From positions 12,394 through 76,393 of the IMG/VR virus record IMGVR_UViG_3300046792_000213: a DNA stretch of 64,000 nt; one strand, 5' to 3'. The stretch's first letter is position 1. Each line of letters starts with the position of its first letter. This document shows, one piece after another, positions 1-64,000 of the stretch. This DNA comes from a virus. Under the pieces are notes generated by a model. It had not been told where the DNA came from and did not search any database. It worked only from the letters and a program-made list of their open reading frames with translations. The position numbers and the translations under genes are program-made.

Positions 1-69
1 CGAGTGGGAACAGCGCCACGGGCTCGCCGAAAAACCCCGGTACGAGATCTGACACCCGAAAGGAACCCC

Positions 70-270
70 ATGCCCTACCGCCCCGGTGACCGTGTCACCA
101 TCACCAACCCCCACCCCGAGAACGCGAAATGGCGTGGCCTGACCGGCACCGTAGTGGACGACGGCTCCAAGTCCGGCGGCCTCATCCCCGTCAAGGGCCT
201 CGATGGTCGCATCAAGGAAGCCGTCGCCGGCTACCGCGGCTTCTACGCCGAGGAGCTGACCCGCGCATGA
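70..270 (+). CDS. Small SH3/KOW-like hypothetical protein
   Basis: AGGA RBS before ATG 70; YRPGDRVTI...GTVV pattern; ATGA overlap with next gene. Confidence 0.65.
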   Translation: MPYRPGDRVTITNPHPENAKWRGLTGTVVDDGSKSGGLIPVKGLDGRIKEAVAGYRGFYAEELTRA

Positions 271-776
271 CCACCAACAACACCCTTCCGGAGCCCACCG
301 ACCGGGACCTGCTCGACCTCGTCACCATCCACACGCAGATCCGCCAGCAGCCGGCCAGCGCGGGCATATGGGTCCCGCCGATGCCCCCGTTCGAGAACCC
401 CGCGCTCAATCGGCGGGTCCGTCGCCTCGCCGCGGACTACGTCGTCCTTCGGCTCTACCGGGCACACATCGACGCCTGGTGGGCCGAGCGGGACGAGGCC
501 CGGGGCTACGAGGAGATCAACGCCCGTATTCGGGAACGCAACGAGCAGATCATGGCCGCCGCGATGTGGGCGGCGCGCACCCGCGGCGGCGAGATCAAAC
601 CATTCCCCACGGAAGAAGCCGCGCGTCGCGCCGTCCACTCCAACAGCATCTACGGCACCGTGCTACGCCGCACACGGCCGGGTGGTCCTTGGATTGACGT
701 CGTCTCAATCCCCCTGGAAGAGATCACGGCAACATCCCGGATCCGCAGCGCCGCCGACGAACTCACGGGGGCCTGA
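267..776 (+). CDS. Hypothetical protein
   Basis: ATGA-coupled start (MTTNNTLPEP), high-GC3 codons. Confidence 0.7.
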   Translation: MTTNNTLPEPTDRDLLDLVTIHTQIRQQPASAGIWVPPMPPFENPALNRRVRRLAADYVVLRLYRAHIDAWWAERDEARGYEEINARIRERNEQIMAAAMWAARTRGGEIKPFPTEEAARRAVHSNSIYGTVLRRTRPGGPWIDVVSIPLEEITATSRIRSAADELTGA

Positions 777-778
777 CC

Positions 779-976
779 ATGGCATCCCGAACCGTCACCG
801 ACTCCGGCATGACCGACCAGCAGTGGGAAGCACAGAACTCCCGCCTCGGGCCGTCCGCCGCCGAGAAGCGCGGCCTGTGCTGGCAGTGCGCCGGCAAGAA
901 AGTCCTCTACACGGCGTTCGGCGGCGTACAGCGCGAGGTCGACTGCGGCGAGTGCCGCGGCACCGGAAAGGCGTGA
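779..976 (+). CDS. Small zinc-finger protein (DnaJ-like CxxCxGxG)
   Basis: CWQCAG...CGECRGTG. Confidence 0.7.
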   Translation: MASRTVTDSGMTDQQWEAQNSRLGPSAAEKRGLCWQCAGKKVLYTAFGGVQREVDCGECRGTGKA

Positions 977-977
977 G

Positions 978-1262
978 ATGAACCTGTCGTTCCCCACCCG
1001 GCTGGGCGAGAAAGTCATCGTCCGCTCAGGTCCGCTCGGGTCGCGCTGGTCATGCTCAGGCTGCAAGCAGACCGGCACTCCCCGCAAGGCCGACCTGGAA
1101 AAGGAAGCCGCCAGGCACGCTGCCGCCTGCCGATACCGCAAAGGTCAACTCGTCCCGGACCTGCGGGGCTGGGACTGCGCCCGCTGCAACTTCGGCAACC
1201 ACCGCGCCGCCCCGACCTGCGCCGGATGCGGCGCCCACGCCCGCCTCGCCGCCATCTGGTGA
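978..1262 (+). CDS. Double zinc-finger protein with C-terminal RanBP2-type finger
   Basis: WSCSGC...HAAAC plus WDCARCNFGNHRAAPTCAGC, matching W-x-C-x2-C-x3-N-x6-C-x2-C. Confidence 0.7.
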   Translation: MNLSFPTRLGEKVIVRSGPLGSRWSCSGCKQTGTPRKADLEKEAARHAAACRYRKGQLVPDLRGWDCARCNFGNHRAAPTCAGCGAHARLAAIW

Positions 1263-1290
1263 CCAAGCACAACCAGAGAAGAGGCTGACC

Positions 1291-1548
1291 ATGTACCCGA
1301 CCGGCACCCACGTCACGATCCGCTCCGTCGACCACCTGCCCGGCAAGCACCGCAACCTCATCGGCCGGGAGGGCATAGTCGGCGATCACGAGAACGGCAT
1401 GAACATCCTCACCGCCACCGGCTGGGTGATCGGCGGGCACTACGCCTTCCCCGACGACGCCCTCACCGTTACCGGGCGCGGCACCCCGCCCGCCATGCCG
1501 CGCCGGTACCGGGTCCGCGGCTACTACGCGCCCGACCAGGAGTCCTGA
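1291..1548 (+). CDS. Small SH3/KOW-like hypothetical protein
   Basis: GAGG RBS; YPTGTHVTI...GREGIV, resembling 70..270. Confidence 0.65.
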   Translation: MYPTGTHVTIRSVDHLPGKHRNLIGREGIVGDHENGMNILTATGWVIGGHYAFPDDALTVTGRGTPPAMPRRYRVRGYYAPDQES

Positions 1549-1751
1549 TGCCGATCACGATCCGCAAGTCCATCCGCATCCTGCCCGGAGTGAAGCTGAA
1601 CTTCGGCCGCCGCTCGCGGTCGATCACGATCGGGCCGAAGTGGTTCAAGAAGACGTACTCGTCCACCGGCCGCACCACGACCTCCGCCGACCTTCCCGGC
1701 CCGTTCGGATGGCGCACCAGCACCCGCCGCACCCGGAACGAGAACCAGTAA
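1548..1751 (+). CDS. DUF4236-like basic protein
   Basis: RKSIRILPGVKLNF...SITIG...S..LPG motif; TGATG coupling. Confidence 0.75.
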   Translation: MPITIRKSIRILPGVKLNFGRRSRSITIGPKWFKKTYSSTGRTTTSADLPGPFGWRTSTRRTRNENQ

Positions 1752-1818
1752 CCACTCCGCCGGCCAACCCACAAGCCCCGCCCAAAGCCACACCACCAAC
1801 CGGCCCCGGACCCACGAC

Positions 1819-1851
1819 AGCCGCCCCTGCCCGAGAAGGGCAGGGGCGGTT
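1819..1851 (+). terminator. Hairpin terminator
   Basis: AGCCGCCCCTGCCC/GGGCAGGGGCGGTT stem after the plus-strand cluster. Confidence 0.7.
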
Positions 1852-2024
1852 CGCTTGCGTCAGGCGGGTGGCACGTCGAGCTCGTCGTTCGCGCAGCCGG
1901 CAGCGACGCGACGATCATTCGCTTCATCATGGGACCTGCGCACCGAGTGCTCGGCAGCAACAGGGGCAGGCGCGACCGGCGTTCACTCGGCGGAGCGAAC
2001 CAGGACGCACTACGCTCACCGGCC

Positions 2025-2624
2025 ATGTCCATCCACTGGTCCGACGGCACCAACGCCATCGCCGCCACAGCCAGCGCCGTCGCAGCCGTGGCCGCCTGGT
2101 TTGCCGCACGCAGATCCAACACGACCGCCGAGACCGTGGCGCGAATCGAGCGCGACCGCTGGCACACCGAACTCACCCCGGAATTCGATGTCACCGCAAC
2201 AGCCCTCGGGCCTGGCACCAACAAGGCGTCCCTGCACATCACGCTCAAGAAGCCAACCGGCCTGCCGGGGCTCACTAAAGGCATCCTCCGAATCCGGGAC
2301 GACGGCTACGTCCACCAGCCGCTCGGCTTCGTTACCCAGGAGATGATCGACGCCACCATCTACGGCCCGTACCGGTTCGAACCTGGCATCAGTGGCGCCA
2401 GCGCGGACGGCCGTACCGTGACCAGCCGCCCAATCGGCCTTGGTGACTGGGACAAGTTCGCCCTTGAACGCACCCTGCCAGACCACGTGGACCAGGATGT
2501 CTGGCACAGCACCTACGACAACGCCCTTATCAGGCTGTCCATCGAGTGCCACGCCGACGGCCACAAGCCCTGGCACGTCACTTACGAGATAGCCGTTGCT
2601 GATCCTGCCTCACCCCAGGCATGA
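2025..2624 (+). CDS. Membrane-anchored hypothetical protein (moron-like)
   Basis: N-terminal hydrophobic helix AIAATASAVAAVAAWFAARRS; TACGCT -10-like box 8 nt before ATG. Confidence 0.7.
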   Translation: MSIHWSDGTNAIAATASAVAAVAAWFAARRSNTTAETVARIERDRWHTELTPEFDVTATALGPGTNKASLHITLKKPTGLPGLTKGILRIRDDGYVHQPLGFVTQEMIDATIYGPYRFEPGISGASADGRTVTSRPIGLGDWDKFALERTLPDHVDQDVWHSTYDNALIRLSIECHADGHKPWHVTYEIAVADPASPQA

Positions 2625-2625
2625 G

Positions 2626-2663
2626 GAAGCCGCCCCCACCCCGCGAAGGGTGAGGGCGGCTTC
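2626..2663. terminator. Bidirectional hairpin terminator
   Basis: GAAGCCGCCC...GGGCGGCTTC between convergent genes. Confidence 0.75.
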
Positions 2664-2723
2664 GTGGTCAGGTGCGGCGGCGGTCAGGGAGTAGCGCCGG
2701 CGGCGTGGTCGGTGGGGGCGTCG

Positions 2724-3518
2724 TCAGGTGATGTTCTTCTGCCGCCACAGGTCGTCGATCAGGTCGAGGCCACGGGCGGTGGCGTAGGCCACCGGGTAGT
2801 TGATCCCCCGGTTCGTCTCCGCGAGCACCCTGAAGTGGCCGCCGTCCTGGAACGCCTTCCGCGGCAGGTTCCGCCCACCACCGTACTGCGAGGTCTGCTT
2901 GCGGAAGATCTGGATCTCGACGAGCCAGTTCGTCATGGTGCGGACGTCGGTGCCGAGCATGTCGGCAGTCTCGGTCATGCCGATCAGCCCGTCGGCGTTC
3001 AGGAACTTGTCCCACTTCCCCGCCTTCGGGGCGGCGACCTCCAGCTCCTTCGCGAGCTGCTGTTCGCGCTCCAGGGCGGCGACGTACTGCTTGGCCATCT
3101 CCAACTCGGACATCGGCCGGCTCGTCGCGATCTCCGCTTTGCGGGTCTGGACGGTGAAGTACGACTGCGCTGCGGCGACGGCGGGCTTGTTGGGCTCGCC
3201 GTTCATGGCGACGAGGTACGCGGCCTGACGACTCAAGTGATAGTCGGCCCGGGGGGCGCCGCCAGTACCTTTTTCCTGACTCCGGGAAAAAGCCTGATCA
3301 GAGTAGGTGCCCGTGTTCTCGGCCGACCGGATGGCACGCTCGATGACCCGGAGGAAGTTCTCCCACTTGTCGTAGCCCATGACCGGCTGAAGGTCCCGAG
3401 CGGACCAGTACTCCTGGCCGTAGTCGTCTTCGCGGCGAAGGGCGTCGAAGGGACTGTTGTTCCCGCCGCCCCCGTCGTTGCCTACGGCTGCCAGCGAGAT
3501 ACCGTTGTTCTGTGCCAC
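2724..3518 (-). CDS. Phage antirepressor (DinD/BRO-like N-terminus, KilAC/ANT C-terminus)
   Basis: EYWSARDLQPVMGYDKWENF...AAAQSYFTVQTRKAE; APKAGKWDKFLNADG; GGAGGA RBS before GTG 3518. Confidence 0.85.
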   Translation of the reverse strand: MAQNNGISLAAVGNDGGGGNNSPFDALRREDDYGQEYWSARDLQPVMGYDKWENFLRVIERAIRSAENTGTYSDQAFSRSQEKGTGGAPRADYHLSRQAAYLVAMNGEPNKPAVAAAQSYFTVQTRKAEIATSRPMSELEMAKQYVAALEREQQLAKELEVAAPKAGKWDKFLNADGLIGMTETADMLGTDVRTMTNWLVEIQIFRKQTSQYGGGRNLPRKAFQDGGHFRVLAETNRGINYPVAYATARGLDLIDDLWRQKNIT

Positions 3519-3617
3519 GGAGCTGTGTCCTCCTGGTTCGTAGCCCTCCGCGGGACCCACTCCCGCGCGAGGGCGAACTTCGTTATGGGGCGGATCATCT
3601 GACGATCCGACAGCAAT

Positions 3618-3639
3618 ACGATACCGGCACTTCCGGACA
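3618..3639 (-). promoter_or_regulatory. PafBC/RecA-NDp-like promoter TGTCCG-N10-TATCGT
   Basis: One mismatch to TGTCGG-N10-TA-N3-T; upstream of the antirepressor. Confidence 0.5.
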
Positions 3640-3719
3640 AAGTGTGACCTCTGCGTGATCAAGGAAATATCAGCTATTCGGGACAGCGGTGCACCGGTCG
3701 TTGGTCGAATCAGACCGAG

Positions 3720-3764
3720 CATGCGAAAGCGCCCCCGCCCGGCCGTGAGGCCAAAGCGGGGGCG
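3720..3764 (-). terminator. Terminator at end of late/lysis operon
   Basis: CGCCCCCGC...GCGGGGGCG followed by CTTTCGCATG. Confidence 0.7.
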
Positions 3765-3767
3765 GTG

Positions 3768-4421
3768 TCAGTTGCGGCGGCGGTCGGACAGCAGCGCGGG
3801 CTGCGTCGGTGTCGGCGATGGTGTCGGGTCGGGTGCCCCGTCCTGGCGGCACACCAGCGCATACGGGTCGTCGAGCGCGGGCTGCTGACTGTATCCGTCG
3901 GGGCAGGGCGAGCCGGGATCGCCTTTCTCGCCCTGCACGCCGGGCGCCCCGTCTTTCCCGTCCGCACCGTCCTTCCCGTCGACACCGTCGCGGCCGGCGG
4001 CGCCCGCCTGTCCGTCCGCGCCCGGAGTGCCCGCCGCACCGGGGAGCCCGGGCGCACCAGTCGCCCCCGGCTCGCCCTGCTGGCCCGGCACGCCAGGAAC
4101 ACCCTGCTCGCCCTGCGGCCCAGCGACTGGCACCGGCACCGCCGTGCGGTCCGGAAGATGAGGCACAGCCGAGGCCGGGTCCGGCGCGACCGGTGTCCCG
4201 CCGATCGCCTGAACCTGCGCCCGCAGAGCCCGCACGTCCCCAGTCAGGGTGGATACCGCCCCGCCCCGCAGGTCGGCCTCCGCGGCGGCGGCCTTGCGAG
4301 CGCCGATCTCGTGATCGACTTTCGTCCAGATGATCAGGACGGCACCGCCAAGGGCGACGAGGACGCACGCGAGGAGCGCGCTGCGCCACCGGCGGGCGAG
4401 GGCTTGCTCCGCGCGGGTCAT
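3768..4421 (-). CDS. Membrane-anchored collagen-like protein of the lysis cassette
   Basis: TM helix, coiled coil, ~20 G-X-Y repeats, CPDG...LVC tail. Confidence 0.85.
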   Translation of the reverse strand: MTRAEQALARRWRSALLACVLVALGGAVLIIWTKVDHEIGARKAAAAEADLRGGAVSTLTGDVRALRAQVQAIGGTPVAPDPASAVPHLPDRTAVPVPVAGPQGEQGVPGVPGQQGEPGATGAPGLPGAAGTPGADGQAGAAGRDGVDGKDGADGKDGAPGVQGEKGDPGSPCPDGYSQQPALDDPYALVCRQDGAPDPTPSPTPTQPALLSDRRRN

Positions 4422-4684
4422 GGGTTCCCTCCGAGTTGGATGATGATCGCGCGCAGGCGGGTGATTTCAGCCTGGTCCGCGGCGCGCAGCGCGGACTGGT
4501 CAGCGAGGATGACGGCTTGGTCGGTGACCTTGCGGTCGAGGCGGTCCCGCTCTTCTTGGAGATCGCCGGTGAGGCTGGTGTAGCCCGTCAGAGCGGTCTC
4601 GCCCCTCTTCCCGAGGTACGCCACCGCCGCGCCGAGGACACCGCCGATGCCGACCAGCAGCGCCCCCAGGGCGGTGGCGTCCAA
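4418..4684 (-). CDS. Small membrane/coiled-coil lysis-cassette protein
   Basis: Single N-terminal TM plus coiled coil; coupled to collagen-like gene. Confidence 0.75.
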   Translation of the reverse strand: MDATALGALLVGIGGVLGAAVAYLGKRGETALTGYTSLTGDLQEERDRLDRKVTDQAVILADQSALRAADQAEITRLRAIIIQLGGNP

Positions 4685-4694
4685 GGGGGCTCCT

Positions 4695-5048
4695 CTACGC
4701 GGCCAGATCGACAGACCGACGGACCACCGGGGCGGTCACCTGTGTCCGGACGAACATGCCGACGATCGCTGCCGCCGCGGACATCACGACGGCCTGCTGA
4801 TCCGCCGACCAGTCCAGTCCGAACCCGACAGCGAGAGCGACGGCGGACTGCACGAGGCCGAGGACGGCGGCGCTGATGCCGTCGTGGACCATCACGGCGA
4901 CGACGACGCCGACGAAGGCAGCGGCCACCGCGTTGATGACCGACTGCTGGTCGGCGGACACGTCCAGGCCGAACGCGGTCAGCAGTTTCACGCCGACGGC
5001 AACGAGGGCGAGCCACAGTGCGGGCTCGCGACCGAAGATTCTGGGCAT
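4695..5048 (-). CDS. Holin
   Basis: MPRIFGREPALW, 4 hydrophobic segments, VRTQVT end; follows endolysin. Confidence 0.8.
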   Translation of the reverse strand: MPRIFGREPALWLALVAVGVKLLTAFGLDVSADQQSVINAVAAAFVGVVVAVMVHDGISAAVLGLVQSAVALAVGFGLDWSADQQAVVMSAAAAIVGMFVRTQVTAPVVRRSVDLAA

Positions 5049-5050
5049 GG

Positions 5051-5908
5051 TCAGTCCTCCTTCAGCGCGTCGCCGAGTTGGTCGAGCGCGGCGTCTGCCC
5101 CGGCCTTGGCCGCGGCGGTGATCTCGGCAGCAGTCAGGCCGCCTCCGTGGGCCAGCGCGGCGACAGCCGCAGTGAGCGCGGCGGTCTGCGCCGTCAGGGA
5201 CTTCACCGCGGCCAGCGCGGCGCCGGCCTTGAGATTCCCGTAGGCGATCCAGTCGCCCACCGTGGCGGTCTGGCCGCCCGGGCTGAGCGGATTGCCCTTC
5301 GGGACGGTGATCTTGTCGGTGAGCTGCACGTCGTCCTCCTCGTGCTGGGGTGTGGATGGTCCGGCCGCCCACGCACGGAGCTGGTCGCCGGTCAGCGGGC
5401 AGTAGTTGCGGTCGATACCGCCGGCTTCGCTGTACTGGTGGAACAGCCAGTCCGAGGTGATGCGCGGCTGGCCTTTGGGCGCGGACGGGTCGGCGATCCA
5501 CAACCCGTCGGCGCAGAAGGAGGTGCTGTCGCGGTGCAGCCAGTAGTCCCGGTTGCAGTACAAGATCACCCGGTTGTGCGGTGCCTTGGCCTGCACGTAC
5601 CGCAGCCATGCGTCCTTCTCCTGATCGGAGACCCCGGGGTCCTCCCAGTCGAAGGCGAGGACGTCACCGGGCTTCGCACCCGCTTGCGCGAGGAAGTAGT
5701 CGGCCTGCGCCGTCATGCTCCCGGGCCGGGCGAAGTGGTAGTGCCCGACGACCAGACCGTCCGCGCGGGCCGTCGCCACCTGCGACGCGCGCCGCGGGTT
5801 GGTGAAGGTGGTGCCCTCGGTGGCCTTCACGAACGCGAAGCCCAGCCCCTTCGTGGACGGCCGCGACTTCTGGTAGCCCGCCCAGTCCTGGCCCTCGGCG
5901 CCCGTCAC
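5051..5908 (-). CDS. Endolysin, GH25 muramidase
   Basis: GQDWAGYQ, FVKATEG, GHYHFA, FDWE, LWIA, HQYS motifs. Confidence 0.92.
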   Translation of the reverse strand: MTGAEGQDWAGYQKSRPSTKGLGFAFVKATEGTTFTNPRRASQVATARADGLVVGHYHFARPGSMTAQADYFLAQAGAKPGDVLAFDWEDPGVSDQEKDAWLRYVQAKAPHNRVILYCNRDYWLHRDSTSFCADGLWIADPSAPKGQPRITSDWLFHQYSEAGGIDRNYCPLTGDQLRAWAAGPSTPQHEEDDVQLTDKITVPKGNPLSPGGQTATVGDWIAYGNLKAGAALAAVKSLTAQTAALTAAVAALAHGGGLTAAEITAAAKAGADAALDQLGDALKED

Positions 5909-6031
5909 CGCGCGCTCCCCTCTCCGGCCAGCGCCCGGGCGTCCTCGATGAGTTCGACAGTCATTTGTCCTCCGGGCATGAGAAAACCCCGGCCGGAAGG
6001 GCGCGGAGCGAATGGTTCAGAGCGCTTGGGT

Positions 6032-6286
6032 TTAGATGAAGACGCCGTTCACGAGGTCGCCCTCGGACTGCGTTTCGTCGGTCTGGTGGCGTGTCACCCA
6101 CGCCTCGGCCACGGTGCCCTCCGGCACAGGGAAGGTGAGGAAGAGATTCGCGAGAGCGATTGCGAGTTCATCGGTCATGCCGCACGCACTCGTGAAGACC
6201 GGATAGGCGGCCTCGTTCGCGCTGTTGTCGAGGCGGCGCAGGCCGAGGTTGAAGTTGTACGTCGTCGCGTTGACAGTTGTGGGCAC
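6032..6286 (-). CDS. Hypothetical protein after tail fibre
   Basis: AGGAG RBS; position in tail module. Confidence 0.65.
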   Translation of the reverse strand: MPTTVNATTYNFNLGLRRLDNSANEAAYPVFTSACGMTDELAIALANLFLTFPVPEGTVAEAWVTRHQTDETQSEGDLVNGVFI

Positions 6287-6309
6287 CTGATCTCCTTAGG
6301 CGTGCTGAG

Positions 6310-6855
6310 TTACGCCGCGACCCATTCGACGGAGAATGAGGTCATCGCAGCACCGACCGAGCTTGTACTCAGTGGACCCCCGCTGTTCTGGAAGCCGAGG
6401 AGTGACACGAAGTCCCCGACGACGAGACGCGCGTAGGTGGGGGTCGGGGCGACCGTTGTGGCGAATCCCGGCGCTGGGGCGATCAGCTGCTCGCTGCCGA
6501 TGATTCCGGTGGTGGACCCGTTCAGGCCGACTGCGGCGCCGCGCGTGCCTGTGCCGGTGATGGGGTAGATGACGGCGCCGGTCATGAGGTAGATGCCGGC
6601 GACCTGGCAGGTGTAGCGGCTGGTGTTGGTGACGGTGGAGTGCCCGGCGTCGCTGTCGAAGACCTCGGTGTCCAGCGACAGGGCGGTGAAGGCGTTGTTG
6701 GGGATGGACTGGGAGACCGTTGCGTAGGCCGAGAAGATCGGCTTGCCGGTCGTGAAGTCCCCAAGGGCCTTCATCGTGGCGTTGAACAGGGCTGCTGTGT
6801 CGTAGTTGCCTGGGGCCTCGGTGGGCATGACGGGCACGGTGCGGGGCACTGCCAC
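6310..6855 (-). CDS. Minor tail/receptor-binding protein (C1q/TNF-like jelly roll)
   Basis: SQSIPNNAFTALSLDTEVFD...SRYTCQVAGIYL...GDFVSL; GGAGG RBS. Confidence 0.75.
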   Translation of the reverse strand: MAVPRTVPVMPTEAPGNYDTAALFNATMKALGDFTTGKPIFSAYATVSQSIPNNAFTALSLDTEVFDSDAGHSTVTNTSRYTCQVAGIYLMTGAVIYPITGTGTRGAAVGLNGSTTGIIGSEQLIAPAPGFATTVAPTPTYARLVVGDFVSLLGFQNSGGPLSTSSVGAAMTSFSVEWVAA

Positions 6856-6878
6856 CTCCGGGTGGGTGGGGCTGGGGG

Positions 6879-9800
6879 TCAGTACGCGAAGGCGGCTGCG
6901 TCGAACGCGGACACGGCGTCCCACGTGGTGGGGTCGGTGATGACCGCGGGTAGTGGTTCGCAGATCACGTCGCCGGCGGTGTGGGCTTTGCTGGTCGGTG
7001 CGGTGAGGGTGACAGTTGCGGTGGACCAACCGGGGCTGGTGGCGCCGACCGCGAGGATCGTGACGGTCTCGGCGTTGGCGGTGTTCTGCCCGAGTACCAG
7101 TTGCTGCCCGGGCCAGAGTTGCTGCGCCGCGAGGTTGGTGTTGTCCTGGCCGTGGTCGATGACGACACTGCCGACCCCGGATGCCACGGTGGCGTTGAGG
7201 GTGGTGTGGAACGCCGCAAAGATCTTGTAAGGGGTGATGTCCGCCGGAGAGCACTGCAGGGTGAGGACAGCCTCGTTCTTGTCGTCGAAGGACCAGGAGA
7301 TGTTCTCGACGAACACATCCAACTGGGTAGCAGTCAGGCCCGGCGGGCGGCGCATCACCCGCACCCGGGTGCCGAGTTCCAGTCCGAGACACACGGGCCA
7401 CAGTGCCGGGTTCGCCGACGGGTGCAACTGCAGGGCGGTGATGCGGTTGAGCGGCGCCTTGTACCGGGACAAGGCGTAGTCGGCGGCATCCTGGCATTCC
7501 AGGGCGCTGGAGGCGTTCACCGTCCGGGTGAGGGTCCGCGGGAAGTACGCGGCGATTGATGCGGCGTCGCGGGCGTTGAAGACCTGCCCGGTGCTGGCCT
7601 GGGTGACCGCGACCTGGTTGCCGAGGTGGGTGGAGTCCCACACGGTTTTGACGTCCTCGTAGGGCAGCTCCCCCAGGTCCGCGCGCTCGCCGAACACATA
7701 GGCGGGTGTGAGCGCGTTGTAGCGGGCAGAGCGGGACCGGAAGGTGATGGTTCCGTCAGCGGCGACGAAGTGCGCCCCGTTCTCGGTCGTCACCACGTCC
7801 TGCAGGGCGCTGACGACATCCTGCCCATCGGTGGCCGCGGGCCCCATCGAGGTGGTGAGCCCGGCCTGCAGGCTGGTGGGGCCGGTGTATCCGGCGTAGC
7901 GGAGGATGCGGGCGTAGCGGGCGTCGGTGGACTCCCCGGCCGCGGCGGACCGCCAGGCCGTGTACACGCCGGTGCAGTCCGTGGACGTCAGGCCCGTGGC
8001 GAGCTCCGCGACGTAGGACAGGTCACCCTTGAAGGTGTAGTTGGTGGCGTTTCCAAGGTCGGAGCGGACCGCGGCTCCGACCGCGTCGGAAACGATTCCC
8101 TGGGGGAAATAAGGGGTGTCGTGGCCGCCACTGGTGCTGCTGTCCACGTCGGTGTACGTGCCGTCTACGGACAGGAAAAGACGGGAGTGGGTGCCGCCGA
8201 TGGCGTCCTGCCCGAAGAGCACCAGGTGCCAGTTGGAGTCGGCGACCGCCGTGGTGAGGCTGAGGTTGATGCCTCCGTTGAGGACACTGGCCATTTGCAG
8301 GTTGACGTGCCCGGCGGTGTCGATCCACAGGCGCAACTGCCCGCCGGGGTTGGCGCCGCCGTGCTGGTCCATGGCCGTCCACAGGTCGGCCTCGGCCGTC
8401 GGGGCGGGGCCGGTGTACCGGAACGCAATCATGCGGGTGAACGTGTTGCTGCTCGGGCCGAGAATGCCCGCCCCGCCCAGGTCCAGGAACGACGCTGCCG
8501 CGGCCGGCGCGTTCACCCCGGGGCTGGGCGTGGTGAGGGTGACGACCGTGCCCGCGGACCCGGTGTAGACGCCGGTCGGAGATGCTGCGGTGATCGCCGT
8601 GCCTGCGGTGAGGGTTCCGGCGCCCTGTTTTGACACCGCGATCGGCAGCGCGGGGAAAGCCCCCGTGGTGTCCGTGAAAGCGGTGGACCCATCAGGGTCG
8701 CCAAGGGTGTACAGGTACCGCGGGCTGCGGGAGTTGAGCTCCATGGTCAGCGGGCTCGACAGCGTCAACTGCGACAGCAGACTGAACGCGTCCGCCGCCG
8801 GAGGGCTGACGGTGCCGTAGGTGCCGGACATCGACCACTGCGACTGCCAGTCCTCGGTGAACCCGGCGTACCAGGGGTACCAGGCCCCGGGCATCACCCA
8901 TGCGGACGCGGTCATGCCCGTCTCCTGCTGCCACCCGTCGGTCTGGATCAAGCAGTTCGCGGCGGCCGTTCCCGCGACCGCAACGCCGACGTCGATGCCG
9001 TAGACGCCCGCGGGTGCGGTGCCCGACACCGTCAGCGTCGACCACCCGGCCGTCGTCGACCCGGTCAAGGTGACCGTACTGCCGTAGATGTAACTGGTGG
9101 GCATGGGCGATGACGCGTCGTACCAGCCAAGAGCCGGCTTCACTTGCAGGGTCGTCGAGGCGGTGACGTCCCGGACGTGGATCTGCGCCGTGTACGGCTG
9201 CCCGGGGAGAACCGCAACCTGCGGGGAGTGCGCGATCCGCTGCCCCACCACGGTACCAATGGGCACCGTGAACTGGGTAACCCGCCCGCCCGCCCACGCG
9301 GACGCCGACGCGACGACGCTGCCGCCAGTGATGTCGGTGTCCGTGTGCAGGTCCAGAGTGATCGACGGAGTGATCGTGCCCACGCTGACACCGGTGGCGT
9401 CACCGCCGGCCGCGACCCCTCGGGAGAGCAAGTTGACGGTGGGCGGCCACTGCCCACGGATCCTGAACGGCTGGAACGGCTGCACGTGCCCCGCGACCGG
9501 CGACGTGGTCGAGGTGGGGTCCAGGTACCCGTCGGGGTTGCCGAGGGTCACCTGCTCCTCGCCGGCCCGGACCTGGTCCAGTTCATACTGGCGGCCCCGG
9601 CCCACGGTGGTTGTGCCTTGGGTGCGCTGACTGACGTCCACGTATACGCCACGGGGGATGCTGCCGCCGTTGGCCCCCCACCACAGTCCGGCCCCGTATT
9701 CGGCCCGTGGCCAGTTCGGGTTGTACTGGCCGCCGCTGCGGGTGTTGACGTGTGCGATGACGGTGGTGTTCCCGGCGACCTCGGTCACGGATGCTTGGGA

Positions 9801-10304
9801 TTCGAAGCGCAGCGTGACCTGCGTGGCGTCCCATGTGTACGCCATGGTGCTGAGGTTGGTCCAGTTCAGGCCGTCTGGGGAGGTGTCGGCATACCAGGTA
9901 CTGGCGGCCTCGCGTAGGCGCCACCAGCGGTGGGCGTGCGGGTCGTAGGCGGGCAGGGTGACCGTGGTGGTGGCGCCGCCGGACACCTGGACCTGCTTGA
10001 AGACCCCGGACTCGACCCTGAGTGTCATGGCGTTGTTGGCGTCGAGCCTCACTCTCATGATCGATTTGGTACCGCCGTTGCCGTTGGCCGCCACGCCCAC
10101 CTGTGCGTACACGCTGCTGCCCGTTGCGTCGTACACCGCGGTCGTTCCGAAGGTGCTGATTCCGCCGCTGGTAGTGGGTACCGCGAGCATGACCTGGTCG
10201 TTGACGGTGTCGAGAGTCGCCGCACCGACGGTGATGGTCGACCACAGGGCCGTATTGATCGCGCCCGCGGTGAAACTGTCGGTGAGCGTGGAGAGCTTCG
10301 GCAC
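6879..10304 (-). CDS. Large minor tail protein (LamG-like and carbohydrate-binding-like regions)
   Basis: Follows tape measure; RGRQYELD, NPDGYLDP, DSNWHLV, GTITFRSR motifs. Confidence 0.85.
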   Translation of the reverse strand: MPKLSTLTDSFTAGAINTALWSTITVGAATLDTVNDQVMLAVPTTSGGISTFGTTAVYDATGSSVYAQVGVAANGNGGTKSIMRVRLDANNAMTLRVESGVFKQVQVSGGATTTVTLPAYDPHAHRWWRLREAASTWYADTSPDGLNWTNLSTMAYTWDATQVTLRFESQASVTEVAGNTTVIAHVNTRSGGQYNPNWPRAEYGAGLWWGANGGSIPRGVYVDVSQRTQGTTTVGRGRQYELDQVRAGEEQVTLGNPDGYLDPTSTTSPVAGHVQPFQPFRIRGQWPPTVNLLSRGVAAGGDATGVSVGTITPSITLDLHTDTDITGGSVVASASAWAGGRVTQFTVPIGTVVGQRIAHSPQVAVLPGQPYTAQIHVRDVTASTTLQVKPALGWYDASSPMPTSYIYGSTVTLTGSTTAGWSTLTVSGTAPAGVYGIDVGVAVAGTAAANCLIQTDGWQQETGMTASAWVMPGAWYPWYAGFTEDWQSQWSMSGTYGTVSPPAADAFSLLSQLTLSSPLTMELNSRSPRYLYTLGDPDGSTAFTDTTGAFPALPIAVSKQGAGTLTAGTAITAASPTGVYTGSAGTVVTLTTPSPGVNAPAAAASFLDLGGAGILGPSSNTFTRMIAFRYTGPAPTAEADLWTAMDQHGGANPGGQLRLWIDTAGHVNLQMASVLNGGINLSLTTAVADSNWHLVLFGQDAIGGTHSRLFLSVDGTYTDVDSSTSGGHDTPYFPQGIVSDAVGAAVRSDLGNATNYTFKGDLSYVAELATGLTSTDCTGVYTAWRSAAAGESTDARYARILRYAGYTGPTSLQAGLTTSMGPAATDGQDVVSALQDVVTTENGAHFVAADGTITFRSRSARYNALTPAYVFGERADLGELPYEDVKTVWDSTHLGNQVAVTQASTGQVFNARDAASIAAYFPRTLTRTVNASSALECQDAADYALSRYKAPLNRITALQLHPSANPALWPVCLGLELGTRVRVMRRPPGLTATQLDVFVENISWSFDDKNEAVLTLQCSPADITPYKIFAAFHTTLNATVASGVGSVVIDHGQDNTNLAAQQLWPGQQLVLGQNTANAETVTILAVGATSPGWSTATVTLTAPTSKAHTAGDVICEPLPAVITDPTTWDAVSAFDAAAFAY

Positions 10305-10312
10305 GGTGCCCC

Positions 10313-13300
10313 TTATCGCTTGTAGGCCGGGTACGTTGTCGAGTTGCGGCGTGCCCGGTTGAGGTAGCCCTGCTCGACGATGTCCACGAGGGTCCGTTCG
10401 CTGACCACGGACCCCTGGACGGTGTAGTGGTTGTGGACGACCGTGGGACCGCCGGCCATGCCGCCCCCGGCGAGAGCGGCGCCCTGCTGGACGGCCATGG
10501 CCATTCCCTGAGCGGCGACGACGGCGTGTTTCGTGGATCGGTTGATGCCGACCGCCATGCCTTGTGCGGTGTAGTCACCGAGCTGCGCCATGACTGCAGA
10601 CGGGGACCGGATACCGAGCGCTTTCTTGATCGCCGCCTGCATGGACTTGGCGATCTTCAGCATCTGCGCCTCGATCGCCTTCTCCTGCGACTGCAGCCCC
10701 TGCACGAGGCCCTGTGCAGACTTGATGCCCGCCCCGTACATCGCGTCGGCAACCGCACTGCCCGTGGCGTTCGCGGAGGACTGCATGCCCTTCTGCAGGT
10801 TGTTCAGCTCGGTGATCGTGCCCTTCGACGCGCCCATCAGAGCGGCAGTAGTCGCACCACCCTGGTCCACACCGGACGCGGCGATCTGCGCGATCAGATC
10901 CGACCGAAGCCCGGCCTTTTGCAGGGCACGCAACTGCGCGGCGAACTGGCTCGCTTTCGCGGCCTGGTCGCGCATGTTGTTCACGACGTCCTGCGAGGTC
11001 AGAGCGAACCCTGCCTGCGGGGCGGTCGTGATGATCGACGCGTTCTGCATGATCCCGGACGCGATCGAGTCCCGCTCCGACGCCCACGACTTCAGCAACG
11101 CCGCGAGCTTCGACTGGGCCGCTTTCAGCTTGCCCGCGACCGAATCCCGGTCGGCGGCCAGTTTGAGAAGCGCCGCGTTGTCCTTCGCGACGGCCTTCTG
11201 CAGGCCCTTGTGGCTGCTGCCGAAGTCCGTGTAGAGCATGCTCGCGATGCGCTTCGTCGCGGCCTTCACACTGGCCGTGGACCCGGTAAGGCCCTGCACA
11301 AGCCCGGTCATCACGTAGGCACCAAGCGCCTTGAACTTCTTCGAAGGCGAGGCAATGCCCAGCTCGTCGGAGAACGCCGCGGTGGCCGCCTTCGCCATGG
11401 CAATAGCAGCGGCCATCACGTCCGGCTGGCCCCCGGCGATCCCTCGGGCCACGCCGGCGGCGACGTTCGAGCCGGCGCCGACCGCCGCCTGTCCCCAGGA
11501 AACCGAGCCGCCGAGGATGCCCACGGTCTCCGTGGCGATCTGCCGGGAGCGGGCGTTGCGCGTGTGAGGGATATACGACTCGTCGGGCCCCTCGCCCCAC
11601 AGGATGTTGGAGCCGCCCTTGGCCATCATCGCCGGGCGGCCGAAGCCACCCTCAGCCATGCGCCGGACGCCACCGGAGACCACGGCGCCTGTGGCGTACC
11701 TGCCGCCGCCGGGCACCGCCACACCCGACCCGGACGCGATGCCCTTGTACACGACGTTGACGTGCACGGTTTTCCCGGACACCGACGCGATGGCCCGCTT
11801 CGCTGCGGCAATCTTGTTCTGCAGGTCAACGATGTCGCCACGGATGGACGTCTGCTTCGACGCCGGGGTGTTCCCCAGGTCGGCCTTGGCCTTCTTCAGC
11901 TTCGCCTGAAGGTCAGACAGGTCACCCTTGAGGAAGGCGGTCTTGTCGGGAGCCTTCAGGATCTGATCGGAGAGCTTCTTCGCCTGGTCCCGCGTGAGGC
12001 CCATGGCGTCCGCGGCGCTGATCAGCTTGGCGCGGCCCTGCTCGTAGATCCCCGACACTGTGGACCACGACTTGCCCTGATCCCGGGCGGCAGCAGCGTC
12101 CGCGTCCGCGGCGGCAGCCAGATCCGCCAGAGGCTTGTACGCGTCCCGCGCCGCCTGGGAGTTCAGGTCGATCTGCCCGTGCACCATTTTCAGTGCACTG
12201 TGGTGGCCCTTGATGGCCGCGGTGGTGTCATCAATCGCCTGCTGGAAATCAGCCTCCGCGGACAGGCCAGCCCGGTTCACGTCATTCAAAGCCTGGATGG
12301 ACTGGCGCAATCCGTCGGCGGACTGCTTCTGTGCGTCGAGGTCCCTCTGCACGGACTGCGCCTGCTGCCCGAACATGCCCATCGAGTCGGCAACAAGATC
12401 CTGCTCGAACTTGGCGTCGGCCAGAGCGCTTTTGTAGCCGTCGAGGCGGTCTGTCAGTTCCTTGGTGGGCTGCCCCGACTTCTTGACCTCGGCGGACAGC
12501 TTCGACACAGCGGCGGCGGCCAGGTCCGCCTTCCCGCCCTGCACCAACTGGGCCAGGGCGTCGTCGACTGCGTCGATGTCCTTCTTGGCGTCGTTCCACG
12601 AATTCGACTTCTTGTGCCCAAGGGTGAAGATCGAATTCATAGTGTCGTTGAAGTGGTCCATCTTGGACCCGCCACCGTTGAGGCGGTCGATGGCGCTGTT
12701 CAGCTTGTCGAAGTCGCCACCGAAGGCCACGGCCGCCTCGCCGGAGACCTTCCCGGTGTGGCCCAGTTCGCCCAGGGATGTGGTCAGCTTGTCGACGTCC
12801 GGGGCTTTCTTGCCCGAGGACATCAGCGAGTTCACGACCAGTACGAGCGCGCCGATCGCAGCAACAGCGCCGCCGATCTTTGCCCCGGTCGACAGCGACC
12901 CAATAGCCGCCCGCACGCCGGCGACACCACCACCAGCAGTGGTGGATGCGACCCGCAGTGCGGTCAGTCGAGTGGACAGAGCCGTAATAGAGCCCGCCAC
13001 GGTGGTGATCCCGGCAGAGGTCAGCTTGATCAGCTTAAGCGCGGTGTAGGCCTGCAAGGTGCGGGCGATGAACGACACGGGCAGCGAGGCGACCAGGGCG
13101 GCCGTGGCGTTGACCAAGGACAGGACGCCCGGCCCCGCCTCAGCAGCACCCTTGAAGACCTGCATCACGGCCCTCGCGATGTTCTCCAGAGTCTTCCGGA
13201 CCGCCGGCCCCTGATGCTCCGCGTACTTCATGAAGTCCGCGACCGGACCGTTGGCCTTCCCCTCAGACAGGACGCGGCTGAAGTGGATGACGTCATCCAC

Positions 13301-14584
13301 GCCTCGCTTGAGCGCCCCGTCCGCGAAGGTCGTGAAGCGCTTCATCATTGCGTCGAAACCCGGCGTACTGACCGCCCCACCGGCCACAGTGATCAGCCGG
13401 TCCAACTCTGTGGAGGTGCCCTTAACCAACGGGTTGAGCTTCGGCAGGATCGCCTCGACAACCGCAATGGACTTCTCGACCGGGGCCATGGTGAAGCGGG
13501 CCAGGTCGTCGGACCACGACTTGAACGACGTCCGGAGTTCCATGTAGCCCACGGCGGCGCGCCGGGTCGCCGGCGGCAGCGCCGTAAGGGACTGCAGCGC
13601 CTGGTCCTGCGCCTGTGCGGCCTGCTTCGACGCTGGCCCGTACTTGGTGACCGCTTCGGTGTACTTCGTCTGTGCATCCGCCGCGTCGCCCAACTGCTTG
13701 ATCTGCGGGACAACGGCAAGGCCGAACGCGCCGACGGCAACCGCCGCGGACCCCAAGGACGCGGCAAGGTGCAGCGCCGTCTGGGTGAGAACAGCCGCCA
13801 CCGGCGCGAGTGCGGGCGCAAGGGACAGAAGCGTCCCCAAGGTGGCGCCCCCGCCGACGCCACCAGAGCCGCCGCCGCCGCCGATGACGACGGTGCGGAT
13901 CGTGGCGGTGCGGTCCCGCGCAAGGTGGGCGAGACGCGCCTCAGTGGCGACCTGCGACGACTGATGTGTGGTCGGGCGGATCCAGACGTCGATCCGCTTG
14001 CCCAACTCCATCAGGACAGTGGCGACGCGGCGCTGCGCCACCTGATCCATCTTGGGCTTGATCTTGACCTCGACTGCGTTCGCCTCAAGGTCCGCGCGTA
14101 CCGTATCCGCCTGCACCGAGTCGAGCTTGAGCTGTACCGACAGCTTCGCCGCAGGGCTGTCCTTAACCTTCTCCTTCAGCGCCGCGAGCGTGCCGTCTTT
14201 CAACCGCAGAGCGGTGTCCAGCTTCGCCGCGGAACTGTCCTTAATTTCCTGCCGCAGATCAGCGAGGGCACCAGCCTTGAGCGTGGTGGCGACCTCAAGC
14301 TTCGCGGCAGAGGATTCCTTGACCTTGGTGCGGAGGTCGGCCAGGGTGCCGGTCTTGAGGCGAAGTACGACGTCGAACTTCGCAGCCTTGCTGTCTTTGA
14401 TCTTCTCTCGAAGAGCTGCGAGCGTGCCGTCCTTTAGCGTTGTGTCGACTTCCAGGGTGGCCTTGGTCTTGCCGACCTCGGTCGCCCAGGTCTTGACCTT
14501 CTCCTTAGACTCTCGGAGGGCCGTGACGAGACTGCTGTGGTCGCCTTCGAGCTTGGCGACGATGGGGGGCAGGTAGTCGGCCAC
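10313..14584 (-). CDS. Tape measure protein
   Basis: 1423 aa, Ala-rich helical; LGIASPSK and LGIRSPS repeats; GEGPDESYIP. Confidence 0.93.
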   Translation of the reverse strand: MADYLPPIVAKLEGDHSSLVTALRESKEKVKTWATEVGKTKATLEVDTTLKDGTLAALREKIKDSKAAKFDVVLRLKTGTLADLRTKVKESSAAKLEVATTLKAGALADLRQEIKDSSAAKLDTALRLKDGTLAALKEKVKDSPAAKLSVQLKLDSVQADTVRADLEANAVEVKIKPKMDQVAQRRVATVLMELGKRIDVWIRPTTHQSSQVATEARLAHLARDRTATIRTVVIGGGGGSGGVGGGATLGTLLSLAPALAPVAAVLTQTALHLAASLGSAAVAVGAFGLAVVPQIKQLGDAADAQTKYTEAVTKYGPASKQAAQAQDQALQSLTALPPATRRAAVGYMELRTSFKSWSDDLARFTMAPVEKSIAVVEAILPKLNPLVKGTSTELDRLITVAGGAVSTPGFDAMMKRFTTFADGALKRGVDDVIHFSRVLSEGKANGPVADFMKYAEHQGPAVRKTLENIARAVMQVFKGAAEAGPGVLSLVNATAALVASLPVSFIARTLQAYTALKLIKLTSAGITTVAGSITALSTRLTALRVASTTAGGGVAGVRAAIGSLSTGAKIGGAVAAIGALVLVVNSLMSSGKKAPDVDKLTTSLGELGHTGKVSGEAAVAFGGDFDKLNSAIDRLNGGGSKMDHFNDTMNSIFTLGHKKSNSWNDAKKDIDAVDDALAQLVQGGKADLAAAAVSKLSAEVKKSGQPTKELTDRLDGYKSALADAKFEQDLVADSMGMFGQQAQSVQRDLDAQKQSADGLRQSIQALNDVNRAGLSAEADFQQAIDDTTAAIKGHHSALKMVHGQIDLNSQAARDAYKPLADLAAAADADAAAARDQGKSWSTVSGIYEQGRAKLISAADAMGLTRDQAKKLSDQILKAPDKTAFLKGDLSDLQAKLKKAKADLGNTPASKQTSIRGDIVDLQNKIAAAKRAIASVSGKTVHVNVVYKGIASGSGVAVPGGGRYATGAVVSGGVRRMAEGGFGRPAMMAKGGSNILWGEGPDESYIPHTRNARSRQIATETVGILGGSVSWGQAAVGAGSNVAAGVARGIAGGQPDVMAAAIAMAKAATAAFSDELGIASPSKKFKALGAYVMTGLVQGLTGSTASVKAATKRIASMLYTDFGSSHKGLQKAVAKDNAALLKLAADRDSVAGKLKAAQSKLAALLKSWASERDSIASGIMQNASIITTAPQAGFALTSQDVVNNMRDQAAKASQFAAQLRALQKAGLRSDLIAQIAASGVDQGGATTAALMGASKGTITELNNLQKGMQSSANATGSAVADAMYGAGIKSAQGLVQGLQSQEKAIEAQMLKIAKSMQAAIKKALGIRSPSAVMAQLGDYTAQGMAVGINRSTKHAVVAAQGMAMAVQQGAALAGGGMAGGPTVVHNHYTVQGSVVSERTLVDIVEQGYLNRARRNSTTYPAYKR

Positions 14585-14616
14585 AGCGGCACCCCCTCAA
14601 GTGGTCTGGTCGGGGG

Positions 14617-15057
14617 TTACATGGCTCGGCTCCACGCCTCGACGTACAGGCGCCGCAGGTCATCGCGGGCATCCCGCACGGTGGGCGCCAGGTAGGGGCG
14701 CGGCGGCAGGGTTACTGAGTGGTTGCGGCCAGCGCGCCCGCCGAGTTCCTGAATCCGGGAGTACACGGCGGTCGGCCCCAGCCGCCCGCTGAAACCGGTG
14801 CCGGTGGGGATCGGGCCGGTGGGGGTCAGCGACCCGCGGAGGTGCCCGCTGATCCGCGCCGGGGGCTCACCCGGTGGCGACGGAGTCGGGGTGCGGGGCG
14901 GGTGGTAGTAGCGGGACAGCCTGCTGTGCGCCCGCCGCTGCAGCAGGGTCAGCCCGTCCTTGGTGGCCCGGCGGGTCGCGGACATGATCCGCTGCTCCAG
15001 GGCATCAATGGCGGCGGCGAAGTCGTCCACGCCGTCCACGTTGACGGTGACGTCCAC
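14617..15057 (-). CDS. HK97 gp10-like neck protein
   Basis: SPPGEPPARISGHLRGS...YSRIQELGG...PPRPYLAP. Confidence 0.8.
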   Translation of the reverse strand: MDVTVNVDGVDDFAAAIDALEQRIMSATRRATKDGLTLLQRRAHSRLSRYYHPPRTPTPSPPGEPPARISGHLRGSLTPTGPIPTGTGFSGRLGPTAVYSRIQELGGRAGRNHSVTLPPRPYLAPTVRDARDDLRRLYVEAWSRAM

Positions 15058-15060
15058 GGG

Positions 15061-15327
15061 TCACCTCCCGCCGGCGGCGGCCTGTCGCTCCGCTTCTTCC
15101 TGTGCTCGCAGGCGCAGGGTGACCTTGGCCGCATCCACGGCGCTGGCGTACCCGGGCAGGCGCATCATGACCCACACCGGCTGCTCGTCCACCTGGTTGG
15201 GTGTCCACCCGTACCGTTCGGCGAACCACCCGTACCGCCACGCCACCGTCTCAAACAGGGTCTCCGGGTGGTCACCGGGGATCGGGCGGCCTTCAAGGAC
15301 GGCTAGGACGCGGCGGCGCCCCCAGTA
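15061..15327 (-). CDS. Tail assembly chaperone, -1 frameshift extension (T part of GT)
   Basis: Open -1 frame YWGRRRVLAVLEG...AERYGWTPNQVDEQP overlapping the chaperone 3' end. Confidence 0.75.
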   Translation of the reverse strand, partial: YWGRRRVLAVLEGRPIPGDHPETLFETVAWRYGWFAERYGWTPNQVDEQPVWVMMRLPGYASAVDAAKVTLRLRAQEEAERQAAAGGR

Positions 15328-15674
15328 GGGGACGCCGGGTCCGCCTGTGCTGCGGCGAGTGCCGCCGCATCCTCAGGCTCCGGATCCGACGGAAACAGCA
15401 GGTCTTCGGCAGGTTCGACAAGCTTCTTCAGCGCCTGGTAGTCGCGAATCTCCATCAGCCGCAGCGACTCCGGGGCCTTCAACGGGACCGGCAGCGGCAG
15501 CGACCAGTTCAGGACGAGGACGCCGATGAGGGCATTCCTCATCTGACGGATCATCGCGCCGCCCTCTCCGGTCATGGCGTCCTGGATGTCCATCTGGTCG
15601 CCGGCGCGGAGCTCGGTGGGGTCGCGGAGCTCGACCCACGAGTCCGGAGAGGCGAGTGCGTGGCGCTGAGCCAT
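15303..15674 (-). CDS. Tail assembly chaperone (G)
   Basis: Between tail tube and TMP; VLNWSL motif; ends DPASPT. Confidence 0.8.
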   Translation of the reverse strand: MAQRHALASPDSWVELRDPTELRAGDQMDIQDAMTGEGGAMIRQMRNALIGVLVLNWSLPLPVPLKAPESLRLMEIRDYQALKKLVEPAEDLLFPSDPEPEDAAALAAAQADPASPTGGAAAS

Positions 15675-15751
15675 GGTGGTGCCTTTCGTTGTGGAAGCTG
15701 GTGCTGCCCCCGGGCTTCCACATCCGGGGGCAGCAGTCGGTGGGGTGGGGA

Positions 15752-17002
15752 TCAGAAACTGCCGGGGGCGGCGGCGCAGGTCACGGAGACTTTGACCGGG
15801 GACATGCCGCCGGATCCGCCCGCGTTGGTGGTGTTGAAGACTGCTTCGAAGCTGTCCTGGTAGCCGACGGCAGCCTTGGACGTGTCGGGGGCCGCGGCAG
15901 TGAATGCGGCGACCTGGACATCGAGCTGGATGGTGATCGCAGCGTTCCCCGCGAGGCCGTTGGAGGCGAGGATCTGCACCTGCGGCTGGGTGTTGTTCAG
16001 CATGTACAACAGCGCGGACTCATCGGAGACGGCGCCGAAGTTGAGCTTGCCGTTCACGCTGAGGCCGCCGCGCTGGATGATGTACGGGGTCTGCACGCCG
16101 GTCGCAGTGAAGATCGGCGTCAGCTCACGGACGATGTCCACTTCGCCGTCGGTGACGGTGTTGACGAGGGTGCCGCCCGCAGCGGGGCCGCCGATGCCGA
16201 TTTTCGTCCGCCACGACGCGACGGGCAGGACCGTGGTCGGGTTCGGGGTCGGGGCCGCACCGGCGGGCACCGACGGCCAGGACGTGCCCTGACCGTCCCA
16301 GGTGAGCAACTCGCTCTCTGCGTTGAACTTGAAGTTCATCCCGCCCAGGCAGAACCCCGGGTACTGGCGAGCACCCACGGTCGCTGTCGGCCCGAGGGAG
16401 TGCGTCAGGGTGTGCGACGGGGGCTGCCCGCCACCACTGTTGAGCAGGGACCACGTGTAGGTGAACAGGCCGGCGCCGACGACCGGAACCACGGTCTGTG
16501 ATGCGGCGTGCCCGAACAGCAGGCCACCCGCCGGGGACGTGATGGGGATCGTGTACGGGCCCGACCCGGACGGGGTACCCGTGGTGACGACCTCCGCCGT
16601 CGCACCGGTACCGATCTGGATGACCGTCGCCGCGGGGATCGTCGCGGTCGCGGAGATGCTTGTCGCCCCCGCGACGGCCAACGCCGCCAGGGTCGTTGAC
16701 CCGGATCCGGTCGGGGTGCCGGTCACCGCGAGGTCACCGAGGAGGTTCCGCAGCCAGAAACCCAGGGTGTCCCCGTACACGGGGCCGCCGAGGGAGATGT
16801 CGGCGGTGGCGACGCCCTGAATCTGCGCGAAGCTGTCGGTTCCCATCGACCCGCGCCACGACTGGTCCTTGAGATAGGTCGGCTTGTCGGTCGGGCTGAA
16901 CGTCGTCAGCAGCTGCGTGGCGGTCATCGCCACCGGCGTGCCCTGCGCGGTCTCGCTGGCGATGCCGACGAACTGCTTTGTGGATGCGTAGGTGGCGACC
17001 AC
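15752..17002 (-). CDS. Major tail tube protein
   Basis: FVGIASETAQGTPV start, PSHTLT, GGMSPVKV end; GGAGGA RBS. Confidence 0.85.
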   Translation of the reverse strand: MVATYASTKQFVGIASETAQGTPVAMTATQLLTTFSPTDKPTYLKDQSWRGSMGTDSFAQIQGVATADISLGGPVYGDTLGFWLRNLLGDLAVTGTPTGSGSTTLAALAVAGATSISATATIPAATVIQIGTGATAEVVTTGTPSGSGPYTIPITSPAGGLLFGHAASQTVVPVVGAGLFTYTWSLLNSGGGQPPSHTLTHSLGPTATVGARQYPGFCLGGMNFKFNAESELLTWDGQGTSWPSVPAGAAPTPNPTTVLPVASWRTKIGIGGPAAGGTLVNTVTDGEVDIVRELTPIFTATGVQTPYIIQRGGLSVNGKLNFGAVSDESALLYMLNNTQPQVQILASNGLAGNAAITIQLDVQVAAFTAAAPDTSKAAVGYQDSFEAVFNTTNAGGSGGMSPVKVSVTCAAAPGSF

Positions 17003-17004
17003 GG

Positions 17005-17325
17005 TCACTCCTCCGAGGCGGGCGGAGCGTTGTCCGCGATCTGGTTGGGCTTCTTCTTGGTGGGCGACCACCGGCCGTCATCCGGGGCGGAGAACGGCCA
17101 GTCGAAGACCGTTGCCGAGTTGTCCTCGTCCGCCGGGCGGGCCGTGAGCGGCACTTCGAGGTAGTGGGTGGCTATCGGCCCGGTGAACTCGTAGACCCCC
17201 GCAGGCTGGCGCCCGGCCGGGACCTCGGTGGCTGGCGCGTCCGACGCCGGAGCGGGGGGCTCGGTGGTGGTCTTGGGCGCCGGCGTGGGGTCCGGCTTCG
17301 GCTCGTCCTTGGCGGTCGCAGGCAT
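17005..17325 (-). CDS. Hypothetical structural-module protein
   Basis: Pro-rich; GGAG RBS; operon position. Confidence 0.65.
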   Translation of the reverse strand: MPATAKDEPKPDPTPAPKTTTEPPAPASDAPATEVPAGRQPAGVYEFTGPIATHYLEVPLTARPADEDNSATVFDWPFSAPDDGRWSPTKKKPNQIADNAPPASEE

Positions 17326-17364
17326 GCGGAACTCCAGTCCGGCAGGGTAATTGGGGGCGGCGGG

Positions 17365-17895
17365 TCAGGCCTGGACGATCTCCAGGGCCGTGAACGACAT
17401 CAATGCGAACGACTTGGTCAGGCCTGCCTTGGTCTCGGGCTGCCCGTACTCCACGTCGATGGAGCCCCGGCCGCCGTCTACTGCCTCACCGGCCTCGAAG
17501 CAGGCGTTGCCGAGGGTGCGGTCAGCCCGCATGTGCTCGACAAGGGCGTCACGCAGGGCGTACACGTCGTCCTGCGCGTCCTCGGCGTGCGGCGTCCGGG
17601 ACCGGATGTACACGGCGAACTCGACGTCGTAGCGGACGTTCTTCTGGCCGCCGTGCTCGCCAGCCAGGGCAAAGCGCTGCTCAGACTGGCTGGGGATCCA
17701 CACGACGATCTGGCAGCCGGTGCGGGCGCCGTCGCCCTGGCCGTGGAAGTAGTCGGCCATCTTGTCGTCTGCCGCCCACGCCCGCCGCACCACGCCCACA
17801 CCGGGAAGAGGCGACGACCGGTAGGTGCGGGTGTCGGGGTCGTAGGCGCCACCGAAGTAGGCGCAGATCCCGTCGAGGACCGTCCGGATGCTCAT
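17365..17895 (-). CDS. Putative tail terminator/completion protein
   Basis: Position; LVEHMRADRTLG motif. Confidence 0.7.
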   Translation of the reverse strand: MSIRTVLDGICAYFGGAYDPDTRTYRSSPLPGVGVVRRAWAADDKMADYFHGQGDGARTGCQIVVWIPSQSEQRFALAGEHGGQKNVRYDVEFAVYIRSRTPHAEDAQDDVYALRDALVEHMRADRTLGNACFEAGEAVDGGRGSIDVEYGQPETKAGLTKSFALMSFTALEIVQA

Positions 17896-18773
17896 CGCAC
17901 CCGCCCGTAGGACGCCAGGGTGCGGGCCGCAGCGGCGATCAGGCCAGTGCCGTTGCGGGGGTCGCTCTTGCGGGTGTCGGACCCGAGGGCGGTGTTGGGG
18001 AACTCGTCCTCGGCGGAGCTATCTGGCCGCATCAGGGTGGCGGTGACTTTCTGCACGATCGCGTTGCGGGCGTCAGCGGGCAGGCTGGAGAAGTCGTGCC
18101 CGACCTCGTGGGCGTTGACCGTTGGTGCGGCCAGCAGGACAGCGGTAGGCGCAAGCGGCACGGTCGAGTCGGGCGGCACCCACAGCGGGGACACAGTGAC
18201 GGTCTCCTCCGCACCAGGTTCCCAGATTCGGTACTCCCCACCCGGGACGATGCCCGTCGGGTCGGCGACCGTCAGGGAGATGACGCCCGCAAGAGAATCG
18301 TCGGCCAGGACAGTGGCGACGAACCCCGCCGTGATGCTGGCCAGCACGAACACCTCACCGGACAGGGGCAACCCGAACTGCAACGACCCCGACCAGGCGG
18401 CGTTCTGGCCACCGATGGGCAGCACGATGTTCGTGTCGTTCTCCACCCACGCCCCACTGCCCGGCACGGTAGTGAGGACGGTTGAGGCGAGCCCGTAGCC
18501 GACGCTGTTCACGGCGATCACTGGGCCGTGGTCGGCGTGCCACTTGAGGTTCCCCGACCGGTCCACCACGGCCCGGCACCGCTGGATTCGGACGTGCGCA
18601 CCGAGGGGCTGGTCGCACTCGTTGTCAGCCCATGCAGACGCCTCCAGCAGGAGCGTGGTGAGGGCGGCCGTCTGGTCGGCTGGGTCCGGGTTGCCGACGC
18701 GCAGCCCGTCGGTGTCCAGGTAGGTGGGGTGTGCTCGGAATGCCGCGGCGGACACGTAGGGCGTGGTGGGCAC
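17892..18773 (-). CDS. Head-to-tail adaptor
   Basis: PYVS...LLLEASAWADNECDQPL...LPADARNA...LASYGRV, gp6/gp15-like. Confidence 0.75.
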   Translation of the reverse strand: MPTTPYVSAAAFRAHPTYLDTDGLRVGNPDPADQTAALTTLLLEASAWADNECDQPLGAHVRIQRCRAVVDRSGNLKWHADHGPVIAVNSVGYGLASTVLTTVPGSGAWVENDTNIVLPIGGQNAAWSGSLQFGLPLSGEVFVLASITAGFVATVLADDSLAGVISLTVADPTGIVPGGEYRIWEPGAEETVTVSPLWVPPDSTVPLAPTAVLLAAPTVNAHEVGHDFSSLPADARNAIVQKVTATLMRPDSSAEDEFPNTALGSDTRKSDPRNGTGLIAAAARTLASYGRVR

Positions 18774-18798
18774 GACCGCTCACCCCCGTTCGTCTCGG

Positions 18799-19095
18799 TC
18801 AGGTGTCGCGGATCCAGGTGCCGTGCTCGCAGCCGTGCGAGAAGGCGCCGTCCGCCCACCCGTTGGGGAAGCAGATCGGGCAGGGCTGCTCGACTTCCTG
18901 GAGGTCGCTCTTCGTCGGCTTGTCGTCCGGCGGGGAGGCTTCGGCCGGCGGATCGACAGGGGCGGGAGTAGTGGCACCCGCGTCGGCATCGGCTGGCGGG
19001 ACGGTCTCGGTCGGTAGGGTCTCGTCGCCCTGCTGCTCAGCCGCCGGGGCGTCAGGGGTGGGCGGCTTCGGTTCGGCGCGCTTGCGCGGGGGCAT
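18799..19095 (-). CDS. Hypothetical protein with Cys/His C-terminus
   Basis: MPPRKRAEP; CPICFP...GCEHGTW. Confidence 0.65.
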   Translation of the reverse strand: MPPRKRAEPKPPTPDAPAAEQQGDETLPTETVPPADADAGATTPAPVDPPAEASPPDDKPTKSDLQEVEQPCPICFPNGWADGAFSHGCEHGTWIRDT

Positions 19096-19099
19096 GTTC

Positions 19100-19366
19100 C
19101 TACTCCTTCTCGCAGGCGCCGCCGCAGCGGCCACACGTCTTGACGTAGGCGGCGAATCCGCAGTCCGTGCAGCGGTAGCCGCCGCGGGTGCGCCCGCCGA
19201 GATTGGCGGGGAACGCCCCGTACTCGCGGAGGGCACGTTCGTGCTGCGGGTTGGTGACGGTGACGGTGCCGTCACGTCCGGCGGTGTACGCGGTTTTGGT
19301 GCCGGTCTGGGCGCCGAGGATGTCGATGCCGCGGACGGCTCCGTCGGGCAGGCAGAGGCGGGTCAC
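19100..19366 (-). CDS. Small zinc-ribbon protein
   Basis: GYRCTDCGF...CGRCG; GGAGGA RBS. Confidence 0.7.
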   Translation of the reverse strand: MTRLCLPDGAVRGIDILGAQTGTKTAYTAGRDGTVTVTNPQHERALREYGAFPANLGGRTRGGYRCTDCGFAAYVKTCGRCGGACEKE

Positions 19367-19439
19367 GGGGTCCTCCGGTGGGGGTGGTGAGGGTTGGTCC
19401 TGCGACCCCGCACCCTCGGGCGGGGCCGCAGGAGGTGGG

Positions 19440-21164
19440 TCAGCCTGCCTTGATGCCGGTGATCGCGGCGTTCCAGGCAGGTGCGTAGCACAGCAGCGCC
19501 CCGAACCAGTAGCTGGAGGACTCGAAGCTGAACTGGTTGACGGGCCAGTCGATTCCCATGAGGTCCTGGACGTTGAAGACGCTCCAGATGTCGCTGACCT
19601 GGGAGTCCGGGATGGGCAGGCTGTCAGAGAGGATCACCGAGCTGCCCTGCGGCATCCAGGGGTGGACCTCGACGGCGACACCCTTGCCGGTGACCTCGTT
19701 GATGATCGTGTTCACGACGTCGCCGATGGTCACACCGGTCAACTGGTCCTGCGCGATCGTCATCCGGTAGTTGCTGGACGAGTTCGTCTTGAGGGCGTCG
19801 GACAGCTGCTTCCGGTCCGCGCCGTTCAGCAGGGTCCGGTCCGGGTCGGCCTTGACCGCGTTGTAGAGGGCGACGAACGCGTTCTGCCACTCCACGCCCG
19901 GGTTGGTGTTGCTGAGAGCACCGTTGATGCGACTGACGTAACCCGAGTCCGGGCCGGTGCAGATCGGCAGGATGCCGTCGTACCCGGCCGCGTAGGCGGA
20001 GGTGTCGCCGGTGACCGTCGATGCGGCGACACCCGACGTCGGCAGGGCACCCGTGATGGTGAACGTGTTGTAGCCAGACTTGCCGGCGTACCAGCGCGAA
20101 GCGTCGCCGGGGTCGGAGGCGCCGGTGGACACGTACACGCGCATGCCAGTCGCGCCTGCGGGAAGGACAGCGGTGACGTCCACGACCTGCCCGTTGGCGA
20201 CCGCGACGGTCACGGCGGAGGTCAGAACGGACTGGCCGAAGTCGCCCGCATCCGAGGTGACCTTGATGTACAGGCTGGTGGTGGCACCGGAGATGCCCAC
20301 CTCGGACCCGGCGGCGGACCGGGCGGTGCCCGCGAGGCCGGTCGGGGCGGCGAGGGCGCCGATGAATCCGTTGCCGGACGTGCCGCGGCCCATGAGGAGC
20401 ATGCGCTCCTCCAGCAGCATGCTGGAGTACATGAGGCTGGTGCGGGACAGCTGCCGGATGTCCTGGTAGCCCTGACCGGCGTACTGCGCGGACCACGTCA
20501 CCGCGTCGCTGACGCTGAACTGGCTGTAGGAGACGTTCTTGTCGTACCCGGCGTAGCTGATCTTCGGGCCGCGGGCGTAGTACAGGGCGTTGGACGCGCC
20601 GCCCGGGGCGAAGTTCGTCTGGGTGCTGTCGACGATGCCCGGGTGGATGTTGCCGACCCCGCCGGTGCCGGTGCCCGTGAAGCCGCTGATGACCTTGAAG
20701 CGGTGGGACAGGCCGATGCCCTTCTTCCGCGGGATGCGGTTCCGCAGCGGCGTCGGCCGCGGTGTGAGCATCTTCGCGGGGGCTTCCAGGTCGAACGCGA
20801 CCAGGCCGCTGGAGAGCGGGCTGGTGGTGGAGATGTCCTTGACGAGGTCCGGCTGCTGCGACTTCAAGTCGGTCAGCGCCGCGGTCACGGACGCCAGGGC
20901 CTCCGCGGACAGGCCCTTGACGATGTCGGGCCGGTCCAGGGCCTTGGTGAGGGCACCGTAGGCGGTGTTCGGGGCCTGGTCGAAGCTGATGCCGCGGCCC
21001 TCGGTGAAGGCCTCCACGACGTCCTGCGGCCCGAGGACCCGGGACGGGGCGTTGTCGACGGCGTCCATGAGCGCGTCGAAGCGGGTGGAGACCTCGGCCT
21101 TGGACAGGCTCGGGGCTTCCGGTGCGTCACCGAACAGTACGTCGGCGCGGGGCAGAGCCATGAT
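19440..21164 (-). CDS. Major capsid protein with inserted Fn3/Ig-like domain
   Basis: FDLEAPAKML.P..TPLRNRIPR, VEVHPWMPQG, APAWNAAITGI; follows protease/scaffold. Confidence 0.85.
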   Translation of the reverse strand: MMALPRADVLFGDAPEAPSLSKAEVSTRFDALMDAVDNAPSRVLGPQDVVEAFTEGRGISFDQAPNTAYGALTKALDRPDIVKGLSAEALASVTAALTDLKSQQPDLVKDISTTSPLSSGLVAFDLEAPAKMLTPRPTPLRNRIPRKKGIGLSHRFKVISGFTGTGTGGVGNIHPGIVDSTQTNFAPGGASNALYYARGPKISYAGYDKNVSYSQFSVSDAVTWSAQYAGQGYQDIRQLSRTSLMYSSMLLEERMLLMGRGTSGNGFIGALAAPTGLAGTARSAAGSEVGISGATTSLYIKVTSDAGDFGQSVLTSAVTVAVANGQVVDVTAVLPAGATGMRVYVSTGASDPGDASRWYAGKSGYNTFTITGALPTSGVAASTVTGDTSAYAAGYDGILPICTGPDSGYVSRINGALSNTNPGVEWQNAFVALYNAVKADPDRTLLNGADRKQLSDALKTNSSSNYRMTIAQDQLTGVTIGDVVNTIINEVTGKGVAVEVHPWMPQGSSVILSDSLPIPDSQVSDIWSVFNVQDLMGIDWPVNQFSFESSSYWFGALLCYAPAWNAAITGIKAG

Positions 21165-21225
21165 GGCCCCTTTCATGCGAAAGACCCCACAGCGGGGGTC
21201 GGAGTTGGCGGAGGGGTGTGCAGGC

Positions 21226-23031
21226 TCAGGCGTCGGCCTTGGTCAGGAGCGCCTGTGCGCGCTCCAGGTAGCCGTCACGCAGGTCACGGTCGGAGACCTG
21301 ATCGGCCTTGACCTTGAGGGCTGCGGCTTCCTGTCGCAGGCGGTCGGCGTCGCCGCCGCGTGCAATTGCCTGCTGTGCAGAGGTGCGAGTGAGCACGGGT
21401 CCGCCCGGGGTGGGCATGGCCCGGAACTCCTCGATGGCCTGCTCCGCCTTCGTCAACTTCGCCGCGAGCGCGGTCTCGCGCTCCTGTGCGGCTTCCGTGA
21501 CCTCTGCGACTGCGGCCTTGACGAGTTCGGCCACATCGGCCTTCGTCACTGCGTCGGCGGGCGGCTCGCTGGCTGCGGGCTCGTCCTCCTTGGGGGTCTC
21601 TCCGGGCTCCTCCGGCTCACCCTGGGTGGGCTGCTCGGGGGTCTCCGGGGTCTGGAGGGTGGACTCGACGGCCGACTCCGCGGGTTCTGCGGCGGGCTCG
21701 TCCGGAGTCTCTGGGGTTTCGGGGGTGTCGGTCTTGGTGATGTCGGGCTGGTCGGAGAGGCCCATGTCGGCGTCTCCGTCGCCGTTCTGTTCGCGCTCTT
21801 CGCGGTTCTTGAACCAGGTGAGGGAGCGGACGGCGTCGAGGAGGAGGCTGATGTCGATGGCCTCGTTGAGGTTGCCCTGGGCGAGGGATTCCGCTTCGGC
21901 GATGATGAGGCGGGCGATGACCGCGATGGCGCTCTGGGCGTCGGCGATGTCCTCGGCCTCGCTGTCATCGGCCTTGGCGAGGGCTGGGGCGACGGCGCGC
22001 GCGTCGCGAAGGACCTCCTCGGCCTTCGCTACAGTCTCCGCATCCACGGCGACGTCGGGCTCGTCGGCCTTTGCAGCTTCCTTGAGGGATCCGTCGGGGT
22101 TCCAGTTGTCGGGCACCATGGCCTCCAGTCCGAGGGCCTTCGCCCGCTTGATGACGTGTGCGCGGATCTTGTCGTGGCCAGTGCCGCCGCGGCCCACGGC
22201 CTTGATGGCCTTTCGCAGGTCGGCCTTCGTGCTGATCGGGTAGCTGCCGTCAGGCATTGCGGCGCCCGAGGTGGCGGCCTTCTTCCGGCCAGCCGCTGAC
22301 AGGTCCGCTTTGCCAACCTCGCCACGGAGGTCTTGCTCCGACATCACGGCGCCCTGGACCACGACGTTAACTGTGACCTGCGGCGCGGCATCGTCCGTCT
22401 TGGTGGCCTCCGCGGTCACGGTGGCGCCGCCTGAGGCGAGAGCGGCGAGGGCTTCCTTCACGGGGGCGGCGAGGCGGTCGTACAGCTCGGGGAGCAGCCC
22501 GAACGCCTCGGCGTCGGACTTCTCCGTGACGTGAGCGTCGGGGACGACCTCCAGGTCGCCGCCGATTCCGTCGGCCTTGGCGATCTCGAAGAGAGTGGTG
22601 GGGTTGCAGGGCCGGTCAACGACGGAGACCTCAATGATGTCCCCGCCGACGATCTCGCCACCCGGGGCGTCGGCCTTCCCCAGGGTGACCTTCGGGTTCT
22701 TGATGCCCACGGAAAAGCCCTTGAGGACGCCGTGCTCGCACTTCAGAACCGCAACCGGGTCGACGATTCGGGCGGCCAGCATGTGCATGTCGCCGTCCGC
22801 CTTGGACAGTCCGACGCCGACGCCCACCGCACGCTTGCCGTCGTGCTGCTCGCGGACGTTGCCACCCTGGTTGAACCAGGCGGGCATGGCCTGGTCCAGC
22901 CACTGTGCGTTCAGGCGCTGCTGATCTCGGTCCAGGTCCGGTGATGCGGCCGGCCCGTACACGAGCAGGGTGCCGTCATCGTCCTTTTCCATCTTCGTGA
23001 TGGGCGCCCACGCATATGTGGTCTCAGGCAT
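21226..23031 (-). CDS. Prohead protease-scaffold fusion (internal DUF6582-like domain)
   Basis: NVREQH, LKGFSVG, EVSVVDRPCNP; MPDGSYPI...IKRAKALG; acidic coiled-coil C-terminus. Confidence 0.85.
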   Translation of the reverse strand: MPETTYAWAPITKMEKDDDGTLLVYGPAASPDLDRDQQRLNAQWLDQAMPAWFNQGGNVREQHDGKRAVGVGVGLSKADGDMHMLAARIVDPVAVLKCEHGVLKGFSVGIKNPKVTLGKADAPGGEIVGGDIIEVSVVDRPCNPTTLFEIAKADGIGGDLEVVPDAHVTEKSDAEAFGLLPELYDRLAAPVKEALAALASGGATVTAEATKTDDAAPQVTVNVVVQGAVMSEQDLRGEVGKADLSAAGRKKAATSGAAMPDGSYPISTKADLRKAIKAVGRGGTGHDKIRAHVIKRAKALGLEAMVPDNWNPDGSLKEAAKADEPDVAVDAETVAKAEEVLRDARAVAPALAKADDSEAEDIADAQSAIAVIARLIIAEAESLAQGNLNEAIDISLLLDAVRSLTWFKNREEREQNGDGDADMGLSDQPDITKTDTPETPETPDEPAAEPAESAVESTLQTPETPEQPTQGEPEEPGETPKEDEPAASEPPADAVTKADVAELVKAAVAEVTEAAQERETALAAKLTKAEQAIEEFRAMPTPGGPVLTRTSAQQAIARGGDADRLRQEAAALKVKADQVSDRDLRDGYLERAQALLTKADA

Positions 23032-23076
23032 GAATTCCTCCTCGCCCGGTGCGCGGGCGCGCTGTAGTGAAGACGG

Positions 23077-25710
23077 TCAGGCGGGCATCGGGTAGCACCG
23101 GCAGTTGGGATGCGCCGGCGGGGCATCGGACCCGTCCGGCCACGCGTCGCCGATGGCGCGGGCTCCAGCAGTTGCGTTGGCGGTGCAGACCGGGCAGGCA
23201 TCGGGCTCAGCCACCCACCGCCACTCCGTGATCCCCGCGGCGGTGTACTCCTGGCGGGCGGCCTCACTGGTTGCCCGGGTGAGTTCGGTGAGGGCGACTC
23301 GGCGTGCCCATGCGTCGTCCGTCAGGGCGTCACGCAGTAGGTCGGCGAGTTCCTCGCGGCCAAGGCCCCGGCGCTTTGCGTCGGCCAGGATGCGTGCGAA
23401 CGTCTGCAGGCGCCTGTCTGCGATGGGGGGTATGCGGGTCTTGCTGTCGTCGAGGAACGCGGCGAGAGCGTCGGCCATGACCGTGGTGAGCCGTTGCCGG
23501 GTGGTGGCGTCGTCTCCGATGGTCCAGTTGAACTCAGCCCTGGTGCCGGTGGTAACCGCATGTGCGGAAATCGCACCGATGACCCAACCCTCGGACCAAA
23601 TCCCGGCGAGCACCGCCGCAAGAGGTGCGGTGAGGCTGACCCCTTGGGCCACGAGGAACGCCACAGCCACAGCCAAGGCGGCGTCGGGGTCGCCCTCCTG
23701 TGGTGGCACTACCGCTTCCTGTGCGATCCACCGTTCGGCCAGTTGATCAGCGTCAACGGTCGAGGCGACGTCGCTACTGAGGCGGTCGGCCCACAGGGTG
23801 GCGGTGTCCTGGTCGCGGTCCCATCCGGGCCAGGCGACCGCATCACCTTTTGGGTCAGCGCTCACCCCGTCGGGCGGGGCGAAGACCACGTGTTGATCGT
23901 TCAGGCCCGTCGGTGCATCGGCCTTGGTAACGGTCTGGAACTGGAAAGGCCGCTTCGGTGCTGGGTTCTTGCGTGCCCAGCGGCGGTAGGAGGCGAGTTC
24001 GGTTTTGACCTGCTCGGCCCGGTCGTCGTCCTCCTCTGGGTCCTTGGTGTTCGTGTCCGGGCCGTGGGGGGCGTCGAGGACACCGTCGGCGTCCGTGTCG
24101 GCCTGTGGCGGCCCAACGATCGGCCCCACCACTTCCCCGGCCGGGGCCAGGTCTGATGCTCCCGCGAGGAACACCAGGCCGCGTGCTGTACGCACCACAG
24201 GCATGTCCGCTTCGGGAAAGTCGAACCTTGGGAGACCCATGCGGTCGCGGTCTTCGTTGTAGGTCATCCGGCCGGCCTCAACGCGGGCTGCGGCGACCTC
24301 ATCGGCCGCGGCGGCGTCTTCCTCTTCGAGACCGAGGAAGCGGATCTCCAGCTCGGACGGCATGCCAAGGTGCTTGCGGGAGATGTCCGTGAGGAGCTGC
24401 TGCAACCAGCGCAGTGTGGGCAGCGTGCCCTTGCGCTGCTGCACGTCGGCTTGGCCCTCGTGCCACCCGCTGCTGCCGAGGCCGCCCTGCTCGGTGAACC
24501 CGAGTTCGGCGATGGTCACGTCGAAGTGGGCGGCCATGAGCTTGACCAGGAACAGGTCGTACTCGGGCTTGTACCGTTCGGCGACGTCCTGCTCGGTGTT
24601 GATGTCGAAGCCGGGCGGCAGGACCCGCATCCGGTGCCGGGCCGCGGTGCCACCGGAGTAGGTGTCGTTGAGGTTCGTCTCGTACTCAAGGACCTGCGAC
24701 GGGGTCCACCCGGTCTGCCCATTCTGGGTGATCCATCCGGCGGGCAGGGTGCCCTCGGTGTACTCGTCACGGATCCATTTGCGGCGGCGCAGCCACACGT
24801 CGACGTCTTCGAGGGCCTGCTCGACGGCGGAGTACCCGTAGGGGGTGTGGGCGCGGACGTTGCGCCGCTTGTAGACGAGCCGGTCGGAGCGGTACCCGTT
24901 GAGGACGTTCCCGTCGGCGTCGGTGTCCGCGATGAACTCCCCGCGGGGGAAGCCCCACAGGATCTGCTGGAATGCCGGATTCGGGGGCGCCGGCCGGCCG
25001 CCGCGGTGATCCCGCAGCGGCTTGATGGTGGACCCGTCGAGGATCTCCAGGGCGTACAGGTCCCCGCCGTAGGTCAGCCGCGGGTAAATCGCAACCGCGT
25101 CGAGCACCAGGTGCTCTTCGAGGAGCTTCGAGCACCAGTCGCCGAAGGACTCGTCCTGCCCGGGGTCGGGCTGCTCCCAGAAGCGGGTGCACCGGGCGAT
25201 GTCCGGTGACAGGCGCTCGCGTAGGGCGCCCTCCACCTCGGAGCGGGGCTTGCCCGTGGTGTGCTGGGCCGCCTCCACGGCCTGCTTGGTGATGGTGACT
25301 GCCCAGTCCAGGCCGGCCACCTCCGCTTTGCGGATCTCAATGCAGCGGCGGGGCAGCCCGCCGGCGTCGGCAGCGTCCCGCAGGACCTTCCACGGCACCA
25401 ACCGGTCGCCAGTCAGTCCGATGTTGCTGGTGACTGGGTATTCGTTGAAGCGGGGCTCGGGGCGGCCGGTGTCCGGGCGGGGCGGGTCGATCGCCGCCGG
25501 GAACAGGGGCACGCCCGGCCCGAAGGCGACCTGCGGGTCGGTGCGGGGCAGCGGTACAGACACGCCGGTGACCTGTTGGCCGCCGCGGGCCGAAGCGTTG
25601 GCGATCGAGGCGACCTGCTCTGCGGTGAACGTCGCAACGGGCGTCGTCGCCGGGCTGATCGCCTTCGTGATCTCGGGGATGCGCCGGAACAGGTCACGCC
25701 AGCGAGCCAC
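23077..25710 (-). CDS. Portal protein with in-frame MuF/gp7-like C-terminal domain
   Basis: Follows TerL; PYGYSAVEQ, MTYNEDR; C-terminal TELTRA...ACPVC...PPAHPNCRC. Confidence 0.9.
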   Translation of the reverse strand: MARWRDLFRRIPEITKAISPATTPVATFTAEQVASIANASARGGQQVTGVSVPLPRTDPQVAFGPGVPLFPAAIDPPRPDTGRPEPRFNEYPVTSNIGLTGDRLVPWKVLRDAADAGGLPRRCIEIRKAEVAGLDWAVTITKQAVEAAQHTTGKPRSEVEGALRERLSPDIARCTRFWEQPDPGQDESFGDWCSKLLEEHLVLDAVAIYPRLTYGGDLYALEILDGSTIKPLRDHRGGRPAPPNPAFQQILWGFPRGEFIADTDADGNVLNGYRSDRLVYKRRNVRAHTPYGYSAVEQALEDVDVWLRRRKWIRDEYTEGTLPAGWITQNGQTGWTPSQVLEYETNLNDTYSGGTAARHRMRVLPPGFDINTEQDVAERYKPEYDLFLVKLMAAHFDVTIAELGFTEQGGLGSSGWHEGQADVQQRKGTLPTLRWLQQLLTDISRKHLGMPSELEIRFLGLEEEDAAAADEVAAARVEAGRMTYNEDRDRMGLPRFDFPEADMPVVRTARGLVFLAGASDLAPAGEVVGPIVGPPQADTDADGVLDAPHGPDTNTKDPEEDDDRAEQVKTELASYRRWARKNPAPKRPFQFQTVTKADAPTGLNDQHVVFAPPDGVSADPKGDAVAWPGWDRDQDTATLWADRLSSDVASTVDADQLAERWIAQEAVVPPQEGDPDAALAVAVAFLVAQGVSLTAPLAAVLAGIWSEGWVIGAISAHAVTTGTRAEFNWTIGDDATTRQRLTTVMADALAAFLDDSKTRIPPIADRRLQTFARILADAKRRGLGREELADLLRDALTDDAWARRVALTELTRATSEAARQEYTAAGITEWRWVAEPDACPVCTANATAGARAIGDAWPDGSDAPPAHPNCRCYPMPA

Positions 25711-25730
25711 GGTGCACCCCCGGTCCGTTG

Positions 25731-27197
25731 TCAGGCGGCAGTGCCACCGGCTTCACGCATCTGCCGCAACCAGTCCATGGCCTGCGCCGCAGAGCCCTGG
25801 TTGATCAGGAGGCGGGCGAGGGCTTGACTGGTGCCGTCGACCTGGTCGTCGTGCGCGCCGTTCGGAAACGAGGAGTGCTCGACGATGAAGTCGTCAACCC
25901 AGGGCGCCATCGATGGCTCCGGCAGGAACACGTTCCCAGCCTCCTGGAACGGGGACACCGCCGAGGCTCGCGCGTACTTCGACCCTTCGGGGTTGATGGG
26001 GATCATGCCGGGGACAGTCGACCGCAACTGCGCGATCACCGCGGATCCGTTGGCTTTGTCCTCGACCAGTTTCGCGTTGGCCTGCGGCCACTTCGCCGAC
26101 AGGGCCTGCAGCGCCCGGCAGGTGGCAGGAAAGTCGAGGCGGTCACGGATCTGGTCGAGGAGGTACACCTCGGCGCCGAACCGCGCCCAGACCTGGCCGA
26201 CAACGAAGTCGCTTCCCTTGGTGTCCTTGAACGCCATGTCCCAGGACTGGATGACCTCGTCCGCGCCGTGTATCCAGCGCGTTCCGTCTTCCCGCACAGC
26301 CCACTTCGGCGCCGGGTACCAGCGCCACTTCGACCGTTTGAACAGGCCACCTTCGGCAGGCGCGGGACGCCCTTGGTAGAGGCTCGCCCAGGTCGCGGCC
26401 CCGACGTCTCGTTTAGTGTCTTCCCAGTCCTTTGGGCTGCGCCCGCGGGCCGAGGTGAGGTATTCACCTGGGGCACGCCCGAGCGGGTCGCTCTGGTCTT
26501 CGGCTTGGGCGGGAACGTTGATGTACCGCCAGTCGCCGGCCGACGGCCCGGACAGGAGCCGGCCGGACAGGTCGTCTTCGTGCCACCGGGTCTGCACGAC
26601 GACCACGACCGCGTCGGGAGCAAGGCGGGTACGGGCGGTGTCCGTCCAGAAGTCCCAGCAGGCTTGCCGGTACGTCGGCGAGTCGGCTTCTTTGCGGCCC
26701 TTGAGGGGGTCGTCGATGATCAGGACATCGACGGGGCGCCCGGTGAGCGCGCCGCCAATGCCGACGGAGTAGACGCCGCCGAGTGCGTCCATGAGCTGCC
26801 ATTCGTGGGCAGCTGAGGTGTCGTGCCGGACGGTCAGGCCGAGTTCGGGGTGGACGGCGATGTCGTTGCGGATTGCCCGGCCCCAGCGCCTGGCGACTCC
26901 GAGTTCGTAGGAGACGATCGCGATCCGCAGGTCCGGGTTCCTGGTGAGCAGCCAGGTGGGGAACCGGCGGGAAGTCCGCTCGGACTTCCCTTCCTGTGGC
27001 GGCATGGAGAAGATCAGGCGCTTGCAGCGCCCCTCTGCGACGTCCACGAGGTTGTCGTCAAGGAGTTGCAGGGCTGCGGTCTGGCGGGTCCGCGGGTCGG
27101 CGTGCTGGGCCAACTCTCCCGGTGAGCTGAATTTGCCAGTGCCGGGTTCTTCGATCTGATCCGCAGCTCCGTCGAGGTAGTCCGTCACGGCTGCCAC
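25731..27197 (-). CDS. terL: Terminase large subunit
   Basis: MPPQEGKS Walker A, LIIDDP Walker B, QTRWHEDD, QSWDMAFK, HDDQVD. Confidence 0.96.
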   Translation of the reverse strand: MAAVTDYLDGAADQIEEPGTGKFSSPGELAQHADPRTRQTAALQLLDDNLVDVAEGRCKRLIFSMPPQEGKSERTSRRFPTWLLTRNPDLRIAIVSYELGVARRWGRAIRNDIAVHPELGLTVRHDTSAAHEWQLMDALGGVYSVGIGGALTGRPVDVLIIDDPLKGRKEADSPTYRQACWDFWTDTARTRLAPDAVVVVVQTRWHEDDLSGRLLSGPSAGDWRYINVPAQAEDQSDPLGRAPGEYLTSARGRSPKDWEDTKRDVGAATWASLYQGRPAPAEGGLFKRSKWRWYPAPKWAVREDGTRWIHGADEVIQSWDMAFKDTKGSDFVVGQVWARFGAEVYLLDQIRDRLDFPATCRALQALSAKWPQANAKLVEDKANGSAVIAQLRSTVPGMIPINPEGSKYARASAVSPFQEAGNVFLPEPSMAPWVDDFIVEHSSFPNGAHDDQVDGTSQALARLLINQGSAAQAMDWLRQMREAGGTAA

Positions 27198-27199
27198 CT

Positions 27200-27955
27200 C
27201 TAGTCGGACGACGTCCTGAGCCTCTGTGCGGCGATTCGGCGGGCCTCTACGGGGTCGCCGCCGCCGCCGATGAAGTAGGCGATGACGTCGTTGACGGCCG
27301 CCACGACTCGGGTCATCTTGTCTTCTTCGATCTTCGCCAGGCGTTCGTCGATGCCGAGTTTGGCGTATGCGAGGAGCCTGTCGCCGACGCGTCCGAGGGC
27401 GCGCTCATAGACGACGATCTCGGAGCGGAGCTGCTCGGCACCGCGGGCGTCGGTGTAGCGGATGTCGTCCGCCCCGAGGTCTTTGACGAGGGTGGCGAGA
27501 ATGTCCTTGAACAGGACTTCCTCGCCAATGTGCTGCGACAGCGCCGTGAGCGGGTTGTCGACAGGCACGATGTCGAACAGGGTGGCGAGCTGACGGGCCT
27601 TCTTCTCGATCTTGGCTTCTGCCACGCGTCGCTCACCTGCCGCTCTCGTGATCGGGTTGGATCCGCCGTGCCGCCAGCAGACAGTCAGGCCTTTCATCGC
27701 CCAGAGTTTGCAGGGCCGGGTGAGGTGCCCGTCGGCGTCTTGGGCTTTGCCCTGGCAGCGACGGTCCTCGGGTGGGGTCTGTGAGGGGATGTTCTTCCGG
27801 TCGGGCGAGTGGGACTGGCAGACGTCCCGGCCCTTCATCGTCCACTGCGGGCACCGGTACGGGGGTCCCGCGTAGTGGTGCCCGTCGACCATGGCCTTGC
27901 AGCGCCGCTCTGGGGGCGGGTCCCCGGCCTTGTCCTGCGGGTGGTCGCGCGCCAT
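27200..27955 (-). CDS. Terminase small subunit (tandem Cys/His knuckles)
   Basis: Immediately upstream of TerL; RC..C..C..H twice with CWRHGG; KLGIDERL. Confidence 0.75.
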   Translation of the reverse strand: MARDHPQDKAGDPPPERRCKAMVDGHHYAGPPYRCPQWTMKGRDVCQSHSPDRKNIPSQTPPEDRRCQGKAQDADGHLTRPCKLWAMKGLTVCWRHGGSNPITRAAGERRVAEAKIEKKARQLATLFDIVPVDNPLTALSQHIGEEVLFKDILATLVKDLGADDIRYTDARGAEQLRSEIVVYERALGRVGDRLLAYAKLGIDERLAKIEEDKMTRVVAAVNDVIAYFIGGGGDPVEARRIAAQRLRTSSD

Positions 27956-27971
27956 GACCCTCCCTGCGGAG

Positions 27972-28373
27972 TTACCAGCCCTCGGGTAGCTGCGCGGGCT
28001 CGTCACCGGGGTCGGACTGCGGGGGCTGTTCGGGGGTGCAGTCGCAGCCGGGCAGGTCGCTGGTGGCGGGGGCCGTGCAGGACCCTTGGTGGACGAGGGA
28101 CGCGGCGTCCAGGGTGATCGCGTGATGGAGGCAGCCGTGGACGGCGCGCGTGTAGTCGGCGCAGTCGGGCAGCGGCCCGAACTCGGGGAGCGGCTTGTCG
28201 TGGTCGGCGAGGAGCAGCACCTGGTCCCGGCGGTCCCGCTCGATCTGCTGAGCGGCAGCGATTTCATCGCCGGTGAGGCGCCGCTGCCAGTGCACAACCG
28301 CAGTGTCACCGCACAGGCCGCACGTAGGGCCCGCGAGGGCAATGGGTGCGGGCTCAATGTCGGGCTCGATCAT
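27972..28373 (-). CDS. Cys-rich hypothetical protein
   Basis: GGGAG RBS; CGLCG...CLHH...C...CDC. Confidence 0.65.
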   Translation of the reverse strand: MIEPDIEPAPIALAGPTCGLCGDTAVVHWQRRLTGDEIAAAQQIERDRRDQVLLLADHDKPLPEFGPLPDCADYTRAVHGCLHHAITLDAASLVHQGSCTAPATSDLPGCDCTPEQPPQSDPGDEPAQLPEGW

Positions 28374-28479
28374 GTGACTCCCCTGTCGGTGCGCTTGGGC
28401 GGCGTGAACGAACGCTGGGGGGCGCAGCGAGGCCCAGCGGAACCACGGCGGCGAGGTAACGGAGCAGCTCAACCACGGG

Positions 28480-28671
28480 CTACGCCTCCTCTGTGAGTTC
28501 GGTGTCGGAGGTGGCGGTGAACCCGATGGGGGGCTTGGCCAGCGTTGCGGGTGTGGCGTCGAGGAGGCGCCGCGCGGTCGCTTCGGCCTCGGCGAGCTTC
28601 TTCCGGCCGCTGCCCTTGATGCGGACGAAGACCTGCTTGTCACCGGACACGATGGTGATCCGCACCCTCAC
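28480..28671 (-). CDS. Small hypothetical protein
   Basis: GAGGAG RBS; PIGF motif. Confidence 0.6.
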   Translation of the reverse strand: MRVRITIVSGDKQVFVRIKGSGRKKLAEAEATARRLLDATPATLAKPPIGFTATSDTELTEEA

Positions 28672-28711
28672 TCCTCACGATCACGCCTACCGACAACCGG
28701 GGCCCGGCGCT

Positions 28712-29014
28712 TCATCCGCCTCCGCCCGTACCGCCGCTTCTGCCGGGCGCCGGGGTGGTTACGCTCGGCAACGACGACGACGGAGCAGCGGTGCTGCAGG
28801 CCGCGGGGTTGAAGACCGAGCACTCCGTCGGCGTGGCGGTGGGAGGGGGTGTGGTCGGGGGCGGCAGCGTCGGGTGCGTCGGCGGGGGTGTCGTCGGAGG
28901 GCGCGTGGGCGTGACCGTGATCGGCACTGGTCCCGGCTTGTCGTGGGCGCACGCGGCAAGACCGCCAAGCGCCAGGACCGCGACAGCAGCAGCAGTGAGA
29001 GCGCGCAGGCGCAT
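28712..29014 (-). CDS. Pro/Thr-rich lipoprotein
   Basis: Signal peptide with lipobox LAAC; PT repeats. Confidence 0.65.
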   Translation of the reverse strand: MRLRALTAAAVAVLALGGLAACAHDKPGPVPITVTPTRPPTTPPPTHPTLPPPTTPPPTATPTECSVFNPAACSTAAPSSSLPSVTTPAPGRSGGTGGGG

Positions 29015-29040
29015 GGGACTCCCCTGGGAGTAGAGGGATT

Positions 29041-29115
29041 TGGAATGCCCGGCAGGATTCGAACCCACGTCACCCGGGTTGGAGCCGGGTGTTCTCGCCG
29101 CTGAACTACGGACAC
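29041..29115 (-). tRNA. tRNA with CCA (Trp) anticodon, encoded 3'-CCA, atypical U73
   Basis: Cloverleaf GTGTCCG/CGGGCAT, D stem GTTC/GAAC, CCCGG-CTCCAAC-CCGGG, TTCGAAT T-loop. Confidence 0.85.
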
Positions 29116-29168
29116 AAGCAGGCCGCCGGCCCGCGGGGCGAAGTTCCGCGACTCGCCGGCGACCGCCC

Positions 29169-29254
29169 GAGGATGCTCTACCTACCTGAGCTACCAGCCA
29201 GACCGTGCACGATCCTGTTGTGGCCGGGCGGGACTTGAACCCGCGACCTTCCCC
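29169..29254 (-). ncRNA. Circularly permuted tRNA-like element (YrlA/Y-RNA-like)
   Basis: T-arm and 3' acceptor strand precede 5' acceptor strand and D-arm; all stems pair; no anticodon loop. Confidence 0.7.
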
Positions 29255-29258
29255 TTCG

Positions 29259-29333
29259 TGGCAGCGACAGGATTTGAACCTGCGACCTCCGGGTTATGAG
29301 CCCGGCGAGCTGACCGACCTGCTCCACGCTGCT
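29259..29333 (-). tRNA. Initiator tRNA-fMet (CAT)
   Basis: 1x72 mismatch (A/C), A11-U24, GGG/CCC anticodon stem, CTCATAA loop, TTCAAAT T-loop. Confidence 0.9.
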
Positions 29334-29426
29334 TCGTTCAGGCTAGGCGCCTGCTGGCCGCCGGTGCGACCGGGTTTTGCCCCGCTGCCGGGCGCGGTGT
29401 CCGTGGGCCGGCTGGGCAGCGGGTGA

Positions 29427-29693
29427 TTAGGGGTGGCGATCGAACAGGTGCCAGACGAGGCCGTGAGGGGCGAGTGCGGTCCCCCGGTAGTGGAGAGCCG
29501 AGTCGTCGGGGAGCGGCTGGCCCGTCCCAAAGACTCGGAAGGCGCAGGTGGCCCCGGCGCTGCCGTCGCTGAATGCCCACAGCTCAACCGTGTCCGAACG
29601 TCTGGCCGCGATGTGGAGCACGTCACCCGACAGGGAAATGGTGTGCCACTGGTCATCGACGGGGATCTCGTACCGGTGGATGGCGAGCGGCAT
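29427..29693 (-). CDS. Conserved phage hypothetical protein (DUF7352-like)
   Basis: IHRYEIPV...FRVFGTGQP...LVWHLF; GGAGGA RBS. Confidence 0.75.
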   Translation of the reverse strand: MPLAIHRYEIPVDDQWHTISLSGDVLHIAARRSDTVELWAFSDGSAGATCAFRVFGTGQPLPDDSALHYRGTALAPHGLVWHLFDRHP

Positions 29694-29815
29694 ATCGGCG
29701 TCCTCCGCGGTGGGTGGGCGCGGCCCGAGCCCGTCAGGTCGGGCCGCGCGGCAGGGTCGCCTTCTGGCATCGCCTGCGGACCGCAACCCGGGGGGGTGGG
29801 TGCGGCGATCGGGGG

Positions 29816-30040
29816 TCAGGCCGCGGCGTAGGTGCGGCGTGCGCGCTCGCGGGTCGCCTTCTCGGCACGGATCACATCGATGGCGAGGAAGAGAGGGCCG
29901 CCACGCCAGTCACGCCCGGCCTCGGTGAGAACCCCGCGGTACTTCCAGTTGCGGACCACGTTCGGCTTCACGCCCGCCGCTTCGGCGGCCTGGGCGACTG
30001 TCCAGTGGGTCGTCTGCAAGTCAACGTCGAGGTCGATCAC
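29816..30040 (-). CDS. MerR-like HTH DNA-binding protein
   Basis: WTVAQAAEAAGVKPNVVRNWKYRGVL. Confidence 0.8.
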   Translation of the reverse strand: MIDLDVDLQTTHWTVAQAAEAAGVKPNVVRNWKYRGVLTEAGRDWRGGPLFLAIDVIRAEKATRERARRTYAAA

Positions 30041-30065
30041 GGCAACGCACCCCCGCGGCCTGGGT

Positions 30066-30099
30066 AAACGAAAAGGCCCCGCGTATTTGGCGGGGCCTT
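30066..30099 (-). terminator. Intrinsic terminator at head of the late operon
   Basis: AAGGCCCCGC/GCGGGGCCTT stem followed by TTCGTTT. Confidence 0.8.
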
Positions 30100-30154
30100 C
30101 CGGAAGCGTGCATGGTTCTCCGTGGGACAGGATCATGCATGATGCGGTGCCTCG

Positions 30155-30967
30155 TCAAGCTGCGGCGATAATCGACGCATTCAGCGCCTTGACATACGCG
30201 TCGTACTCGGGGCGGGTGATGATCCGGCGGCAGTCCGGGTCGCGGCATTCGATGTACGGCTCATCGTTGACCAACCGCAGCTCACGAGACTCCACCAGGT
30301 ACGGGCCGTGGCAGCGCGGGCACGGTGCAAGACGGCGCACTTCCCGCTGCTCGTCCTGCTTCGTGAAGTACAGGCAGGTGCGGTACCAGCCACTCACCTG
30401 CCCGCCGGGGTTGGCGTTGTCGCGCCCCCAGGGTTCCCATGCAGCGGGGTGATGTTGCATCACCCAGTCCCAATGGGCGCTGAGCGTTTGGACGCTGGCG
30501 TTGAGCCAGTGGCTTTCCCGGCCGGTCGCGGGGAGTCCGTGGTTGGTGCGGTAGTCCGACCAGAGGGCGGCGACAGCTTCGGCTGGGCGTGCGCCGGCGG
30601 CGCTTCTGGGCCCGACGGATATGCCGCGTAGTTCGAGGACGTCGGCCCGCAGTTCTGTCATCTCCCCGACGATGCGGTCGACGAGGAGCCGGGATGCCTG
30701 GCCGGGCCATGTGGCGACGGTGACACGGCCGATGGTTCCGGTGGCCTTGGCGGGCGTGCCTGTCACGGCTTCACTGAGGACTGCGACGATGAGCGCGGGT
30801 ATGGCGGCGAGTTGTTCGCGGGTGCGGTCGACGCAGCCGTGGCACTGGGTCGGCTGGCCCCAGGCGGGCTGGATGGCGTGCTCGACGCCGGTTACGGTCT
30901 GGGCTTCTTCGGCTTTGCGCCAGGCGGTGTTGCACGGGCCGGGGCAGGCGGCGGGGGCGTTTTGCAT
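30155..30967 (-). CDS. Putative late-gene regulator (zinc-ribbon protein)
   Basis: CPGPCN, CHGC, CPRCH...ECRDPDC; last gene before the late operon. Confidence 0.6.
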   Translation of the reverse strand: MQNAPAACPGPCNTAWRKAEEAQTVTGVEHAIQPAWGQPTQCHGCVDRTREQLAAIPALIVAVLSEAVTGTPAKATGTIGRVTVATWPGQASRLLVDRIVGEMTELRADVLELRGISVGPRSAAGARPAEAVAALWSDYRTNHGLPATGRESHWLNASVQTLSAHWDWVMQHHPAAWEPWGRDNANPGGQVSGWYRTCLYFTKQDEQREVRRLAPCPRCHGPYLVESRELRLVNDEPYIECRDPDCRRIITRPEYDAYVKALNASIIAAA

Positions 30968-30998
30968 GACGGGCTCCCAGGTGTGCGGGTACGCCCAC

Positions 30999-31020
30999 AT
31001 TCTGCGGCATGCGCCCGACA
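30999..31020 (-). promoter_or_regulatory. PafBC/RecA-NDp-like promoter TGTCGG-N10-CAGAAT
   Basis: Exact TGTCGG, 10-nt spacer, -10-like hexamer. Confidence 0.55.
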
Positions 31021-31033
31021 GCGCCCCGCGGTG

Positions 31034-31231
31034 TCAGCGGGGGTGCGGTTCACCGTCCGCCTTGCCGGGCCAGTCGTGGCCTACGGGTTCGGCGCACCAG
31101 CACCGGTAGCCGAGGCTGAGCACCCTGCCGATGCCCCCGCGTTCACGGTCGGCGTTCGGGCCGTGGCGGTACTTCGCGCGGATGGATGCCTCTACGGCCT
31201 TGAGTGCTGCGTCACGTCGAAGGATCGGCAT
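31034..31231 (-). CDS. Small hypothetical protein
   Basis: GGAGG RBS; CWC...HDWPGK. Confidence 0.55.
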   Translation of the reverse strand: MPILRRDAALKAVEASIRAKYRHGPNADRERGGIGRVLSLGYRCWCAEPVGHDWPGKADGEPHPR

Positions 31232-31589
31232 CGGCCACCTCCTCCGAGGTATCGACCGGCTCATCGGCAATGATCACGCGCACTTGCTGGCCTTCGAACC
31301 GGCCAATGATCTCGATCAAGTCGTGGTCGCCAACTTTGAGAACGTCAGGGTCCATGGGCGTGTATTCGCTATAGCCCCAACCGACGTCTACGGACAGGTC
31401 GCCCGTGTAGCGCTCGTCCATGATGGCGACAGTCACGGGCTTGCTGAACCCAGCTTCGCTGATCGCGCTGACCAAGTCGACGTCGCCGAACCAGACCGCG
31501 CCACGAAGCCCGTCAGCGCTCCGCCACCGGTCGCCTGTGGTCACCAGCCCGGTCAGGTTGATCCTCACGCGGTCGTCTCCTCTGTCCAA
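31212..31589 (-). CDS. Hypothetical protein
   Basis: Coding-like composition; start uncertain. Confidence 0.6.
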   Translation of the reverse strand: MDRGDDRVRINLTGLVTTGDRWRSADGLRGAVWFGDVDLVSAISEAGFSKPVTVAIMDERYTGDLSVDVGWGYSEYTPMDPDVLKVGDHDLIEIIGRFEGQQVRVIIADEPVDTSEEVADADPST

Positions 31590-32068
31590 CCCCAGCCCTC
31601 CGCGAGGAGGCGGATGCGCCGTTCGACGCGGTTGTCGCGCCCGCAGTCGCAGGGCTTGCCGCGTTCACTGTCGTTGCAGCTTTCACCGCCGTCGTGTTCC
31701 TCGGTGCCGGCGCGGCAGGTGTACCAGCAGTCGTCGTCATTGACCAGGTGGCGCTCGGCGAGCAGGTCGGCCAGCAGTTCCCGGTCGGCGGCGATGCGGC
31801 GGAGGACGGCGGCCGGGTCGTGGCGCGCCATGTGCGGGATCAGGCCCCACTGGAGTTCGGCCTCCAGGAAGATGCCATCCTTGCCGATCTCCGCGCGCAG
31901 ATTGCCGCGAGGACGGGACACGCCGTCACTCTCCCCCGAGGCCGCCGGGTACGGACCGCGAGCCTCCCGGACGCCGCACCGGGCGTAGTCGACGTCCCGA
32001 GCGGCCTCGGCTTCGGCCTGCGCCGCGTCCAGGGTGGCGTGCAGGAACACCAGCGGGTCGGGGGTCAC
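31565..32068 (-). CDS. DUF6221-family protein
   Basis: HMARHDPAAVLRRIAADRELL. Confidence 0.7.
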   Translation of the reverse strand: MTPDPLVFLHATLDAAQAEAEAARDVDYARCGVREARGPYPAASGESDGVSRPRGNLRAEIGKDGIFLEAELQWGLIPHMARHDPAAVLRRIAADRELLADLLAERHLVNDDDCWYTCRAGTEEHDGGESCNDSERGKPCDCGRDNRVERRIRLLAEGWGWTEETTA

Positions 32069-32496
32069 GGCCGCCACTCCTCGCGGTAGTCGGGGTGGTC
32101 GGCGTAGGGCAGCGCCAGCACCTGCGTTGCGACGTAGAGACCCGCGATCAATCCGTTGATGCCTTCGTCGTTCTCGTCCCGGCCGGGCGCCGATTCCTGC
32201 TCCTCGTACCGCCTGATGATCCGCCGCTTCGCTTCGACCTCGGCCAACACCCGCGCCGGGTCGGCGAATCGGACGATGTGCTCGGCGTTGATCAGGTTCT
32301 GGCGATCGCTGGGCTCTCCGGTCGTGGCCACTCGTGCGGCTTCCGTGCCGAAGACCGCTTCCTCGGTGCGGCCCGACGCGGTGGCGTGATGTCTGGCCGT
32401 CGGCGTGTTCCGCCACGGCCCAGGCGTCGTCTCTCGCGCTACCGCCTCGTCCACGTCGAGCCGCGCCCGCAGGAATGCGATCAGGTCGGCAGTCAC
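32065..32496 (-). CDS. DUF6221-family protein
   Basis: DLIAFLRARLD...DPARVLAEVEAKRRII...LALPYADHPDYREEWRP. Confidence 0.85.
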   Translation of the reverse strand: MTADLIAFLRARLDVDEAVARETTPGPWRNTPTARHHATASGRTEEAVFGTEAARVATTGEPSDRQNLINAEHIVRFADPARVLAEVEAKRRIIRRYEEQESAPGRDENDEGINGLIAGLYVATQVLALPYADHPDYREEWRP

Positions 32497-32960
32497 CACG
32501 ACTCCCTCTCCGATTTGAGCGCGGCCCGGAGCATCCCGGGCGTTACGACGATCCTGTTGGCGAGGGCTTCCACGTCCTGCCTGAGCGCCCATAGCTGCGC
32601 GCTCTTCGCGTACAGCTCCGTCCGCAGGTCCCGCTCTTCCTCGTGCCACAGCATGTGCATGGCCCGGTCGGCGGCGTTCGCCACGGCCACCGGGTCGCTG
32701 GTGTCGGCGTCGAGGGTCGCCTTCCACAGGCGGTCCATGGTGTCGTCACCAATCCCGGCAGTGACCACGTCGTTCACGGGCCGCCAACTGATCCACCACC
32801 CGGAGAACTGCATGGCATGGCCGGTCTTGGGGTCGGGGTACCACACCTCGATCTCGCCGCGCGGCCAGCCGCCGGGGGCGTACTCGATCTCCCAGCCCAA
32901 GGCCTCCAGACGCTCCAACAGAGCAGTGACGAAATTAAGGTGCGCCTCGTCGTCCGTCAT
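32493..32960 (-). CDS. Hypothetical protein
   Basis: Coupled start and stop in operon. Confidence 0.65.
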   Translation of the reverse strand: MTDDEAHLNFVTALLERLEALGWEIEYAPGGWPRGEIEVWYPDPKTGHAMQFSGWWISWRPVNDVVTAGIGDDTMDRLWKATLDADTSDPVAVANAADRAMHMLWHEEERDLRTELYAKSAQLWALRQDVEALANRIVVTPGMLRAALKSERESW

Positions 32961-33241
32961 GCGGTCCTTCCGAACTTCCACGGCTTACGAGCCAGCCCTT
33001 GCAGGAACTCTTCGTGTGCGGCGGCGAGGGCGCCTTCATCGAAGATGAGCATCTGCCCCGGCAGGCAAGCGGGGTTGGCGCGCACCGTGATGATGTCGGC
33101 CGCACCAGCCTGATCGACGGCGGCGCGGATCCGGTGGACTTCCTGCGGCTCGCAGTGGATCGTCCGCTTCGACTCCTCGCGGACCACGTCCAGGAAGGTC
33201 AGCTCGGTGACGAGCCGGTCCCAGGTCAACGGCTCGGTCAC
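32957..33241 (-). CDS. Hypothetical protein
   Basis: GTGA coupling. Confidence 0.6.
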   Translation of the reverse strand: MTEPLTWDRLVTELTFLDVVREESKRTIHCEPQEVHRIRAAVDQAGAADIITVRANPACLPGQMLIFDEGALAAAHEEFLQGLARKPWKFGRTA

Positions 33242-33576
33242 GGATGATCGCCGCCGAACAGCCCCGCGAACTGGTGGCCCGGGTCGAACTCGCCGATCAC
33301 CGCATCCTGCATCTGCTGCAACCGCACCTGAAAGTCGGCCATCCGCCCGAGGGCCGCGTCCGGGTCCGGCGCGCCGTACACGAGGGTGTTCACGACCCGG
33401 CGAATCGCAACCCGGTCCAGACCCTCGCGGCACAGCGCCGATTCGAGAAGCGCGAAGGACCGCCGCATCCACTCCAGATGCGCCACGAACAGCGGGTCGC
33501 CCATCAGTGCCGCACGGGCCACGGGATGCCGGGCCACGTACTCATCCAGCACCGCATCACTGTCGTACTCGGTCAT
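33238..33576 (-). CDS. Hypothetical protein
   Basis: ATGA coupling. Confidence 0.6.
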   Translation of the reverse strand: MTEYDSDAVLDEYVARHPVARAALMGDPLFVAHLEWMRRSFALLESALCREGLDRVAIRRVVNTLVYGAPDPDAALGRMADFQVRLQQMQDAVIGEFDPGHQFAGLFGGDHP

Positions 33577-33959
33577 GCCGATGCCTTCCGCATGGTGACC
33601 CACTGCGACTCGAATCTGGACAACGCCTCCCGTGTCTGGCCGTCGAGTTGTCCGGCGGCGAGCAGCAGGGTGAGAAACACGGCTCCGATGGTCTCGGCGT
33701 TGGCGCTACTGCCTTCCTCTGCGAGCCAGCAGTCCGTCCAGCCGTCCATCGTGTTGTCGCCGCCTTTGTAGCCCTGGTAGGTGGTACCCCGGGCGGAACG
33801 GGCGTCGGCGAGCATGGCGCCGACTGTGACATTCGCGGCCGGCTCGAAGGCGAGGTCCATGTAGTCGCCGCGGTAGGAGTGCGGGTTGGAGAAGCCGAGC
33901 GGCAGCACCAGGGCGGGGTCTGCGGCTTCGAGCGCCACAATCAGCTCGTCGAGGGTCAT
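33573..33959 (-). CDS. Conserved phage hypothetical protein (likely leaderless)
   Basis: MTLDELIVALE...PHSYRGDYMDLAFEP...GYKGG. Confidence 0.75.
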   Translation of the reverse strand: MTLDELIVALEAADPALVLPLGFSNPHSYRGDYMDLAFEPAANVTVGAMLADARSARGTTYQGYKGGDNTMDGWTDCWLAEEGSSANAETIGAVFLTLLLAAGQLDGQTREALSRFESQWVTMRKASA

Positions 33960-33965
33960 GCCGTC

Positions 33966-33987
33966 ATTGTGCGCCCGGCGCCCGACA
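33966..33987 (-). promoter_or_regulatory. PafBC/RecA-NDp-like promoter TGTCGG-N10-CACAAT
   Basis: -10 box lies 6 nt before ATG 33959 (leaderless geometry). Confidence 0.55.
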
Positions 33988-33999
33988 GGGCTGCGCCTG

Positions 34000-34449
34000 T
34001 CAGCAGCCCGCGCCGACGGCCACCTGCACGTGCTTCAACCGCTTCGCCGGCTCGGTGTCCGCGTCGTAACCGGGGTTGTCGCTGGCCCACGCCGCCTCGG
34101 TGCAGTACCCGGCACCGGTTGGGGACGTTGAGGCGAGCGTTCGGAACGTATCCCGACAGTCGGCGCCCCCCTCGCTGCCGAGTACCTGCGCGGAGTCCGG
34201 GATCCCAGGGACCCGGTACCAAACGTCCACGTCCCGGATGGGGTCGCAACTCTTCGGCGACTTCGACGGGCGCGGCTTGGCGGACTTCGACTTCGCAGCC
34301 GGCTTGGGAGTCGGGGTCGCACTGACCGTAGGGGCGGTCGCAGTTACGGCGGGTGCGCTACTGGCCGTTCCTTTGCTTCCCTCGCAGGCGGTGAGCGTGA
34401 GCCCGGCGGCGAGTAACACGGCGGTAGCAGCAGCGGTGCGGATGTACAC
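34000..34449 (-). CDS. Lipoprotein
   Basis: Lipobox LTAC, Pro/Lys linker, Cys-containing domain. Confidence 0.75.
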   Translation of the reverse strand: MYIRTAAATAVLLAAGLTLTACEGSKGTASSAPAVTATAPTVSATPTPKPAAKSKSAKPRPSKSPKSCDPIRDVDVWYRVPGIPDSAQVLGSEGGADCRDTFRTLASTSPTGAGYCTEAAWASDNPGYDADTEPAKRLKHVQVAVGAGC

Positions 34450-34562
34450 GAACGCCCCCTTTTGGCGATGTGACGGGCATCCTGTCACGCCCGGGGCCAC
34501 CGGAGGGACGGTTTCTGTGGGTTCGCCTGCGCCCGACGTCGTCCGCCCGGCATCCTGCGGTT

Positions 34563-34748
34563 ATGGCGGTGACTTACGCGGTGATCGGCCAGTCGGAGGC
34601 CGAAGTGAAGACGGCCCTCGCCCGGCTCTGCGATCTGTTCGGGCTGGAGTCTCTAGGCGCATCCCGACTGCCAGGACAGGAGCGGTGGCTTGGTCGGGCT
34701 GCGCCGCCAGCTGTCAGGCTCCCGCGTTCGCCTCGTCGGTCTGCATGA
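34563..34748 (+). CDS. Small hypothetical protein
   Basis: MAVTYAVIG...ERWLGRA; possibly leaderless. Confidence 0.5.
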   Translation: MAVTYAVIGQSEAEVKTALARLCDLFGLESLGASRLPGQERWLGRAAPPAVRLPRSPRRSA

Positions 34749-35196
34749 CCATCTGCAGCGCACTGACCCCCACGACGACAGCGAGGGCATCCTTCGGGCA
34801 CGGAGATCCGTCAATGTCGGCGTTCGGGTCGCCGGGGCATGAGTCCTTCGTGTATGTGTCGGCGTCACCCACAAGCTCGGTGATCTTCGTGATGGTCGGC
34901 GAGTACTGATCGGCGCCCCCGGCCACGCCGATCGCGTCGGTGATCTGCGTGAACAGGCCAACGCTGTCGGCGATGGCCTTCGCGCAGCCGCTGCTCCCGG
35001 AATCGGTGGAACAGTCCTTCATCCCATCCCCGCCTGCGAGGGCTTTCAGTTTGGGCACCCACGTCGTGGACAGTTTCGCTGCGGCTGCCGCGGTAGCGGG
35101 CTTCGCGGACGCGTCGTGGCTACTGCCGGATGAGCAGGCGGCGAGCAGGAACGCGGCGGCGACTGCTACTGCCGCGGTGGTTGTGCGGGTGCTCAC
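34714..35196 (-). CDS. Lipoprotein
   Basis: Lipobox LAAC; two Cys pairs. Confidence 0.75.
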   Translation of the reverse strand: MSTRTTTAAVAVAAAFLLAACSSGSSHDASAKPATAAAAAKLSTTWVPKLKALAGGDGMKDCSTDSGSSGCAKAIADSVGLFTQITDAIGVAGGADQYSPTITKITELVGDADTYTKDSCPGDPNADIDGSPCPKDALAVVVGVSALQMVMQTDEANAGA

Positions 35197-35276
35197 GGGA
35201 TCCCCCTGGTGTGGTCAGTGGGGATGAGCGTGGCAGGTCCCGCGTGGCCGGGCTGACGGTGTGACGATTCCGTGAC

Positions 35277-36212
35277 TCAACCGGCCCGCTTCCCGCCCCC
35301 GCCACCGCGCTTGGTCGTGGTCTTCTTCCCTGCGGTCTTCTTGGCCGGTGCCTTCTTCTTTCCGGTGGCTTTGCGGTCGCCCATGTGGTGGACGTCGGCG
35401 TGATCGCCGGTTTCGCGCCGGTCCCGTGCTTGGTCGGCGGCGGCTTTGAGTGCGGCCATGAGGTCGAGCGGGCCGCCCTCCTCCTTGCCCTTTGCGGGCT
35501 CGGCGGCCTTCGGTGGGGCGTGATCCTCGGCCTTGGCCTCGATGAGGGCTGTGACGGCTGCGGCGTAGTCGTCGTGCATTTGGGCGAGGTCGATGTCGCC
35601 CACCACCCCGATGTAGTCGAGGGCGGCCTGGATCTCATCCTCGGTGAGGTCCACGTCCGTGCGGGGTCGAGCGTCATCAGCGGACCGCAGCTCGTCCGGC
35701 CAGTGCAGGCGCTGCAGCACCAGCACCTCACCCTGAGCGTGGATCACAGCCAGGGTCTCCCCCGTACCACGGAACGCCATCTTGCCAACGGCGCCCTTCC
35801 CCGCCCGGGCCAGGGCTTCACGCATCAGCACGTAGGGCTTGTTCGCCGCCGAGCTCTGGGCCGCCAGGAAATACGGGGTTCCGAACTGCTCCCCCGGGAT
35901 CGCGCCGAGGTCCACGAAGCCGCTGATCTCCACCGTCTTCGCCGTGGGCAGAGGCAGGTCGTCCAGCTCCTGATCCGAGATCGGCACCAGGGTCCCGTCG
36001 GGAGCCTCGTAGGCCCGGCCGATCTCGTCCATGCCCAGCGGCTGCGTGTGATCGTCCATCTCCAGCTCGCACACCCGCCGGTTCCGCACCCGGCCGTGGT
36101 CCTCCAGGTGGATCTGCCGGAACCCGACCTTGTGGGAGTGGACGGCCGGCTCAACCCTGACAGGGATCGCGACCAGGCCGAAGGTCAAGGTTCCACTCCA
36201 GATGGCGGGCAT
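35277..36212 (-). CDS. ku: Ku DNA end-binding protein (NHEJ)
   Basis: AIWSGTLTFGLVAIPV, GRAYE, PYFL, LHWPDELR, DLMAALKAA, Lys-rich tail. Confidence 0.95.
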   Translation of the reverse strand: MPAIWSGTLTFGLVAIPVRVEPAVHSHKVGFRQIHLEDHGRVRNRRVCELEMDDHTQPLGMDEIGRAYEAPDGTLVPISDQELDDLPLPTAKTVEISGFVDLGAIPGEQFGTPYFLAAQSSAANKPYVLMREALARAGKGAVGKMAFRGTGETLAVIHAQGEVLVLQRLHWPDELRSADDARPRTDVDLTEDEIQAALDYIGVVGDIDLAQMHDDYAAAVTALIEAKAEDHAPPKAAEPAKGKEEGGPLDLMAALKAAADQARDRRETGDHADVHHMGDRKATGKKKAPAKKTAGKKTTTKRGGGGGKRAG

Positions 36213-36343
36213 GGCGCGTCCTTCCCGTGGCGGACCCCCGGTGGCCACGCTACGGACCGCCCTCACGGCGCGCCGGACGGGTACGCCCAATCGGGTGCTG
36301 CATCGTTAGTCCGGCAACCCACCGTGGCAAGGAAAGGTCGACC

Positions 36344-36631
36344 ATGAAGCCGAGGTTGACACTGGAGGAACACCAAGACCTGGGGCTGTCCCTCGCTTGC
36401 GTCAGGGACGAACTGGAGAAGCGGACCGCCCAGCTCGCCGACGCATACCCGCGTTCAGGACCAGAAGCGGTGCCGGGCAAGTTGCTCATTGATGCCCTGC
36501 GCTTGTTGGAGTCCGCACGATGCGAACTCGACCACATGATGTTCCGCGAGCACTGGGACGACGGAACCCCAGCGGTCTACTACCCGGACGATGACCAGCG
36601 GGCGACCTGGCGGCCAATCAGGCGGCGATGA
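36344..36631 (+). CDS. Hypothetical protein
   Basis: GAAAGG RBS; divergent from ku. Confidence 0.65.
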   Translation: MKPRLTLEEHQDLGLSLACVRDELEKRTAQLADAYPRSGPEAVPGKLLIDALRLLESARCELDHMMFREHWDDGTPAVYYPDDDQRATWRPIRRR

Positions 36632-36698
36632 GGCTATCCGAGGCAAGCAAGCAGCGGCTCGCTCCGGGTCGGCGAGCCGCGTGTGGCTACCCTGGCGC

Positions 36699-36735
36699 GC
36701 AGGCGCCCTCCCACTAGTCCTGGGAGGGCGCCTGC
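36699..36735. terminator. Bidirectional hairpin (15-bp perfect stem)
   Basis: GCAGGCGCCCTCCCA/TGGGAGGGCGCCTGC between convergent genes. Confidence 0.75.
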
Positions 36736-36753
36736 ATCGGTCAACGGCTCAGT

Positions 36754-37314
36754 TCACTCGCGTACTCGAGCTGTCGCGTCCCGCAGGATGGCGACCTTCG
36801 TGCCGCTACTGATCGCGGTCACGTGGGTTCCGCCCTTGAGGGTGGACTCCCAGAGCTCGTCGACGATCCGCCGAATCGCTTCCTCGTCCGGGATGTCGGG
36901 GTTCGCCTCAAGTTCAGCGAGGACAGTCATGAACTCGGGGACCTGACGGAGAGCCTGGAACCAGTCGCTGACGTCCTCGATCTCCTTGCTTCCGCGTTCG
37001 GGACGCTCGGCGATCCAGCGCGCCATCTCGCTCGAGTCTGGCCAGTCCGGGGAGTCCCTATGGCACGGCGCACACAAAAGGATGACGTTCGACGCATTGT
37101 CCGAGCCGCCACGACTCGAGGGCACGACATGGGCACGCTCGAGCGTGGCCCGCTCCCAACTCGCCCGAGGCGTCGCCTTCGCCCAGCGCTCCGAGTGCCA
37201 GCCGCAGGCGAAGCAGCACGGCTCCTTCAAGTCCTCGAGCATCGGCGCGAACGCGTTGCGGTCAGGGCTCGAGGCCCAGTGCTGTGCGAGCTGCCACTTG
37301 TCAGGAACTGTCAT
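36754..37314 (-). CDS. HNH endonuclease
   Basis: CFACG...ERAHVVPSSRGGSDNASNVILLCAPCH. Confidence 0.85.
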   Translation of the reverse strand: MTVPDKWQLAQHWASSPDRNAFAPMLEDLKEPCCFACGWHSERWAKATPRASWERATLERAHVVPSSRGGSDNASNVILLCAPCHRDSPDWPDSSEMARWIAERPERGSKEIEDVSDWFQALRQVPEFMTVLAELEANPDIPDEEAIRRIVDELWESTLKGGTHVTAISSGTKVAILRDATARVRE

Positions 37315-37598
37315 GCCTGCCTCATCTCGTCGCGCGTTTGAACCGCGACCGGGGAGCCCCACCAGTTCTCGCCGAAGATTTCTACCAGCCGGTCGGCCAC
37401 CTTGATGAGGCCCTTCTCGCGTAGTTGCTCGTCGGCGATCTCCGGGGCTTTCAGGTACTCAGCGATCCAGACGTCAAAGAGCACCGTCAGTTTGGCAGCC
37501 AACCAGTCCGTCGAGTCCGTGTCGTTGGCCTCGAGCAGGCGAGGGTCGATGTCCATGCGTACTCCGCTTCGAGTGGCAACTGCGGGCGGGACGGTCAC
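37311..37598 (-). CDS. Hypothetical protein
   Basis: Coupled between recombinase and HNH. Confidence 0.65.
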   Translation of the reverse strand: MTVPPAVATRSGVRMDIDPRLLEANDTDSTDWLAAKLTVLFDVWIAEYLKAPEIADEQLREKGLIKVADRLVEIFGENWWGSPVAVQTRDEMRQA

Positions 37599-38650
37599 AG
37601 TCCGATCCCTCTCATCGGGTTCTCCTCGTGGGCGTCGACCGCGCGGATGTACTCGAGCACCTGCGGCGAGCCTTCAGCCCAGCGACCCTGAGCTCGGATG
37701 GCCGAGATGGGCGCGCGCTTCTTGTACGCCTCGGCAGCCCCGCCGGCACGGAAGCCGTGGGCGGTGTAGACGAGGTTGTCTTTCGGGAGGACCCGGGTAG
37801 CGCGTCGCTGGACCATCTCGTTGATGGCGTCCCCGGACATGGTGTCGCCCGTGATCACGTCCCATCGGTTGATGGAGCGGAGGAGTCGCCCCGTGGTGAT
37901 GCCGCGCTCGAGCAGCGCTTGGCGGTAGGCGCGGACGACGCGGATGGGGTCGGTGTCGTTGTGGATCCCTCGAGGGACGACGACTTCCTCTCCGGCGCCT
38001 TCCTGGTCGGTCTTGGAGGTCCGGATGAGGATGGTGAGGTCGCCTTCGTCGTCTTCGACGATGTCCTCGATGTGGAGCCCTGCGAGTTCGGAGCGGCGGG
38101 CCATCATGGCGAAGCCGAGGATGAAGATGGTGCGGTCACGGAGGCCGGACAGCGTCTCGAGGTCGCAGTCCTCGATCAGCAGGCGCAGTTTGACCAGGCC
38201 GATGGCGGGCGCCTTGCGTTTCCGGGTGCCGCTTTCGGCGCGCTTCTTCCGGTAGCCCTTGAGGACGCGTCGGGCTTCACCGGTCTCGGGCTGGTGTGGA
38301 TGGCCGGCCACCTTGTGGGCGGAGCGGATGACGGCAATGGCTTGCTCGATGCTCGAGGGCGCCAGTGGGCGGCCGGTGCTCGAGGGGGTGGTCGTGAGGT
38401 GGGTGACGTACTCCCACAGGGTTCTGGCGGTTGCCGGGAGGGGGACGCGTCCTCGATCGGCGCACCACTTGGTGAAGGTGTCCCACTGGCGGCTGTATGC
38501 GCGCTGGGTGTTGTCGGGGATTGATTCCTCGAGGGCGCGAAGCGCTTCGTCGGAGACGTAGTGGTCTCGCTCGGTGTGGACGGCCGCTGGGACCGGTGCT
38601 CGCGGGGCTGGGAGATGGGGTCCGACGGAGGACTCGAGGGGTTCGCTCAT
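37595..38650 (-). CDS. Cre-like tyrosine recombinase (SAM-like N-domain)
   Basis: NTQRAY..QW, RRSEL, SKTDQEG, HGFRAG, QGRW...EYIR. Confidence 0.92.
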   Translation of the reverse strand: MSEPLESSVGPHLPAPRAPVPAAVHTERDHYVSDEALRALEESIPDNTQRAYSRQWDTFTKWCADRGRVPLPATARTLWEYVTHLTTTPSSTGRPLAPSSIEQAIAVIRSAHKVAGHPHQPETGEARRVLKGYRKKRAESGTRKRKAPAIGLVKLRLLIEDCDLETLSGLRDRTIFILGFAMMARRSELAGLHIEDIVEDDEGDLTILIRTSKTDQEGAGEEVVVPRGIHNDTDPIRVVRAYRQALLERGITTGRLLRSINRWDVITGDTMSGDAINEMVQRRATRVLPKDNLVYTAHGFRAGGAAEAYKKRAPISAIRAQGRWAEGSPQVLEYIRAVDAHEENPMRGIGL

Positions 38651-38661
38651 CCCCCAATCTT

Positions 38662-38689
38662 ACCGCCGATAAGGCAAGTTATCCGGGGT
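38662..38689. promoter_or_regulatory. dif/lox-like recombination site (11-6-11)
   Basis: ACCGCCGATAA-GGCAAG-TTATCCGGGGT; arms are 9/11 inverted matches. Confidence 0.7.
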
Positions 38690-38724
38690 TAGAGTCAACT
38701 CGAAAGATGCGAGCGCTCAAGTCA

Positions 38725-38946
38725 CTACGCCCCGAACAGCCCGTCCTGCTCGACCTCAAACCGCCCGGGCCCGCGCACCAGGACGTCGGCCCCGAGCTTG
38801 TGCGCGCACCCCTCACCGAGTCCGCGAAGCCTCGCGTCCCGCGACTCCAACGGCCGGTGACACATCCCGCACCGGACGACGCGACGCCCCGCCGCCAGCA
38901 CCTCGTCGTCGGTGGCGAGGCCAGGCAGCGGGGCGTCAGGGGTCAT
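38725..38946 (-). CDS. DUF6011-like zinc-finger protein
   Basis: CGMCHRPLE..ARLRGLGEGCA. Confidence 0.75.
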   Translation of the reverse strand: MTPDAPLPGLATDDEVLAAGRRVVRCGMCHRPLESRDARLRGLGEGCAHKLGADVLVRGPGRFEVEQDGLFGA

Positions 38947-38955
38947 GCGGGGAGG

Positions 38956-39393
38956 CTACCGGCGGGGGGGCTGGTCCGTTGTGGCCGCGATCGGTCCCGG
39001 GGTCTCGCGGTGGCAGTCGCAGGCGCATTCGGCCATGTCCTGCTTGCGGGTGATCCGGCAGGCGGTGTGCTGGCGCCGTTCCCAGTCTGCGAGCACGGCC
39101 ATGGACGGCAGGTGGGTCTGTGCCGCGCGGTCGAGGGCGAGTGCGGTCTCGCAGGCGGTGGACACGTAGGGCCGCATATGCGGGGCGATCATCAGCCGCA
39201 GATGCTCGGGCAGGGCGTCGCGGTCGGACCCGGGCGGGGGCGGCACGTAGTCGGGCTGGGTGATCGCGATCCGCAGTCGCATGCTGTCGCCGAACTCGGC
39301 TTGCACGTGGTCGGCGATGCCCTGCGCCCACGACTGCGCGTCCCCGGCGTTGGGTGCGGTGATGTGGATGGTCAGGGCGACGGTAGTGGTCAT
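38956..39393 (-). CDS. Hypothetical protein
   Basis: YVSTAC...HTACR...CACDCH. Confidence 0.65.
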   Translation of the reverse strand: MTTTVALTIHITAPNAGDAQSWAQGIADHVQAEFGDSMRLRIAITQPDYVPPPPGSDRDALPEHLRLMIAPHMRPYVSTACETALALDRAAQTHLPSMAVLADWERRQHTACRITRKQDMAECACDCHRETPGPIAATTDQPPRR

Positions 39394-39839
39394 TTGGCAC
39401 CCCCTGAGGCGACGGCCGCAGCGACGATGATCCACCCTTTGTGCCAGGCCTGGTCCATGAGGTAGCCGGCACCTGGGTCTCGTTCGAGCCATCCGGCGTG
39501 TCCGGTGTTTGCAGCGAGGCGGACGATTCCGCGGGGGTGCTTGTCTCGCCAGCGGCCGCCTTGCCGGTCGGCGATGTAGTGGGTGGCGGCGGAGATGGCG
39601 AGTGCTGCTGCTGCGCAGCCGGGGGTGAGGCGGAGTCCGAGGAGGCGTTGCCCGGCCAGGAGGGTGGCGGCTTGGGTGGCGGTGTAGGTGGCGACGTGCT
39701 TGGCGCAGGCTCGGGCGCCTTCCGGGCCAGGCTTCCCCTTCACGGTGGCTTGTGAATCGACTTGCACCCAGTGGTCGGCGACCTCGTGGGATGCGGTGAG
39801 GAGGGCGTAGGTGGCGGCGAATCGGGCGGTGGTGGTCAC
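39390..39839 (-). CDS. DUF3307-like membrane protein
   Basis: HEVADHWVQ, HVATY, THYIADR, DQAWH. Confidence 0.75.
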   Translation of the reverse strand: MTTTARFAATYALLTASHEVADHWVQVDSQATVKGKPGPEGARACAKHVATYTATQAATLLAGQRLLGLRLTPGCAAAALAISAATHYIADRQGGRWRDKHPRGIVRLAANTGHAGWLERDPGAGYLMDQAWHKGWIIVAAAVASGGAK

Positions 39840-40009
39840 TGGTTCCTCCGTGCGTCTCGCCGGGCCTGCCGTCTGGTCGCCCGGTTGGGTGTGGGCGGGT
39901 CGTCCCACCCGTAGGGGCTGCCGCCGCGGTCGTCGGGCACGACCACCTCGTAGCGGCGGAGTTCGGTTTCCCAGTGGGCGCCGACGGTCCCGGCGCGCTC
40001 GGTGGTCAC
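39836..40009 (-). CDS. Small hypothetical protein (not in ORF track)
   Basis: GTGA coupling at both ends; PNRATRR motif. Confidence 0.5.
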   Translation of the reverse strand: MTTERAGTVGAHWETELRRYEVVVPDDRGGSPYGWDDPPTPNRATRRQARRDARRNQ

Positions 40010-40230
40010 GGCTGCTCCTCTTCGGCGCGGCGGGCCACGGCTTCGGCGTCCGCGATGGCGCAGGGCTTGCAGACGTCGGTGACGCCGCCTTCGACGGCGT
40101 TCAGGTCGTCCACGGTGAAGTAGCCGAAGCAGAACTGGCGCATGACCCTGCCGTCGGTGAGACGGGTCAAGAGGGTCCGGGTGTGCCCGTCCCCGTAGTC
40201 GACGGTCAGGAAGTCGACCGGCTCAGGCAT
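40006..40230 (-). CDS. Hypothetical protein
   Basis: GGAGG RBS, operon position. Confidence 0.55.
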   Translation of the reverse strand: MPEPVDFLTVDYGDGHTRTLLTRLTDGRVMRQFCFGYFTVDDLNAVEGGVTDVCKPCAIADAEAVARRAEEEQP

Positions 40231-40618
40231 GGGGTGCCTCCAGCTTGGCGACGTGGTCGGCGGCACCCTCGAAGAGGTGGGCGAGTTGGATGGCCGTGTG
40301 GTCGTCGGCCCACACTCCGATGATCTGGTGTGCGTGCCGGACGGCCTCGGAGAAGGACCCCGCTGTCCATGCCGGGGTCGGGAGTCCACCGGCCTCGGCT
40401 GCGGGGTCGATAAGACTGGCCACCACGATGAGGGCGACGCCTTCGGCAAGAGCGTGCTCGGGCGTTATGGCGGCGATGAAGCTGTTGAAGTCGACGGATC
40501 CATAGACGGCGCGACGCAGCGCCAGGTACGGCCCCTCGTCGACGTACCAAGCCGCTTCGGTCAGCGCCTTGGAGACGGTGGGCGCGATAGGTAGGGCGGC
40601 GAGTTCGGTCACAGACAT
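40223..40618 (-). CDS. Hypothetical protein
   Basis: AAAGGA RBS. Confidence 0.6.
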   Translation of the reverse strand: MSVTELAALPIAPTVSKALTEAAWYVDEGPYLALRRAVYGSVDFNSFIAAITPEHALAEGVALIVVASLIDPAAEAGGLPTPAWTAGSFSEAVRHAHQIIGVWADDHTAIQLAHLFEGAADHVAKLEAPHA

Positions 40619-40699
40619 GCTCACAGCGGGTCCTTTCTGGGTGCCCGGCCGGGTAGGGCCGGGCACCGTGAGGTGGGGGTCAGTGGGTGGGGGGCTGGT

Positions 40700-40984
40700 T
40701 CATCCGTGCAGGCGCCAGGCCGAGTAGGGCTCTGGTAGCGGTTCCTTGCCGCGCCCGGAGTCGAAGGGGCGGCGAAGGGTCCATTGGTGGCCGCAGTTGC
40801 CGCAGACGGCTCGGACTCGGACCGGGTCGCCGTGGCGCAGCTCGAAGTGCTGAACGGCCGGGTGGACGGTTCCGTCCGGGTCGACGGCGGCTTGCCCCCA
40901 GTCGAGGTAGCCGTCGATGTCCTCGGCGAGACTGACCGGGCTGCCGCACTTGGTACACGGGAGCGGGCGGGGCTCGGTGGTCAC
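40700..40984 (-). CDS. Zinc-ribbon hypothetical protein
   Basis: CTKCG...CGNCGHQW. Confidence 0.65.
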   Translation of the reverse strand: MTTEPRPLPCTKCGSPVSLAEDIDGYLDWGQAAVDPDGTVHPAVQHFELRHGDPVRVRAVCGNCGHQWTLRRPFDSGRGKEPLPEPYSAWRLHG

Positions 40985-41406
40985 GGTCCCTCCTTGGCGT
41001 TTGCGCCCATGTCGGTGGTGGTGGCCGCGAACTCCGCGGCGAGCGACGGGTGCGTGAACCGGATCGGCTTGCCCAGCTCCCGGGCGTAGGCGATCTCGCT
41101 GCGGGTGGAGTCCCCCGCGTAGTCGCCGACGACCAGCACCTCGTCGGCCAGCCGGATCTTCGCCCGGTGCAGCTCGTCCAGGTCCACCTTCACGGCGGCG
41201 GCGTCCGCGTAGCCGGCCCCGGGGCGCTTCATGTCAACGTCCGGGCGGACGACGATCCGCCCGTTCAGGGTCTCGGCCCATGCGGCGTCGGCCATCTCCT
41301 GCCAGAAACGGGTGGACCCGCAGATCACGGTGATGCGGGGGATCGACAGGCGGCGCTTCGCGTCGGCGAGCTTCTCTTCCGGGCTGAGCAGTTCGGGGTA
41401 CGACAT
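40981..41406 (-). CDS. Nucleoside 2-deoxyribosyltransferase-like (NDT/DUF4406-fold) protein
   Basis: ICGSTRF...LHRAKIRLADEVLVV...STRSEIAYARELGKPI. Confidence 0.7.
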   Translation of the reverse strand: MSYPELLSPEEKLADAKRRLSIPRITVICGSTRFWQEMADAAWAETLNGRIVVRPDVDMKRPGAGYADAAAVKVDLDELHRAKIRLADEVLVVGDYAGDSTRSEIAYARELGKPIRFTHPSLAAEFAATTTDMGANAKEGP

Positions 41407-41693
41407 CAGGACTCCTTCGGGGTGGTGGTGATGCGGGCCGGGCAGAACGTGGCGCCGATGCCGTCGGCGAGGCTGAGCCACATGAACTCGCCCTGGGTGC
41501 GGTCCCGGTTGGTGCGGAACAGGCAGTCGGCGTACTCGGGGTGGCCCATTTCGGTGAGGACCGGTGTCAGGTACGGGATGGCGTACTCGGCAACCGTGCG
41601 GTGGAAGACGTTCCGGTCGTCGGCGTCCAGCGTCAGCGGCGGCACCGGGTGGGTGTCACCGACCTTGCCGAACTCAATGCGGTAGGTGGTCAC
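41406..41693 (-). CDS. Hypothetical protein
   Basis: AAGGAG RBS. Confidence 0.6.
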   Translation of the reverse strand: MTTYRIEFGKVGDTHPVPPLTLDADDRNVFHRTVAEYAIPYLTPVLTEMGHPEYADCLFRTNRDRTQGEFMWLSLADGIGATFCPARITTTPKES

Positions 41694-41770
41694 GGGTGCT
41701 CCTTGGTGGTCGGGTACGGTCCGGGGTGGCACCCCCGCCTGTTACGAGCAGGCGGGGGTGTCGTGCGGGG

Positions 41771-42139
41771 TCATGCGGCGGCGGGTTCGTTGTCGTCTTC
41801 GTCGTCGGGCTGCGGGTGGTCGAACGCGCGTCCTTGGTCGTCCGGGTGGAGCGTCCGGTAGCAGGCGGCGCAGAGTTGGTCGTCGATGAAGCGCCAGGTA
41901 AAGCCGTGACGGGCGTCGGCGTTCGGGGCATACGGGAAGGTGTGCTGTCCGCAGCGGGTGATGGTTGGTGTACCGAGTAGGCCGGCGAGGGCCTGACCGC
42001 TGCCGTCCATCGGGATGGCCTCGTCCGGCTCGACCGTTGGGCCGGGGTCGGGGGGAAGTACCAGCAGGTGCACGGTGCCTGTGCCGATCGTCCGGATGAA
42101 CCGAATGTCAGCGCCTGCGGGAAGTCGTTCGGCCATCAC
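41771..42139 (-). CDS. Hypothetical protein
   Basis: VH...CG...LCAAC. Confidence 0.6.
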   Translation of the reverse strand: MMAERLPAGADIRFIRTIGTGTVHLLVLPPDPGPTVEPDEAIPMDGSGQALAGLLGTPTITRCGQHTFPYAPNADARHGFTWRFIDDQLCAACYRTLHPDDQGRAFDHPQPDDEDDNEPAAA

Positions 42140-42396
42140 GCGCCCCTATTGACGGCGAGCCAGTCCCTGCCGGCCGGGGTGACTTTGACGGGCGTGTCGG
42201 GGCCGCCGTCCCCGACGTCGATGAGTCCCTGGTTGTCGAGTGGCCAGAAGGTGCGGCCGTTGAAGACGTGGTTGGTGTGCGGGTGCTGGTAGCGGGCTCG
42301 GGGCTGGAGCTTGAAGACCACGCCGTCGCCGGCGTCGTGGTCGGCGATCTGGCGGAGGAGCTTGATGGCGGTCGGGGTGAGGTTGATCTCGGTCAT
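42136..42396 (-). CDS. Small winged-helix-like protein
   Basis: LTPTAIKLL...LDNQGLI...VTPAGRDWL. Confidence 0.6.
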   Translation of the reverse strand: MTEINLTPTAIKLLRQIADHDAGDGVVFKLQPRARYQHPHTNHVFNGRTFWPLDNQGLIDVGDGGPDTPVKVTPAGRDWLAVNRGA

Positions 42397-42553
42397 TTCG
42401 GGTCTCCGTTCGGGTTGTCGGTTGATCGGATGGGCTGTGCGCCTCGCTGCCGCTCTCCCGTGTCGGGCTCCGGTTCCCCGCCGGACCCCTGCGAGGCGGC
42501 GAGAGGGCCCGTCAGGCGCGTTCTCGGGCCTGTTCCGGTGAACCCGTCCGGCC

Positions 42554-42859
42554 TCACCGCGCACCACCCGGGGCGGCAGGGGTGCCGTCGGCGTTCCGCA
42601 CCAGCCGGTAGCCGGTCCGGCGCGTCGGGTCGTCGTGGAGCAGGCGGGCGGCGATCTGGCGGCGGCGGTCCAGGAACTCCCGCCCGTCGCGGCTGCGGTG
42701 AACCGTGGCGACGAGCACCTTGCTGTCCTCGAACAGCCCCGGGTGGAGCACGCGGATGCGGATGTAGTGCTCGCCGGACTTGGAGCGCGAGGGCGCGCAC
42801 GCCACGTACTCCTGATCGAGCTCCACGGCGGGTTCGGGCGGCTCGGGCGGCTTGTTCAC
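42554..42859 (-). CDS. Hypothetical protein
   Basis: GGAGGA RBS. Confidence 0.55.
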   Translation of the reverse strand: MNKPPEPPEPAVELDQEYVACAPSRSKSGEHYIRIRVLHPGLFEDSKVLVATVHRSRDGREFLDRRRQIAARLLHDDPTRRTGYRLVRNADGTPAAPGGAR

Positions 42860-42928
42860 TGGTTCCTCCGGGTTGAGGTCGGACGGTTGCTGGCGGCGAT
42901 CCGTGCAGGTCACCGGGTTAGGCGGGGG

Positions 42929-43852
42929 TCAGGCGGCGGGGTTCGGGTTCCCGAAGTCGAGGTGGGTTTGACCGAGGCGGTTCCGCAGCGCCAGGTCGTG
43001 ACACGCCGGGTCGAGGTCGACTCCGACGTACTTCCGGTCGAGCCGGAGCGCCGCAGCCCCAGTGGTGCCCGAGCCGGAGAACGGGTCCAGAACCACGCCG
43101 CCAGGCTTGCAGCCAGCCTTGATGCAGCGCTCCGGCACATCAATCGGAAAGGTGGCGAAGTGCTCGACCCTCCCGGACTTGTTGGGCCGGTTCGCCAGCG
43201 ACCAGACGTCACCCGGGTTCCGCCCCATGGGGTGCGACCGGACGTGCGCGCCACCGAGGGCGTCCAGTCCGTCCTGCTTGCCGTTGGTCCACGGCTTGGC
43301 TTCCCGATACAGGCCTTGTGCTGCTGGTGCTGCCGCGCGCTGCTGGTACTTAGCGGTGAACTCGCTGATCGGCTCACGGATCGGGTCAAGGTCGAACAGG
43401 TACCGTTCCGACTTGGCCAGCAGGATCACGTGCTCGTAGCGGCTGGACAGTCGGTCTTTGTGCGGCTCCGGCATGGCGTTGGTCTGGTGCCAGATCACGT
43501 CGTTCCTGACGATCCAGCCGTCGTCTTGGAGGGCGATGGCAACCCGGCTTGGGATGAGCTGGAGCTGTTTGCTTGATCCGTAGCTGTCGCCGAGGTTGAT
43601 CCAGCAGGTGCCGTCGATGGCGAGGACCCGGCGTGCCTCGTGGAAGACGGCGGTCATGGTGGCCACGTACTCAGCGCGAGTGGCCTCCCACCCGTATTGG
43701 CCTTGGATGCCGTAGTCGCGCTGCTTCCAGTAGGGCGGGCTGGTGACGATGCAGTCGACCGACGACTCCGGCATCGAGCGCAGGACGTCGAGGGTGTCGC
43801 CGAGGAGCAGCGTCACCTGATCGTCGCGGTAGTGCTCGGTGGGCGCGGTCAC
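42929..43852 (-). CDS. DNA amino-methyltransferase, beta class (likely N4-cytosine)
   Basis: VTSPPY motif IV before VLDPFSGSGTT motif I; HFATFP. Confidence 0.92.
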   Translation of the reverse strand: MTAPTEHYRDDQVTLLLGDTLDVLRSMPESSVDCIVTSPPYWKQRDYGIQGQYGWEATRAEYVATMTAVFHEARRVLAIDGTCWINLGDSYGSSKQLQLIPSRVAIALQDDGWIVRNDVIWHQTNAMPEPHKDRLSSRYEHVILLAKSERYLFDLDPIREPISEFTAKYQQRAAAPAAQGLYREAKPWTNGKQDGLDALGGAHVRSHPMGRNPGDVWSLANRPNKSGRVEHFATFPIDVPERCIKAGCKPGGVVLDPFSGSGTTGAAALRLDRKYVGVDLDPACHDLALRNRLGQTHLDFGNPNPAA

Positions 43853-44016
43853 TGCTGGCCTCGGTTCGGGTAGGCGCGGGTGAACCATTTGCAGCCGGTG
43901 CACAGCCAGGCCGGGGCGCTGGTGCAGCCGTCGCTGTACGCGGGGTCGTAATCGAAGGTGTGGCTGCCGCATTCGGGGCAGGTGTCGGGCCGGTCGTCCG
44001 GCGCGGGGGCGCTCAC
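43849..44016 (-). CDS. Small zinc-finger protein
   Basis: CPECG...CTGC; GTGA coupling. Confidence 0.55.
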   Translation of the reverse strand: MSAPAPDDRPDTCPECGSHTFDYDPAYSDGCTSAPAWLCTGCKWFTRAYPNRGQQ

Positions 44017-44219
44017 TGCCCGGCCTTGACCGCGGCGCGGAGGCGCTTGAACAGGTCGGCGGCCTCCTGCGGGTAGTGGTCTTCGCCGTCGTCCTCGCTG
44101 CACTCGATGCCTTTGTGCAGGTCGTAGTCGAGGAGGGCGAGGTACTTGCGGAGGGCGGTCTCCACCTGCTGGGCCGTCACGGTCACGGTCTCGGGGGTCG
44201 GTTCGGGCTGGGCGGTCAC
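44013..44219 (-). CDS. Hypothetical protein
   Basis: AAGGA RBS. Confidence 0.6.
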   Translation of the reverse strand: MTAQPEPTPETVTVTAQQVETALRKYLALLDYDLHKGIECSEDDGEDHYPQEAADLFKRLRAAVKAGQ

Positions 44220-44421
44220 GGCGGGTCCTTCCGGTTCGGGTGCGGTGCGGGGGTCAGGCGGCGGTTTCGTCGGCGGCGGGCTGGTCGTAGGCGGTGGGCG
44301 CCCGGCGCTTCACGTCGAGGCAGACCGGGCAGTCGTCTTCGCCCTCGATGGGGACTTGGAGGGCGGCTCGGATGCGGGCGGCAAGGGTGTCGTCGTCGTT
44401 GCTCACGGCGTGCTCCTTCGG

Positions 44422-44685
44422 TCAGGCGGCGAGTGCGGCGGCGAGCGCGGCCCGGTTGGCGGCGGCCCGGTGGGGGCTGATGGGCTGCCGGTCCGGCTTG
44501 TATTCGCCGACACGGCCAGTGGGGTGGGCTTCGGCGTAGAGCCGGCTGAGGGCATCGGCGGCGGGAAGCCGCAGCGCACGCCGGGTGTTGGCGACGGTGG
44601 ACCGATCGCAACCGAGGCGTTTCGCGATGCTCGCGTTCGTGTGGCCGGCGCGGATCAGGTCGGCTATGTCGGCACGGATCTTCAC
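44422..44685 (-). CDS. HTH protein
   Basis: LIRAGHTNASIAKRLGCDRSTVA. Confidence 0.7.
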   Translation of the reverse strand: MKIRADIADLIRAGHTNASIAKRLGCDRSTVANTRRALRLPAADALSRLYAEAHPTGRVGEYKPDRQPISPHRAAANRAALAAALAA

Positions 44686-44981
44686 GCTGCGGTCTCCTTC
44701 GCTTCGGTGAGGCGTTCGGGGTGGACGTGGCCGCCGTGGATTGCGTAGCCCGCGAGGTGGCAGGGCTGGCCGGGGGCGACCTGGCACGTAGGGCAGACGG
44801 CCGTGGCGCGCGCCCACGCTGTGATGCGGGACGGGTGCGGCTGGGGCATCAGGCGGCGCTTCGAGACGGTGGTGCAGGGGCGCCGCTCGCCGGCCCCGCA
44901 GTGAGGGCAGGCAACGGAACGGGCCGGGTGCTGCGGGGCGCGCAGCAGGTGGCGGATCGTGTCGGGCATTTCAGCGCCCAT
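44682..44981 (-). CDS. Double zinc-finger protein
   Basis: CPHCGA...PC...HPSR; CPTC...PC...HPER. Confidence 0.7.
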   Translation of the reverse strand: MGAEMPDTIRHLLRAPQHPARSVACPHCGAGERRPCTTVSKRRLMPQPHPSRITAWARATAVCPTCQVAPGQPCHLAGYAIHGGHVHPERLTEAKETAA

Positions 44982-45622
44982 CAGGACTCCTCGGTGTCGT
45001 CGGCGGTGGCGGGCTTGGGTGGAAGGGCGGCGAGGGCGGCGGCGGATGCGGCTTTGCGGCGCGCTATCTCGTCGGCTTCGCCGGTGGGGGCAGCGCCGTT
45101 CGCGGTGTCGATGCGGGACGGGTGGAACAGTGCGAGGCGGCGTCCGCCGTAGGAGCGGCAGGCGTGCAGGGGTTTGGCGTGGCAGTGCGGGCAGGCCACC
45201 CCGAGGGGGCCGCGGACGTTGCCGTCCTTGTCGGGCACGTGCTGGCCGACTCCGGACAGGAGCGCTTTCATGTCGCGGGGCTTGAGTTCCAGGCCGTCGG
45301 CGGCGCGGGTCCGCTGGTTTCGGACTGCGGCGAGGTACGCCTGCACGTCGTCGGGGTCGGCGTCTGGGACGGCGGCGGGGAGGCCTGGGCCTTGGATGTC
45401 GCGGGCGTTGTCGCCGCGGCGCTGCCGAATAACGCCGATGATCTCGGCGGGGCTGACGAACGGCTGACGGCGTGCCATCTCGGCGGCGGCGGAGCGGCAT
45501 TCGAGGAGGGTGTAGTCGCCGAGGACGTCGTGCCAGGCGTCGGGGGTGTACTCGTCGAACTTCTGCTGGGGGCACAGTGCCCGGACGTACCGGGCGAGCA
45601 TCACGGTCTCGTCGGGGCTCAT
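44981..45622 (-). CDS. Replicative helicase loader/inhibitor-like protein with zinc finger
   Basis: Directly after rep; AWHDVLGD...PFVSPAEII; CPHC...HPSR. Confidence 0.65.
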   Translation of the reverse strand: MSPDETVMLARYVRALCPQQKFDEYTPDAWHDVLGDYTLLECRSAAAEMARRQPFVSPAEIIGVIRQRRGDNARDIQGPGLPAAVPDADPDDVQAYLAAVRNQRTRAADGLELKPRDMKALLSGVGQHVPDKDGNVRGPLGVACPHCHAKPLHACRSYGGRRLALFHPSRIDTANGAAPTGEADEIARRKAASAAALAALPPKPATADDTEES

Positions 45623-46599
45623 CCTGCGGTTCCTTCCTGCTGCATGCGGGCTTGGGCGCGCTGCATTGCGCGACCGAAGAGGTCGTCGGTCTCCTGCTGC
45701 TGGCGGTTGGTTGCCTGACGGAGCGGTACGACTTCGCCGTTGGAGTCGGCTGGGGTGTCGGCGAGGGATTCCCATCGGCCGATCCATGCGGTGACGCTGT
45801 CGGGTTCGCCTCGTCGCTCTGCGGCGAGGCTGGCGGAGCGGACCATGACGGGGATGCCGAGGCGGTCGACCTGGATGCGGATGCGCTCCCAGTCGGTGAA
45901 CTTCTTGATGTCCCATGCGACGGCGCCGAGGCCGGCTTCGGCGAGGGCGGTTCGGAGCGGCTGGAGTGCGTTGGGAACGCCGCCGGTTGCCGCCGGGTTG
46001 CTGCTGCTAGCAGCAGTTCTTCCGTAGGAAGAACTGGTAGGGGACGGGGCAGGGGACGGGGTGCCGTTATTAACGGCGTTACGAATCTCGCCGACCTGGG
46101 GTGATGCGTTTTTTGCGGGGGTGTCTTTTTTCGAGTTCGTGTCGTCTTCGTGTCGCGTTGCTGTCGCGTTCGTGTCGCTGGAGGGCTCCGAAGCGTGGTC
46201 CGTAACGCCGTTACGCATGGCGTCACGCACCGCCTTCTCCGCGGCAGCCTTCGCTTCCTTCTCGGCCTTCTTCCGGTCGCGCCACGCCTGCTGCCGGGCT
46301 GCGTTCGCCTCCCGTTCGGCCTGGACCTTGGCGCGGTCCGGGTTGTACTCCAGGAAGTCGTGGATGACCCAGCCGCCGGCGACCCGGTCCCACAGTTGCC
46401 TGTCTTCCAGTTCCTTGGCGGCCGTCTTGGCACCGCGGACGTGGGCGATGACGCGCAGCTCTGATTCGAGGATCTTGCCCTCGGTCAGATTCTCCGAGGC
46501 CCAGCACAGCGCGGAGACGTGCAGCCGGAAGGCGCGGTCGGACAGCAGCGCCACCTTGCGGTGCGATGGAAAGCGGTCATCCAGGCGGACCCAGGGCAT
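45619..46599 (-). CDS. Replication initiation protein
   Basis: MPWVRLDDRFPSHRKV...GWVIHDFLEYNP...RQQAWR; PSPAPSP linker. Confidence 0.8.
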   Translation of the reverse strand: MPWVRLDDRFPSHRKVALLSDRAFRLHVSALCWASENLTEGKILESELRVIAHVRGAKTAAKELEDRQLWDRVAGGWVIHDFLEYNPDRAKVQAEREANAARQQAWRDRKKAEKEAKAAAEKAVRDAMRNGVTDHASEPSSDTNATATRHEDDTNSKKDTPAKNASPQVGEIRNAVNNGTPSPAPSPTSSSYGRTAASSSNPAATGGVPNALQPLRTALAEAGLGAVAWDIKKFTDWERIRIQVDRLGIPVMVRSASLAAERRGEPDSVTAWIGRWESLADTPADSNGEVVPLRQATNRQQQETDDLFGRAMQRAQARMQQEGTAG

Positions 46600-46801
46600 C
46601 GGTTTCTTCCTTCGGAGGTGCTGGTCAGTGGGTCTTGGGCATGCGGAACCAGGCCTCTCAGGGCGGCTTCACTGATTGCTGCTGCGCCGCCTTGGCGTGT
46701 CTCCAGACTACCTCAAGGTGCCCGTGCACCCGAGGGGCTTTCGAGGGGCACTTCGTAACGGCGGGGTGCCCAGCCGGTGCACGGTCAGCTACGCTGGCGG
46801 T

Positions 46802-47020
46802 ATGACGACGAAGGGGACCCCTGGCCGTGTGATCCGCGTGGATGACGAGACCTGGGCGGCATACGGCGAGGCGTGCAAGGCCAAGGGGCTCGCGCGCGCT
46901 GCTGACCTGCGCGTCTACATCAACAAGGAGATCGCCGCGTACCGCCGTCGCACACGCGACGAGGCGGCGCACTGGAACGCCGGCGCAACCGAGCCGTATT
47001 CGCCGACCTCCGACGACTGA
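46802..47020 (+). CDS. Ribbon-helix-helix DNA-binding protein
   Basis: TPGRVIRVDDETWAAY...AADLRVYI; TACGCT 6 nt before ATG. Confidence 0.75.
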   Translation: MTTKGTPGRVIRVDDETWAAYGEACKAKGLARAADLRVYINKEIAAYRRRTRDEAAHWNAGATEPYSPTSDD

Positions 47021-47044
47021 CACGTCCCCCTCCTTCCTTCCCCT

Positions 47045-47067
47045 GGCCCCGCTTCGGCGGGGCTTTG
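47045..47067 (+). terminator. Intrinsic terminator
   Basis: GCCCCGC-TTCG-GCGGGGC followed by TTT. Confidence 0.75.
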
Positions 47068-47246
47068 TGCTGTGCGGTGATCTTTGGTTCTGCGGTTGCG
47101 GCTTGGAACCCTGTGCTGGCCCCCACTTCGCCCCGTTTGGTTTCCGCTGGTGGCGGGCTTGCGTGGTGCTGGAAGTGGGGTGAAGTGGGGTCGGCTGGGG
47201 CTTGACGCCAGCCCGGGCCGGGTGGTCAGCCCCGGGCCGGCGGGTG

Positions 47247-47558
47247 TCAGGTGGTGGTGGGCTGGCGTTCGGCGTCGATCCACGGCTGCGGGTCGAGGCC
47301 CAGGCCCTGAGCGGCCTCGCAGGGGTCTTCGGCGAGTTCGGGCATCTCGCCTTCGTCGGCGAGCATCTGCGCGAAGGCTTCGACGCCTTCGGGGTCGAGT
47401 TCGGCGAGGCGGACGAGGAGCTTGTGGGCGGCGTGCGCGGCGGCCGATCCGCTGGCGAGGGCCCACATGTCGCTGGGGTTGTCGGCTTTGCCGCAGCGGA
47501 TGCCGAGGCGGATCGTGGTTTCGAGGGCGAAGCCGTGGAAGTCGTTGACGGCGCTCAT
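47247..47558 (-). CDS. Hypothetical protein
   Basis: AAGGA RBS. Confidence 0.6.
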   Translation of the reverse strand: MSAVNDFHGFALETTIRLGIRCGKADNPSDMWALASGSAAAHAAHKLLVRLAELDPEGVEAFAQMLADEGEMPELAEDPCEAAQGLGLDPQPWIDAERQPTTT

Positions 47559-47627
47559 GTCGTGTCCTTGTGTCGTGGGATGGTGGTTGCGGGGCGTGGC
47601 TACTACGGGTGGCCACGCCCCGTGGTC

Positions 47628-48041
47628 TCAGGTGGTGGTGACGGCGAGTTGCTGCTCGACGGCGGCGAGGACGTCGGCCGGCGGGGTCCAGAACTTCTGG
47701 AGCCCCTTGCAGGGCACCGGCTCGGGCAGGGCGATGACGTCGGCGAGGTCCCAGTGGTAGGCGAGGGGCAAGCCCCACAGTGCGCAGCACAGGGGTCCGG
47801 TGACGTTGGCCAGGTGGTGGCCGGTGATGGTGGCGGCGGCGAGGATTACGCCGCGCTGGTCGGGCCAGTCACCGCGGCAGAGGACGGCGCGCCGGTCGGC
47901 AGCCTTGCCAGCGTGGAGGAGGATCCGCTGCCCAATCAGGGCGACCGGGGGCCTCCAGGTGCGGTTCTCGGTGCGCTTCGGCTTGTCGCCGGGCTGCACG
48001 ATCGCGTCGATCCACGGCTGCTGGATCGTCAGGGCCTTCAC
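47628..48041 (-). CDS. ASCH-domain protein
   Basis: ALTIQQPW...KRTENRTW...LLHAG...PVPCKGLQKFW. Confidence 0.85.
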   Translation of the reverse strand: MKALTIQQPWIDAIVQPGDKPKRTENRTWRPPVALIGQRILLHAGKAADRRAVLCRGDWPDQRGVILAAATITGHHLANVTGPLCCALWGLPLAYHWDLADVIALPEPVPCKGLQKFWTPPADVLAAVEQQLAVTTT

Positions 48042-49069
48042 GCCGCGGCCTCCTTCTCGCCGGCGAGCTTCTTGAGGTGGGTCTCGTACTCGTCGGCCCA
48101 CTGCTGCGGGTTGTGGCCGTGGCGCATGGCTTCGTCCCAGGCCCATTCGCCGATCTCGCCGGACTCCAGTTCCTCGTTGGTGCTGTCGAGGACGTTGCGC
48201 AGCAGGGTCGGGTCGGCCTTGGCGAGCGCTTCGGTGAGCCGGTAGGCGAGCCACGCTCGGCCGCCGGCGAGCGCGTAGGCGGCGAGGGCGGCGTGGTCGT
48301 TGGTGCTGGCCCTGAACAGGTCGCTGGTGGAGCGCAGTACCTGCTTGAGGAGGTCTTCGCGGTGCTGCCCGATGGCGTTGTCGCGCTCGTCGAGTTCGGT
48401 CGGCTCCCAGGTACTGAGGGTGTCGTCCATTTCGACCTTGTTGCCGTCGCCGAGGCTGTCGGCCCATTCGTCGTGGCGGCTGGCGGGGGATTCTTCGTCG
48501 GCGATGCGGCGGGGCATCTGGAGGCCGACGAAGTGGGGCGCGGTGATGAGCAGCGGCTTGTCGAACGCGGACTGCCAGGCGCAGACCTCGTGTCCGGCGG
48601 CTTCCCAGCGGGCGAGGAGCTTGGAGGTCAGACCGGTCCAGGGGGCTTCGCTCGGGGTGTTCTCCTTCGCGGTGCGGATGAGACCGCGCCAGTCGGGGAA
48701 GTCGCCGGCGTACACGGGGACGGTGAGGGTGCTGCACTGACCGGTGAGGGTGAGCGTGTTCCCGGTGGGGCTGAGGCTGGGGGTGAGGGTGATGGCTCGG
48801 TCGGCGTCCTGGGCGGTGAGCCAAGCGGTGACAGTGCCGAGCTGGTTGTCGAGGCTGGAGGCGTTGATGGTGAGCGCCCACGGGTCGCGGTTGTCGGTCT
48901 TGGTGCGGGCGACGGCGAGGGTGTAGCGGTCGGTGGCGGCGGCGTGGAGGTGGCGGCCGTCGTCGTCGAGGCGGACGCCCTGGATCGGGGCGTAGCCCAT
49001 GTCGCGGCCGATGTGGGGGTCGACCTTCCGGAGGAGGCTGGAGAGCTGGTAGGCGGTCAGGGTGGTCAC
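48038..49069 (-). CDS. Sliding-clamp (DnaN)-like protein
   Basis: AAATDRYTLA, GDFPDWRGLI, GLQMPRR. Confidence 0.75.
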   Translation of the reverse strand: MTTLTAYQLSSLLRKVDPHIGRDMGYAPIQGVRLDDDGRHLHAAATDRYTLAVARTKTDNRDPWALTINASSLDNQLGTVTAWLTAQDADRAITLTPSLSPTGNTLTLTGQCSTLTVPVYAGDFPDWRGLIRTAKENTPSEAPWTGLTSKLLARWEAAGHEVCAWQSAFDKPLLITAPHFVGLQMPRRIADEESPASRHDEWADSLGDGNKVEMDDTLSTWEPTELDERDNAIGQHREDLLKQVLRSTSDLFRASTNDHAALAAYALAGGRAWLAYRLTEALAKADPTLLRNVLDSTNEELESGEIGEWAWDEAMRHGHNPQQWADEYETHLKKLAGEKEAAA

Positions 49070-49257
49070 TGGATCTCCTTGATGATCGGTTCGGGTGCTT
49101 CGGGTCGGCTGGCGAGTGCGGCGGGCGTGTGCTGGACGCAGCGCCAGCCGGCGGCGTAGAGGCGGGCTTCGGCGCCGCAGACGGGGTGGCCTGTGTCGCA
49201 GTTGCCGGGGATGACTGGCGGCATGGCGGGGCGCACGGGCCGGGGCTCGGCGTTCAT
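49066..49257 (-). CDS. Small hypothetical protein
   Basis: CGAEARLYAAGWRCVQHTP. Confidence 0.6.
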   Translation of the reverse strand: MNAEPRPVRPAMPPVIPGNCDTGHPVCGAEARLYAAGWRCVQHTPAALASRPEAPEPIIKEIQ

Positions 49258-49508
49258 GTGGCGTCCCGGGCGGGTGCGGGTTCGACGCTGGCGGGGTTGA
49301 TGTAGCCGTAGCGGATGCCGAGGGCGACGGCATGCGCCCGGTCGTTGGCGCCGATGGCCCTGTAGATGACCTGCAGGTGGCAGTTGATGGCGTTGCCGGT
49401 GTGGCCATACCGGGCGCCGATCTGGGCGTTGGTGTGGCCGTTCGCGGCGAGGTTGAGGATCTTGATCCGCCACTCGGTCATGGCGTGGCTGAGGGTGGGG
49501 GCGCTCAT
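49254..49508 (-). CDS. LuxR-type HTH regulator
   Basis: AANGHTNAQIG...IYRAIGANDRAHAVALG. Confidence 0.8.
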   Translation of the reverse strand: MSAPTLSHAMTEWRIKILNLAANGHTNAQIGARYGHTGNAINCHLQVIYRAIGANDRAHAVALGIRYGYINPASVEPAPARDAT

Positions 49509-50311
49509 GCTGCGGCCTCCGCTTTCCTTGTGGCGGCGGCACGGAATTTGTTGATGCGCTCCGCGACGTCCTTCACCGGCAGTCCGACCTGATTGGCGAT
49601 GGTGTGGGCTGACAGGCCGAATCCGGCGAGGTGCGCGATCTCTTTGCTGCGGAGTTCGTCGCGCTTGGGGCTGGGCGGCTGGTACCCGAGGCCGTCGGTG
49701 TCTGGCTGGGCGTCGGGGTCGTCGATGTTGTCCCAGGCGAGGGGGCCGTACCAGCCGCGGGCGATGGCCATGCCGCGGGCGGTCGGCGAGTCCCCGGCCT
49801 TGGTGATCCACTGCGGGTACAGTGCTGCGACTTTCCGGGCAACGTCCTTGGCGACTTTCTGTCGCTGGCCTGCGGCGATGGGCCGGATGGCGGCGCGTGA
49901 AATGCCGATGGCGTCGGCGATGGCGTACTGGGGGTGGCCGATGACGTTGAGGGCGCGGATGCGTCGGATCGTGCCTGTGGGGTCAGTCCAGTAGCCGTGG
50001 TGTTCGGTGTCGTCGGTGGGTTGGAAGGCGAGGATGGCCTCTGCGGTCTCGCGGAAGGCTTCGGTGTGGGTGCCGCTGGCAAGGCGGCCGATGGTGTAGG
50101 TGGAGACGCCGGTGGCGGCTGCGAGGCTGGTCTGTGTCCAGTCGGCGGCGAGCAGTTCGCGGATGCGAGCGGCGGCGGGTGCGCCGTCGATGCGGCGTCG
50201 CCCTTCGTGGTGGCGGCGGAGGTCGTATTCCTTGCAGTAGCGGAGGTGCTTGTCGCGGCAGGCGGGGTGGTCGCAGCCGCGGAGGTAGCAGGCACGGGAC
50301 GGGGCGCTCAT
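49505..50311 (-). CDS. Multi-HTH DNA-binding protein
   Basis: CY..GC...CR; three HTH-like segments; GTIRRIRAL, PLAWDNIDDP. Confidence 0.75.
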   Translation of the reverse strand: MSAPSRACYLRGCDHPACRDKHLRYCKEYDLRRHHEGRRRIDGAPAAARIRELLAADWTQTSLAAATGVSTYTIGRLASGTHTEAFRETAEAILAFQPTDDTEHHGYWTDPTGTIRRIRALNVIGHPQYAIADAIGISRAAIRPIAAGQRQKVAKDVARKVAALYPQWITKAGDSPTARGMAIARGWYGPLAWDNIDDPDAQPDTDGLGYQPPSPKRDELRSKEIAHLAGFGLSAHTIANQVGLPVKDVAERINKFRAAATRKAEAAA

Positions 50312-50637
50312 GCTGCGGCCTCCGCTCGCTGGTCGGCAGGGATGCCGATCCACTGGTGGACGAGGGAGCTGTGGACGCCGGGCCGGCTGCTCTTGCCGGT
50401 CTCGCAGTAGGCCTCGATGAGGCCGTCCTTCTTCAGCAGGCCGGGGAGAAGGCCCCACTGGGATTGCGACTTGGGAGGATCGGGAAGCCCGGCCTTCGTG
50501 GCTATCTGGCTGATGGTGAATGGCTGGCCGGTGTTGGCGGCGGCGACGTAGGCGGGCCACACGGCTTTGACCCATTCCTCGTAGTCGTCCACGCGGCCGG
50601 GGAGGGTGGGCATGCCGGGCAGCGGCGTGGCGGTCAT
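50308..50637 (-). CDS. Hypothetical protein
   Basis: ATGA coupling; QWG...SSRP...VHQW. Confidence 0.65.
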   Translation of the reverse strand: MTATPLPGMPTLPGRVDDYEEWVKAVWPAYVAAANTGQPFTISQIATKAGLPDPPKSQSQWGLLPGLLKKDGLIEAYCETGKSSRPGVHSSLVHQWIGIPADQRAEAAA

Positions 50638-50894
50638 GACGCGGCTCCGTTCTTGCGGCGGGCGTTGCGGCGTTTCATCGCGCGGCGCTCGTCCTCGCTG
50701 AGGCCACCCCAGACACCGGCGTCCTGTCCGGTGTTGAGGGCCCACTGGAGGCAAAAGACCCTGACCGAACACATCCGGCACTCCCTCTTCGCTTCTTCGA
50801 CCTGGAGGAGTGCCGGGCCGGTCTCGCCAACGGGGAACCAAAGGTCAGGCGTTTCGCTGTCCCTGCATCGCGCCTGCATGCGCCAGTCGCTCAT
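50634..50894 (-). CDS. WhiB-family Fe-S transcription factor
   Basis: Four conserved Cys, GVWGGLSEDERR. Confidence 0.92.
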   Translation of the reverse strand: MSDWRMQARCRDSETPDLWFPVGETGPALLQVEEAKRECRMCSVRVFCLQWALNTGQDAGVWGGLSEDERRAMKRRNARRKNGAAS

Positions 50895-51502
50895 GCCGCC
50901 ATCCCCTTCACTCGCCGGGCTTCCTTGGAGTCCAGGTGGTTGCAAATGCGCGATATGGCGGAGGAGTCGATGCCGTACCAAGCGCCGAGTTCCGTCTGCG
51001 GGACGCCCAGTGCGTAGAGGGCGCGGACGTCCTCGCGCTCCTCTTCGGTGAGTTTCACCGGCTTCGGCACGTCGTCGGCGCCGACGAGGCCCTTGTCGAT
51101 GGCCCTCTGCACCGCCTGGTGCGCGCTCTCCCGGCCGCTGTACTTCAAGGTCTCCGCGATCTCGGCATACGACAGTCCGGACGAGCGGAGGATCGCCGCT
51201 GCCTTGTGGCGGTCGTCCTTGCCGAGTCGCCGCCACGTGCGCGCGGCATGCTCAACATTGGTCACTGCGTCCAGGTGGTCCGGGTTGATGCAGATGGTGT
51301 TCTGGCAGGTGTGGTCGATCTCGTGGTTCAGGGGGATCGGGCCCTTGTGGTACTCGAAAGAGGCGCGGTGGGCCCATAGGGTGCGCTGCCCCCTGGGCCG
51401 AGAGTCGTCGTAGACGCGCCCGTATCCGTTGCTGTCGGCGTAGCCCTGCCACTCCCAGCAGGAAGTGACCGGGTCCACGACATAGCGGCTCAGGTCGGTC
51501 AT
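50891..51502 (-). CDS. HNH endonuclease with C-terminal HTHs
   Basis: CWEWQG, AHRAS, DHTCQNTICINPDHL. Confidence 0.85.
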   Translation of the reverse strand: MTDLSRYVVDPVTSCWEWQGYADSNGYGRVYDDSRPRGQRTLWAHRASFEYHKGPIPLNHEIDHTCQNTICINPDHLDAVTNVEHAARTWRRLGKDDRHKAAAILRSSGLSYAEIAETLKYSGRESAHQAVQRAIDKGLVGADDVPKPVKLTEEEREDVRALYALGVPQTELGAWYGIDSSAISRICNHLDSKEARRVKGMAA

Positions 51503-51927
51503 GCCGTCCACCGCCTCGTGGGGATGCCCGCGGCTTCGGCCATGTCGGCGCAGCTGCTCGCACCGTGGGAGGGGTGCGGGTCGGTGCGGCGGCAACGGGG
51601 CGACGTGCACGGGCCGATGAACGCCAGGCATGCGTCGGCGCCGAGGCTGACCATGTGGGCGTTGCGGCGGGGGCCGGCGGCGGGCCACGGGCCGAAGTCC
51701 TCGGCGCGGTGCCGCTCGATCTCGATGGGCGCGCCGCGGTCGCGGTGGTACTCGGCCCACGAGTTGGCCATGGCGTCGGCGCCGCGGGGGCACGCGCCGT
51801 GGACGAGGACGAATGTGTCTCCGACGAACACCGTGGCGGCGAGCAGGCTCGTCAGCGGCTTTGTGAGGGTGGTCTCGTCTGTCCAGTCGCGGGAGCCGGT
51901 GACGAGGACGCGGTAGGGGGTGGTCAT
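51499..51927 (-). CDS. SLOG-family (YspA/DUF2493-like) protein
   Basis: VLVTGSRDW, VHGACPRGAD, AGPRRNAHM. Confidence 0.85.
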   Translation of the reverse strand: MTTPYRVLVTGSRDWTDETTLTKPLTSLLAATVFVGDTFVLVHGACPRGADAMANSWAEYHRDRGAPIEIERHRAEDFGPWPAAGPRRNAHMVSLGADACLAFIGPCTSPRCRRTDPHPSHGASSCADMAEAAGIPTRRWTA

Positions 51928-52024
51928 TTTCCTTCCTTCCTGTGTTCGTGTCCTGCGGTGACGAGGGCTGCGATGAGCAGGGCGATGACGACGGCGGCGA
52001 GTGCTGCGGCGAGCACGCCGGGGT

Positions 52025-52300
52025 TCACGACGCCGCCTCGAAGCAGTCGCAGGCGCCGGCCAGCAGCCCTTCGCAGACGTGCTCGGTCAGCGGGGTGCTG
52101 GTGTCGGCGTGGAGGCGGTAGGCGTTGAGGACGTCGTCGATGGCTTCCCACTGGGGGTCGCGGGTGTGGCCGTCCGTGTACTCGTCCCGGCGGGCCTTCA
52201 GCCACGTCTCCACGACGTCGCCGCGGGCCGGGAGGGTCGGCAGGTCGTAGCCGGGGCCGGAGTGCGTCAGGGCGGCCAGGAGGCGGCGGAGGAAGGTCAC
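52025..52300 (-). CDS. Hypothetical protein
   Basis: RGDVVETWLK...YRLHAD. Confidence 0.6.
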   Translation of the reverse strand: MTFLRRLLAALTHSGPGYDLPTLPARGDVVETWLKARRDEYTDGHTRDPQWEAIDDVLNAYRLHADTSTPLTEHVCEGLLAGACDCFEAAS

Positions 52301-52683
52301 TGCGCCACCTCGCCAGCGTGGATGTCCTGGCTGAGGCGGGTGTCCTCGGGGAGCCATGCCTCCAGGCCGCGGGCGAAGTCGCGGACCGCGCGCCCGTAGC
52401 CGTTGGCCACTTCGGCGTTGGCGGCGGCGCGGATCTGCCGGTAGAGGCCGCCGTTCCGGATGCGAGCGAGTTCGGCCTCGGCAGTCTCCTGGGCGCGGAC
52501 GGCTTCGTCGCGCTGGCGGGTGCGCTCGATGACGAGGGCAGCGTGATCGCCGGACGTCACCTGGGAGCGGCGTTTCCACGACGCGCACTCGGTGGTCATG
52601 GCTGCGAGTCGGCGGCGGGCGATGCCGTGGAGGCGGCGCTCCTCGGCCAGGTCGGCACGGAGGCGGCGGATACGACCGAACAT
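52297..52683 (-). CDS. Coiled-coil hypothetical protein
   Basis: TGATG coupling. Confidence 0.6.
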   Translation of the reverse strand: MFGRIRRLRADLAEERRLHGIARRRLAAMTTECASWKRRSQVTSGDHAALVIERTRQRDEAVRAQETAEAELARIRNGGLYRQIRAAANAEVANGYGRAVRDFARGLEAWLPEDTRLSQDIHAGEVAQ

Positions 52684-53294
52684 CAGCCGTTCACCGCCTT
52701 GCCGCCGGTGACGGCGTCGTGGACGCGCATGGCCCACTTGGCGTCAGCGAGGGCCTGGTGGGCGTCAACTCCGGGCGGCTCGACACCGAGCCGGCGCGAC
52801 AGCGCCCGGGAGGAGGCGGGGCCGTTCTTCTCCTGCTGCGCCATCCACTCGGGGTCGGCGTGCCACAGGTAGCCCTCGGCGAGGTTGGCGATGCACTTGG
52901 GCCGGTAGAACCACGGCTGCTCTTCGCCGCGCAGGTCGAGGAGCTTGCGGAGGAACCGGTCGTCGAAGCCGGGGTTGGAGCCGACGATGACGGCGTTGCG
53001 GAGGAACGCGGTGATCTCGGTGAGGGCGTCGGCCCGGTTCATGGGGTCGATGTCGCCGCCTGCGGTGTATGCGGCGCCGCATTCGTCCGGGACGACGAAC
53101 CGGTCTTCGAACTGGCCAACCGCGAGGGACTTGGGGTCGGCGGCTTCCATGTTGAGCGGGCGGAACTGCCAGACGTGCTCGCTGTCCACGCCGTCCTGCC
53201 GGACGATCACCGCGACTTCCCACGCCTCGCCTGTCTCGGCGGACAGGTGGGTGGTTTCCGTGTCGATGGCCACGATGGGGTGCTGCTTGGTCAT
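52683..53294 (-). CDS. DEDDh 3'-5' exonuclease
   Basis: IDTETT, GSNPGFD, HQALADA. Confidence 0.85.
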   Translation of the reverse strand: MTKQHPIVAIDTETTHLSAETGEAWEVAVIVRQDGVDSEHVWQFRPLNMEAADPKSLAVGQFEDRFVVPDECGAAYTAGGDIDPMNRADALTEITAFLRNAVIVGSNPGFDDRFLRKLLDLRGEEQPWFYRPKCIANLAEGYLWHADPEWMAQQEKNGPASSRALSRRLGVEPPGVDAHQALADAKWAMRVHDAVTGGKAVNG

Positions 53295-53358
53295 GGGATG
53301 CTCCTTTGTGCGGCCACCCCGCCTGTTTCAGGCGGGCGGGGTGGCCGTGCGGGGTGGG

Positions 53359-53811
53359 TTAGAACGGGACGTCGCCAGTCGCGAAAAGGTCGGCGAGCGT
53401 GACGTCGAAGAGGTAGGTGAGCGCGACAAGCTCCGTTGCGGTCCACTCCCGAGGCCTGGTCTGGGTCTCGGCCATCGACCAGACGGCTTTGGACCAGGTG
53501 CTGCCGGTGATCTGACCGAGGTACTGTCCGGCCTCTTCCTGGGTCCAGCCGTGGGCGGTGCGCAGGCGGCGCACGTTCCGGCTGACGGTCTCCGAGGCCA
53601 GTCCGGCGCGAACGAGCGGGGCGGCTTCCTTCTCGCCGCCCGGGGCGGTGGCCAGCATCGCGTGGACAAGCGCGCGGTTGGTGCAGATGCCTGCGAGGAC
53701 GGCGGCGTGCTGCTGGTCCTCGATCGGCAGTGTCTTCTCCAGGGCTGCGGCCATGGAAGTGTCCGCAGAAGCGAGAAACCTCTCGGCCAGCTCGCGGTGG
53801 TCTGTGGTCAT
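53359..53811 (-). CDS. XRE-family HTH protein
   Basis: VRRLRTAHGWTQEEAG...WSMAE. Confidence 0.75.
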   Translation of the reverse strand: MTTDHRELAERFLASADTSMAAALEKTLPIEDQQHAAVLAGICTNRALVHAMLATAPGGEKEAAPLVRAGLASETVSRNVRRLRTAHGWTQEEAGQYLGQITGSTWSKAVWSMAETQTRPREWTATELVALTYLFDVTLADLFATGDVPF

Positions 53812-53875
53812 GGTTCGTGGTCTCCTTGGTGGAGACCGCGCCGGCTTTCCCCCGGCGCGGTCGTGCGTGCGGGGG

Positions 53876-54862
53876 CTACTGCTGGGGCTGGGCGGCGGCC
53901 TTGAGAGCGCTTCCGCGCTCCTTGATGTAGTCGCCGAGGCTGGTGGGCTTGCCGGTCTCGGGGTGCATCAGCGGGGTGGCGAGTGCGCTGGCCGCCTCGA
54001 CCTCGCGGTACAGGGCGAGCAGGCTGTCCGGAGTGGCGTCCTTCGAACTGGCGGCGTCGATCCACGCCTTCGGGTCGATCTCCTCGGCGCCGGCGCGGAG
54101 CCAGTCGAGGTAGGGCTTCGCAATGTCGCGGGCACCATGCGGCTGGTTGAGCTGCAGACCCCGGAAGGCCGGGCAGCGGGACTTGATGAACCGGAGGCGG
54201 TTCGCCTCGTCCATCTCTGCGGCAACGCCGAACTCGAACTCGATGCCGCGGCGCTGCTCGGCGCGCATCCCCTGGTTGGTGGGCTTCTTGTCCACGAGGA
54301 CCCAGTCGACGTAGGACCGCATGGTCGCGACGACGTGCCCCGGGTAGGACATCAGGGCTTCGATCATTTCGTTCTGGATCTTGCCGCCGTCCTTCCAGCC
54401 AGCGAATTTGTTGCCGCCGTAGCGGGCCTGAGCTGCAATTTCGACCTGGTCGAGGGTTCCCTCGGTGCCCTTCCAGAAGTGGCTGAGGGAGTCGACCATC
54501 ACGACCGGGTATCCGGCCTGTGCGGCAGCAGCGAGCGCCTTCTGGAGGTCGCGGGGGTCGTAGCGGTGCATGGGCAGGGTGTCGAAGGCGGCGTCGAGGT
54601 CGTTGACGTACAGGGCGGCGGCGCCGCGTTCTGTGTCGATGACCGCGAAGCGCTGTCCCTCGGCGAGTCCGCTGGCGATAGAGAGGCCGGTCCAGGTTTT
54701 GCCGGAGCCGGAGACGCCCTGGATGGAGATGCGGGCTTTCGCGCCGTCTTTCGTGGCGGGGCGGAATACGAACTCGCCGTCGGTGTACTCGTTGGCAGGC
54801 GGGGCCTGTCGGGGGCGGTTGGCGTTCATCTGGGCGTTGGCCCGCTGAACTGGGTTGGTCAC
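53876..54862 (-). CDS. Sak4-like AAA ATPase (single-strand annealing)
   Basis: GVSGSGKT, VIDTE, VDSLSHFW, EFEF; adjacent to RecE-like gene. Confidence 0.8.
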   Translation of the reverse strand: MTNPVQRANAQMNANRPRQAPPANEYTDGEFVFRPATKDGAKARISIQGVSGSGKTWTGLSIASGLAEGQRFAVIDTERGAAALYVNDLDAAFDTLPMHRYDPRDLQKALAAAAQAGYPVVMVDSLSHFWKGTEGTLDQVEIAAQARYGGNKFAGWKDGGKIQNEMIEALMSYPGHVVATMRSYVDWVLVDKKPTNQGMRAEQRRGIEFEFGVAAEMDEANRLRFIKSRCPAFRGLQLNQPHGARDIAKPYLDWLRAGAEEIDPKAWIDAASSKDATPDSLLALYREVEAASALATPLMHPETGKPTSLGDYIKERGSALKAAAQPQQ

Positions 54863-54870
54863 GATGGCTC

Positions 54871-55734
54871 CTAGCGGTACTGGTTCTCGATGTACGGGGG
54901 CAGGGAGATCAGCTCGGTGATCTCGGAGTAGCCGGGCCAGTGGCCGGTCTCCATGCACCTGGCGTAGAGGTGCCGGGCGGTGGCGTTGAGGAGCCGGGCG
55001 ATACGCCGGGCTTCCAGGTCGAGGCGGACCACGGTGACGACGTAGGGCGGTTCTTTCTCCTGCACCACGAACCGCATGACGTGGTCGCCGTAGCCGAGGG
55101 CGGCGAGGCCGGTGCAGTACCAGTCGTCTTGCTGGTGGTAGCCCCACTTTGCGAAGTCCCGCTGGAGTTGTTCGGGTTCGGCGGAGACCGCGCTCTTGTA
55201 GTCGATGGGTTCGCCGTCGTGGCGCCACCAGTCGAGGCGGGCGCGGCAGGTGATGCCGGTGCCGGGGTCCGTCCAGTAGAGGGACTGCTCGGGGAATCCG
55301 CTGTCGGGGTGGAGGAGCGGGCCGGCTTCGGGGTGGTGGCGCAGGGCGTCGGCCATGTCCTGTACGCGCTTGTACTCGTGGGGTTTGAGGGGGATGGCGC
55401 CGCGTTCGCGGGCGAGGGCTATCTCGCCTTTGATGGCGTCGGTGTCCCAGCGGGGACGGTCGATGACGACGATCTCGGGGCCGTCGCCGAGGGCGAACTT
55501 GTGGGCGGCGTGCCCGAAGTCGAAGGTCTTCTTCGGGGCCGGCGGGTTGTCCTGCTCGTGCCGGAACTTGGCCGGGCAGGACGGCGCGAGGAGCTTCCGT
55601 GCCCCGCTGCTGCTGAGGCTCCCGCCGGGCACGATGTCGGCGTGGTACTGCTCCAGGCTGAGTTCCTCGGCGCTGTACACGCCGAGTCCGCGCCACAGCG
55701 GGTGGGTGACGGGCGTGTCGAGGGTGGTGGTCAT
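54871..55734 (-). CDS. RecE/exonuclease VIII-like PD-(D/E)xK nuclease
   Basis: YHAD...LSSSG, FGHAAH, CRARLD, DYKS, YHQQ. Confidence 0.88.
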   Translation of the reverse strand: MTTTLDTPVTHPLWRGLGVYSAEELSLEQYHADIVPGGSLSSSGARKLLAPSCPAKFRHEQDNPPAPKKTFDFGHAAHKFALGDGPEIVVIDRPRWDTDAIKGEIALARERGAIPLKPHEYKRVQDMADALRHHPEAGPLLHPDSGFPEQSLYWTDPGTGITCRARLDWWRHDGEPIDYKSAVSAEPEQLQRDFAKWGYHQQDDWYCTGLAALGYGDHVMRFVVQEKEPPYVVTVVRLDLEARRIARLLNATARHLYARCMETGHWPGYSEITELISLPPYIENQYR

Positions 55735-55822
55735 TGCCTGCCTCCGCATTGGTGTCCGCCACCGGCGGGTGCGCCGCAGCCGCGGGGGCAGGGCTCGGGC
55801 GGCTGCACGCGGGTGGTCGGCA

Positions 55823-56212
55823 TCAGGCACCGTCCCCGTTCGCGAGGCGGAGCAGGACCGCGGCGTGGCAGTGGTCGGGCTGGCCGGGTTCGGGGAGCGG
55901 GCAGGTGCAGGCGAGGTCTTTGCCGCGCAGGGTGTGCAGGTCGGCGAGGACGCGGCGCCGGTCGAAGACCTGGCGTCCGACGCGGTAGGTCTCCTGGTAC
56001 CAGCCGCCCTCGGTGCCGACGCGCAGCCACTCGGAGTAGTTCTCGGTGCAGGCGCTGCGCGGGTTACCCATCTCAGCTTCGATGGCGTCCTTGAGCGTGA
56101 ACGGGTTGCCGAACCGGCTGGGACGGCTGACGATGACCGCACCGAGGGGGTTGGTGGTGGCGCCTGCGAGGGTCCATCCGGCGACGCGTCGGCGCTGGAT
56201 CCGGGTCGGCAT
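55823..56212 (-). CDS. DUF4326-family protein
   Basis: RIQRRR..GW, RPSRFGNPF, LRGKDLACTC...CHAAVL. Confidence 0.85.
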   Translation of the reverse strand: MPTRIQRRRVAGWTLAGATTNPLGAVIVSRPSRFGNPFTLKDAIEAEMGNPRSACTENYSEWLRVGTEGGWYQETYRVGRQVFDRRRVLADLHTLRGKDLACTCPLPEPGQPDHCHAAVLLRLANGDGA

Positions 56213-56685
56213 CAGACACCGTCCCCGGGCTCGGCGGGCTTGGGGGCGGTGTGGACGGTGTAGTGGCCGTCGGGGTGGCGGATGAGCCAGTCGCCCCAGA
56301 ACGCGACGACGCGGCCTTCGCCCTCGCCGACCCGCAGGCCGACCACGTCGAGCTGCCCCTCGGGGCCGACCGACCGCCAGTAGCCCTTGGTGTAGAACCA
56401 CGGCCGCAACCGGTCGATCTGGTTGGCAACCCGGGCGATGTTCTGCGGGGTGACCTGCCAGGTCTGGCAGTCGGCCTGCTCCAGGGCGACGACGGGTGCG
56501 CAGTGTTCGCACTCGGAGCGGACGTCGGGCAGGGGGCGTCCGTCGATGGCGCAGTCCATCTCGGCGTCGGTGACGTCGCCGACGAACTCGCCGCAGCCGT
56601 TGCAGACGCGCTTCGTCGTGATGGTGGTGATCGTCCGGCCGTCTGCCTGGGTCACGACGCGGTCCGGGGTGAAAGTGCGGCTCAC
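56212..56685 (-). CDS. Hypothetical protein
   Basis: KRVCNGCG...ECEHC; GDWLIR. Confidence 0.65.
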   Translation of the reverse strand: MSRTFTPDRVVTQADGRTITTITTKRVCNGCGEFVGDVTDAEMDCAIDGRPLPDVRSECEHCAPVVALEQADCQTWQVTPQNIARVANQIDRLRPWFYTKGYWRSVGPEGQLDVVGLRVGEGEGRVVAFWGDWLIRHPDGHYTVHTAPKPAEPGDGV

Positions 56686-56848
56686 GGGGTCTCTCCTTTC
56701 TGGGGTGTGGTGAGGTGGGCCACGCGGCGGGCGTCGGCCCTGGCGGTGGCCCAGGCGGTGGCGCGCTTGCATGCGTGCAGGTAGGCGACGTACAGGCCGA
56801 TCAGGGCGTAGAGAGCGGCGACCGACAGGACGACGACAAGGAGCGCGG

Positions 56849-57796
56849 TCATGCGGCCTCACCCGCCTCGGCGCTCACGGGCTGCCCGGACCGGCAGGAC
56901 CAGGGGGAGCAGCCGTCGGGGTCGCCGTCTTCGAGGTCGAGGTCTGCGATCTGCCCGAAGATGTCGGTCTGGGCTTTGCGCCACTCGTGGGCGGTGACCC
57001 GGTCGATGGGCGCCTGGGCGAGCGGAAGGCGGGAGCGGTGCAGGTACGCCTCACCGAGCAGCGGCTTGCCGTTGGCGTTGCCCCGGGCGTTCCCGGAGCG
57101 GATCGCCGCGTCGAAGGCGACGGCGTCGGCCCACTCGGCGGGCTGCTCGTCGCGCAGGGTCCGCCACTGAGCGTTGCCGTGAAACGGGCAGCCGATGCAG
57201 GCCGACTTCGGCGTGGTGCCGTACCCGCGCGAGGTCAGGTAGCGGGTGCAGTCGTCGCGGGTCCAGCCTTCGCGGCCGTCGGCGGCGCCGCCCATGTCGA
57301 GGAGCGGGAACGCGGACCGCAGGTACTGAATGCCGGAGTCTTTGGCGCGGCCGAACTCGTCGCGGCTGATGCCGATCCACTGCTCGGCGAACACGCCGCG
57401 CGGAACGGGCTTGGGGTGCGGGAAGCCGAGGAGCTGTCGCACCTGCACCTTGATCGGCTTGAGCTTGTACTCCGAGGTGCACTGGCGACGGGTCATCCCG
57501 TCGCCGCCGTCCTGGTTCTTGATGAACAGCGGCATCGACGCGAAGCGGTGCTCGGGGTTCAGGGCGTCCTCACGGATGTTCCCGGCGGACACTCGGTAGA
57601 TCGGGATTCCGGCGGGTTGCGCGATCTCGCGCTCTATGCGGTCGAGGTGCGCGTAGACCGCGGCGGGCTCCCAGCCGGTGTCCGAGAACACCGCGCCGTC
57701 AAGCTTGGGCAGGCGCCCTTCGGCAGCGAGGAGCAGCAGAGTCGTGGACTGCACACCGGCACCGAGGCTCAGGATGCGCAGGGCAGGGGCGTTCAC
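56849..57796 (-). CDS. PAPS-reductase-like (adenine nucleotide alpha-hydrolase) protein
   Basis: SLGAGVQS PP-loop, DTGWE, RQCTSEYK, KSACIGCPFH. Confidence 0.8.
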   Translation of the reverse strand: MNAPALRILSLGAGVQSTTLLLLAAEGRLPKLDGAVFSDTGWEPAAVYAHLDRIEREIAQPAGIPIYRVSAGNIREDALNPEHRFASMPLFIKNQDGGDGMTRRQCTSEYKLKPIKVQVRQLLGFPHPKPVPRGVFAEQWIGISRDEFGRAKDSGIQYLRSAFPLLDMGGAADGREGWTRDDCTRYLTSRGYGTTPKSACIGCPFHGNAQWRTLRDEQPAEWADAVAFDAAIRSGNARGNANGKPLLGEAYLHRSRLPLAQAPIDRVTAHEWRKAQTDIFGQIADLDLEDGDPDGCSPWSCRSGQPVSAEAGEAA

Positions 57797-58155
57797 GCGG
57801 CGGCCCGCCTCTGCTTGAGCGGCCAGGTGCGGTGGCCGACGAGCGTGGTGAGGCTGTTCGCGAGTACGGCCAGCGGGTTGCGGTGGAGGCGGATCGTGGT
57901 GGACGCGGCCGGGAGTGCGGCAACGATGGCCTCGGCGAGAACGTCGTCCCGGGACGGCCGGTCGATCAGGTGTGGGTCGTTGGTGATGACCGGGCCGTCG
58001 ATCAGGTCCAGCAGGTCATCCCGCAGGGTCCCGTTCTCCGCGAGGAGAGCGAACACGTCCTTGAGGAAGTCCTCGTAGTGCGACGGGGCGATCTCCAGGT
58101 CGGCACCGTCCGGGCGGGCGGTCGCGGACACCGGGTACACGCGGGGCTCGGTCAT
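57793..58155 (-). CDS. Hypothetical protein
   Basis: ATGA coupling. Confidence 0.6.
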   Translation of the reverse strand: MTEPRVYPVSATARPDGADLEIAPSHYEDFLKDVFALLAENGTLRDDLLDLIDGPVITNDPHLIDRPSRDDVLAEAIVAALPAASTTIRLHRNPLAVLANSLTTLVGHRTWPLKQRRAAA

Positions 58156-58565
58156 CGCGCACCCGCCGTCGCCGTGCTGCAGCTGCAGCTGCAGTTCGGG
58201 CTGACGCCCATGACGTAGGCACAGTTGGCGTCGTGGCCACCGTTCGGCGGGAACTCCACGTCGGCGGGGGCCTTGCCGTGGCGCTGCGCGAAGGTGTGCG
58301 GGCACTTCCACGCGTCCACGCCGTAGCGGACCTTGTACTGCTCGAACGTGATCAGTTCCCACGTGAAGCCGTGCTTGATGTCGCGGTCGCGCTCACGCTT
58401 CGTCGGGGCGGTGTGCTCGTGGATCTGCTGCTCGGTGGCGTAGGCGACATCGTCGTAGGCGGCGGTGGCCACGGTGCAGATGCAGCCGCAGGCCATCGTC
58501 TGCACCCATGAGCAGTCCTTCAGCGGGACGGGCGTGCCGTCGATGACGGCCATCAGGTCAGGCAT
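58152..58565 (-). CDS. Hypothetical protein
   Basis: GGAGGG RBS; Cys-rich. Confidence 0.6.
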   Translation of the reverse strand: MPDLMAVIDGTPVPLKDCSWVQTMACGCICTVATAAYDDVAYATEQQIHEHTAPTKRERDRDIKHGFTWELITFEQYKVRYGVDAWKCPHTFAQRHGKAPADVEFPPNGGHDANCAYVMGVSPNCSCSCSTATAGAR

Positions 58566-58676
58566 GGTTGCCCTCCTCGGGCGTGGTGGTGGGGTGCTGG
58601 AACCGGTACAGGGCCTCGTTGATGACGCCCTGGTTGGACAGCCACGCGAGCAGCACCAGGGCGGCGGACAGGGCGC

Positions 58677-58985
58677 TCACGGGGTTGCCGCCCGGTGCGT
58701 GCCGTGCGCGCGGAGGGTGTGGACCAGCAGGAACAGTGCGGCGGTGCGTGCTACCCGGCGACCCACCCGGGGAGCCCAGGTGCGGGCGGTCTGCCACCTG
58801 GCCGTGCACCAGGCCCACCGGGGGGCCAGCCACGCCGCGCCGTCGCGCCAACTACGGGCGATGTTGGCGCTGTTGTTGACCGTCCAGCACAGGCCAAGCC
58901 ACACCCCGCCCACGGCCATGCAGCATGCGATGGCCAGGCAGTCCGGGTTCGCGACCAGCGCCGGGACCCAGTCGGCGGCAGTCAT
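58677..58985 (-). CDS. Membrane hypothetical protein
   Basis: ATGA coupling; hydrophobic segments. Confidence 0.5.
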   Translation of the reverse strand: MTAADWVPALVANPDCLAIACCMAVGGVWLGLCWTVNNSANIARSWRDGAAWLAPRWAWCTARWQTARTWAPRVGRRVARTAALFLLVHTLRAHGTHRAATP

Positions 58986-59416
58986 GACGCACCCGCCTTG
59001 ATGGGCCATGCCACGGGCAGCCCGAGCGTCTCGCCGAGCTGGCGGCGCGACTCCGCGTGGCCCTGCCAGCGGTGGTAGTCGGCCGAGTTGCCCGGGGGGC
59101 AGTTGCGGATCGCCGTGATGAACTCGGCGCGCGCAGCCACGAACTCGGCGATGGAGGACTCCAGCGCCCGCAGCCGTTCGACCTCGGCCAGCAGCACGGC
59201 GAGATCTTCGGCGGCGTGCCCAACCAGCGCGCGGTCCGCGTCGGCCGTCTCCCCATCGCCGAAGTTGATGCTGCCGACGGGCAGCAACATCTCGCCCCGC
59301 ACGTTGGCGTAGAAGTCCGGCCCATAGTCCGGATAGGGCTCCCACGGGCCCGGAGTCGCTTCGAGCACTCGCTCCTGGATCTCGGCGAGCTGCTGCTCGC
59401 TCAGCGGGGCGCTCAT
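58982..59416 (-). CDS. Ead/Ea22-like protein
   Basis: ATPGPW...DLAVLLAEVERLR. Confidence 0.7.
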   Translation of the reverse strand: MSAPLSEQQLAEIQERVLEATPGPWEPYPDYGPDFYANVRGEMLLPVGSINFGDGETADADRALVGHAAEDLAVLLAEVERLRALESSIAEFVAARAEFITAIRNCPPGNSADYHRWQGHAESRRQLGETLGLPVAWPIKAGAS

Positions 59417-59850
59417 GCCGCCCTCACCTCCCGGCCGAGCACAACCTGCGCCGCCGTGGGAGCCAGCACCCGAACCTCCAGGGACTGCGCCGCATCCAGC
59501 AGCAACCGGATCACCTCGGCACCCGTCCGGCCCGGCAGGTCACCCCACTCCGCAATGTGGATCTCGCAGTCCGTGTCGCGGTCCGCGTCCCACGGACCCT
59601 CGCCATCCACCAGCGCCCGGCCCGCCAGGAAGCGGATCGCCGCCGACGCCAGCTGCGACTCGACCATCCGCCCCTGCGGGTCCGCCGCGCAGTACAGCGC
59701 CGCAGCCACCGACATCGGGCGGGTCAACTTCGGGGTGGTCAACACCCGGTTGAACGGATCCGGGACGTAGTCGCCCTGGTGGTGACCGTTCATCTGGATG
59801 ATGTACGCCGCACGACAGAACACGCCGGGCAGCTCGCTGTAGGTGCTCAT
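59413..59850 (-). CDS. DUF6197-like protein
   Basis: GHHQGDY...IAEWGDLPGRTGAEVIRLL. Confidence 0.7.
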   Translation of the reverse strand: MSTYSELPGVFCRAAYIIQMNGHHQGDYVPDPFNRVLTTPKLTRPMSVAAALYCAADPQGRMVESQLASAAIRFLAGRALVDGEGPWDADRDTDCEIHIAEWGDLPGRTGAEVIRLLLDAAQSLEVRVLAPTAAQVVLGREVRAA

Positions 59851-60725
59851 GCGGCACCGTCCAAACGGTCCTGCACCGGTGCGGCGGGGAACTGGGCCGC
59901 GTAGTACTCGCCCCAGACCTTGTCGAACAAGGGCCGGTCGGCCTCCGTGTACGACTTGACGTTCCGCTCCCGGCCGTCAACCAGGCCGATCGAGTCCTTC
60001 GGCTTCTCGTCGTGCTCGATCTCGTAGGCCAGCGATACCTTCCTGCCGAACGTGGACCGCACCGAACGGCGCTGGTCCTTCGACAGGCCCTGGTCCGTCA
60101 GGTACGTCTCCACCGTCAGCGCCCGGTCCTCCAGCGGAATCTCCGGGGCCTCGCCGGCCGCCACCGCGTAGTGGTGCAGCTGCTTCGAGCGCTTCCACTT
60201 CGCGTCGACCGAGTCGTCCATGGCGGCGACGATCTGCACCAGGCCCAGGGCGCGGTTGATGCGGCGGCTCTCGATCGCCACCTCGCGCTGCTCTGGGGTG
60301 GCCTGCTCCTCCACGTCCAGCAGGTAGGTGCGAACCGCCTTCGCGACCCCGGACTCCGTCAGCAGCTGGCCGACGTTCAGGATCGTTCGGCGGGTGAAGA
60401 GGCGGAGCGACTTGCTCCTACTCGACAGACCTTCACCGTGAGGGTCCGTGGACTGCTTGAACTCCCGAAGTTCCTGGCCTTCGAGCTTGCGCAGGCCGTT
60501 CTCTTCCAGCTCGCCGCGGTTTCTGCTGACGAGGCTGTCAATGGTCTTCGGGTCCACCTCGTAGTACGAGGCGACGATCTCCGTCGTGGCGTGAATGCTG
60601 TCGGGCAGCAGCGACAGGGCCTTGACCTTGTCGAGGACGTCCGTGCGGCCTATGGTCTGCGCCCGCATCGTGCGGGACTCGGTGAGGATCAGCTCGTTCG
60701 GCTGATCGGGGATGATGGAAGACAA
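59847..60725 (-). CDS. Antirepressor-like DNA-binding protein (ORF6N/KilA-N-like)
   Basis: DVLDKVKAL...ATTEIVASYYEV...LLTESGVAKAVRTYLL. Confidence 0.7.
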   Translation of the reverse strand: MSSIIPDQPNELILTESRTMRAQTIGRTDVLDKVKALSLLPDSIHATTEIVASYYEVDPKTIDSLVSRNRGELEENGLRKLEGQELREFKQSTDPHGEGLSSRSKSLRLFTRRTILNVGQLLTESGVAKAVRTYLLDVEEQATPEQREVAIESRRINRALGLVQIVAAMDDSVDAKWKRSKQLHHYAVAAGEAPEIPLEDRALTVETYLTDQGLSKDQRRSVRSTFGRKVSLAYEIEHDEKPKDSIGLVDGRERNVKSYTEADRPLFDKVWGEYYAAQFPAAPVQDRLDGAA

Positions 60726-60827
60726 GGCGTCCGCCTCATTCCTTCGTGTTTTGGGTGGTGAGGCGCGGTGCCCAGGGGGCGGCCAGTCGGCTAGGGCTGG
60801 TCAGCCCCGCACCACGCAGGGGTGGGG

Positions 60828-61112
60828 TCAGGCGGCGCGGCGGGGTTCGGCCGGCCGGGACTCGCTGTTCACGGCAGCTCCGAAGGGCGCGAGGCGGTCC
60901 AGGTAGTCCTCGACCGTTGCGATGCGGGCTGCGTTGCACTTCCCGATCCGGACGGTCTGGGGCCCCTTTCCGGCCATCCGCCATTTGCGGTACGTGCTGT
61001 AGGTGATGCCGAGCCGGGTGGCGATGCCAGGCACGACGTTGCCTTCGGCATCGACGCTGTCCTGGGCGAAGCAGAAGCCCGGCGGGGGCTTCTGGTGCTG
61101 ACGGGTGGGCAT
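60828..61112 (-). CDS. Excisionase/AlpA-like HTH protein
   Basis: IATRLGITYSTYRKWRMAGKGP; AAGGAG RBS. Confidence 0.7.
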   Translation of the reverse strand: MPTRQHQKPPPGFCFAQDSVDAEGNVVPGIATRLGITYSTYRKWRMAGKGPQTVRIGKCNAARIATVEDYLDRLAPFGAAVNSESRPAEPRRAA

Positions 61113-61132
61113 GGGGGCTCCTTGGTGAGGAT

Positions 61133-61438
61133 CTACTCCGTAGCCGGTTCGATCGGATTCGGAGACGCTGGGGGCGCGAAAAGGACCAGGATGGCGACGC
61201 CGACGGCCTCCGTGATTGCGTGGGCGACCTGCATGTCGACGTCCTCCTGCTTGCCGGTGACGAGCCGGTGTATCAGCGAGTGGCTGCATCCGGCAGCGTC
61301 GGCGAGGGTGCGATTGCTGTAGGGAGCTCCGCGACCCGGGTGCTGCATGAACTGACTGAGGAGATCTGCGGCGCGGAGCGTGTAGCGGACTTTCAAAGTG
61401 GATCTCCATCGGAACGTATTGGCTCTCGATGCGAACAT
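61133..61438 (-). CDS. Cro-like HTH repressor
   Basis: SNRTLADAAGCSHSLIHRLVTG; divergent from repressor; start uncertain. Confidence 0.75.
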   Translation of the reverse strand: MFASRANTFRWRSTLKVRYTLRAADLLSQFMQHPGRGAPYSNRTLADAAGCSHSLIHRLVTGKQEDVDMQVAHAITEAVGVAILVLFAPPASPNPIEPATE

Positions 61439-61448
61439 CTAAGCACGA

Positions 61449-61543
61449 CCGTAGCCGATTCGTCTACAGATCCGACCGGCCGGATCCCCTATAGCCCTGC
61501 AACCCCTGCATCAGTAGTATCGAGCCGTAGACGATTCGTCTCA
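61449..61543. promoter_or_regulatory. Two operator sites in the cI/cro intergenic region
   Basis: GTAGCCGATTCGTCTAC (61451-61467) and GTAGACGATTCGTCTCA (61527-61543); palindromic consensus GTAGACGA-T-TCGTCTAC. Confidence 0.75.
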
Positions 61544-61615
61544 CAAGCGGAATGGTTGTACGGGCTGACCTGCGACTTACCAGATCGGACCGGCCTGATC
61601 GAGAGACGACACACG

Positions 61616-62071
61616 ATGAAAGAGGAAGGAAGAACCGGCGAGATGCAGGCGCTAGGCAGTGCCCCCGACGAGACTCCGGAGCCCACGCTGGGCACCGAGC
61701 CGACTGCCGACGCCCTCAGCAAGCTCGTGCGCGACGTCCAGGCAACCGGCGTGTCCTTCCAGGGCATGGCCGACCGGGCCGCCAAACGCGGGTACAGCAT
61801 CAGCAAGCCCTACTTCCAGAAGATCGCCGCAGGCAACGCCACGACCGCCCCCAGCCCCGAACGCCTCAACGCAATCGCCGCCGGGCTTGGTACCCCCACG
61901 CGTATCGTGCAGCGCGCCGCCGCGATCCAGTACCTCAACTACCAAGCCACCGAGCTGTCCGGCTACGACGACGACACCCGCATCATCGTCGCCCACCTCG
62001 CAGGCAAGAGCCCCGCCGACCGGCGCCGCTGGCGGGCCATGATCGAAGCCGAAGACAGCATCGACGACTAG
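61616..62071 (+). CDS. Immunity repressor (XRE HTH, no S24 peptidase domain)
   Basis: SFQGMADRA...ISKPYFQKI...LNAIAAGLG; between cro and integrase. Confidence 0.75.
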   Translation: MKEEGRTGEMQALGSAPDETPEPTLGTEPTADALSKLVRDVQATGVSFQGMADRAAKRGYSISKPYFQKIAAGNATTAPSPERLNAIAAGLGTPTRIVQRAAAIQYLNYQATELSGYDDDTRIIVAHLAGKSPADRRRWRAMIEAEDSIDD

Positions 62072-62227
62072 CAGATCCTCCGTCATTTCGCAGTCCCTTG
62101 CGGACATCTGACAGGAAAGACGGACATCGTGCCGACACTTGTCGTTCTACGCACAAAGTCATACCCTTTCCAATCTTGCGCATCTGGAGGCACAGACTCC
62201 CAGATGATGGGATGAAGGGGGAGCGTC

Positions 62228-62509
62228 TTGCTGCGTGCCAAATACGTCCTCAACAACGGCCTCGACCATGAGACTCCAGTCGTGGTGAGAGAATCACGAG
62301 GAATGGTTCGGGTCGAGCTGTCGCCCACCGAGTTCTCCCCGGCCGCCTGCGCCGCCCTGAACGCCGCCACCGAGCAACTCCTCGCCGGCGGCCAGTGGTT
62401 CCAGATCTGGCACGGGGAGATCGTGTCGATGGAGTCGCCCGAGGACGCGCGTCAGGGAGGCACTGTTGCCCGGATACATCGAGGACCGGTGGTACACGAA
62501 GCGTCCTGA
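62228..62509 (+). CDS. Small hypothetical protein upstream of integrase
   Basis: GGGGAG RBS; LAGGQWFQIW. Confidence 0.6.
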   Translation: MLRAKYVLNNGLDHETPVVVRESRGMVRVELSPTEFSPAACAALNAATEQLLAGGQWFQIWHGEIVSMESPEDARQGGTVARIHRGPVVHEAS

Positions 62510-63803
62510 TCCGGAGACGGGGAAGCGACGCAAGACCGCCCGCTACGGGCAGGGGAAGCGCTGGCGGGTCGCTGGAATCCCGGGCGTCCGGGGCCGGTCG
62601 TTCACCAACCTGGAGGGCCCCGGCGGGGCGAAGGCGTGGCTCAAGGCCAGCGCCACCGACACCACCCGCGGCGCCTACTACGACCCGCGCGACGGCCAGA
62701 TGACACTGCGCGAATACGTCGAACAGCACTGGTGGCCACACCTGCGGAAGCCGCCGACGACCAGGCAGTCCATGAAGTCCCGGGTGTTCAAGCACATCCT
62801 CCCCCACGTCGGGCACCTGCCGCTCAACCGCATCGGCCACGACGAGATCCGCGCCTGGCAGACAGCCGCCGAGAAGAACATCGACGTCGGCACCCTGTCC
62901 GTGACCTGGGCGCACTTCTCCTCCATCATGCAGGCCGCACACAAGGCCAAACGCATCCCGGTCAACCCGTTCCGAGACGACGACCTGAAGGCGCCGCGGA
63001 CCTCGGCGTCGAAGGCGAAAGCGTGGCCGTTGCCGACGTTCACTGCTGTGCGCGGCGAGCTTTCGCCCCGATACCAGGTGCTTGCCGACCTGGGGGCCGG
63101 CGCCGGGTTGCGGCAGGGTGAGTGCTTCGGGTTCTCACCCGACGACATCGATGGGGACGCAATCCATGTGACGCGGCAGATCGTTGTGGTCAGGGGGCGG
63201 ATGGGGTTCGCACCACCAAAGGGCGGCAAGGAGCGCGACGCGCCGTGCTTCCCGGAGTTGGCCCAGGCGGTGAAACTGCACGCGGAGCAGTGGCCGAGCG
63301 TTGAGGTGACGCTTCCATGGGTGGATCCTCGGCGTCCGAGCCTGGCGTGGGAGGATCGGCCGACGCGGACGGTGCGGCTGCTGGTGACCACGCAGCACAC
63401 GTCGGGGATCAACGGTGGGGCGATCAACCGCACGACGTTCGACGACAGACAGTGGAAGCCGTCCCTCGTGCGGGCCGGCGTCCTGCCGGAGCCCGAGCGC
63501 ATCAAGGTGCAGGGCAAGGGCGCCAAGCCGTGGACGCAGGTGAAGTGGAACATGCCCAGGGAGGACGGCTTCCACGTACTGCGGCACACGTTCGCGAGCG
63601 TGGTGCTGGCCGAGGGTGAGACGATTACCCAGCTCGCCGCATGGCTGGGGCATTCCGACCCGGCGTTCACGCTCCGGACCTACGTGCACTTCATGCCGTC
63701 GTCGGGGCGTCGTGGCATCGAGGCGCTGGGGCGGATGTTGAGCGCCGGGGGTCTCCCGGGCTCGCCTGCTCCGCATTCTCCCCAGATTCTCCCCGAAGCC
63801 TGA
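62466..63803 (+). CDS. int: Tyrosine integrase
   Basis: GLRQGE, FHVLRHTFAS, LGH, TLRTYVH catalytic motifs. Confidence 0.96.
   Translation: MPGYIEDRWYTKRPDPETGKRRKTARYGQGKRWRVAGIPGVRGRSFTNLEGPGGAKAWLKASATDTTRGAYYDPRDGQMTLREYVEQHWWPHLRKPPTTRQSMKSRVFKHILPHVGHLPLNRIGHDEIRAWQTAAEKNIDVGTLSVTWAHFSSIMQAAHKAKRIPVNPFRDDDLKAPRTSASKAKAWPLPTFTAVRGELSPRYQVLADLGAGAGLRQGECFGFSPDDIDGDAIHVTRQIVVVRGRMGFAPPKGGKERDAPCFPELAQAVKLHAEQWPSVEVTLPWVDPRRPSLAWEDRPTRTVRLLVTTQHTSGINGGAINRTTFDDRQWKPSLVRAGVLPEPERIKVQGKGAKPWTQVKWNMPREDGFHVLRHTFASVVLAEGETITQLAAWLGHSDPAFTLRTYVHFMPSSGRRGIEALGRMLSAGGLPGSPAPHSPQILPEA
63775..63794 (+). repeat. Tandem ATTCTCCCC repeat, candidate integrase arm-type sites
   Basis: Copies at 63775-63783 and 63786-63794 at the int 3' end. 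Confidence 0.5.
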
Positions 63804-63852
63804 GTTGATCTTCCCGGCCGAGTTGTTCAGGTGGTCGCAGCGCGCGTGGGAT

Positions 63853-63887
63853 GGGCGGACGGGGGCTTCCCACTCCCCCATCCGCCC
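63853..63887. terminator. Hairpin between int and the convergent host gene
   Basis: GGGCGGA.GGGGG...CCCCCATCCGCCC. Confidence 0.55.
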
Positions 63888-63898
63888 TGGCCACGGCG

Positions 63899-64000
63899 TC
63901 AGGGGGTGTAGACGGTGGGGCGGGGCGCGGTGGGCATGTTGTTGCCGATGAAGAAGCTGGGGTGCGGGGGCTGGTTGTAGGCGGTGTTCTGTATGCGGGG
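63899..64000 (-). CDS. C-terminus of host rhamnogalacturonan lyase family 11 (partial)
   Basis: QNTAYNQPPHPSFFIG...PTVYTP*, typical YesW/YesX-type end. Confidence 0.65.
   Translation of the reverse strand, partial: PRIQNTAYNQPPHPSFFIGNNMPTAPRPTVYTP

Follow-up and report, generated by a model that had tools for sequence, protein, structure and literature searches.

A candidate dnaX-like -1 frameshift cassette at the portal/MuF junction of actinobacterial phage genes

Programmed -1 frameshifting and portal-MuF fusion proteins are both known already. The closest described parallel to the arrangement considered here is the E. coli dnaX gene, the source of tau and gamma. In dnaX, a Shine-Dalgarno (SD)-like element lies ~10 nt upstream of an X_XXY_YYZ heptamer with tRNA-Lys in the A site, and a stem-loop follows downstream. 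The -1 frame of dnaX ends after one codon, the slipped product is the shorter one and lacks the C-terminal domains, and both products join one oligomer. Proteins of the MuF family are found in association with the portal, with few copies in each capsid, as exemplified by the SPP1 portal protein gp6 and its partner gp7, which interact non-covalently and are encoded by separate genes. In phages, a -1 frameshift of the lambda G/GT type operates in the tail assembly chaperone genes (Xu, Hendrix & Duda 2004, cited in PMC7302621). This is a conserved slip within a structural operon that yields two proteins with a common N-terminus in a set ratio. Portal-MuF fusions have likewise been described for actinobacteriophages, namely for Microbacterium clusters EA and EB (PMC7302621). 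These proteins and the product of gene 3 of Arthrobacter phage Sonali share the domain architecture of the gene analyzed below and are encoded in one CDS, but the literature describes a fusion, with no frameshift and no second product.

In the 64-kb stretch of DNA from a Streptomyces-type phage studied here (the window), a portal-MuF fusion gene is highly likely, on the evidence of its sequence and that of its relatives, to carry a programmed -1 frameshift cassette of the dnaX layout at the junction of its two parts, yielding a 622-aa portal in addition to the 877-aa fusion. With two reading outcomes, this one gene would very probably make both kinds of portal subunit, with and without MuF. 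The likeness to dnaX extends to the upstream element, the tRNA-Lys in the A site, the -1 frame of a single codon and the shorter predicted product of slipping, and probably to a downstream stem-loop; we propose that it also extends to the joining of both products in one oligomer. On the other hand, the heptamer is C_CCA_AAA here and A_AAA_AAG in dnaX, the gene is a virion gene of phages of high-GC actinobacteria, and some of its relatives also use the cassette in the opposite polarity, such that the slip would extend the protein. Those relatives (L026, L028 and others) would work in the manner of lambda G/GT, whereas the slip in the window would truncate, and the genes concerned are portal and MuF rather than tail chaperones. 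Extension into a downstream domain is not found in the window, where the -1 frame ends after one codon. A search of the tail chaperone pair of the window revealed a G-run only and no canonical heptamer. Unlike in SPP1, the fusion is covalent here, and recoding would determine the MuF dosage.

The portal-MuF gene and its junction

The fusion gene (23077..25710, minus strand) is an 877-aa ORF read in the 0 frame, and it stands in the usual head-module order, with a large terminase gene before it and a protease-like gene after it. Pfam Phage_Mu_F (PF04233) matched residues 772-873 with 35.9 bits, above the gathering cutoff of 29.6, whereas the portal family is matched by the N-terminal two thirds of the protein, weakly in the case of Phage_portal (PF04860), which aligned with residues 216-492 at 29.8 bits against a cutoff of 39.1. 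A match to PHROG 2662 'portal protein', the profile of which covers the entire portal-MuF fusion, spanned residues 70-873 of the 877-aa protein (E 4e-85). About 600 full-length homologues were identified, mainly in Streptomyces prophages. A megablast search of GenBank phages with the gene returned no match, and a tblastn search of the same phages with the protein returned distant cultured relatives only.

Residues 1-621 (23848..25710, minus strand) comprise the portal part and a disordered linker and would form the body of the short product, as delimited by the portal ends of split relatives (see below) and an AlphaFold2 model. Residues 627-877 (23080..23832, minus strand), which run from a WPGWDRDQ motif to the C-terminus, make up a MuF-like domain that would be present in the long product only; the MuF encoded in the -1 frame of split relatives corresponds to these same residues. 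Because the predicted confidence (pLDDT) is below 50 for residues 587-623 and ~90 for residues 630-877, the heptamer, at codons 619-621, falls where a disordered linker ends and directly precedes the MuF fold.

At this junction the minus strand reads GAC CCA AAA GGT GAT (23856-23842) in the frame of the ORF at 23077..25710. The slippery heptamer C_CCA_AAA occupies 23848..23854 (minus strand) and is the sole in-frame X_XXY_YYZ sequence of the 877-codon gene; irrespective of frame, CCCAAAA occurs only twice on both strands of the window (128 kb). In the -1 frame the sequence becomes CCC AAA AGG TGA, and the TGA (23843..23845, minus strand) lies one codon past the slip. A preliminary description, made from the letters of the window, had already reported both the heptamer at the portal/MuF junction and the immediate stop, and our reading agrees with it in letters, frame and coordinates. 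Given the position of the stop, the slipped product would be 622 aa long and end in ...ADPKR. Re-pairing after a -1 slip would again present AAA in the A site, while the P-site codon would change from CCA to CCC.

The mechanism that these features suggest has four parts: an SD-like GGGGTGA, the C_CCA_AAA heptamer, a GC-rich hairpin and a TGA that ends the -1 frame after one codon. Ribosomes remaining in frame would produce the 877-aa portal-MuF fusion. In the others, tRNA-Pro on CCA and tRNA-Lys on AAA would slip to CCC AAA, aided on the upstream side by an anti-SD contact of the ribosome and on the downstream side by the hairpin, and these ribosomes would read AGG and terminate, releasing a 622-aa portal that lacks MuF. 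We infer from the sequence comparisons that such slipping does occur, at some rate. Both products would then be expected to enter the dodecameric portal ring, and their ratio may set how many copies of MuF a capsid has and how many MuF domains the portal ring carries.

Conservation of the heptamer and its flanking elements

Relatives were compared at 42 loci from IMG/VR and 15 from GTDB genomes. An in-frame CCCAAAA was present at the same junction, without variation, in 48 of the relatives fetched from the two sources, among them sequences of 32-44% identity whose sources are Pseudonocardiaceae and metagenome bins that look unrelated. Sequences more than 95% identical were removed to give a non-redundant set (n=41), and in this set the Pro620 codon was CCA in 41/41 and the Lys621 codon AAA in 41/41, with the residues flanking the Pro-Lys pair otherwise variable. 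CCG and CCC predominate in the 21 other conserved Pro columns, where CCA accounts for ~5% of codons, and AAG predominates in the other conserved Lys columns, where the share of AAA is ~9%. These counts bear out the preliminary description, which had called the heptamer codons rare and had proposed the conservation of CCCAAAA at synonymous positions as a check. One relative with 34% identity (L035) has G_GGA_AAA as its junction heptamer, followed 6 nt later by a perfect GCCCGG/CCGGGC hairpin.

The cassette was also found in cultured phages. In each of the Arthrobacter phages Sonali and Mufasa8, the same CCCAAAA arrangement lies within a single annotated CDS, which in Sonali is gene 3. The Sonali cassette reads GGCGGTGGT followed by CCCAAAA, and the upstream element of Mufasa8 is GGTGGTGGT. 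In both phages a CCCTCC/GGAGGG hairpin follows the heptamer, and the -1 stop lies 9 codons on. A search for further cultured relatives of Sonali found Mufasa8 alone.

The SD-like element GGGGTGA (23862..23868, minus strand), which was absent from the preliminary description, is marked both by its anti-SD duplex energy and by its conserved position. An alignment with the full anti-SD complement places the end of the GGAGG-equivalent core of this element 10 nt ahead of the heptamer, the same spacing as in dnaX. The anti-SD duplex in the window has an energy of -11.1 kcal/mol, within the top 4% of the gene. In all relatives except one, an SD-like GGNGGTGA(T) is found ~10 nt upstream of the heptamer, and the mean anti-SD energy of the 41 relatives reaches a peak of -10.2 kcal/mol at -16..-5 (the 12-mer beginning 16 nt before the heptamer) against a background of ~-3.5. 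The signal ranked within the top 5% of its own gene in 29/41 relatives. The codon phase of the motif varies between relatives (for example, the window has G GTG A, and L016 has GGT GAT), and the motif is therefore kept at the level of the RNA.

Downstream of the heptamer, the predicted structure in the window is a GC-rich hairpin (23809..23840, minus strand) that begins 7-8 nt past the heptamer and has a GGTCGC/GCGACC core enclosing CCC/GGG. Its arms, GGTCGC at 23839-23834 and GCGACC at 23816-23811, pair in the minimum-energy fold (-24 kcal/mol, z -2.26). When 45 nt beginning 5 nt past the heptamer were compared with other windows of this length, the fold was more stable than 98.5% of those in the gene (z -2.0), and the family mean relative to other windows of the same genes was z -1.4. 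In 3/41 relatives (L026, L053 and L057) the downstream fold was not unusually stable. The architecture of the hairpin differs among subgroups. The window's group has GGTCGC(G)/(C)GCGACC around the small CCC/GGG hairpin, while single-sequence minimum-energy folds of other subgroups pair a 5' arm located in the variable linker with the Trp-Pro-Gly codons. In these folds the third base of the WPGW Pro codon is paired as G:C, T:A, C:G or T:G.

The preliminary description had instead suggested an H-type pseudoknot at this position. All four strings that it named are present (GCGGTC at 23841-23836, GACCGC at 23820-23815, CCTGG at 23834-23830 and CCAGG at 23812-23808), but the second stem is not kept in relatives. 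When the window was compared with its 10 closest relatives, stem 2 lost pair 25-49 in 8/11 sequences, and the pseudoknot gave no covariation and nothing above a shuffle control. The hairpin, on the other hand, was 89% paired in the same sequences (n=11), and for this reason the hairpin was retained and the pseudoknot dropped; judged from these alignments, the hairpin appears to be the better model. Within this same group of 11, the hairpin pairs likewise gave no compensatory changes. These pairs are invariant, such that a covariation test within the close group is uninformative. The 3' arm of the hairpin encodes conserved residues.

Fused, split and separate-gene relatives

The relatives fall into three layouts. 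In those with a fused gene like that of the window (n=35, of which 32 are non-redundant), the 0 frame continues into MuF. A stop followed in the -1 frame after 1-2 codons in 20/32 of the non-redundant fused genes, against a null expectation of 4.7%, and within 16 codons in 29/32. The median distance to the -1 stop was 2 codons, as compared with 52 for the remaining in-frame positions of these genes. The early stop is conserved among the fused relatives, and it is built from rare T-ending codons (such as GGT GA, GCT GA and CCT GA). Three fused relatives that branch deeply have their -1 stop 32-52 codons away.

In split relatives (n=10-11), the portal frame itself ends 11-31 codons past the heptamer, and the WPGWDRDQD motif and the entire MuF domain are found in the -1 frame. 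For example, in L028, L029, L036 and L042 the -1 frame opens 1-9 codons before the heptamer and has no start codon ahead of the motif. Since MuF lies in the -1 frame and lacks a start codon of its own, it can be made in these relatives only by a slip at the heptamer. The third layout is that of a small clade (L024, L025 and L027) in which MuF forms a gene by itself: it is in the +1 frame, is preceded by an SD of its own and starts with ATG or GTG. The heptamer is missing from this clade, and the aligned Pro-Lys pair of L027 is encoded by CCG AAG. An additional frame break within the portal was seen in L039.

The heptamer is retained in fused and split relatives alike. The portal tree calls for at least 4 changes between fused, split and separate genes, of which 3 or more involve the split form, and it places the split L041 as the sister of the fused L021. 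The distance from the heptamer to TGG is 15 nt in the window and 5 nt in L041. Taken together, codon conservation, early stops and split relatives support the original proposal of a dnaX-like -1 frameshift that would yield a portal of ~622 aa beside the 877-aa portal-MuF protein.

Alternative explanations and significance

The interconversion of split and fused layouts could also be taken to mean that the heptamer is a relic, inherited from an ancestor that needed the slip and made useless in the lineage of the window once an indel had fused the frames. The hairpin of the window's close group, which shows no covariation, would fit such a history. A signal without use should have drifted to CCG AAG, as happened in L027, yet ~32 non-redundant fused genes, down to ~45-55% identity, keep both rare codons and the SD-like motif, and the -1 stop within 1-2 codons in 20/32 of them, where 4.7% would be expected, is also hard to reconcile with a relic. 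We therefore consider this explanation improbable, although it is the least improbable of those weighed here. Two rare codons at a linker/domain boundary might also act by slowing translation, so that CCA AAA would be a pause site for co-translational folding or assembly and the frame would not change; internal SD-like motifs are also able to pause ribosomes. A pause would explain neither the invariant C before CCA nor the G_GGA_AAA of L035, the early -1 stops or the start-less MuF in the -1 frame of split relatives, and we regard it as quite unlikely.

Alternatively, the SD-like motif might let ribosomes initiate internally and make MuF as a free protein, the heptamer being incidental. The strong anti-SD match 5-16 nt upstream of the heptamer points in this direction, as does the separate-gene clade, in which MuF starts near this position with its own SD and a GTG or ATG. 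In the window, though, the stretch from the SD-like motif to WPGW contains no in-frame ATG, GTG or TTG save a GTG inside the motif itself, and the MuF frame of split relatives is interrupted by a stop that lies between the SD-like motif and the heptamer, and lacks a start codon ahead of the WPGW motif. Internal initiation would also leave the synonymous conservation of the heptamer unexplained. It was rejected for want of an in-frame start, and its probability is very low. The fused and split layouts might finally be mimicked by sequencing or assembly indels, or by transcriptional slippage, in the C3 and A4 runs. Homopolymer runs are indeed error-prone, and the extra frame break in the portal of L039 could be of this kind. 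Against this, the layouts differ in the length and sequence of the linker rather than by single bases (15 nt in the window and 5 nt in L041), each of them recurs in many independent contigs and isolate genomes, and A4 is too short for slippage by RNA polymerase. Such artifacts are the least credible of the four explanations and hardly come into consideration, and the programmed frameshift is preferred to all of them.

If a frameshift does take place, the two layouts would correspond to opposite product ratios, and their repeated flips would suggest that the slip efficiency is near one half or that the ratio is tolerated. An efficiency near one half is speculation, for which the repeated switching of layout is the sole hint. 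Among the heptamer classes reported for E. coli, X_XXA_AAA, with Z = A, is not the most efficient. A broader reading, which we put forward tentatively and to which we give somewhat less than even chances, is that the junction acts as a switch of reversible polarity, with one SD-heptamer-hairpin cassette serving either to cut MuF off or to add it. A slip of ~50% would make flips between the layouts nearly neutral and would produce a mixed ring with MuF on about half of the subunits. The family studied here may in that case be one branch of a general, unannotated class of portal-MuF recoding in tailed phages.

A literature search of incomplete coverage found no paper in which frameshifting is described for a portal gene or for the junction of portal and MuF. 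The authors of PRFect count MuF-like genes among 'false positives', without analysis. Portal genes are treated as single-product genes. If the slip is conserved, hundreds of portal-MuF genes of actinophages and prophages, including those of cultured SEA-PHAGES isolates, would make two products where one is annotated. The relatives would provide a natural series in which one recoding signal is used in both polarities, and C_CCA_AAA would be a candidate -1 signal for high-GC bacteria. Importantly, the cassette offers a testable answer to the question of how the copy number of a minor head protein of the MuF/gp7 type is set at the portal vertex: a ratio akin to those of Gag to Gag-Pol or of tau to gamma would be encoded in the portal gene itself.

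Cassettes in cultured phages and in a distant relative

The cassette of a Shine-Dalgarno (SD)-like element, the slippery heptamer CCCAAAA and a downstream hairpin is also found in the cultured Arthrobacter phages Sonali (MK411746 gene 3; locus L058:4353-4420) and Mufasa8 (MN586027 gene 3; locus L059). It lies at codon 738/739 of portal-MuF genes of ~1000 aa, each annotated as one CDS, and its hairpin is CCCTCC/GGAGGG; the -1 frame reaches a stop after 9 codons. In a distant relative with MuF fused in the 0 frame (L035:2031-2140; 34% identity), C_CCA_AAA is replaced by G_GGA_AAA, with a GCCCGG/CCGGGC hairpin 6 nt past this heptamer and a -1 stop 17 codons past it.

Second CCCAAAA and tail genes in the window

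Besides the portal-MuF heptamer, CCCAAAA occurs only once in the window, at 60755 on the minus strand (CACCACCCAAAACACGAAGGAATGA). The tail assembly chaperone pair consists of a G-like ORF (15303..15674, minus strand) and a T-like part in the -1 frame that is open to 15061 on the same strand. This pair lacks a canonical X_XXY_YYZ heptamer (15230-15345, minus strand), and a G-run (ACT GGG GGC) is the sole possible slip site in the G-like/T-like overlap. A 146-aa tail-completion/Neck1-like gene (14617-15057, minus strand; PHROG 5) is flanked by the chaperone pair on one side and the 1423-aa tape measure gene on the other, an unusual location.

Divergent architectures in the portal-MuF family

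Some family members have a length of 1200-1290 aa (locus L018 and the homologous proteins P0052, P0084 and P0114). The L018 ORF has 1215 codons with the heptamer at codon 960, and its extra length is upstream of the heptamer. P0084 additionally contains PF14890 and therefore has an extra inserted domain. The lower-GC relative L039 has A-rich runs close to the junction and a further frame break within the portal part (L039:1233); either decay of this copy or an error-prone contig may account for this.

Four other relatives, L024, L025, L027 (4925-5046) and L040, encode MuF separately, in a gene that has an SD of its own, starts with GTG or ATG and overlaps the 3' end of the portal gene; the overlap measures 110-122 nt in L024, L025 and L027. 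The sequence at the ancestral slip-site position in L027 is CCCGAAGG, which appears to be the MuF ribosome-binding site.

Follow-up and report, generated by a model that had tools for sequence, protein, structure and literature searches.

A Cre-like recombinase–nuclease operon dense in CTCGAG sites within a phage otherwise free of them

Palindromes avoided, iterated or clustered in known systems

Avoidance of restriction sites in phage and bacterial genomes is a textbook signature of the arms race between phages and their hosts. The locus described here lies in surroundings that carry this signature: the word CTCGAG is depleted in the remainder of the phage, in the flanks of related loci and in the chromosomes of Streptomycetaceae, presumably under the same selective agent. 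However, within one small operon the sign is reversed, with about 8-fold enrichment of CTCGAG and 55-70% of the synonymous slots filled. Selected and recurrent enrichment in a single mobile operon is the opposite of avoidance, and our literature search on local restriction-site enrichment found no published account of it.

Highly iterated palindromes, such as cyanobacterial HIP1 (GCGATCGC), share with this operon a palindrome of comparable density that occurs in all reading frames, overrides codon choice and is accompanied by amino acid changes. They are, however, a genome-wide property of a lineage, whereas here only about 2 kb show hyper-abundance, in a phage and a host that both purge the word (the remaining 74.5 kb of phage DNA have none), and it flips between close relatives. 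Clusters of GATC sites are known from oriC/SeqA, the P1 pac site and IS10, where 2-11 sites lie in promoters, origins or cleavage sites; the cre promoters of P1 are reportedly Dam-sensitive as well, an observation ascribed to Sternberg and colleagues in 1986. Such methylation sensors resemble the present case in that a dense methylatable palindrome is found at a DNA-transaction function of a phage or mobile element, including P1 Cre itself. By contrast, the 15 sites described here are spread across the coding sequence of an operon, and their sequence doubles as a restriction target that is avoided elsewhere in the genome.

The operon can further be compared to P1 Cre/loxP, with which it shares a profile match, the catalytic residues and a single conserved DNA element beside the recombinase gene. 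Here, however, identity is low and detectable only at the profile level, the sole dyad of the element is the short GGATAA-N6-TTATC, and a nuclease gene accompanies that of the recombinase. Phages also carry free-standing homing-endonuclease cassettes (HNH, Endonuclease VII-like, GIY-YIG), which are likewise small nuclease modules found at varied positions in mosaic genomes. In the present case the constant gene is the recombinase, not the nuclease, and we know of no homing cassettes that accumulate a host restriction site.

The CTCGAG island and the genes that it covers

The operon is carried by a linear viral contig of 76,393 bp from a soil metagenome (IMG/VR, CheckV 94%), of which bases 12394-76393 form the 64-kb stretch analysed here, referred to below as the window. 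The phage encodes an integrase and is thus temperate. The initial annotation had labelled it a prophage; the record is a linear viral contig, and an integrated state would be a further assumption. Exact counting finds 15 copies of CTCGAG in the window, all of them in the island (Table 1), and the same 15 in the whole contig. The initial annotation had listed identical coordinates and had seen none in the rest of the window; the exact count there is indeed zero, which extends to the other 74.5 kb of the contig, and the possibility that the word is common elsewhere is thereby removed. Outside the cassette, 33 copies are expected under a Markov model of order 1, 35 under order 3 and 25 under order 4, making CTCGAG the most avoided 6-bp palindrome of the phage by observed versus expected counts and bearing out the earlier view that the phage avoids XhoI-type sites. 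CGTACG is likewise missing there (17.5 expected). Inside the cassette, the order-1 expectation is 1.8 (the initial annotation had put it at roughly one from base composition), versus the 15 observed, which corresponds to 7.8 per kb or about one site per 130 bp. The main integrase, the methylase and the second HNH gene of the same phage contain no CTCGAG.

Table 1. Features of the island, the operon and its surroundings (window coordinates)
Feature	Position	Strand	Basis
CTCGAG island, 15 exact sites	36765..38638	.	exact counts; sole copies in the 76.4-kb phage
Starts of the sites	36765, 37031, 37115, 37138, 37234, 37268, 37530, 37652, 37907, 37969, 38156, 38352, 38379, 38528, 38633		
Predicted Cre-like tyrosine recombinase, 351 aa, 8 sites	37595..38650	-	profile match to P1 Cre, catalytic residues
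Small ORF, 95 aa, 1 site	37311..37598	-	no family match
HNH endonuclease, longest ORF 202 aa, 6 sites	36754..37362	-	Pfam HNH PF01844
Conserved upstream element, left cassette edge	38651..38704	-	multi-locus alignment
Hairpin, perfect 15-bp stem, 7-nt loop	36699..36735	-	inverted repeat, 100% complementary
Ku end-binding protein gene, 0 sites	35277..36290	-	Pfam Ku, 118 bits; context, outside the island

The operon is read in the order recombinase, small ORF, HNH nuclease. Since the island opens with a site at recombinase codons 5-6 and closes with one that stops 8 nt short of the HNH termination codon, it matches the operon in extent, as the initial annotation had claimed. When compared with PDB, the profile of the recombinase family matches P1 Cre and Cre variants only, over nearly the full length (E ~1e-14). 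R185/186, E188, K213, H298, R301, W324 and Y334 align to the catalytic positions of Cre and are invariant in 17 homologues; one of the sites, encoding Leu-Glu, directly precedes the codon of Tyr334. The protein scores 20.6 bits against Pfam Phage_integrase (PF00589), under the cut-off of 27.1, and several homologues with 50-70% identity carry this domain; it also matches the PHROG integrase family (7e-14). The small ORF begins at a GTG that shares bases with the stop codon of the recombinase gene; starting instead at an internal ATG would give a protein of ~81 aa. At its other end, an ATGA sequence combines its stop codon with the ATG that opens the HNH gene. Family, profile and defence-system searches with the small ORF returned no match. 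The likely start of the HNH gene is this ATG at 37314. Its product scores 29.4 bits against PF01844 (cut-off 21.4) and 27.7 against HNH_5 (cut-off 27.5), and relatives at ~35% identity are found in Gordonia phages. Assignment of this protein to McrA-type, methyl-directed type IV enzymes is not supported: the matches (PADLOC, E 1e-4; PDB 6ghc, E 0.002) span residues 73-105 only, that is, the 30-residue HNH core. A search for known defence systems matched none.

Both edges of the operon are marked by DNA elements. In the upstream element, ~45 bp are almost invariant across eight lineages, and homology between the loci starts ~57 bp before the start codon. Besides the dyad, it contains a TAAGAT box adjoining the start codon, and positions 38699-38704 read TTCGAG in the window versus CTCGAG in the related locus L001. 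There is one copy in the phage and one each in the host genomes G001 and G002, with no second copy. The element could serve as a promoter, an operator or a site of recombination; if viewed as a lox-type site, it would have arms of just 5-6 bp around a spacer of 6 bp, without a 13-8-13 arrangement. At the other edge, the hairpin starts 19 nt past the HNH stop codon and likely represents a terminator and the right end of the operon.

As coding sequence, the sites use all three frames: eight read CTC-GAG (Leu-Glu), five TCG-AGY (Ser-Ser) and two xCT-CGA-Gxx, namely GCT-CGA-GTA and CCT-CGA-GGG. Rare codons are used to write the frame-1 and frame-2 sites. CTCGAG fills 15/24 of the synonymous slots available to it in the window cassette, as compared to 13/19 for L001, 14/22 for L002 and 0/33 for four poor relatives. 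The flanks of the sites hold at most 0.27 bit of information, with neither a consensus nor a longer recognition motif. Among hexamers occurring at least five times, CTCGAG ranks second by observed/expected ratio in the window cassette; it is first or second in four of five islands and third in L004. Other purged palindromes are not enriched in the islands. Thus, a general escape of the cassette from purging is ruled out, CTCGAG alone being enriched.

Recurrence and turnover among related cassettes

Roughly 40 homologues reach at least 65% identity, and DNA of eight cassettes from the close subclade was compared. The rich relatives lie in other Streptomyces prophages, L001 in Streptomyces sp. 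NPDC020983 and L002 in strain NPDC008150. The L001 cassette has 14 sites, with none in the other ~19 kb of the locus and four in the remaining 238 kb of the host contig. L002 has 13 sites in the cassette and one elsewhere in the locus, and L004 has five and one, respectively. Four close relatives have no site in the cassette and, at positions where they encode the same amino acids as the rich versions, none is spelled CTCGAG; cassettes are either filled or empty. The initial annotation had proposed following the word through the phylogeny of homologous cassettes; counts of 14, 13, 5 or 0 are distributed such that the rich state is polyphyletic, with positional turnover of the sites. Islands are present at four of six purged loci versus none of three unpurged loci. 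L006 and L046 have purged flanks and zero sites, therefore a purged background is not sufficient for an island. A homologue in a Microcystis phage has no island, and its genome is unpurged.

The module itself is mobile, judging from its occurrence at different positions in otherwise unrelated genomes: in L001 it lies between homologues of orf178 and DUF6011, in the window it follows DUF6011, and the 10-kb surroundings in L002-L006 contain no further shared genes. The partner of the recombinase also varies, being Endonuclease VII in L001, L002 and L004 and HNH in the window. Because insertion points and partner genes differ yet all of these cassettes are enriched, the enrichment belongs to the cassette and not to one gene family. 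A dependence on the partner nuclease is ruled out by L006, which combines the recombinase with Endonuclease VII and has no sites.

Among ~55 homologues, Leu-Glu at five alignment columns is found only in the clade comprising the window protein, P0002 and L001. The alignment thus indicates that the site-creating Leu-Glu pairs are derived within this clade, whose three members still differ from one another. Conservation of sites from rich to poor cassettes is 0/24 versus a background of ~0.25, and from rich to rich cassettes it is about twice the background, although individual tests are weak. Homologues with 67-89% identity all belong to Streptomycetaceae, Streptomyces among them. In G002, another island spans an operon of regulator genes.

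Possible readers of the sites and competing explanations

We favour the view, with a probability of roughly 0.4, that the island reflects word-specific selection in place and is read by a CTCGAG-specific restriction-modification enzyme, which gates an operon that breaks DNA. A small operon of a Cre-like recombinase and a His-Me-finger nuclease moves among otherwise unrelated temperate Streptomyces phages; selection would have placed CTCGAG at over half of the positions that its proteins permit, and altered the proteins to permit more, while the word is purged elsewhere in the phage and from host chromosomes. The reader would be a host CTCGAG-specific type II enzyme (methylase, nuclease or both), because the signal is a bare 6-bp palindrome without flank preference and the same word is purged by hosts and phages. 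The array might then signal whether the DNA is methylated or open to restriction, and thereby gate a potentially dangerous operon. In the home strain, full methylation would render it inert. Unmethylated or hemimethylated DNA, upon entry into a new strain or after replication, would change its state, either altering expression or allowing only dispensable DNA to be cut. If one site forfeits restriction immunity while the benefit rises with the number of sites, two fitness peaks are expected, at zero and at many sites. Against this view, any site exposes unmodified phage DNA to cleavage, and an offsetting benefit is conjecture; known methylation sensors occupy promoters or origins instead of coding sequence; moreover, neither the XhoI-family nor the defence-system searches supplied a CTCGAG-specific enzyme.

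Searching for the XhoI family (PF04555) gave no hit in the phage (G000) or in the hosts G001 and G002, but this search is weak because 14 control genomes were equally silent. Isoschizomers of XhoI may fall in other families; literature on such isoschizomers in Streptomyces yielded nothing useful. The phage encodes a PF01555 N6/N4 methylase, the specificity of which is not readable from sequence. The 10 kb around each of the other rich cassettes contain no recognisable homologue of it, which speaks against a tie between richness and this methylase. The initial annotation had speculated about a deliberate cluster of sensing or decoy sites linked to the HNH nuclease. A selected, word-specific cluster is what we find, but the link to HNH is unsupported because relatives with 13-14 sites carry Endonuclease VII and the second HNH gene of the phage has no site.

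More broadly, restriction-site islands may, as we tentatively suggest, constitute an undescribed class of cis-elements in which host restriction-modification serves as a reporter of the history of the DNA (home or foreign strain, resident or new arrival) and switches or physically removes recombination genes. Under this reading, islands in unrelated genes, such as the regulator operon of G002, would be independent inventions. If host restriction-modification enzymes do read the sites, phages exploit the epigenetic marks of the host as information, beyond evading them, with a bearing on host-range control, lysogeny decisions and the spread of cassettes between phages. The operon would then also be a local and tractable counterpart to the unexplained genome-wide iterated palindromes, since 2 kb can be recoded and a whole genome cannot. 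In addition, the cassette supplies a new Cre-like recombinase together with a conserved single-copy candidate site.

Two alternatives accept the island as functional and are both unlikely in our judgement. In the first, the sites are meant for cutting: breaks in a dispensable operon would leave two essential arms with compatible TCGA ends, to be rejoined by end-joining functions (Ku, the recombinase, a junction nuclease) or to start recombination or replication. Such a break zone is consistent with the confinement of every site to one accessory operon that encodes predicted DNA-joining and DNA-resolving enzymes, and 15 sites would make escape through methylation very improbable. In the window, the next gene downstream of the operon encodes Ku, and in L049 a Ku gene is likewise the immediate successor of the recombinase homologue, but none was found within 10 kb of L001, L002 or L004. 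Furthermore, cutting explains the clustering of the sites and not their retention, a zero-site phage being safer. Contigs of the likely source soil metagenome have even depth and no deletion joints, although contigs cannot reveal rare joints.

In the second, the array would be a landing pad, a unique address for a CTCGAG-binding silencer or roadblock protein outside restriction-modification that keeps the operon off. Clusters this dense are otherwise absent from the host, where CTCGAG has a density of 0.064 per kb and triple-site clusters occur in only a few highly expressed housekeeping genes (3-4 sites). The coincidence of the island with a transcription unit and the position of the second G002 island over a regulator operon fit as well, and the genes of the operon could plausibly be under tight repression. 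However, we know of no such CTCGAG-binding protein and found none, type II enzymes rather than regulators typically recognise a bare 6-bp palindrome without flank preference, and restriction is the simplest account of the genome-wide purge.

Recent import, the explanation offered in the initial annotation, supposes that the cassette came from a genome or phage lineage hyper-abundant in CTCGAG and still awaits purging. Viral contigs of this kind exist: L105, which encodes an actinophage-like capsid protein, averages 4.3 sites per kb across 14 kb, and L088 has 5.1 per kb. The mobility of the cassette and a GC3 slightly lower than that of the phage also point this way. However, our scan of viral contigs for tight clusters recovered tandem repeats, genomes rich throughout and islands located in unrelated genes, with none homologous to the cassette. 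No donor lineage was found among 41 Streptomycetaceae and 301 Actinomycetota genomes. Exact counts in the former give 0.015-0.46 sites per kb, the latter reach at most ~2.5 per kb by a triple-cluster proxy, and a family-wide survey of triple-site clusters retrieved mostly housekeeping genes. That no genome comes near the 7.8 per kb of the cassette rests in part on unpublished genomes, considered in aggregate only (G519, G403, G573, G623, G448, G636, G420, G547, G481, G665 and G487). Import is not supported because the close homologues all belong to Streptomycetaceae, hosts far poorer in CTCGAG than the cassette. It also conflicts with the site-creating residues being derived inside a Streptomyces-associated clade whose three members differ, with the sharing of the same CTC/GTC codon preference by rich and poor versions, and with the enrichment of cassettes that have non-homologous partners. 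Given the polyphyly, rich cassettes would have had to arrive independently three times or more, every time with another partner gene. We thus give import a small chance, slightly below that of a break zone or a landing pad.

Still less probable is a local mutational drive, in which biased repair or conversion, of the sort suspected behind highly iterated palindromes, turns near-sites into CTCGAG within a cassette that often recombines. The use of all frames, the amino acid changes and the high saturation reproduce the pattern of genome-wide iterated palindromes, mobile cassettes form frequent heteroduplexes, and the nuclease families involved are able to act on mismatches or junctions. The synonymous near-sites CTGGAG, CTCGAC and CTCCAG are each missing from the cassette versus about one copy expected, but one-mismatch neighbours as a whole are not depleted (8.8 versus 7.1 per kb). 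The site-free L006, with both recombinase and Endonuclease VII, and the different families of the partner nucleases argue against it, and no known mechanism would restrict such a drive to 2 kb.

Lastly, a by-product of protein composition and codon preference, without selection on the DNA word, could be suspected from the eight of 15 sites that are Leu-Glu in two common codons and from the 3-4 sites held likewise by highly expressed host genes, but it has next to no probability, being refuted by the slot occupancy, the rare codons in frames 1 and 2, the poor relatives that write no site, and a synonymous-codon shuffle. The shuffle was run within each gene and preserved the protein and the already skewed codon usage of that gene; 5000 trials averaged 4.4 sites and never exceeded 10, versus the 15 observed, so that the enrichment reported in the initial annotation stands beyond what amino acid and codon usage account for.

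CTCGAG sites in the phage and its recombinase operon

The window, 64 kb long, corresponds to bases 12394-76393 of one 76,393-bp contig. Pattern search of the window recovered exactly 15 CTCGAG hexamers, all within positions 36765-38638, in agreement with the initial annotation on every coordinate and on their absence elsewhere; an exact count over the whole 76,393-bp contig added none. Outside the cassette CTCGAG is absent, where Markov models of order 1, 3 and 4 predict 33, 35 and 25 occurrences, respectively, and no other 6-bp palindrome is avoided as strongly. By contrast, the 15 sites inside the 1.9-kb cassette compare with 1.8 expected. Other palindromes are depleted across the contig under the order-1 model, including CGTACG (0 vs 17.5 expected), GGGCCC (17 vs 78), CCTAGG (0 vs 8) and several more, so a number of restriction words have been purged from this phage and CTCGAG is not alone.

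The IMG/VR record is a viral contig classed as linear with a CheckV completeness of 94%, and the only public run holding it in full is a soil metagenome. It is a temperate phage with a conventional integrase, a DNA methylase and a second HNH gene, and it also encodes anti-repressors, a terminase, a portal protein, an endolysin and a RecE-like exonuclease, none of which contains a CTCGAG site. The enriched span coincides, as had been proposed, with an operon of three translationally coupled genes. The first site forms codons 5-6 of the recombinase and the final one ends 8 nt ahead of the HNH stop codon. Among all solved structures, a profile of 17 recombinase homologues matches only P1 Cre and its variants (E ~1e-14, nearly full length), and the residues aligned with the Cre catalytic set are invariant across these homologues; judged by sequence, this is a genuinely Cre-like enzyme. 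The cassette is followed closely by a Ku gene on its downstream side. The same order is found at L049, a further homologue locus, where Ku directly follows the recombinase (41% and 52% identical to the window proteins, respectively), and the pairing may be a recurrent module for genome-end handling.

Features of the window and of the loci compared with it
Feature	Locus	Coordinates	Strand	Remarks
Hairpin	window	36699-36735		perfect 15-bp stem, after HNH gene
HNH endonuclease	window	36754-37362	-	likely ATG at 37314, overlapping upstream stop codon
Small ORF	window	37311-37598	-	0 family matches
Recombinase	window	37595-38650	-	351 aa
Upstream element	window	38651-38704	-	
Upstream element	L001	9947-10000		equivalent place in L002 to L006 and L046
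Recombinase to Ku	window	35277-38650		
Recombinase to Ku	L049	10001-12090		
PF01555 DNA methylase	window	42929-43972		0 CTCGAG
Second HNH gene	window	50891-51793		0 CTCGAG
Conventional integrase	window	62466-63803		0 CTCGAG
C-terminal nuclease fragment	L002	11196-11834		other frame
Second G002 island	L035	9817-11011		contig C2, 149817-151011; UTRA-only gene and GntR/UTRA regulator gene
Sliding-clamp-like ORF	L113	4267-5460	-	397 aa; 18 CTCGAG

Eight of the window sites spell Leu-Glu as CTC-GAG (8 of 9 such pairs) and five spell Ser-Ser as TCG-AGY, while the two in the third frame require rare codons (GCT-CGA-GTA and CCT-CGA-GGG). Synonymous shuffling gene by gene, which preserved each protein and each gene's own skewed codon usage, averaged 4.4 sites and never exceeded 10 in 5000 trials, versus the 15 observed. 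Of the 24 synonymous slots, places where a silent codon choice could create the word, 15 are filled. Thus, amino-acid and codon usage alone, raised in the initial annotation as a possible explanation, does not produce the island. The signal is confined to the hexamer itself, with no flanking consensus (at most 0.27 bit in the flanks of 56 sites from five islands). When the hexamers occurring five or more times are ordered by observed/expected ratio, CTCGAG comes first or second in four of the five islands and third in L004; other palindromes purged from these phages are not enriched there.

Rich and empty states of related cassettes

Loci with 69-85% identical recombinases, represented by the DNA of eight cassettes of the close subclade, fall into two modes, rich and empty. 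The rich cassettes are those of the window (8 sites within the recombinase gene, 7 farther downstream), L001 and L002 from two different Streptomyces genomes (11 and 3; 6 and 7) and L004 (4 and 1), whereas L003, L005, L006 and L046 have none. Synonymous slots are 55-70% occupied in rich cassettes, against 0 of 33 in empty ones. In every rich locus the enrichment extends downstream across the next gene and never upstream, and the flanks are purged (0-1 sites vs 5-9 expected). The partner gene in L001, L002, L004 and L006 encodes an Endonuclease-VII-type nuclease instead of HNH; although non-homologous to the HNH gene, these partners are CTCGAG-enriched as well, except in L006. Downstream of the L002 cassette lies a fragment resembling the C-terminus of the L001 Endonuclease-VII-like protein; judged by sequence, an earlier nuclease gene appears to have left this relic next to the current one. 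The L001 cassette sits between homologues of two genes that adjoin each other in the window, and at the remaining loci the recombinase is the sole gene shared with the window; hence the module is mobile. Distant homologues (34-56% identity) carry 0-1 sites, including one in a phage not purged of CTCGAG.

Where the codon alignment shows the same amino acids in both modes (Pro-Ser-Ser, Pro-Arg-Gly, Leu-Glu-Tyr), rich lineages read CTCGAG and empty ones use another synonymous spelling; other sites depend on amino-acid changes. At five columns, Leu-Glu is restricted among ~55 homologues to the clade of the window, L001 and the homologue P0002, while its closest sister and every other homologue show Pro/Ser-Glu, Ile/Val-Glu, Ile-Ala/Asp, Pro-Ala/Thr and Ala-Glu. 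The three clade members still differ among themselves. The sites were thus gained, and gain and loss are ongoing. The rich state is polyphyletic in the maximum-likelihood tree, where L002 (13 sites) pairs with the empty L003. From one rich cassette to another, CTCGAG sites are kept about twice as often as other hexamers, although individual tests are weak; between rich and empty ones, 0 of 24 are conserved against a background of ~25%. Both modes prefer CTC and GTC codons. The one difference among the codons compared is an excess, in rich cassettes, of CGA codons lying outside sites, as site turnover in that frame would leave.

Immediately ahead of the recombinase start codon, a stretch of ~45 bp marks the module's left edge; it hardly varies across the eight lineages, although their proteins are only ~70% identical, and is present in a single copy per genome. 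Within it are the dyad GGATAA-N6-TTATC and a TAAGAT box; the box abuts the start codon, so the transcript may be leaderless. The window has TTCGAG where L001 has CTCGAG. The element may serve as a recombination site, an operator or a promoter.

Possible readers of the CTCGAG array

These results show operon-confined, word-specific selection acting in both directions on one exact hexamer, a word otherwise purged by hosts and phages alike. We infer that the array is read by a CTCGAG-specific type II enzyme. No such enzyme was identified, and the XhoI family was not found in the phage or in the Streptomyces genomes G001 and G002, a weak test given that 14 control genomes were also silent; known defence systems gave no match to the cassette. 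In the mechanism we prefer, methylation or restriction status would set a gate on a DNA-breaking operon, by analogy with the Dam-site clusters of oriC, the P1 pac site, IS10 and the P1 cre promoters. Two fitness peaks would be expected if immunity to restriction were lost with the very first site but the benefit rose with site number. Alternatively, the array could be a programmed break zone, with Ku and the enzymes of the cassette serving it; it could also be a landing pad for a putative binding protein, or the product of local mutational drive.

Streptomycetaceae background and further islands

A further alternative is recent import from a CTCGAG-rich lineage, the origin initially favoured. 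Recombinase homologues with 67-89% identity are confined to Streptomyces and other Streptomycetaceae, where 41 genomes hold 84-3,880 sites each (0.015-0.46 per kb). The L001 host chromosome is itself depleted: outside the cassette, 238 kb hold 4 sites, and 8.4 Mb hold 536. Triple-site clusters in whole genomes lie chiefly in a few conserved, highly expressed genes. In 301 Actinomycetota (including 11 unpublished genomes, used only in this aggregate), an estimate from the number of tight triples gives an upper bound of ~2.5 sites per kb. CTCGAG-rich viral contigs do occur, one with an actinophage-like capsid gene, but none is a relative of the cassette. These findings make import improbable.

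Across the 41 genomes, CTCGAG counts differ ~45-fold between species, most lying far under expectation, and GAGCTC varies widely too (245 to 4,671 per genome); such variation may reflect lineage-specific histories of restriction systems. The triple-site clusters of depleted chromosomes, in G001 and other Streptomycetaceae, recur in the same genes, which by translated sequence are GroEL-, EF-Tu- and inositol-phosphate-synthase-like; here codon optimisation appears to outweigh the purge. Four viral contigs (L105, L088, L090, L123; GC ~0.69) are CTCGAG-rich throughout, with 4-5 sites per kb over 12-15 kb. The L105 capsid gene resembles those of Arthrobacter and Mycobacterium phages, suggesting that some actinophages over-represent a word that others purge. 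The closest relative of the recombinase of Microcystis phage Mwe-JY05 (PP395638.1) is a Streptomyces-phage family, and its GC content is 73.8% in the stretch read, versus ~42% in Microcystis; its recorded host may deserve re-examination.

A second island in G002, ~50 kb from the recombinase cassette, has 9 sites in 1.2 kb, which occupy 8 of 16 slots. It spans a two-gene UTRA/GntR regulator operon within phage-type DNA; the neighbouring genes encode a GIY-YIG-GntR fusion and an antirepressor. The phenomenon is thus not limited to the window's recombinase. Another gene-sized island lies in viral contig L113, elsewhere only moderately CTCGAG-rich: 25 sites fall within 1.3 kb, 18 of them in an unrelated ORF that looks like a sliding clamp.
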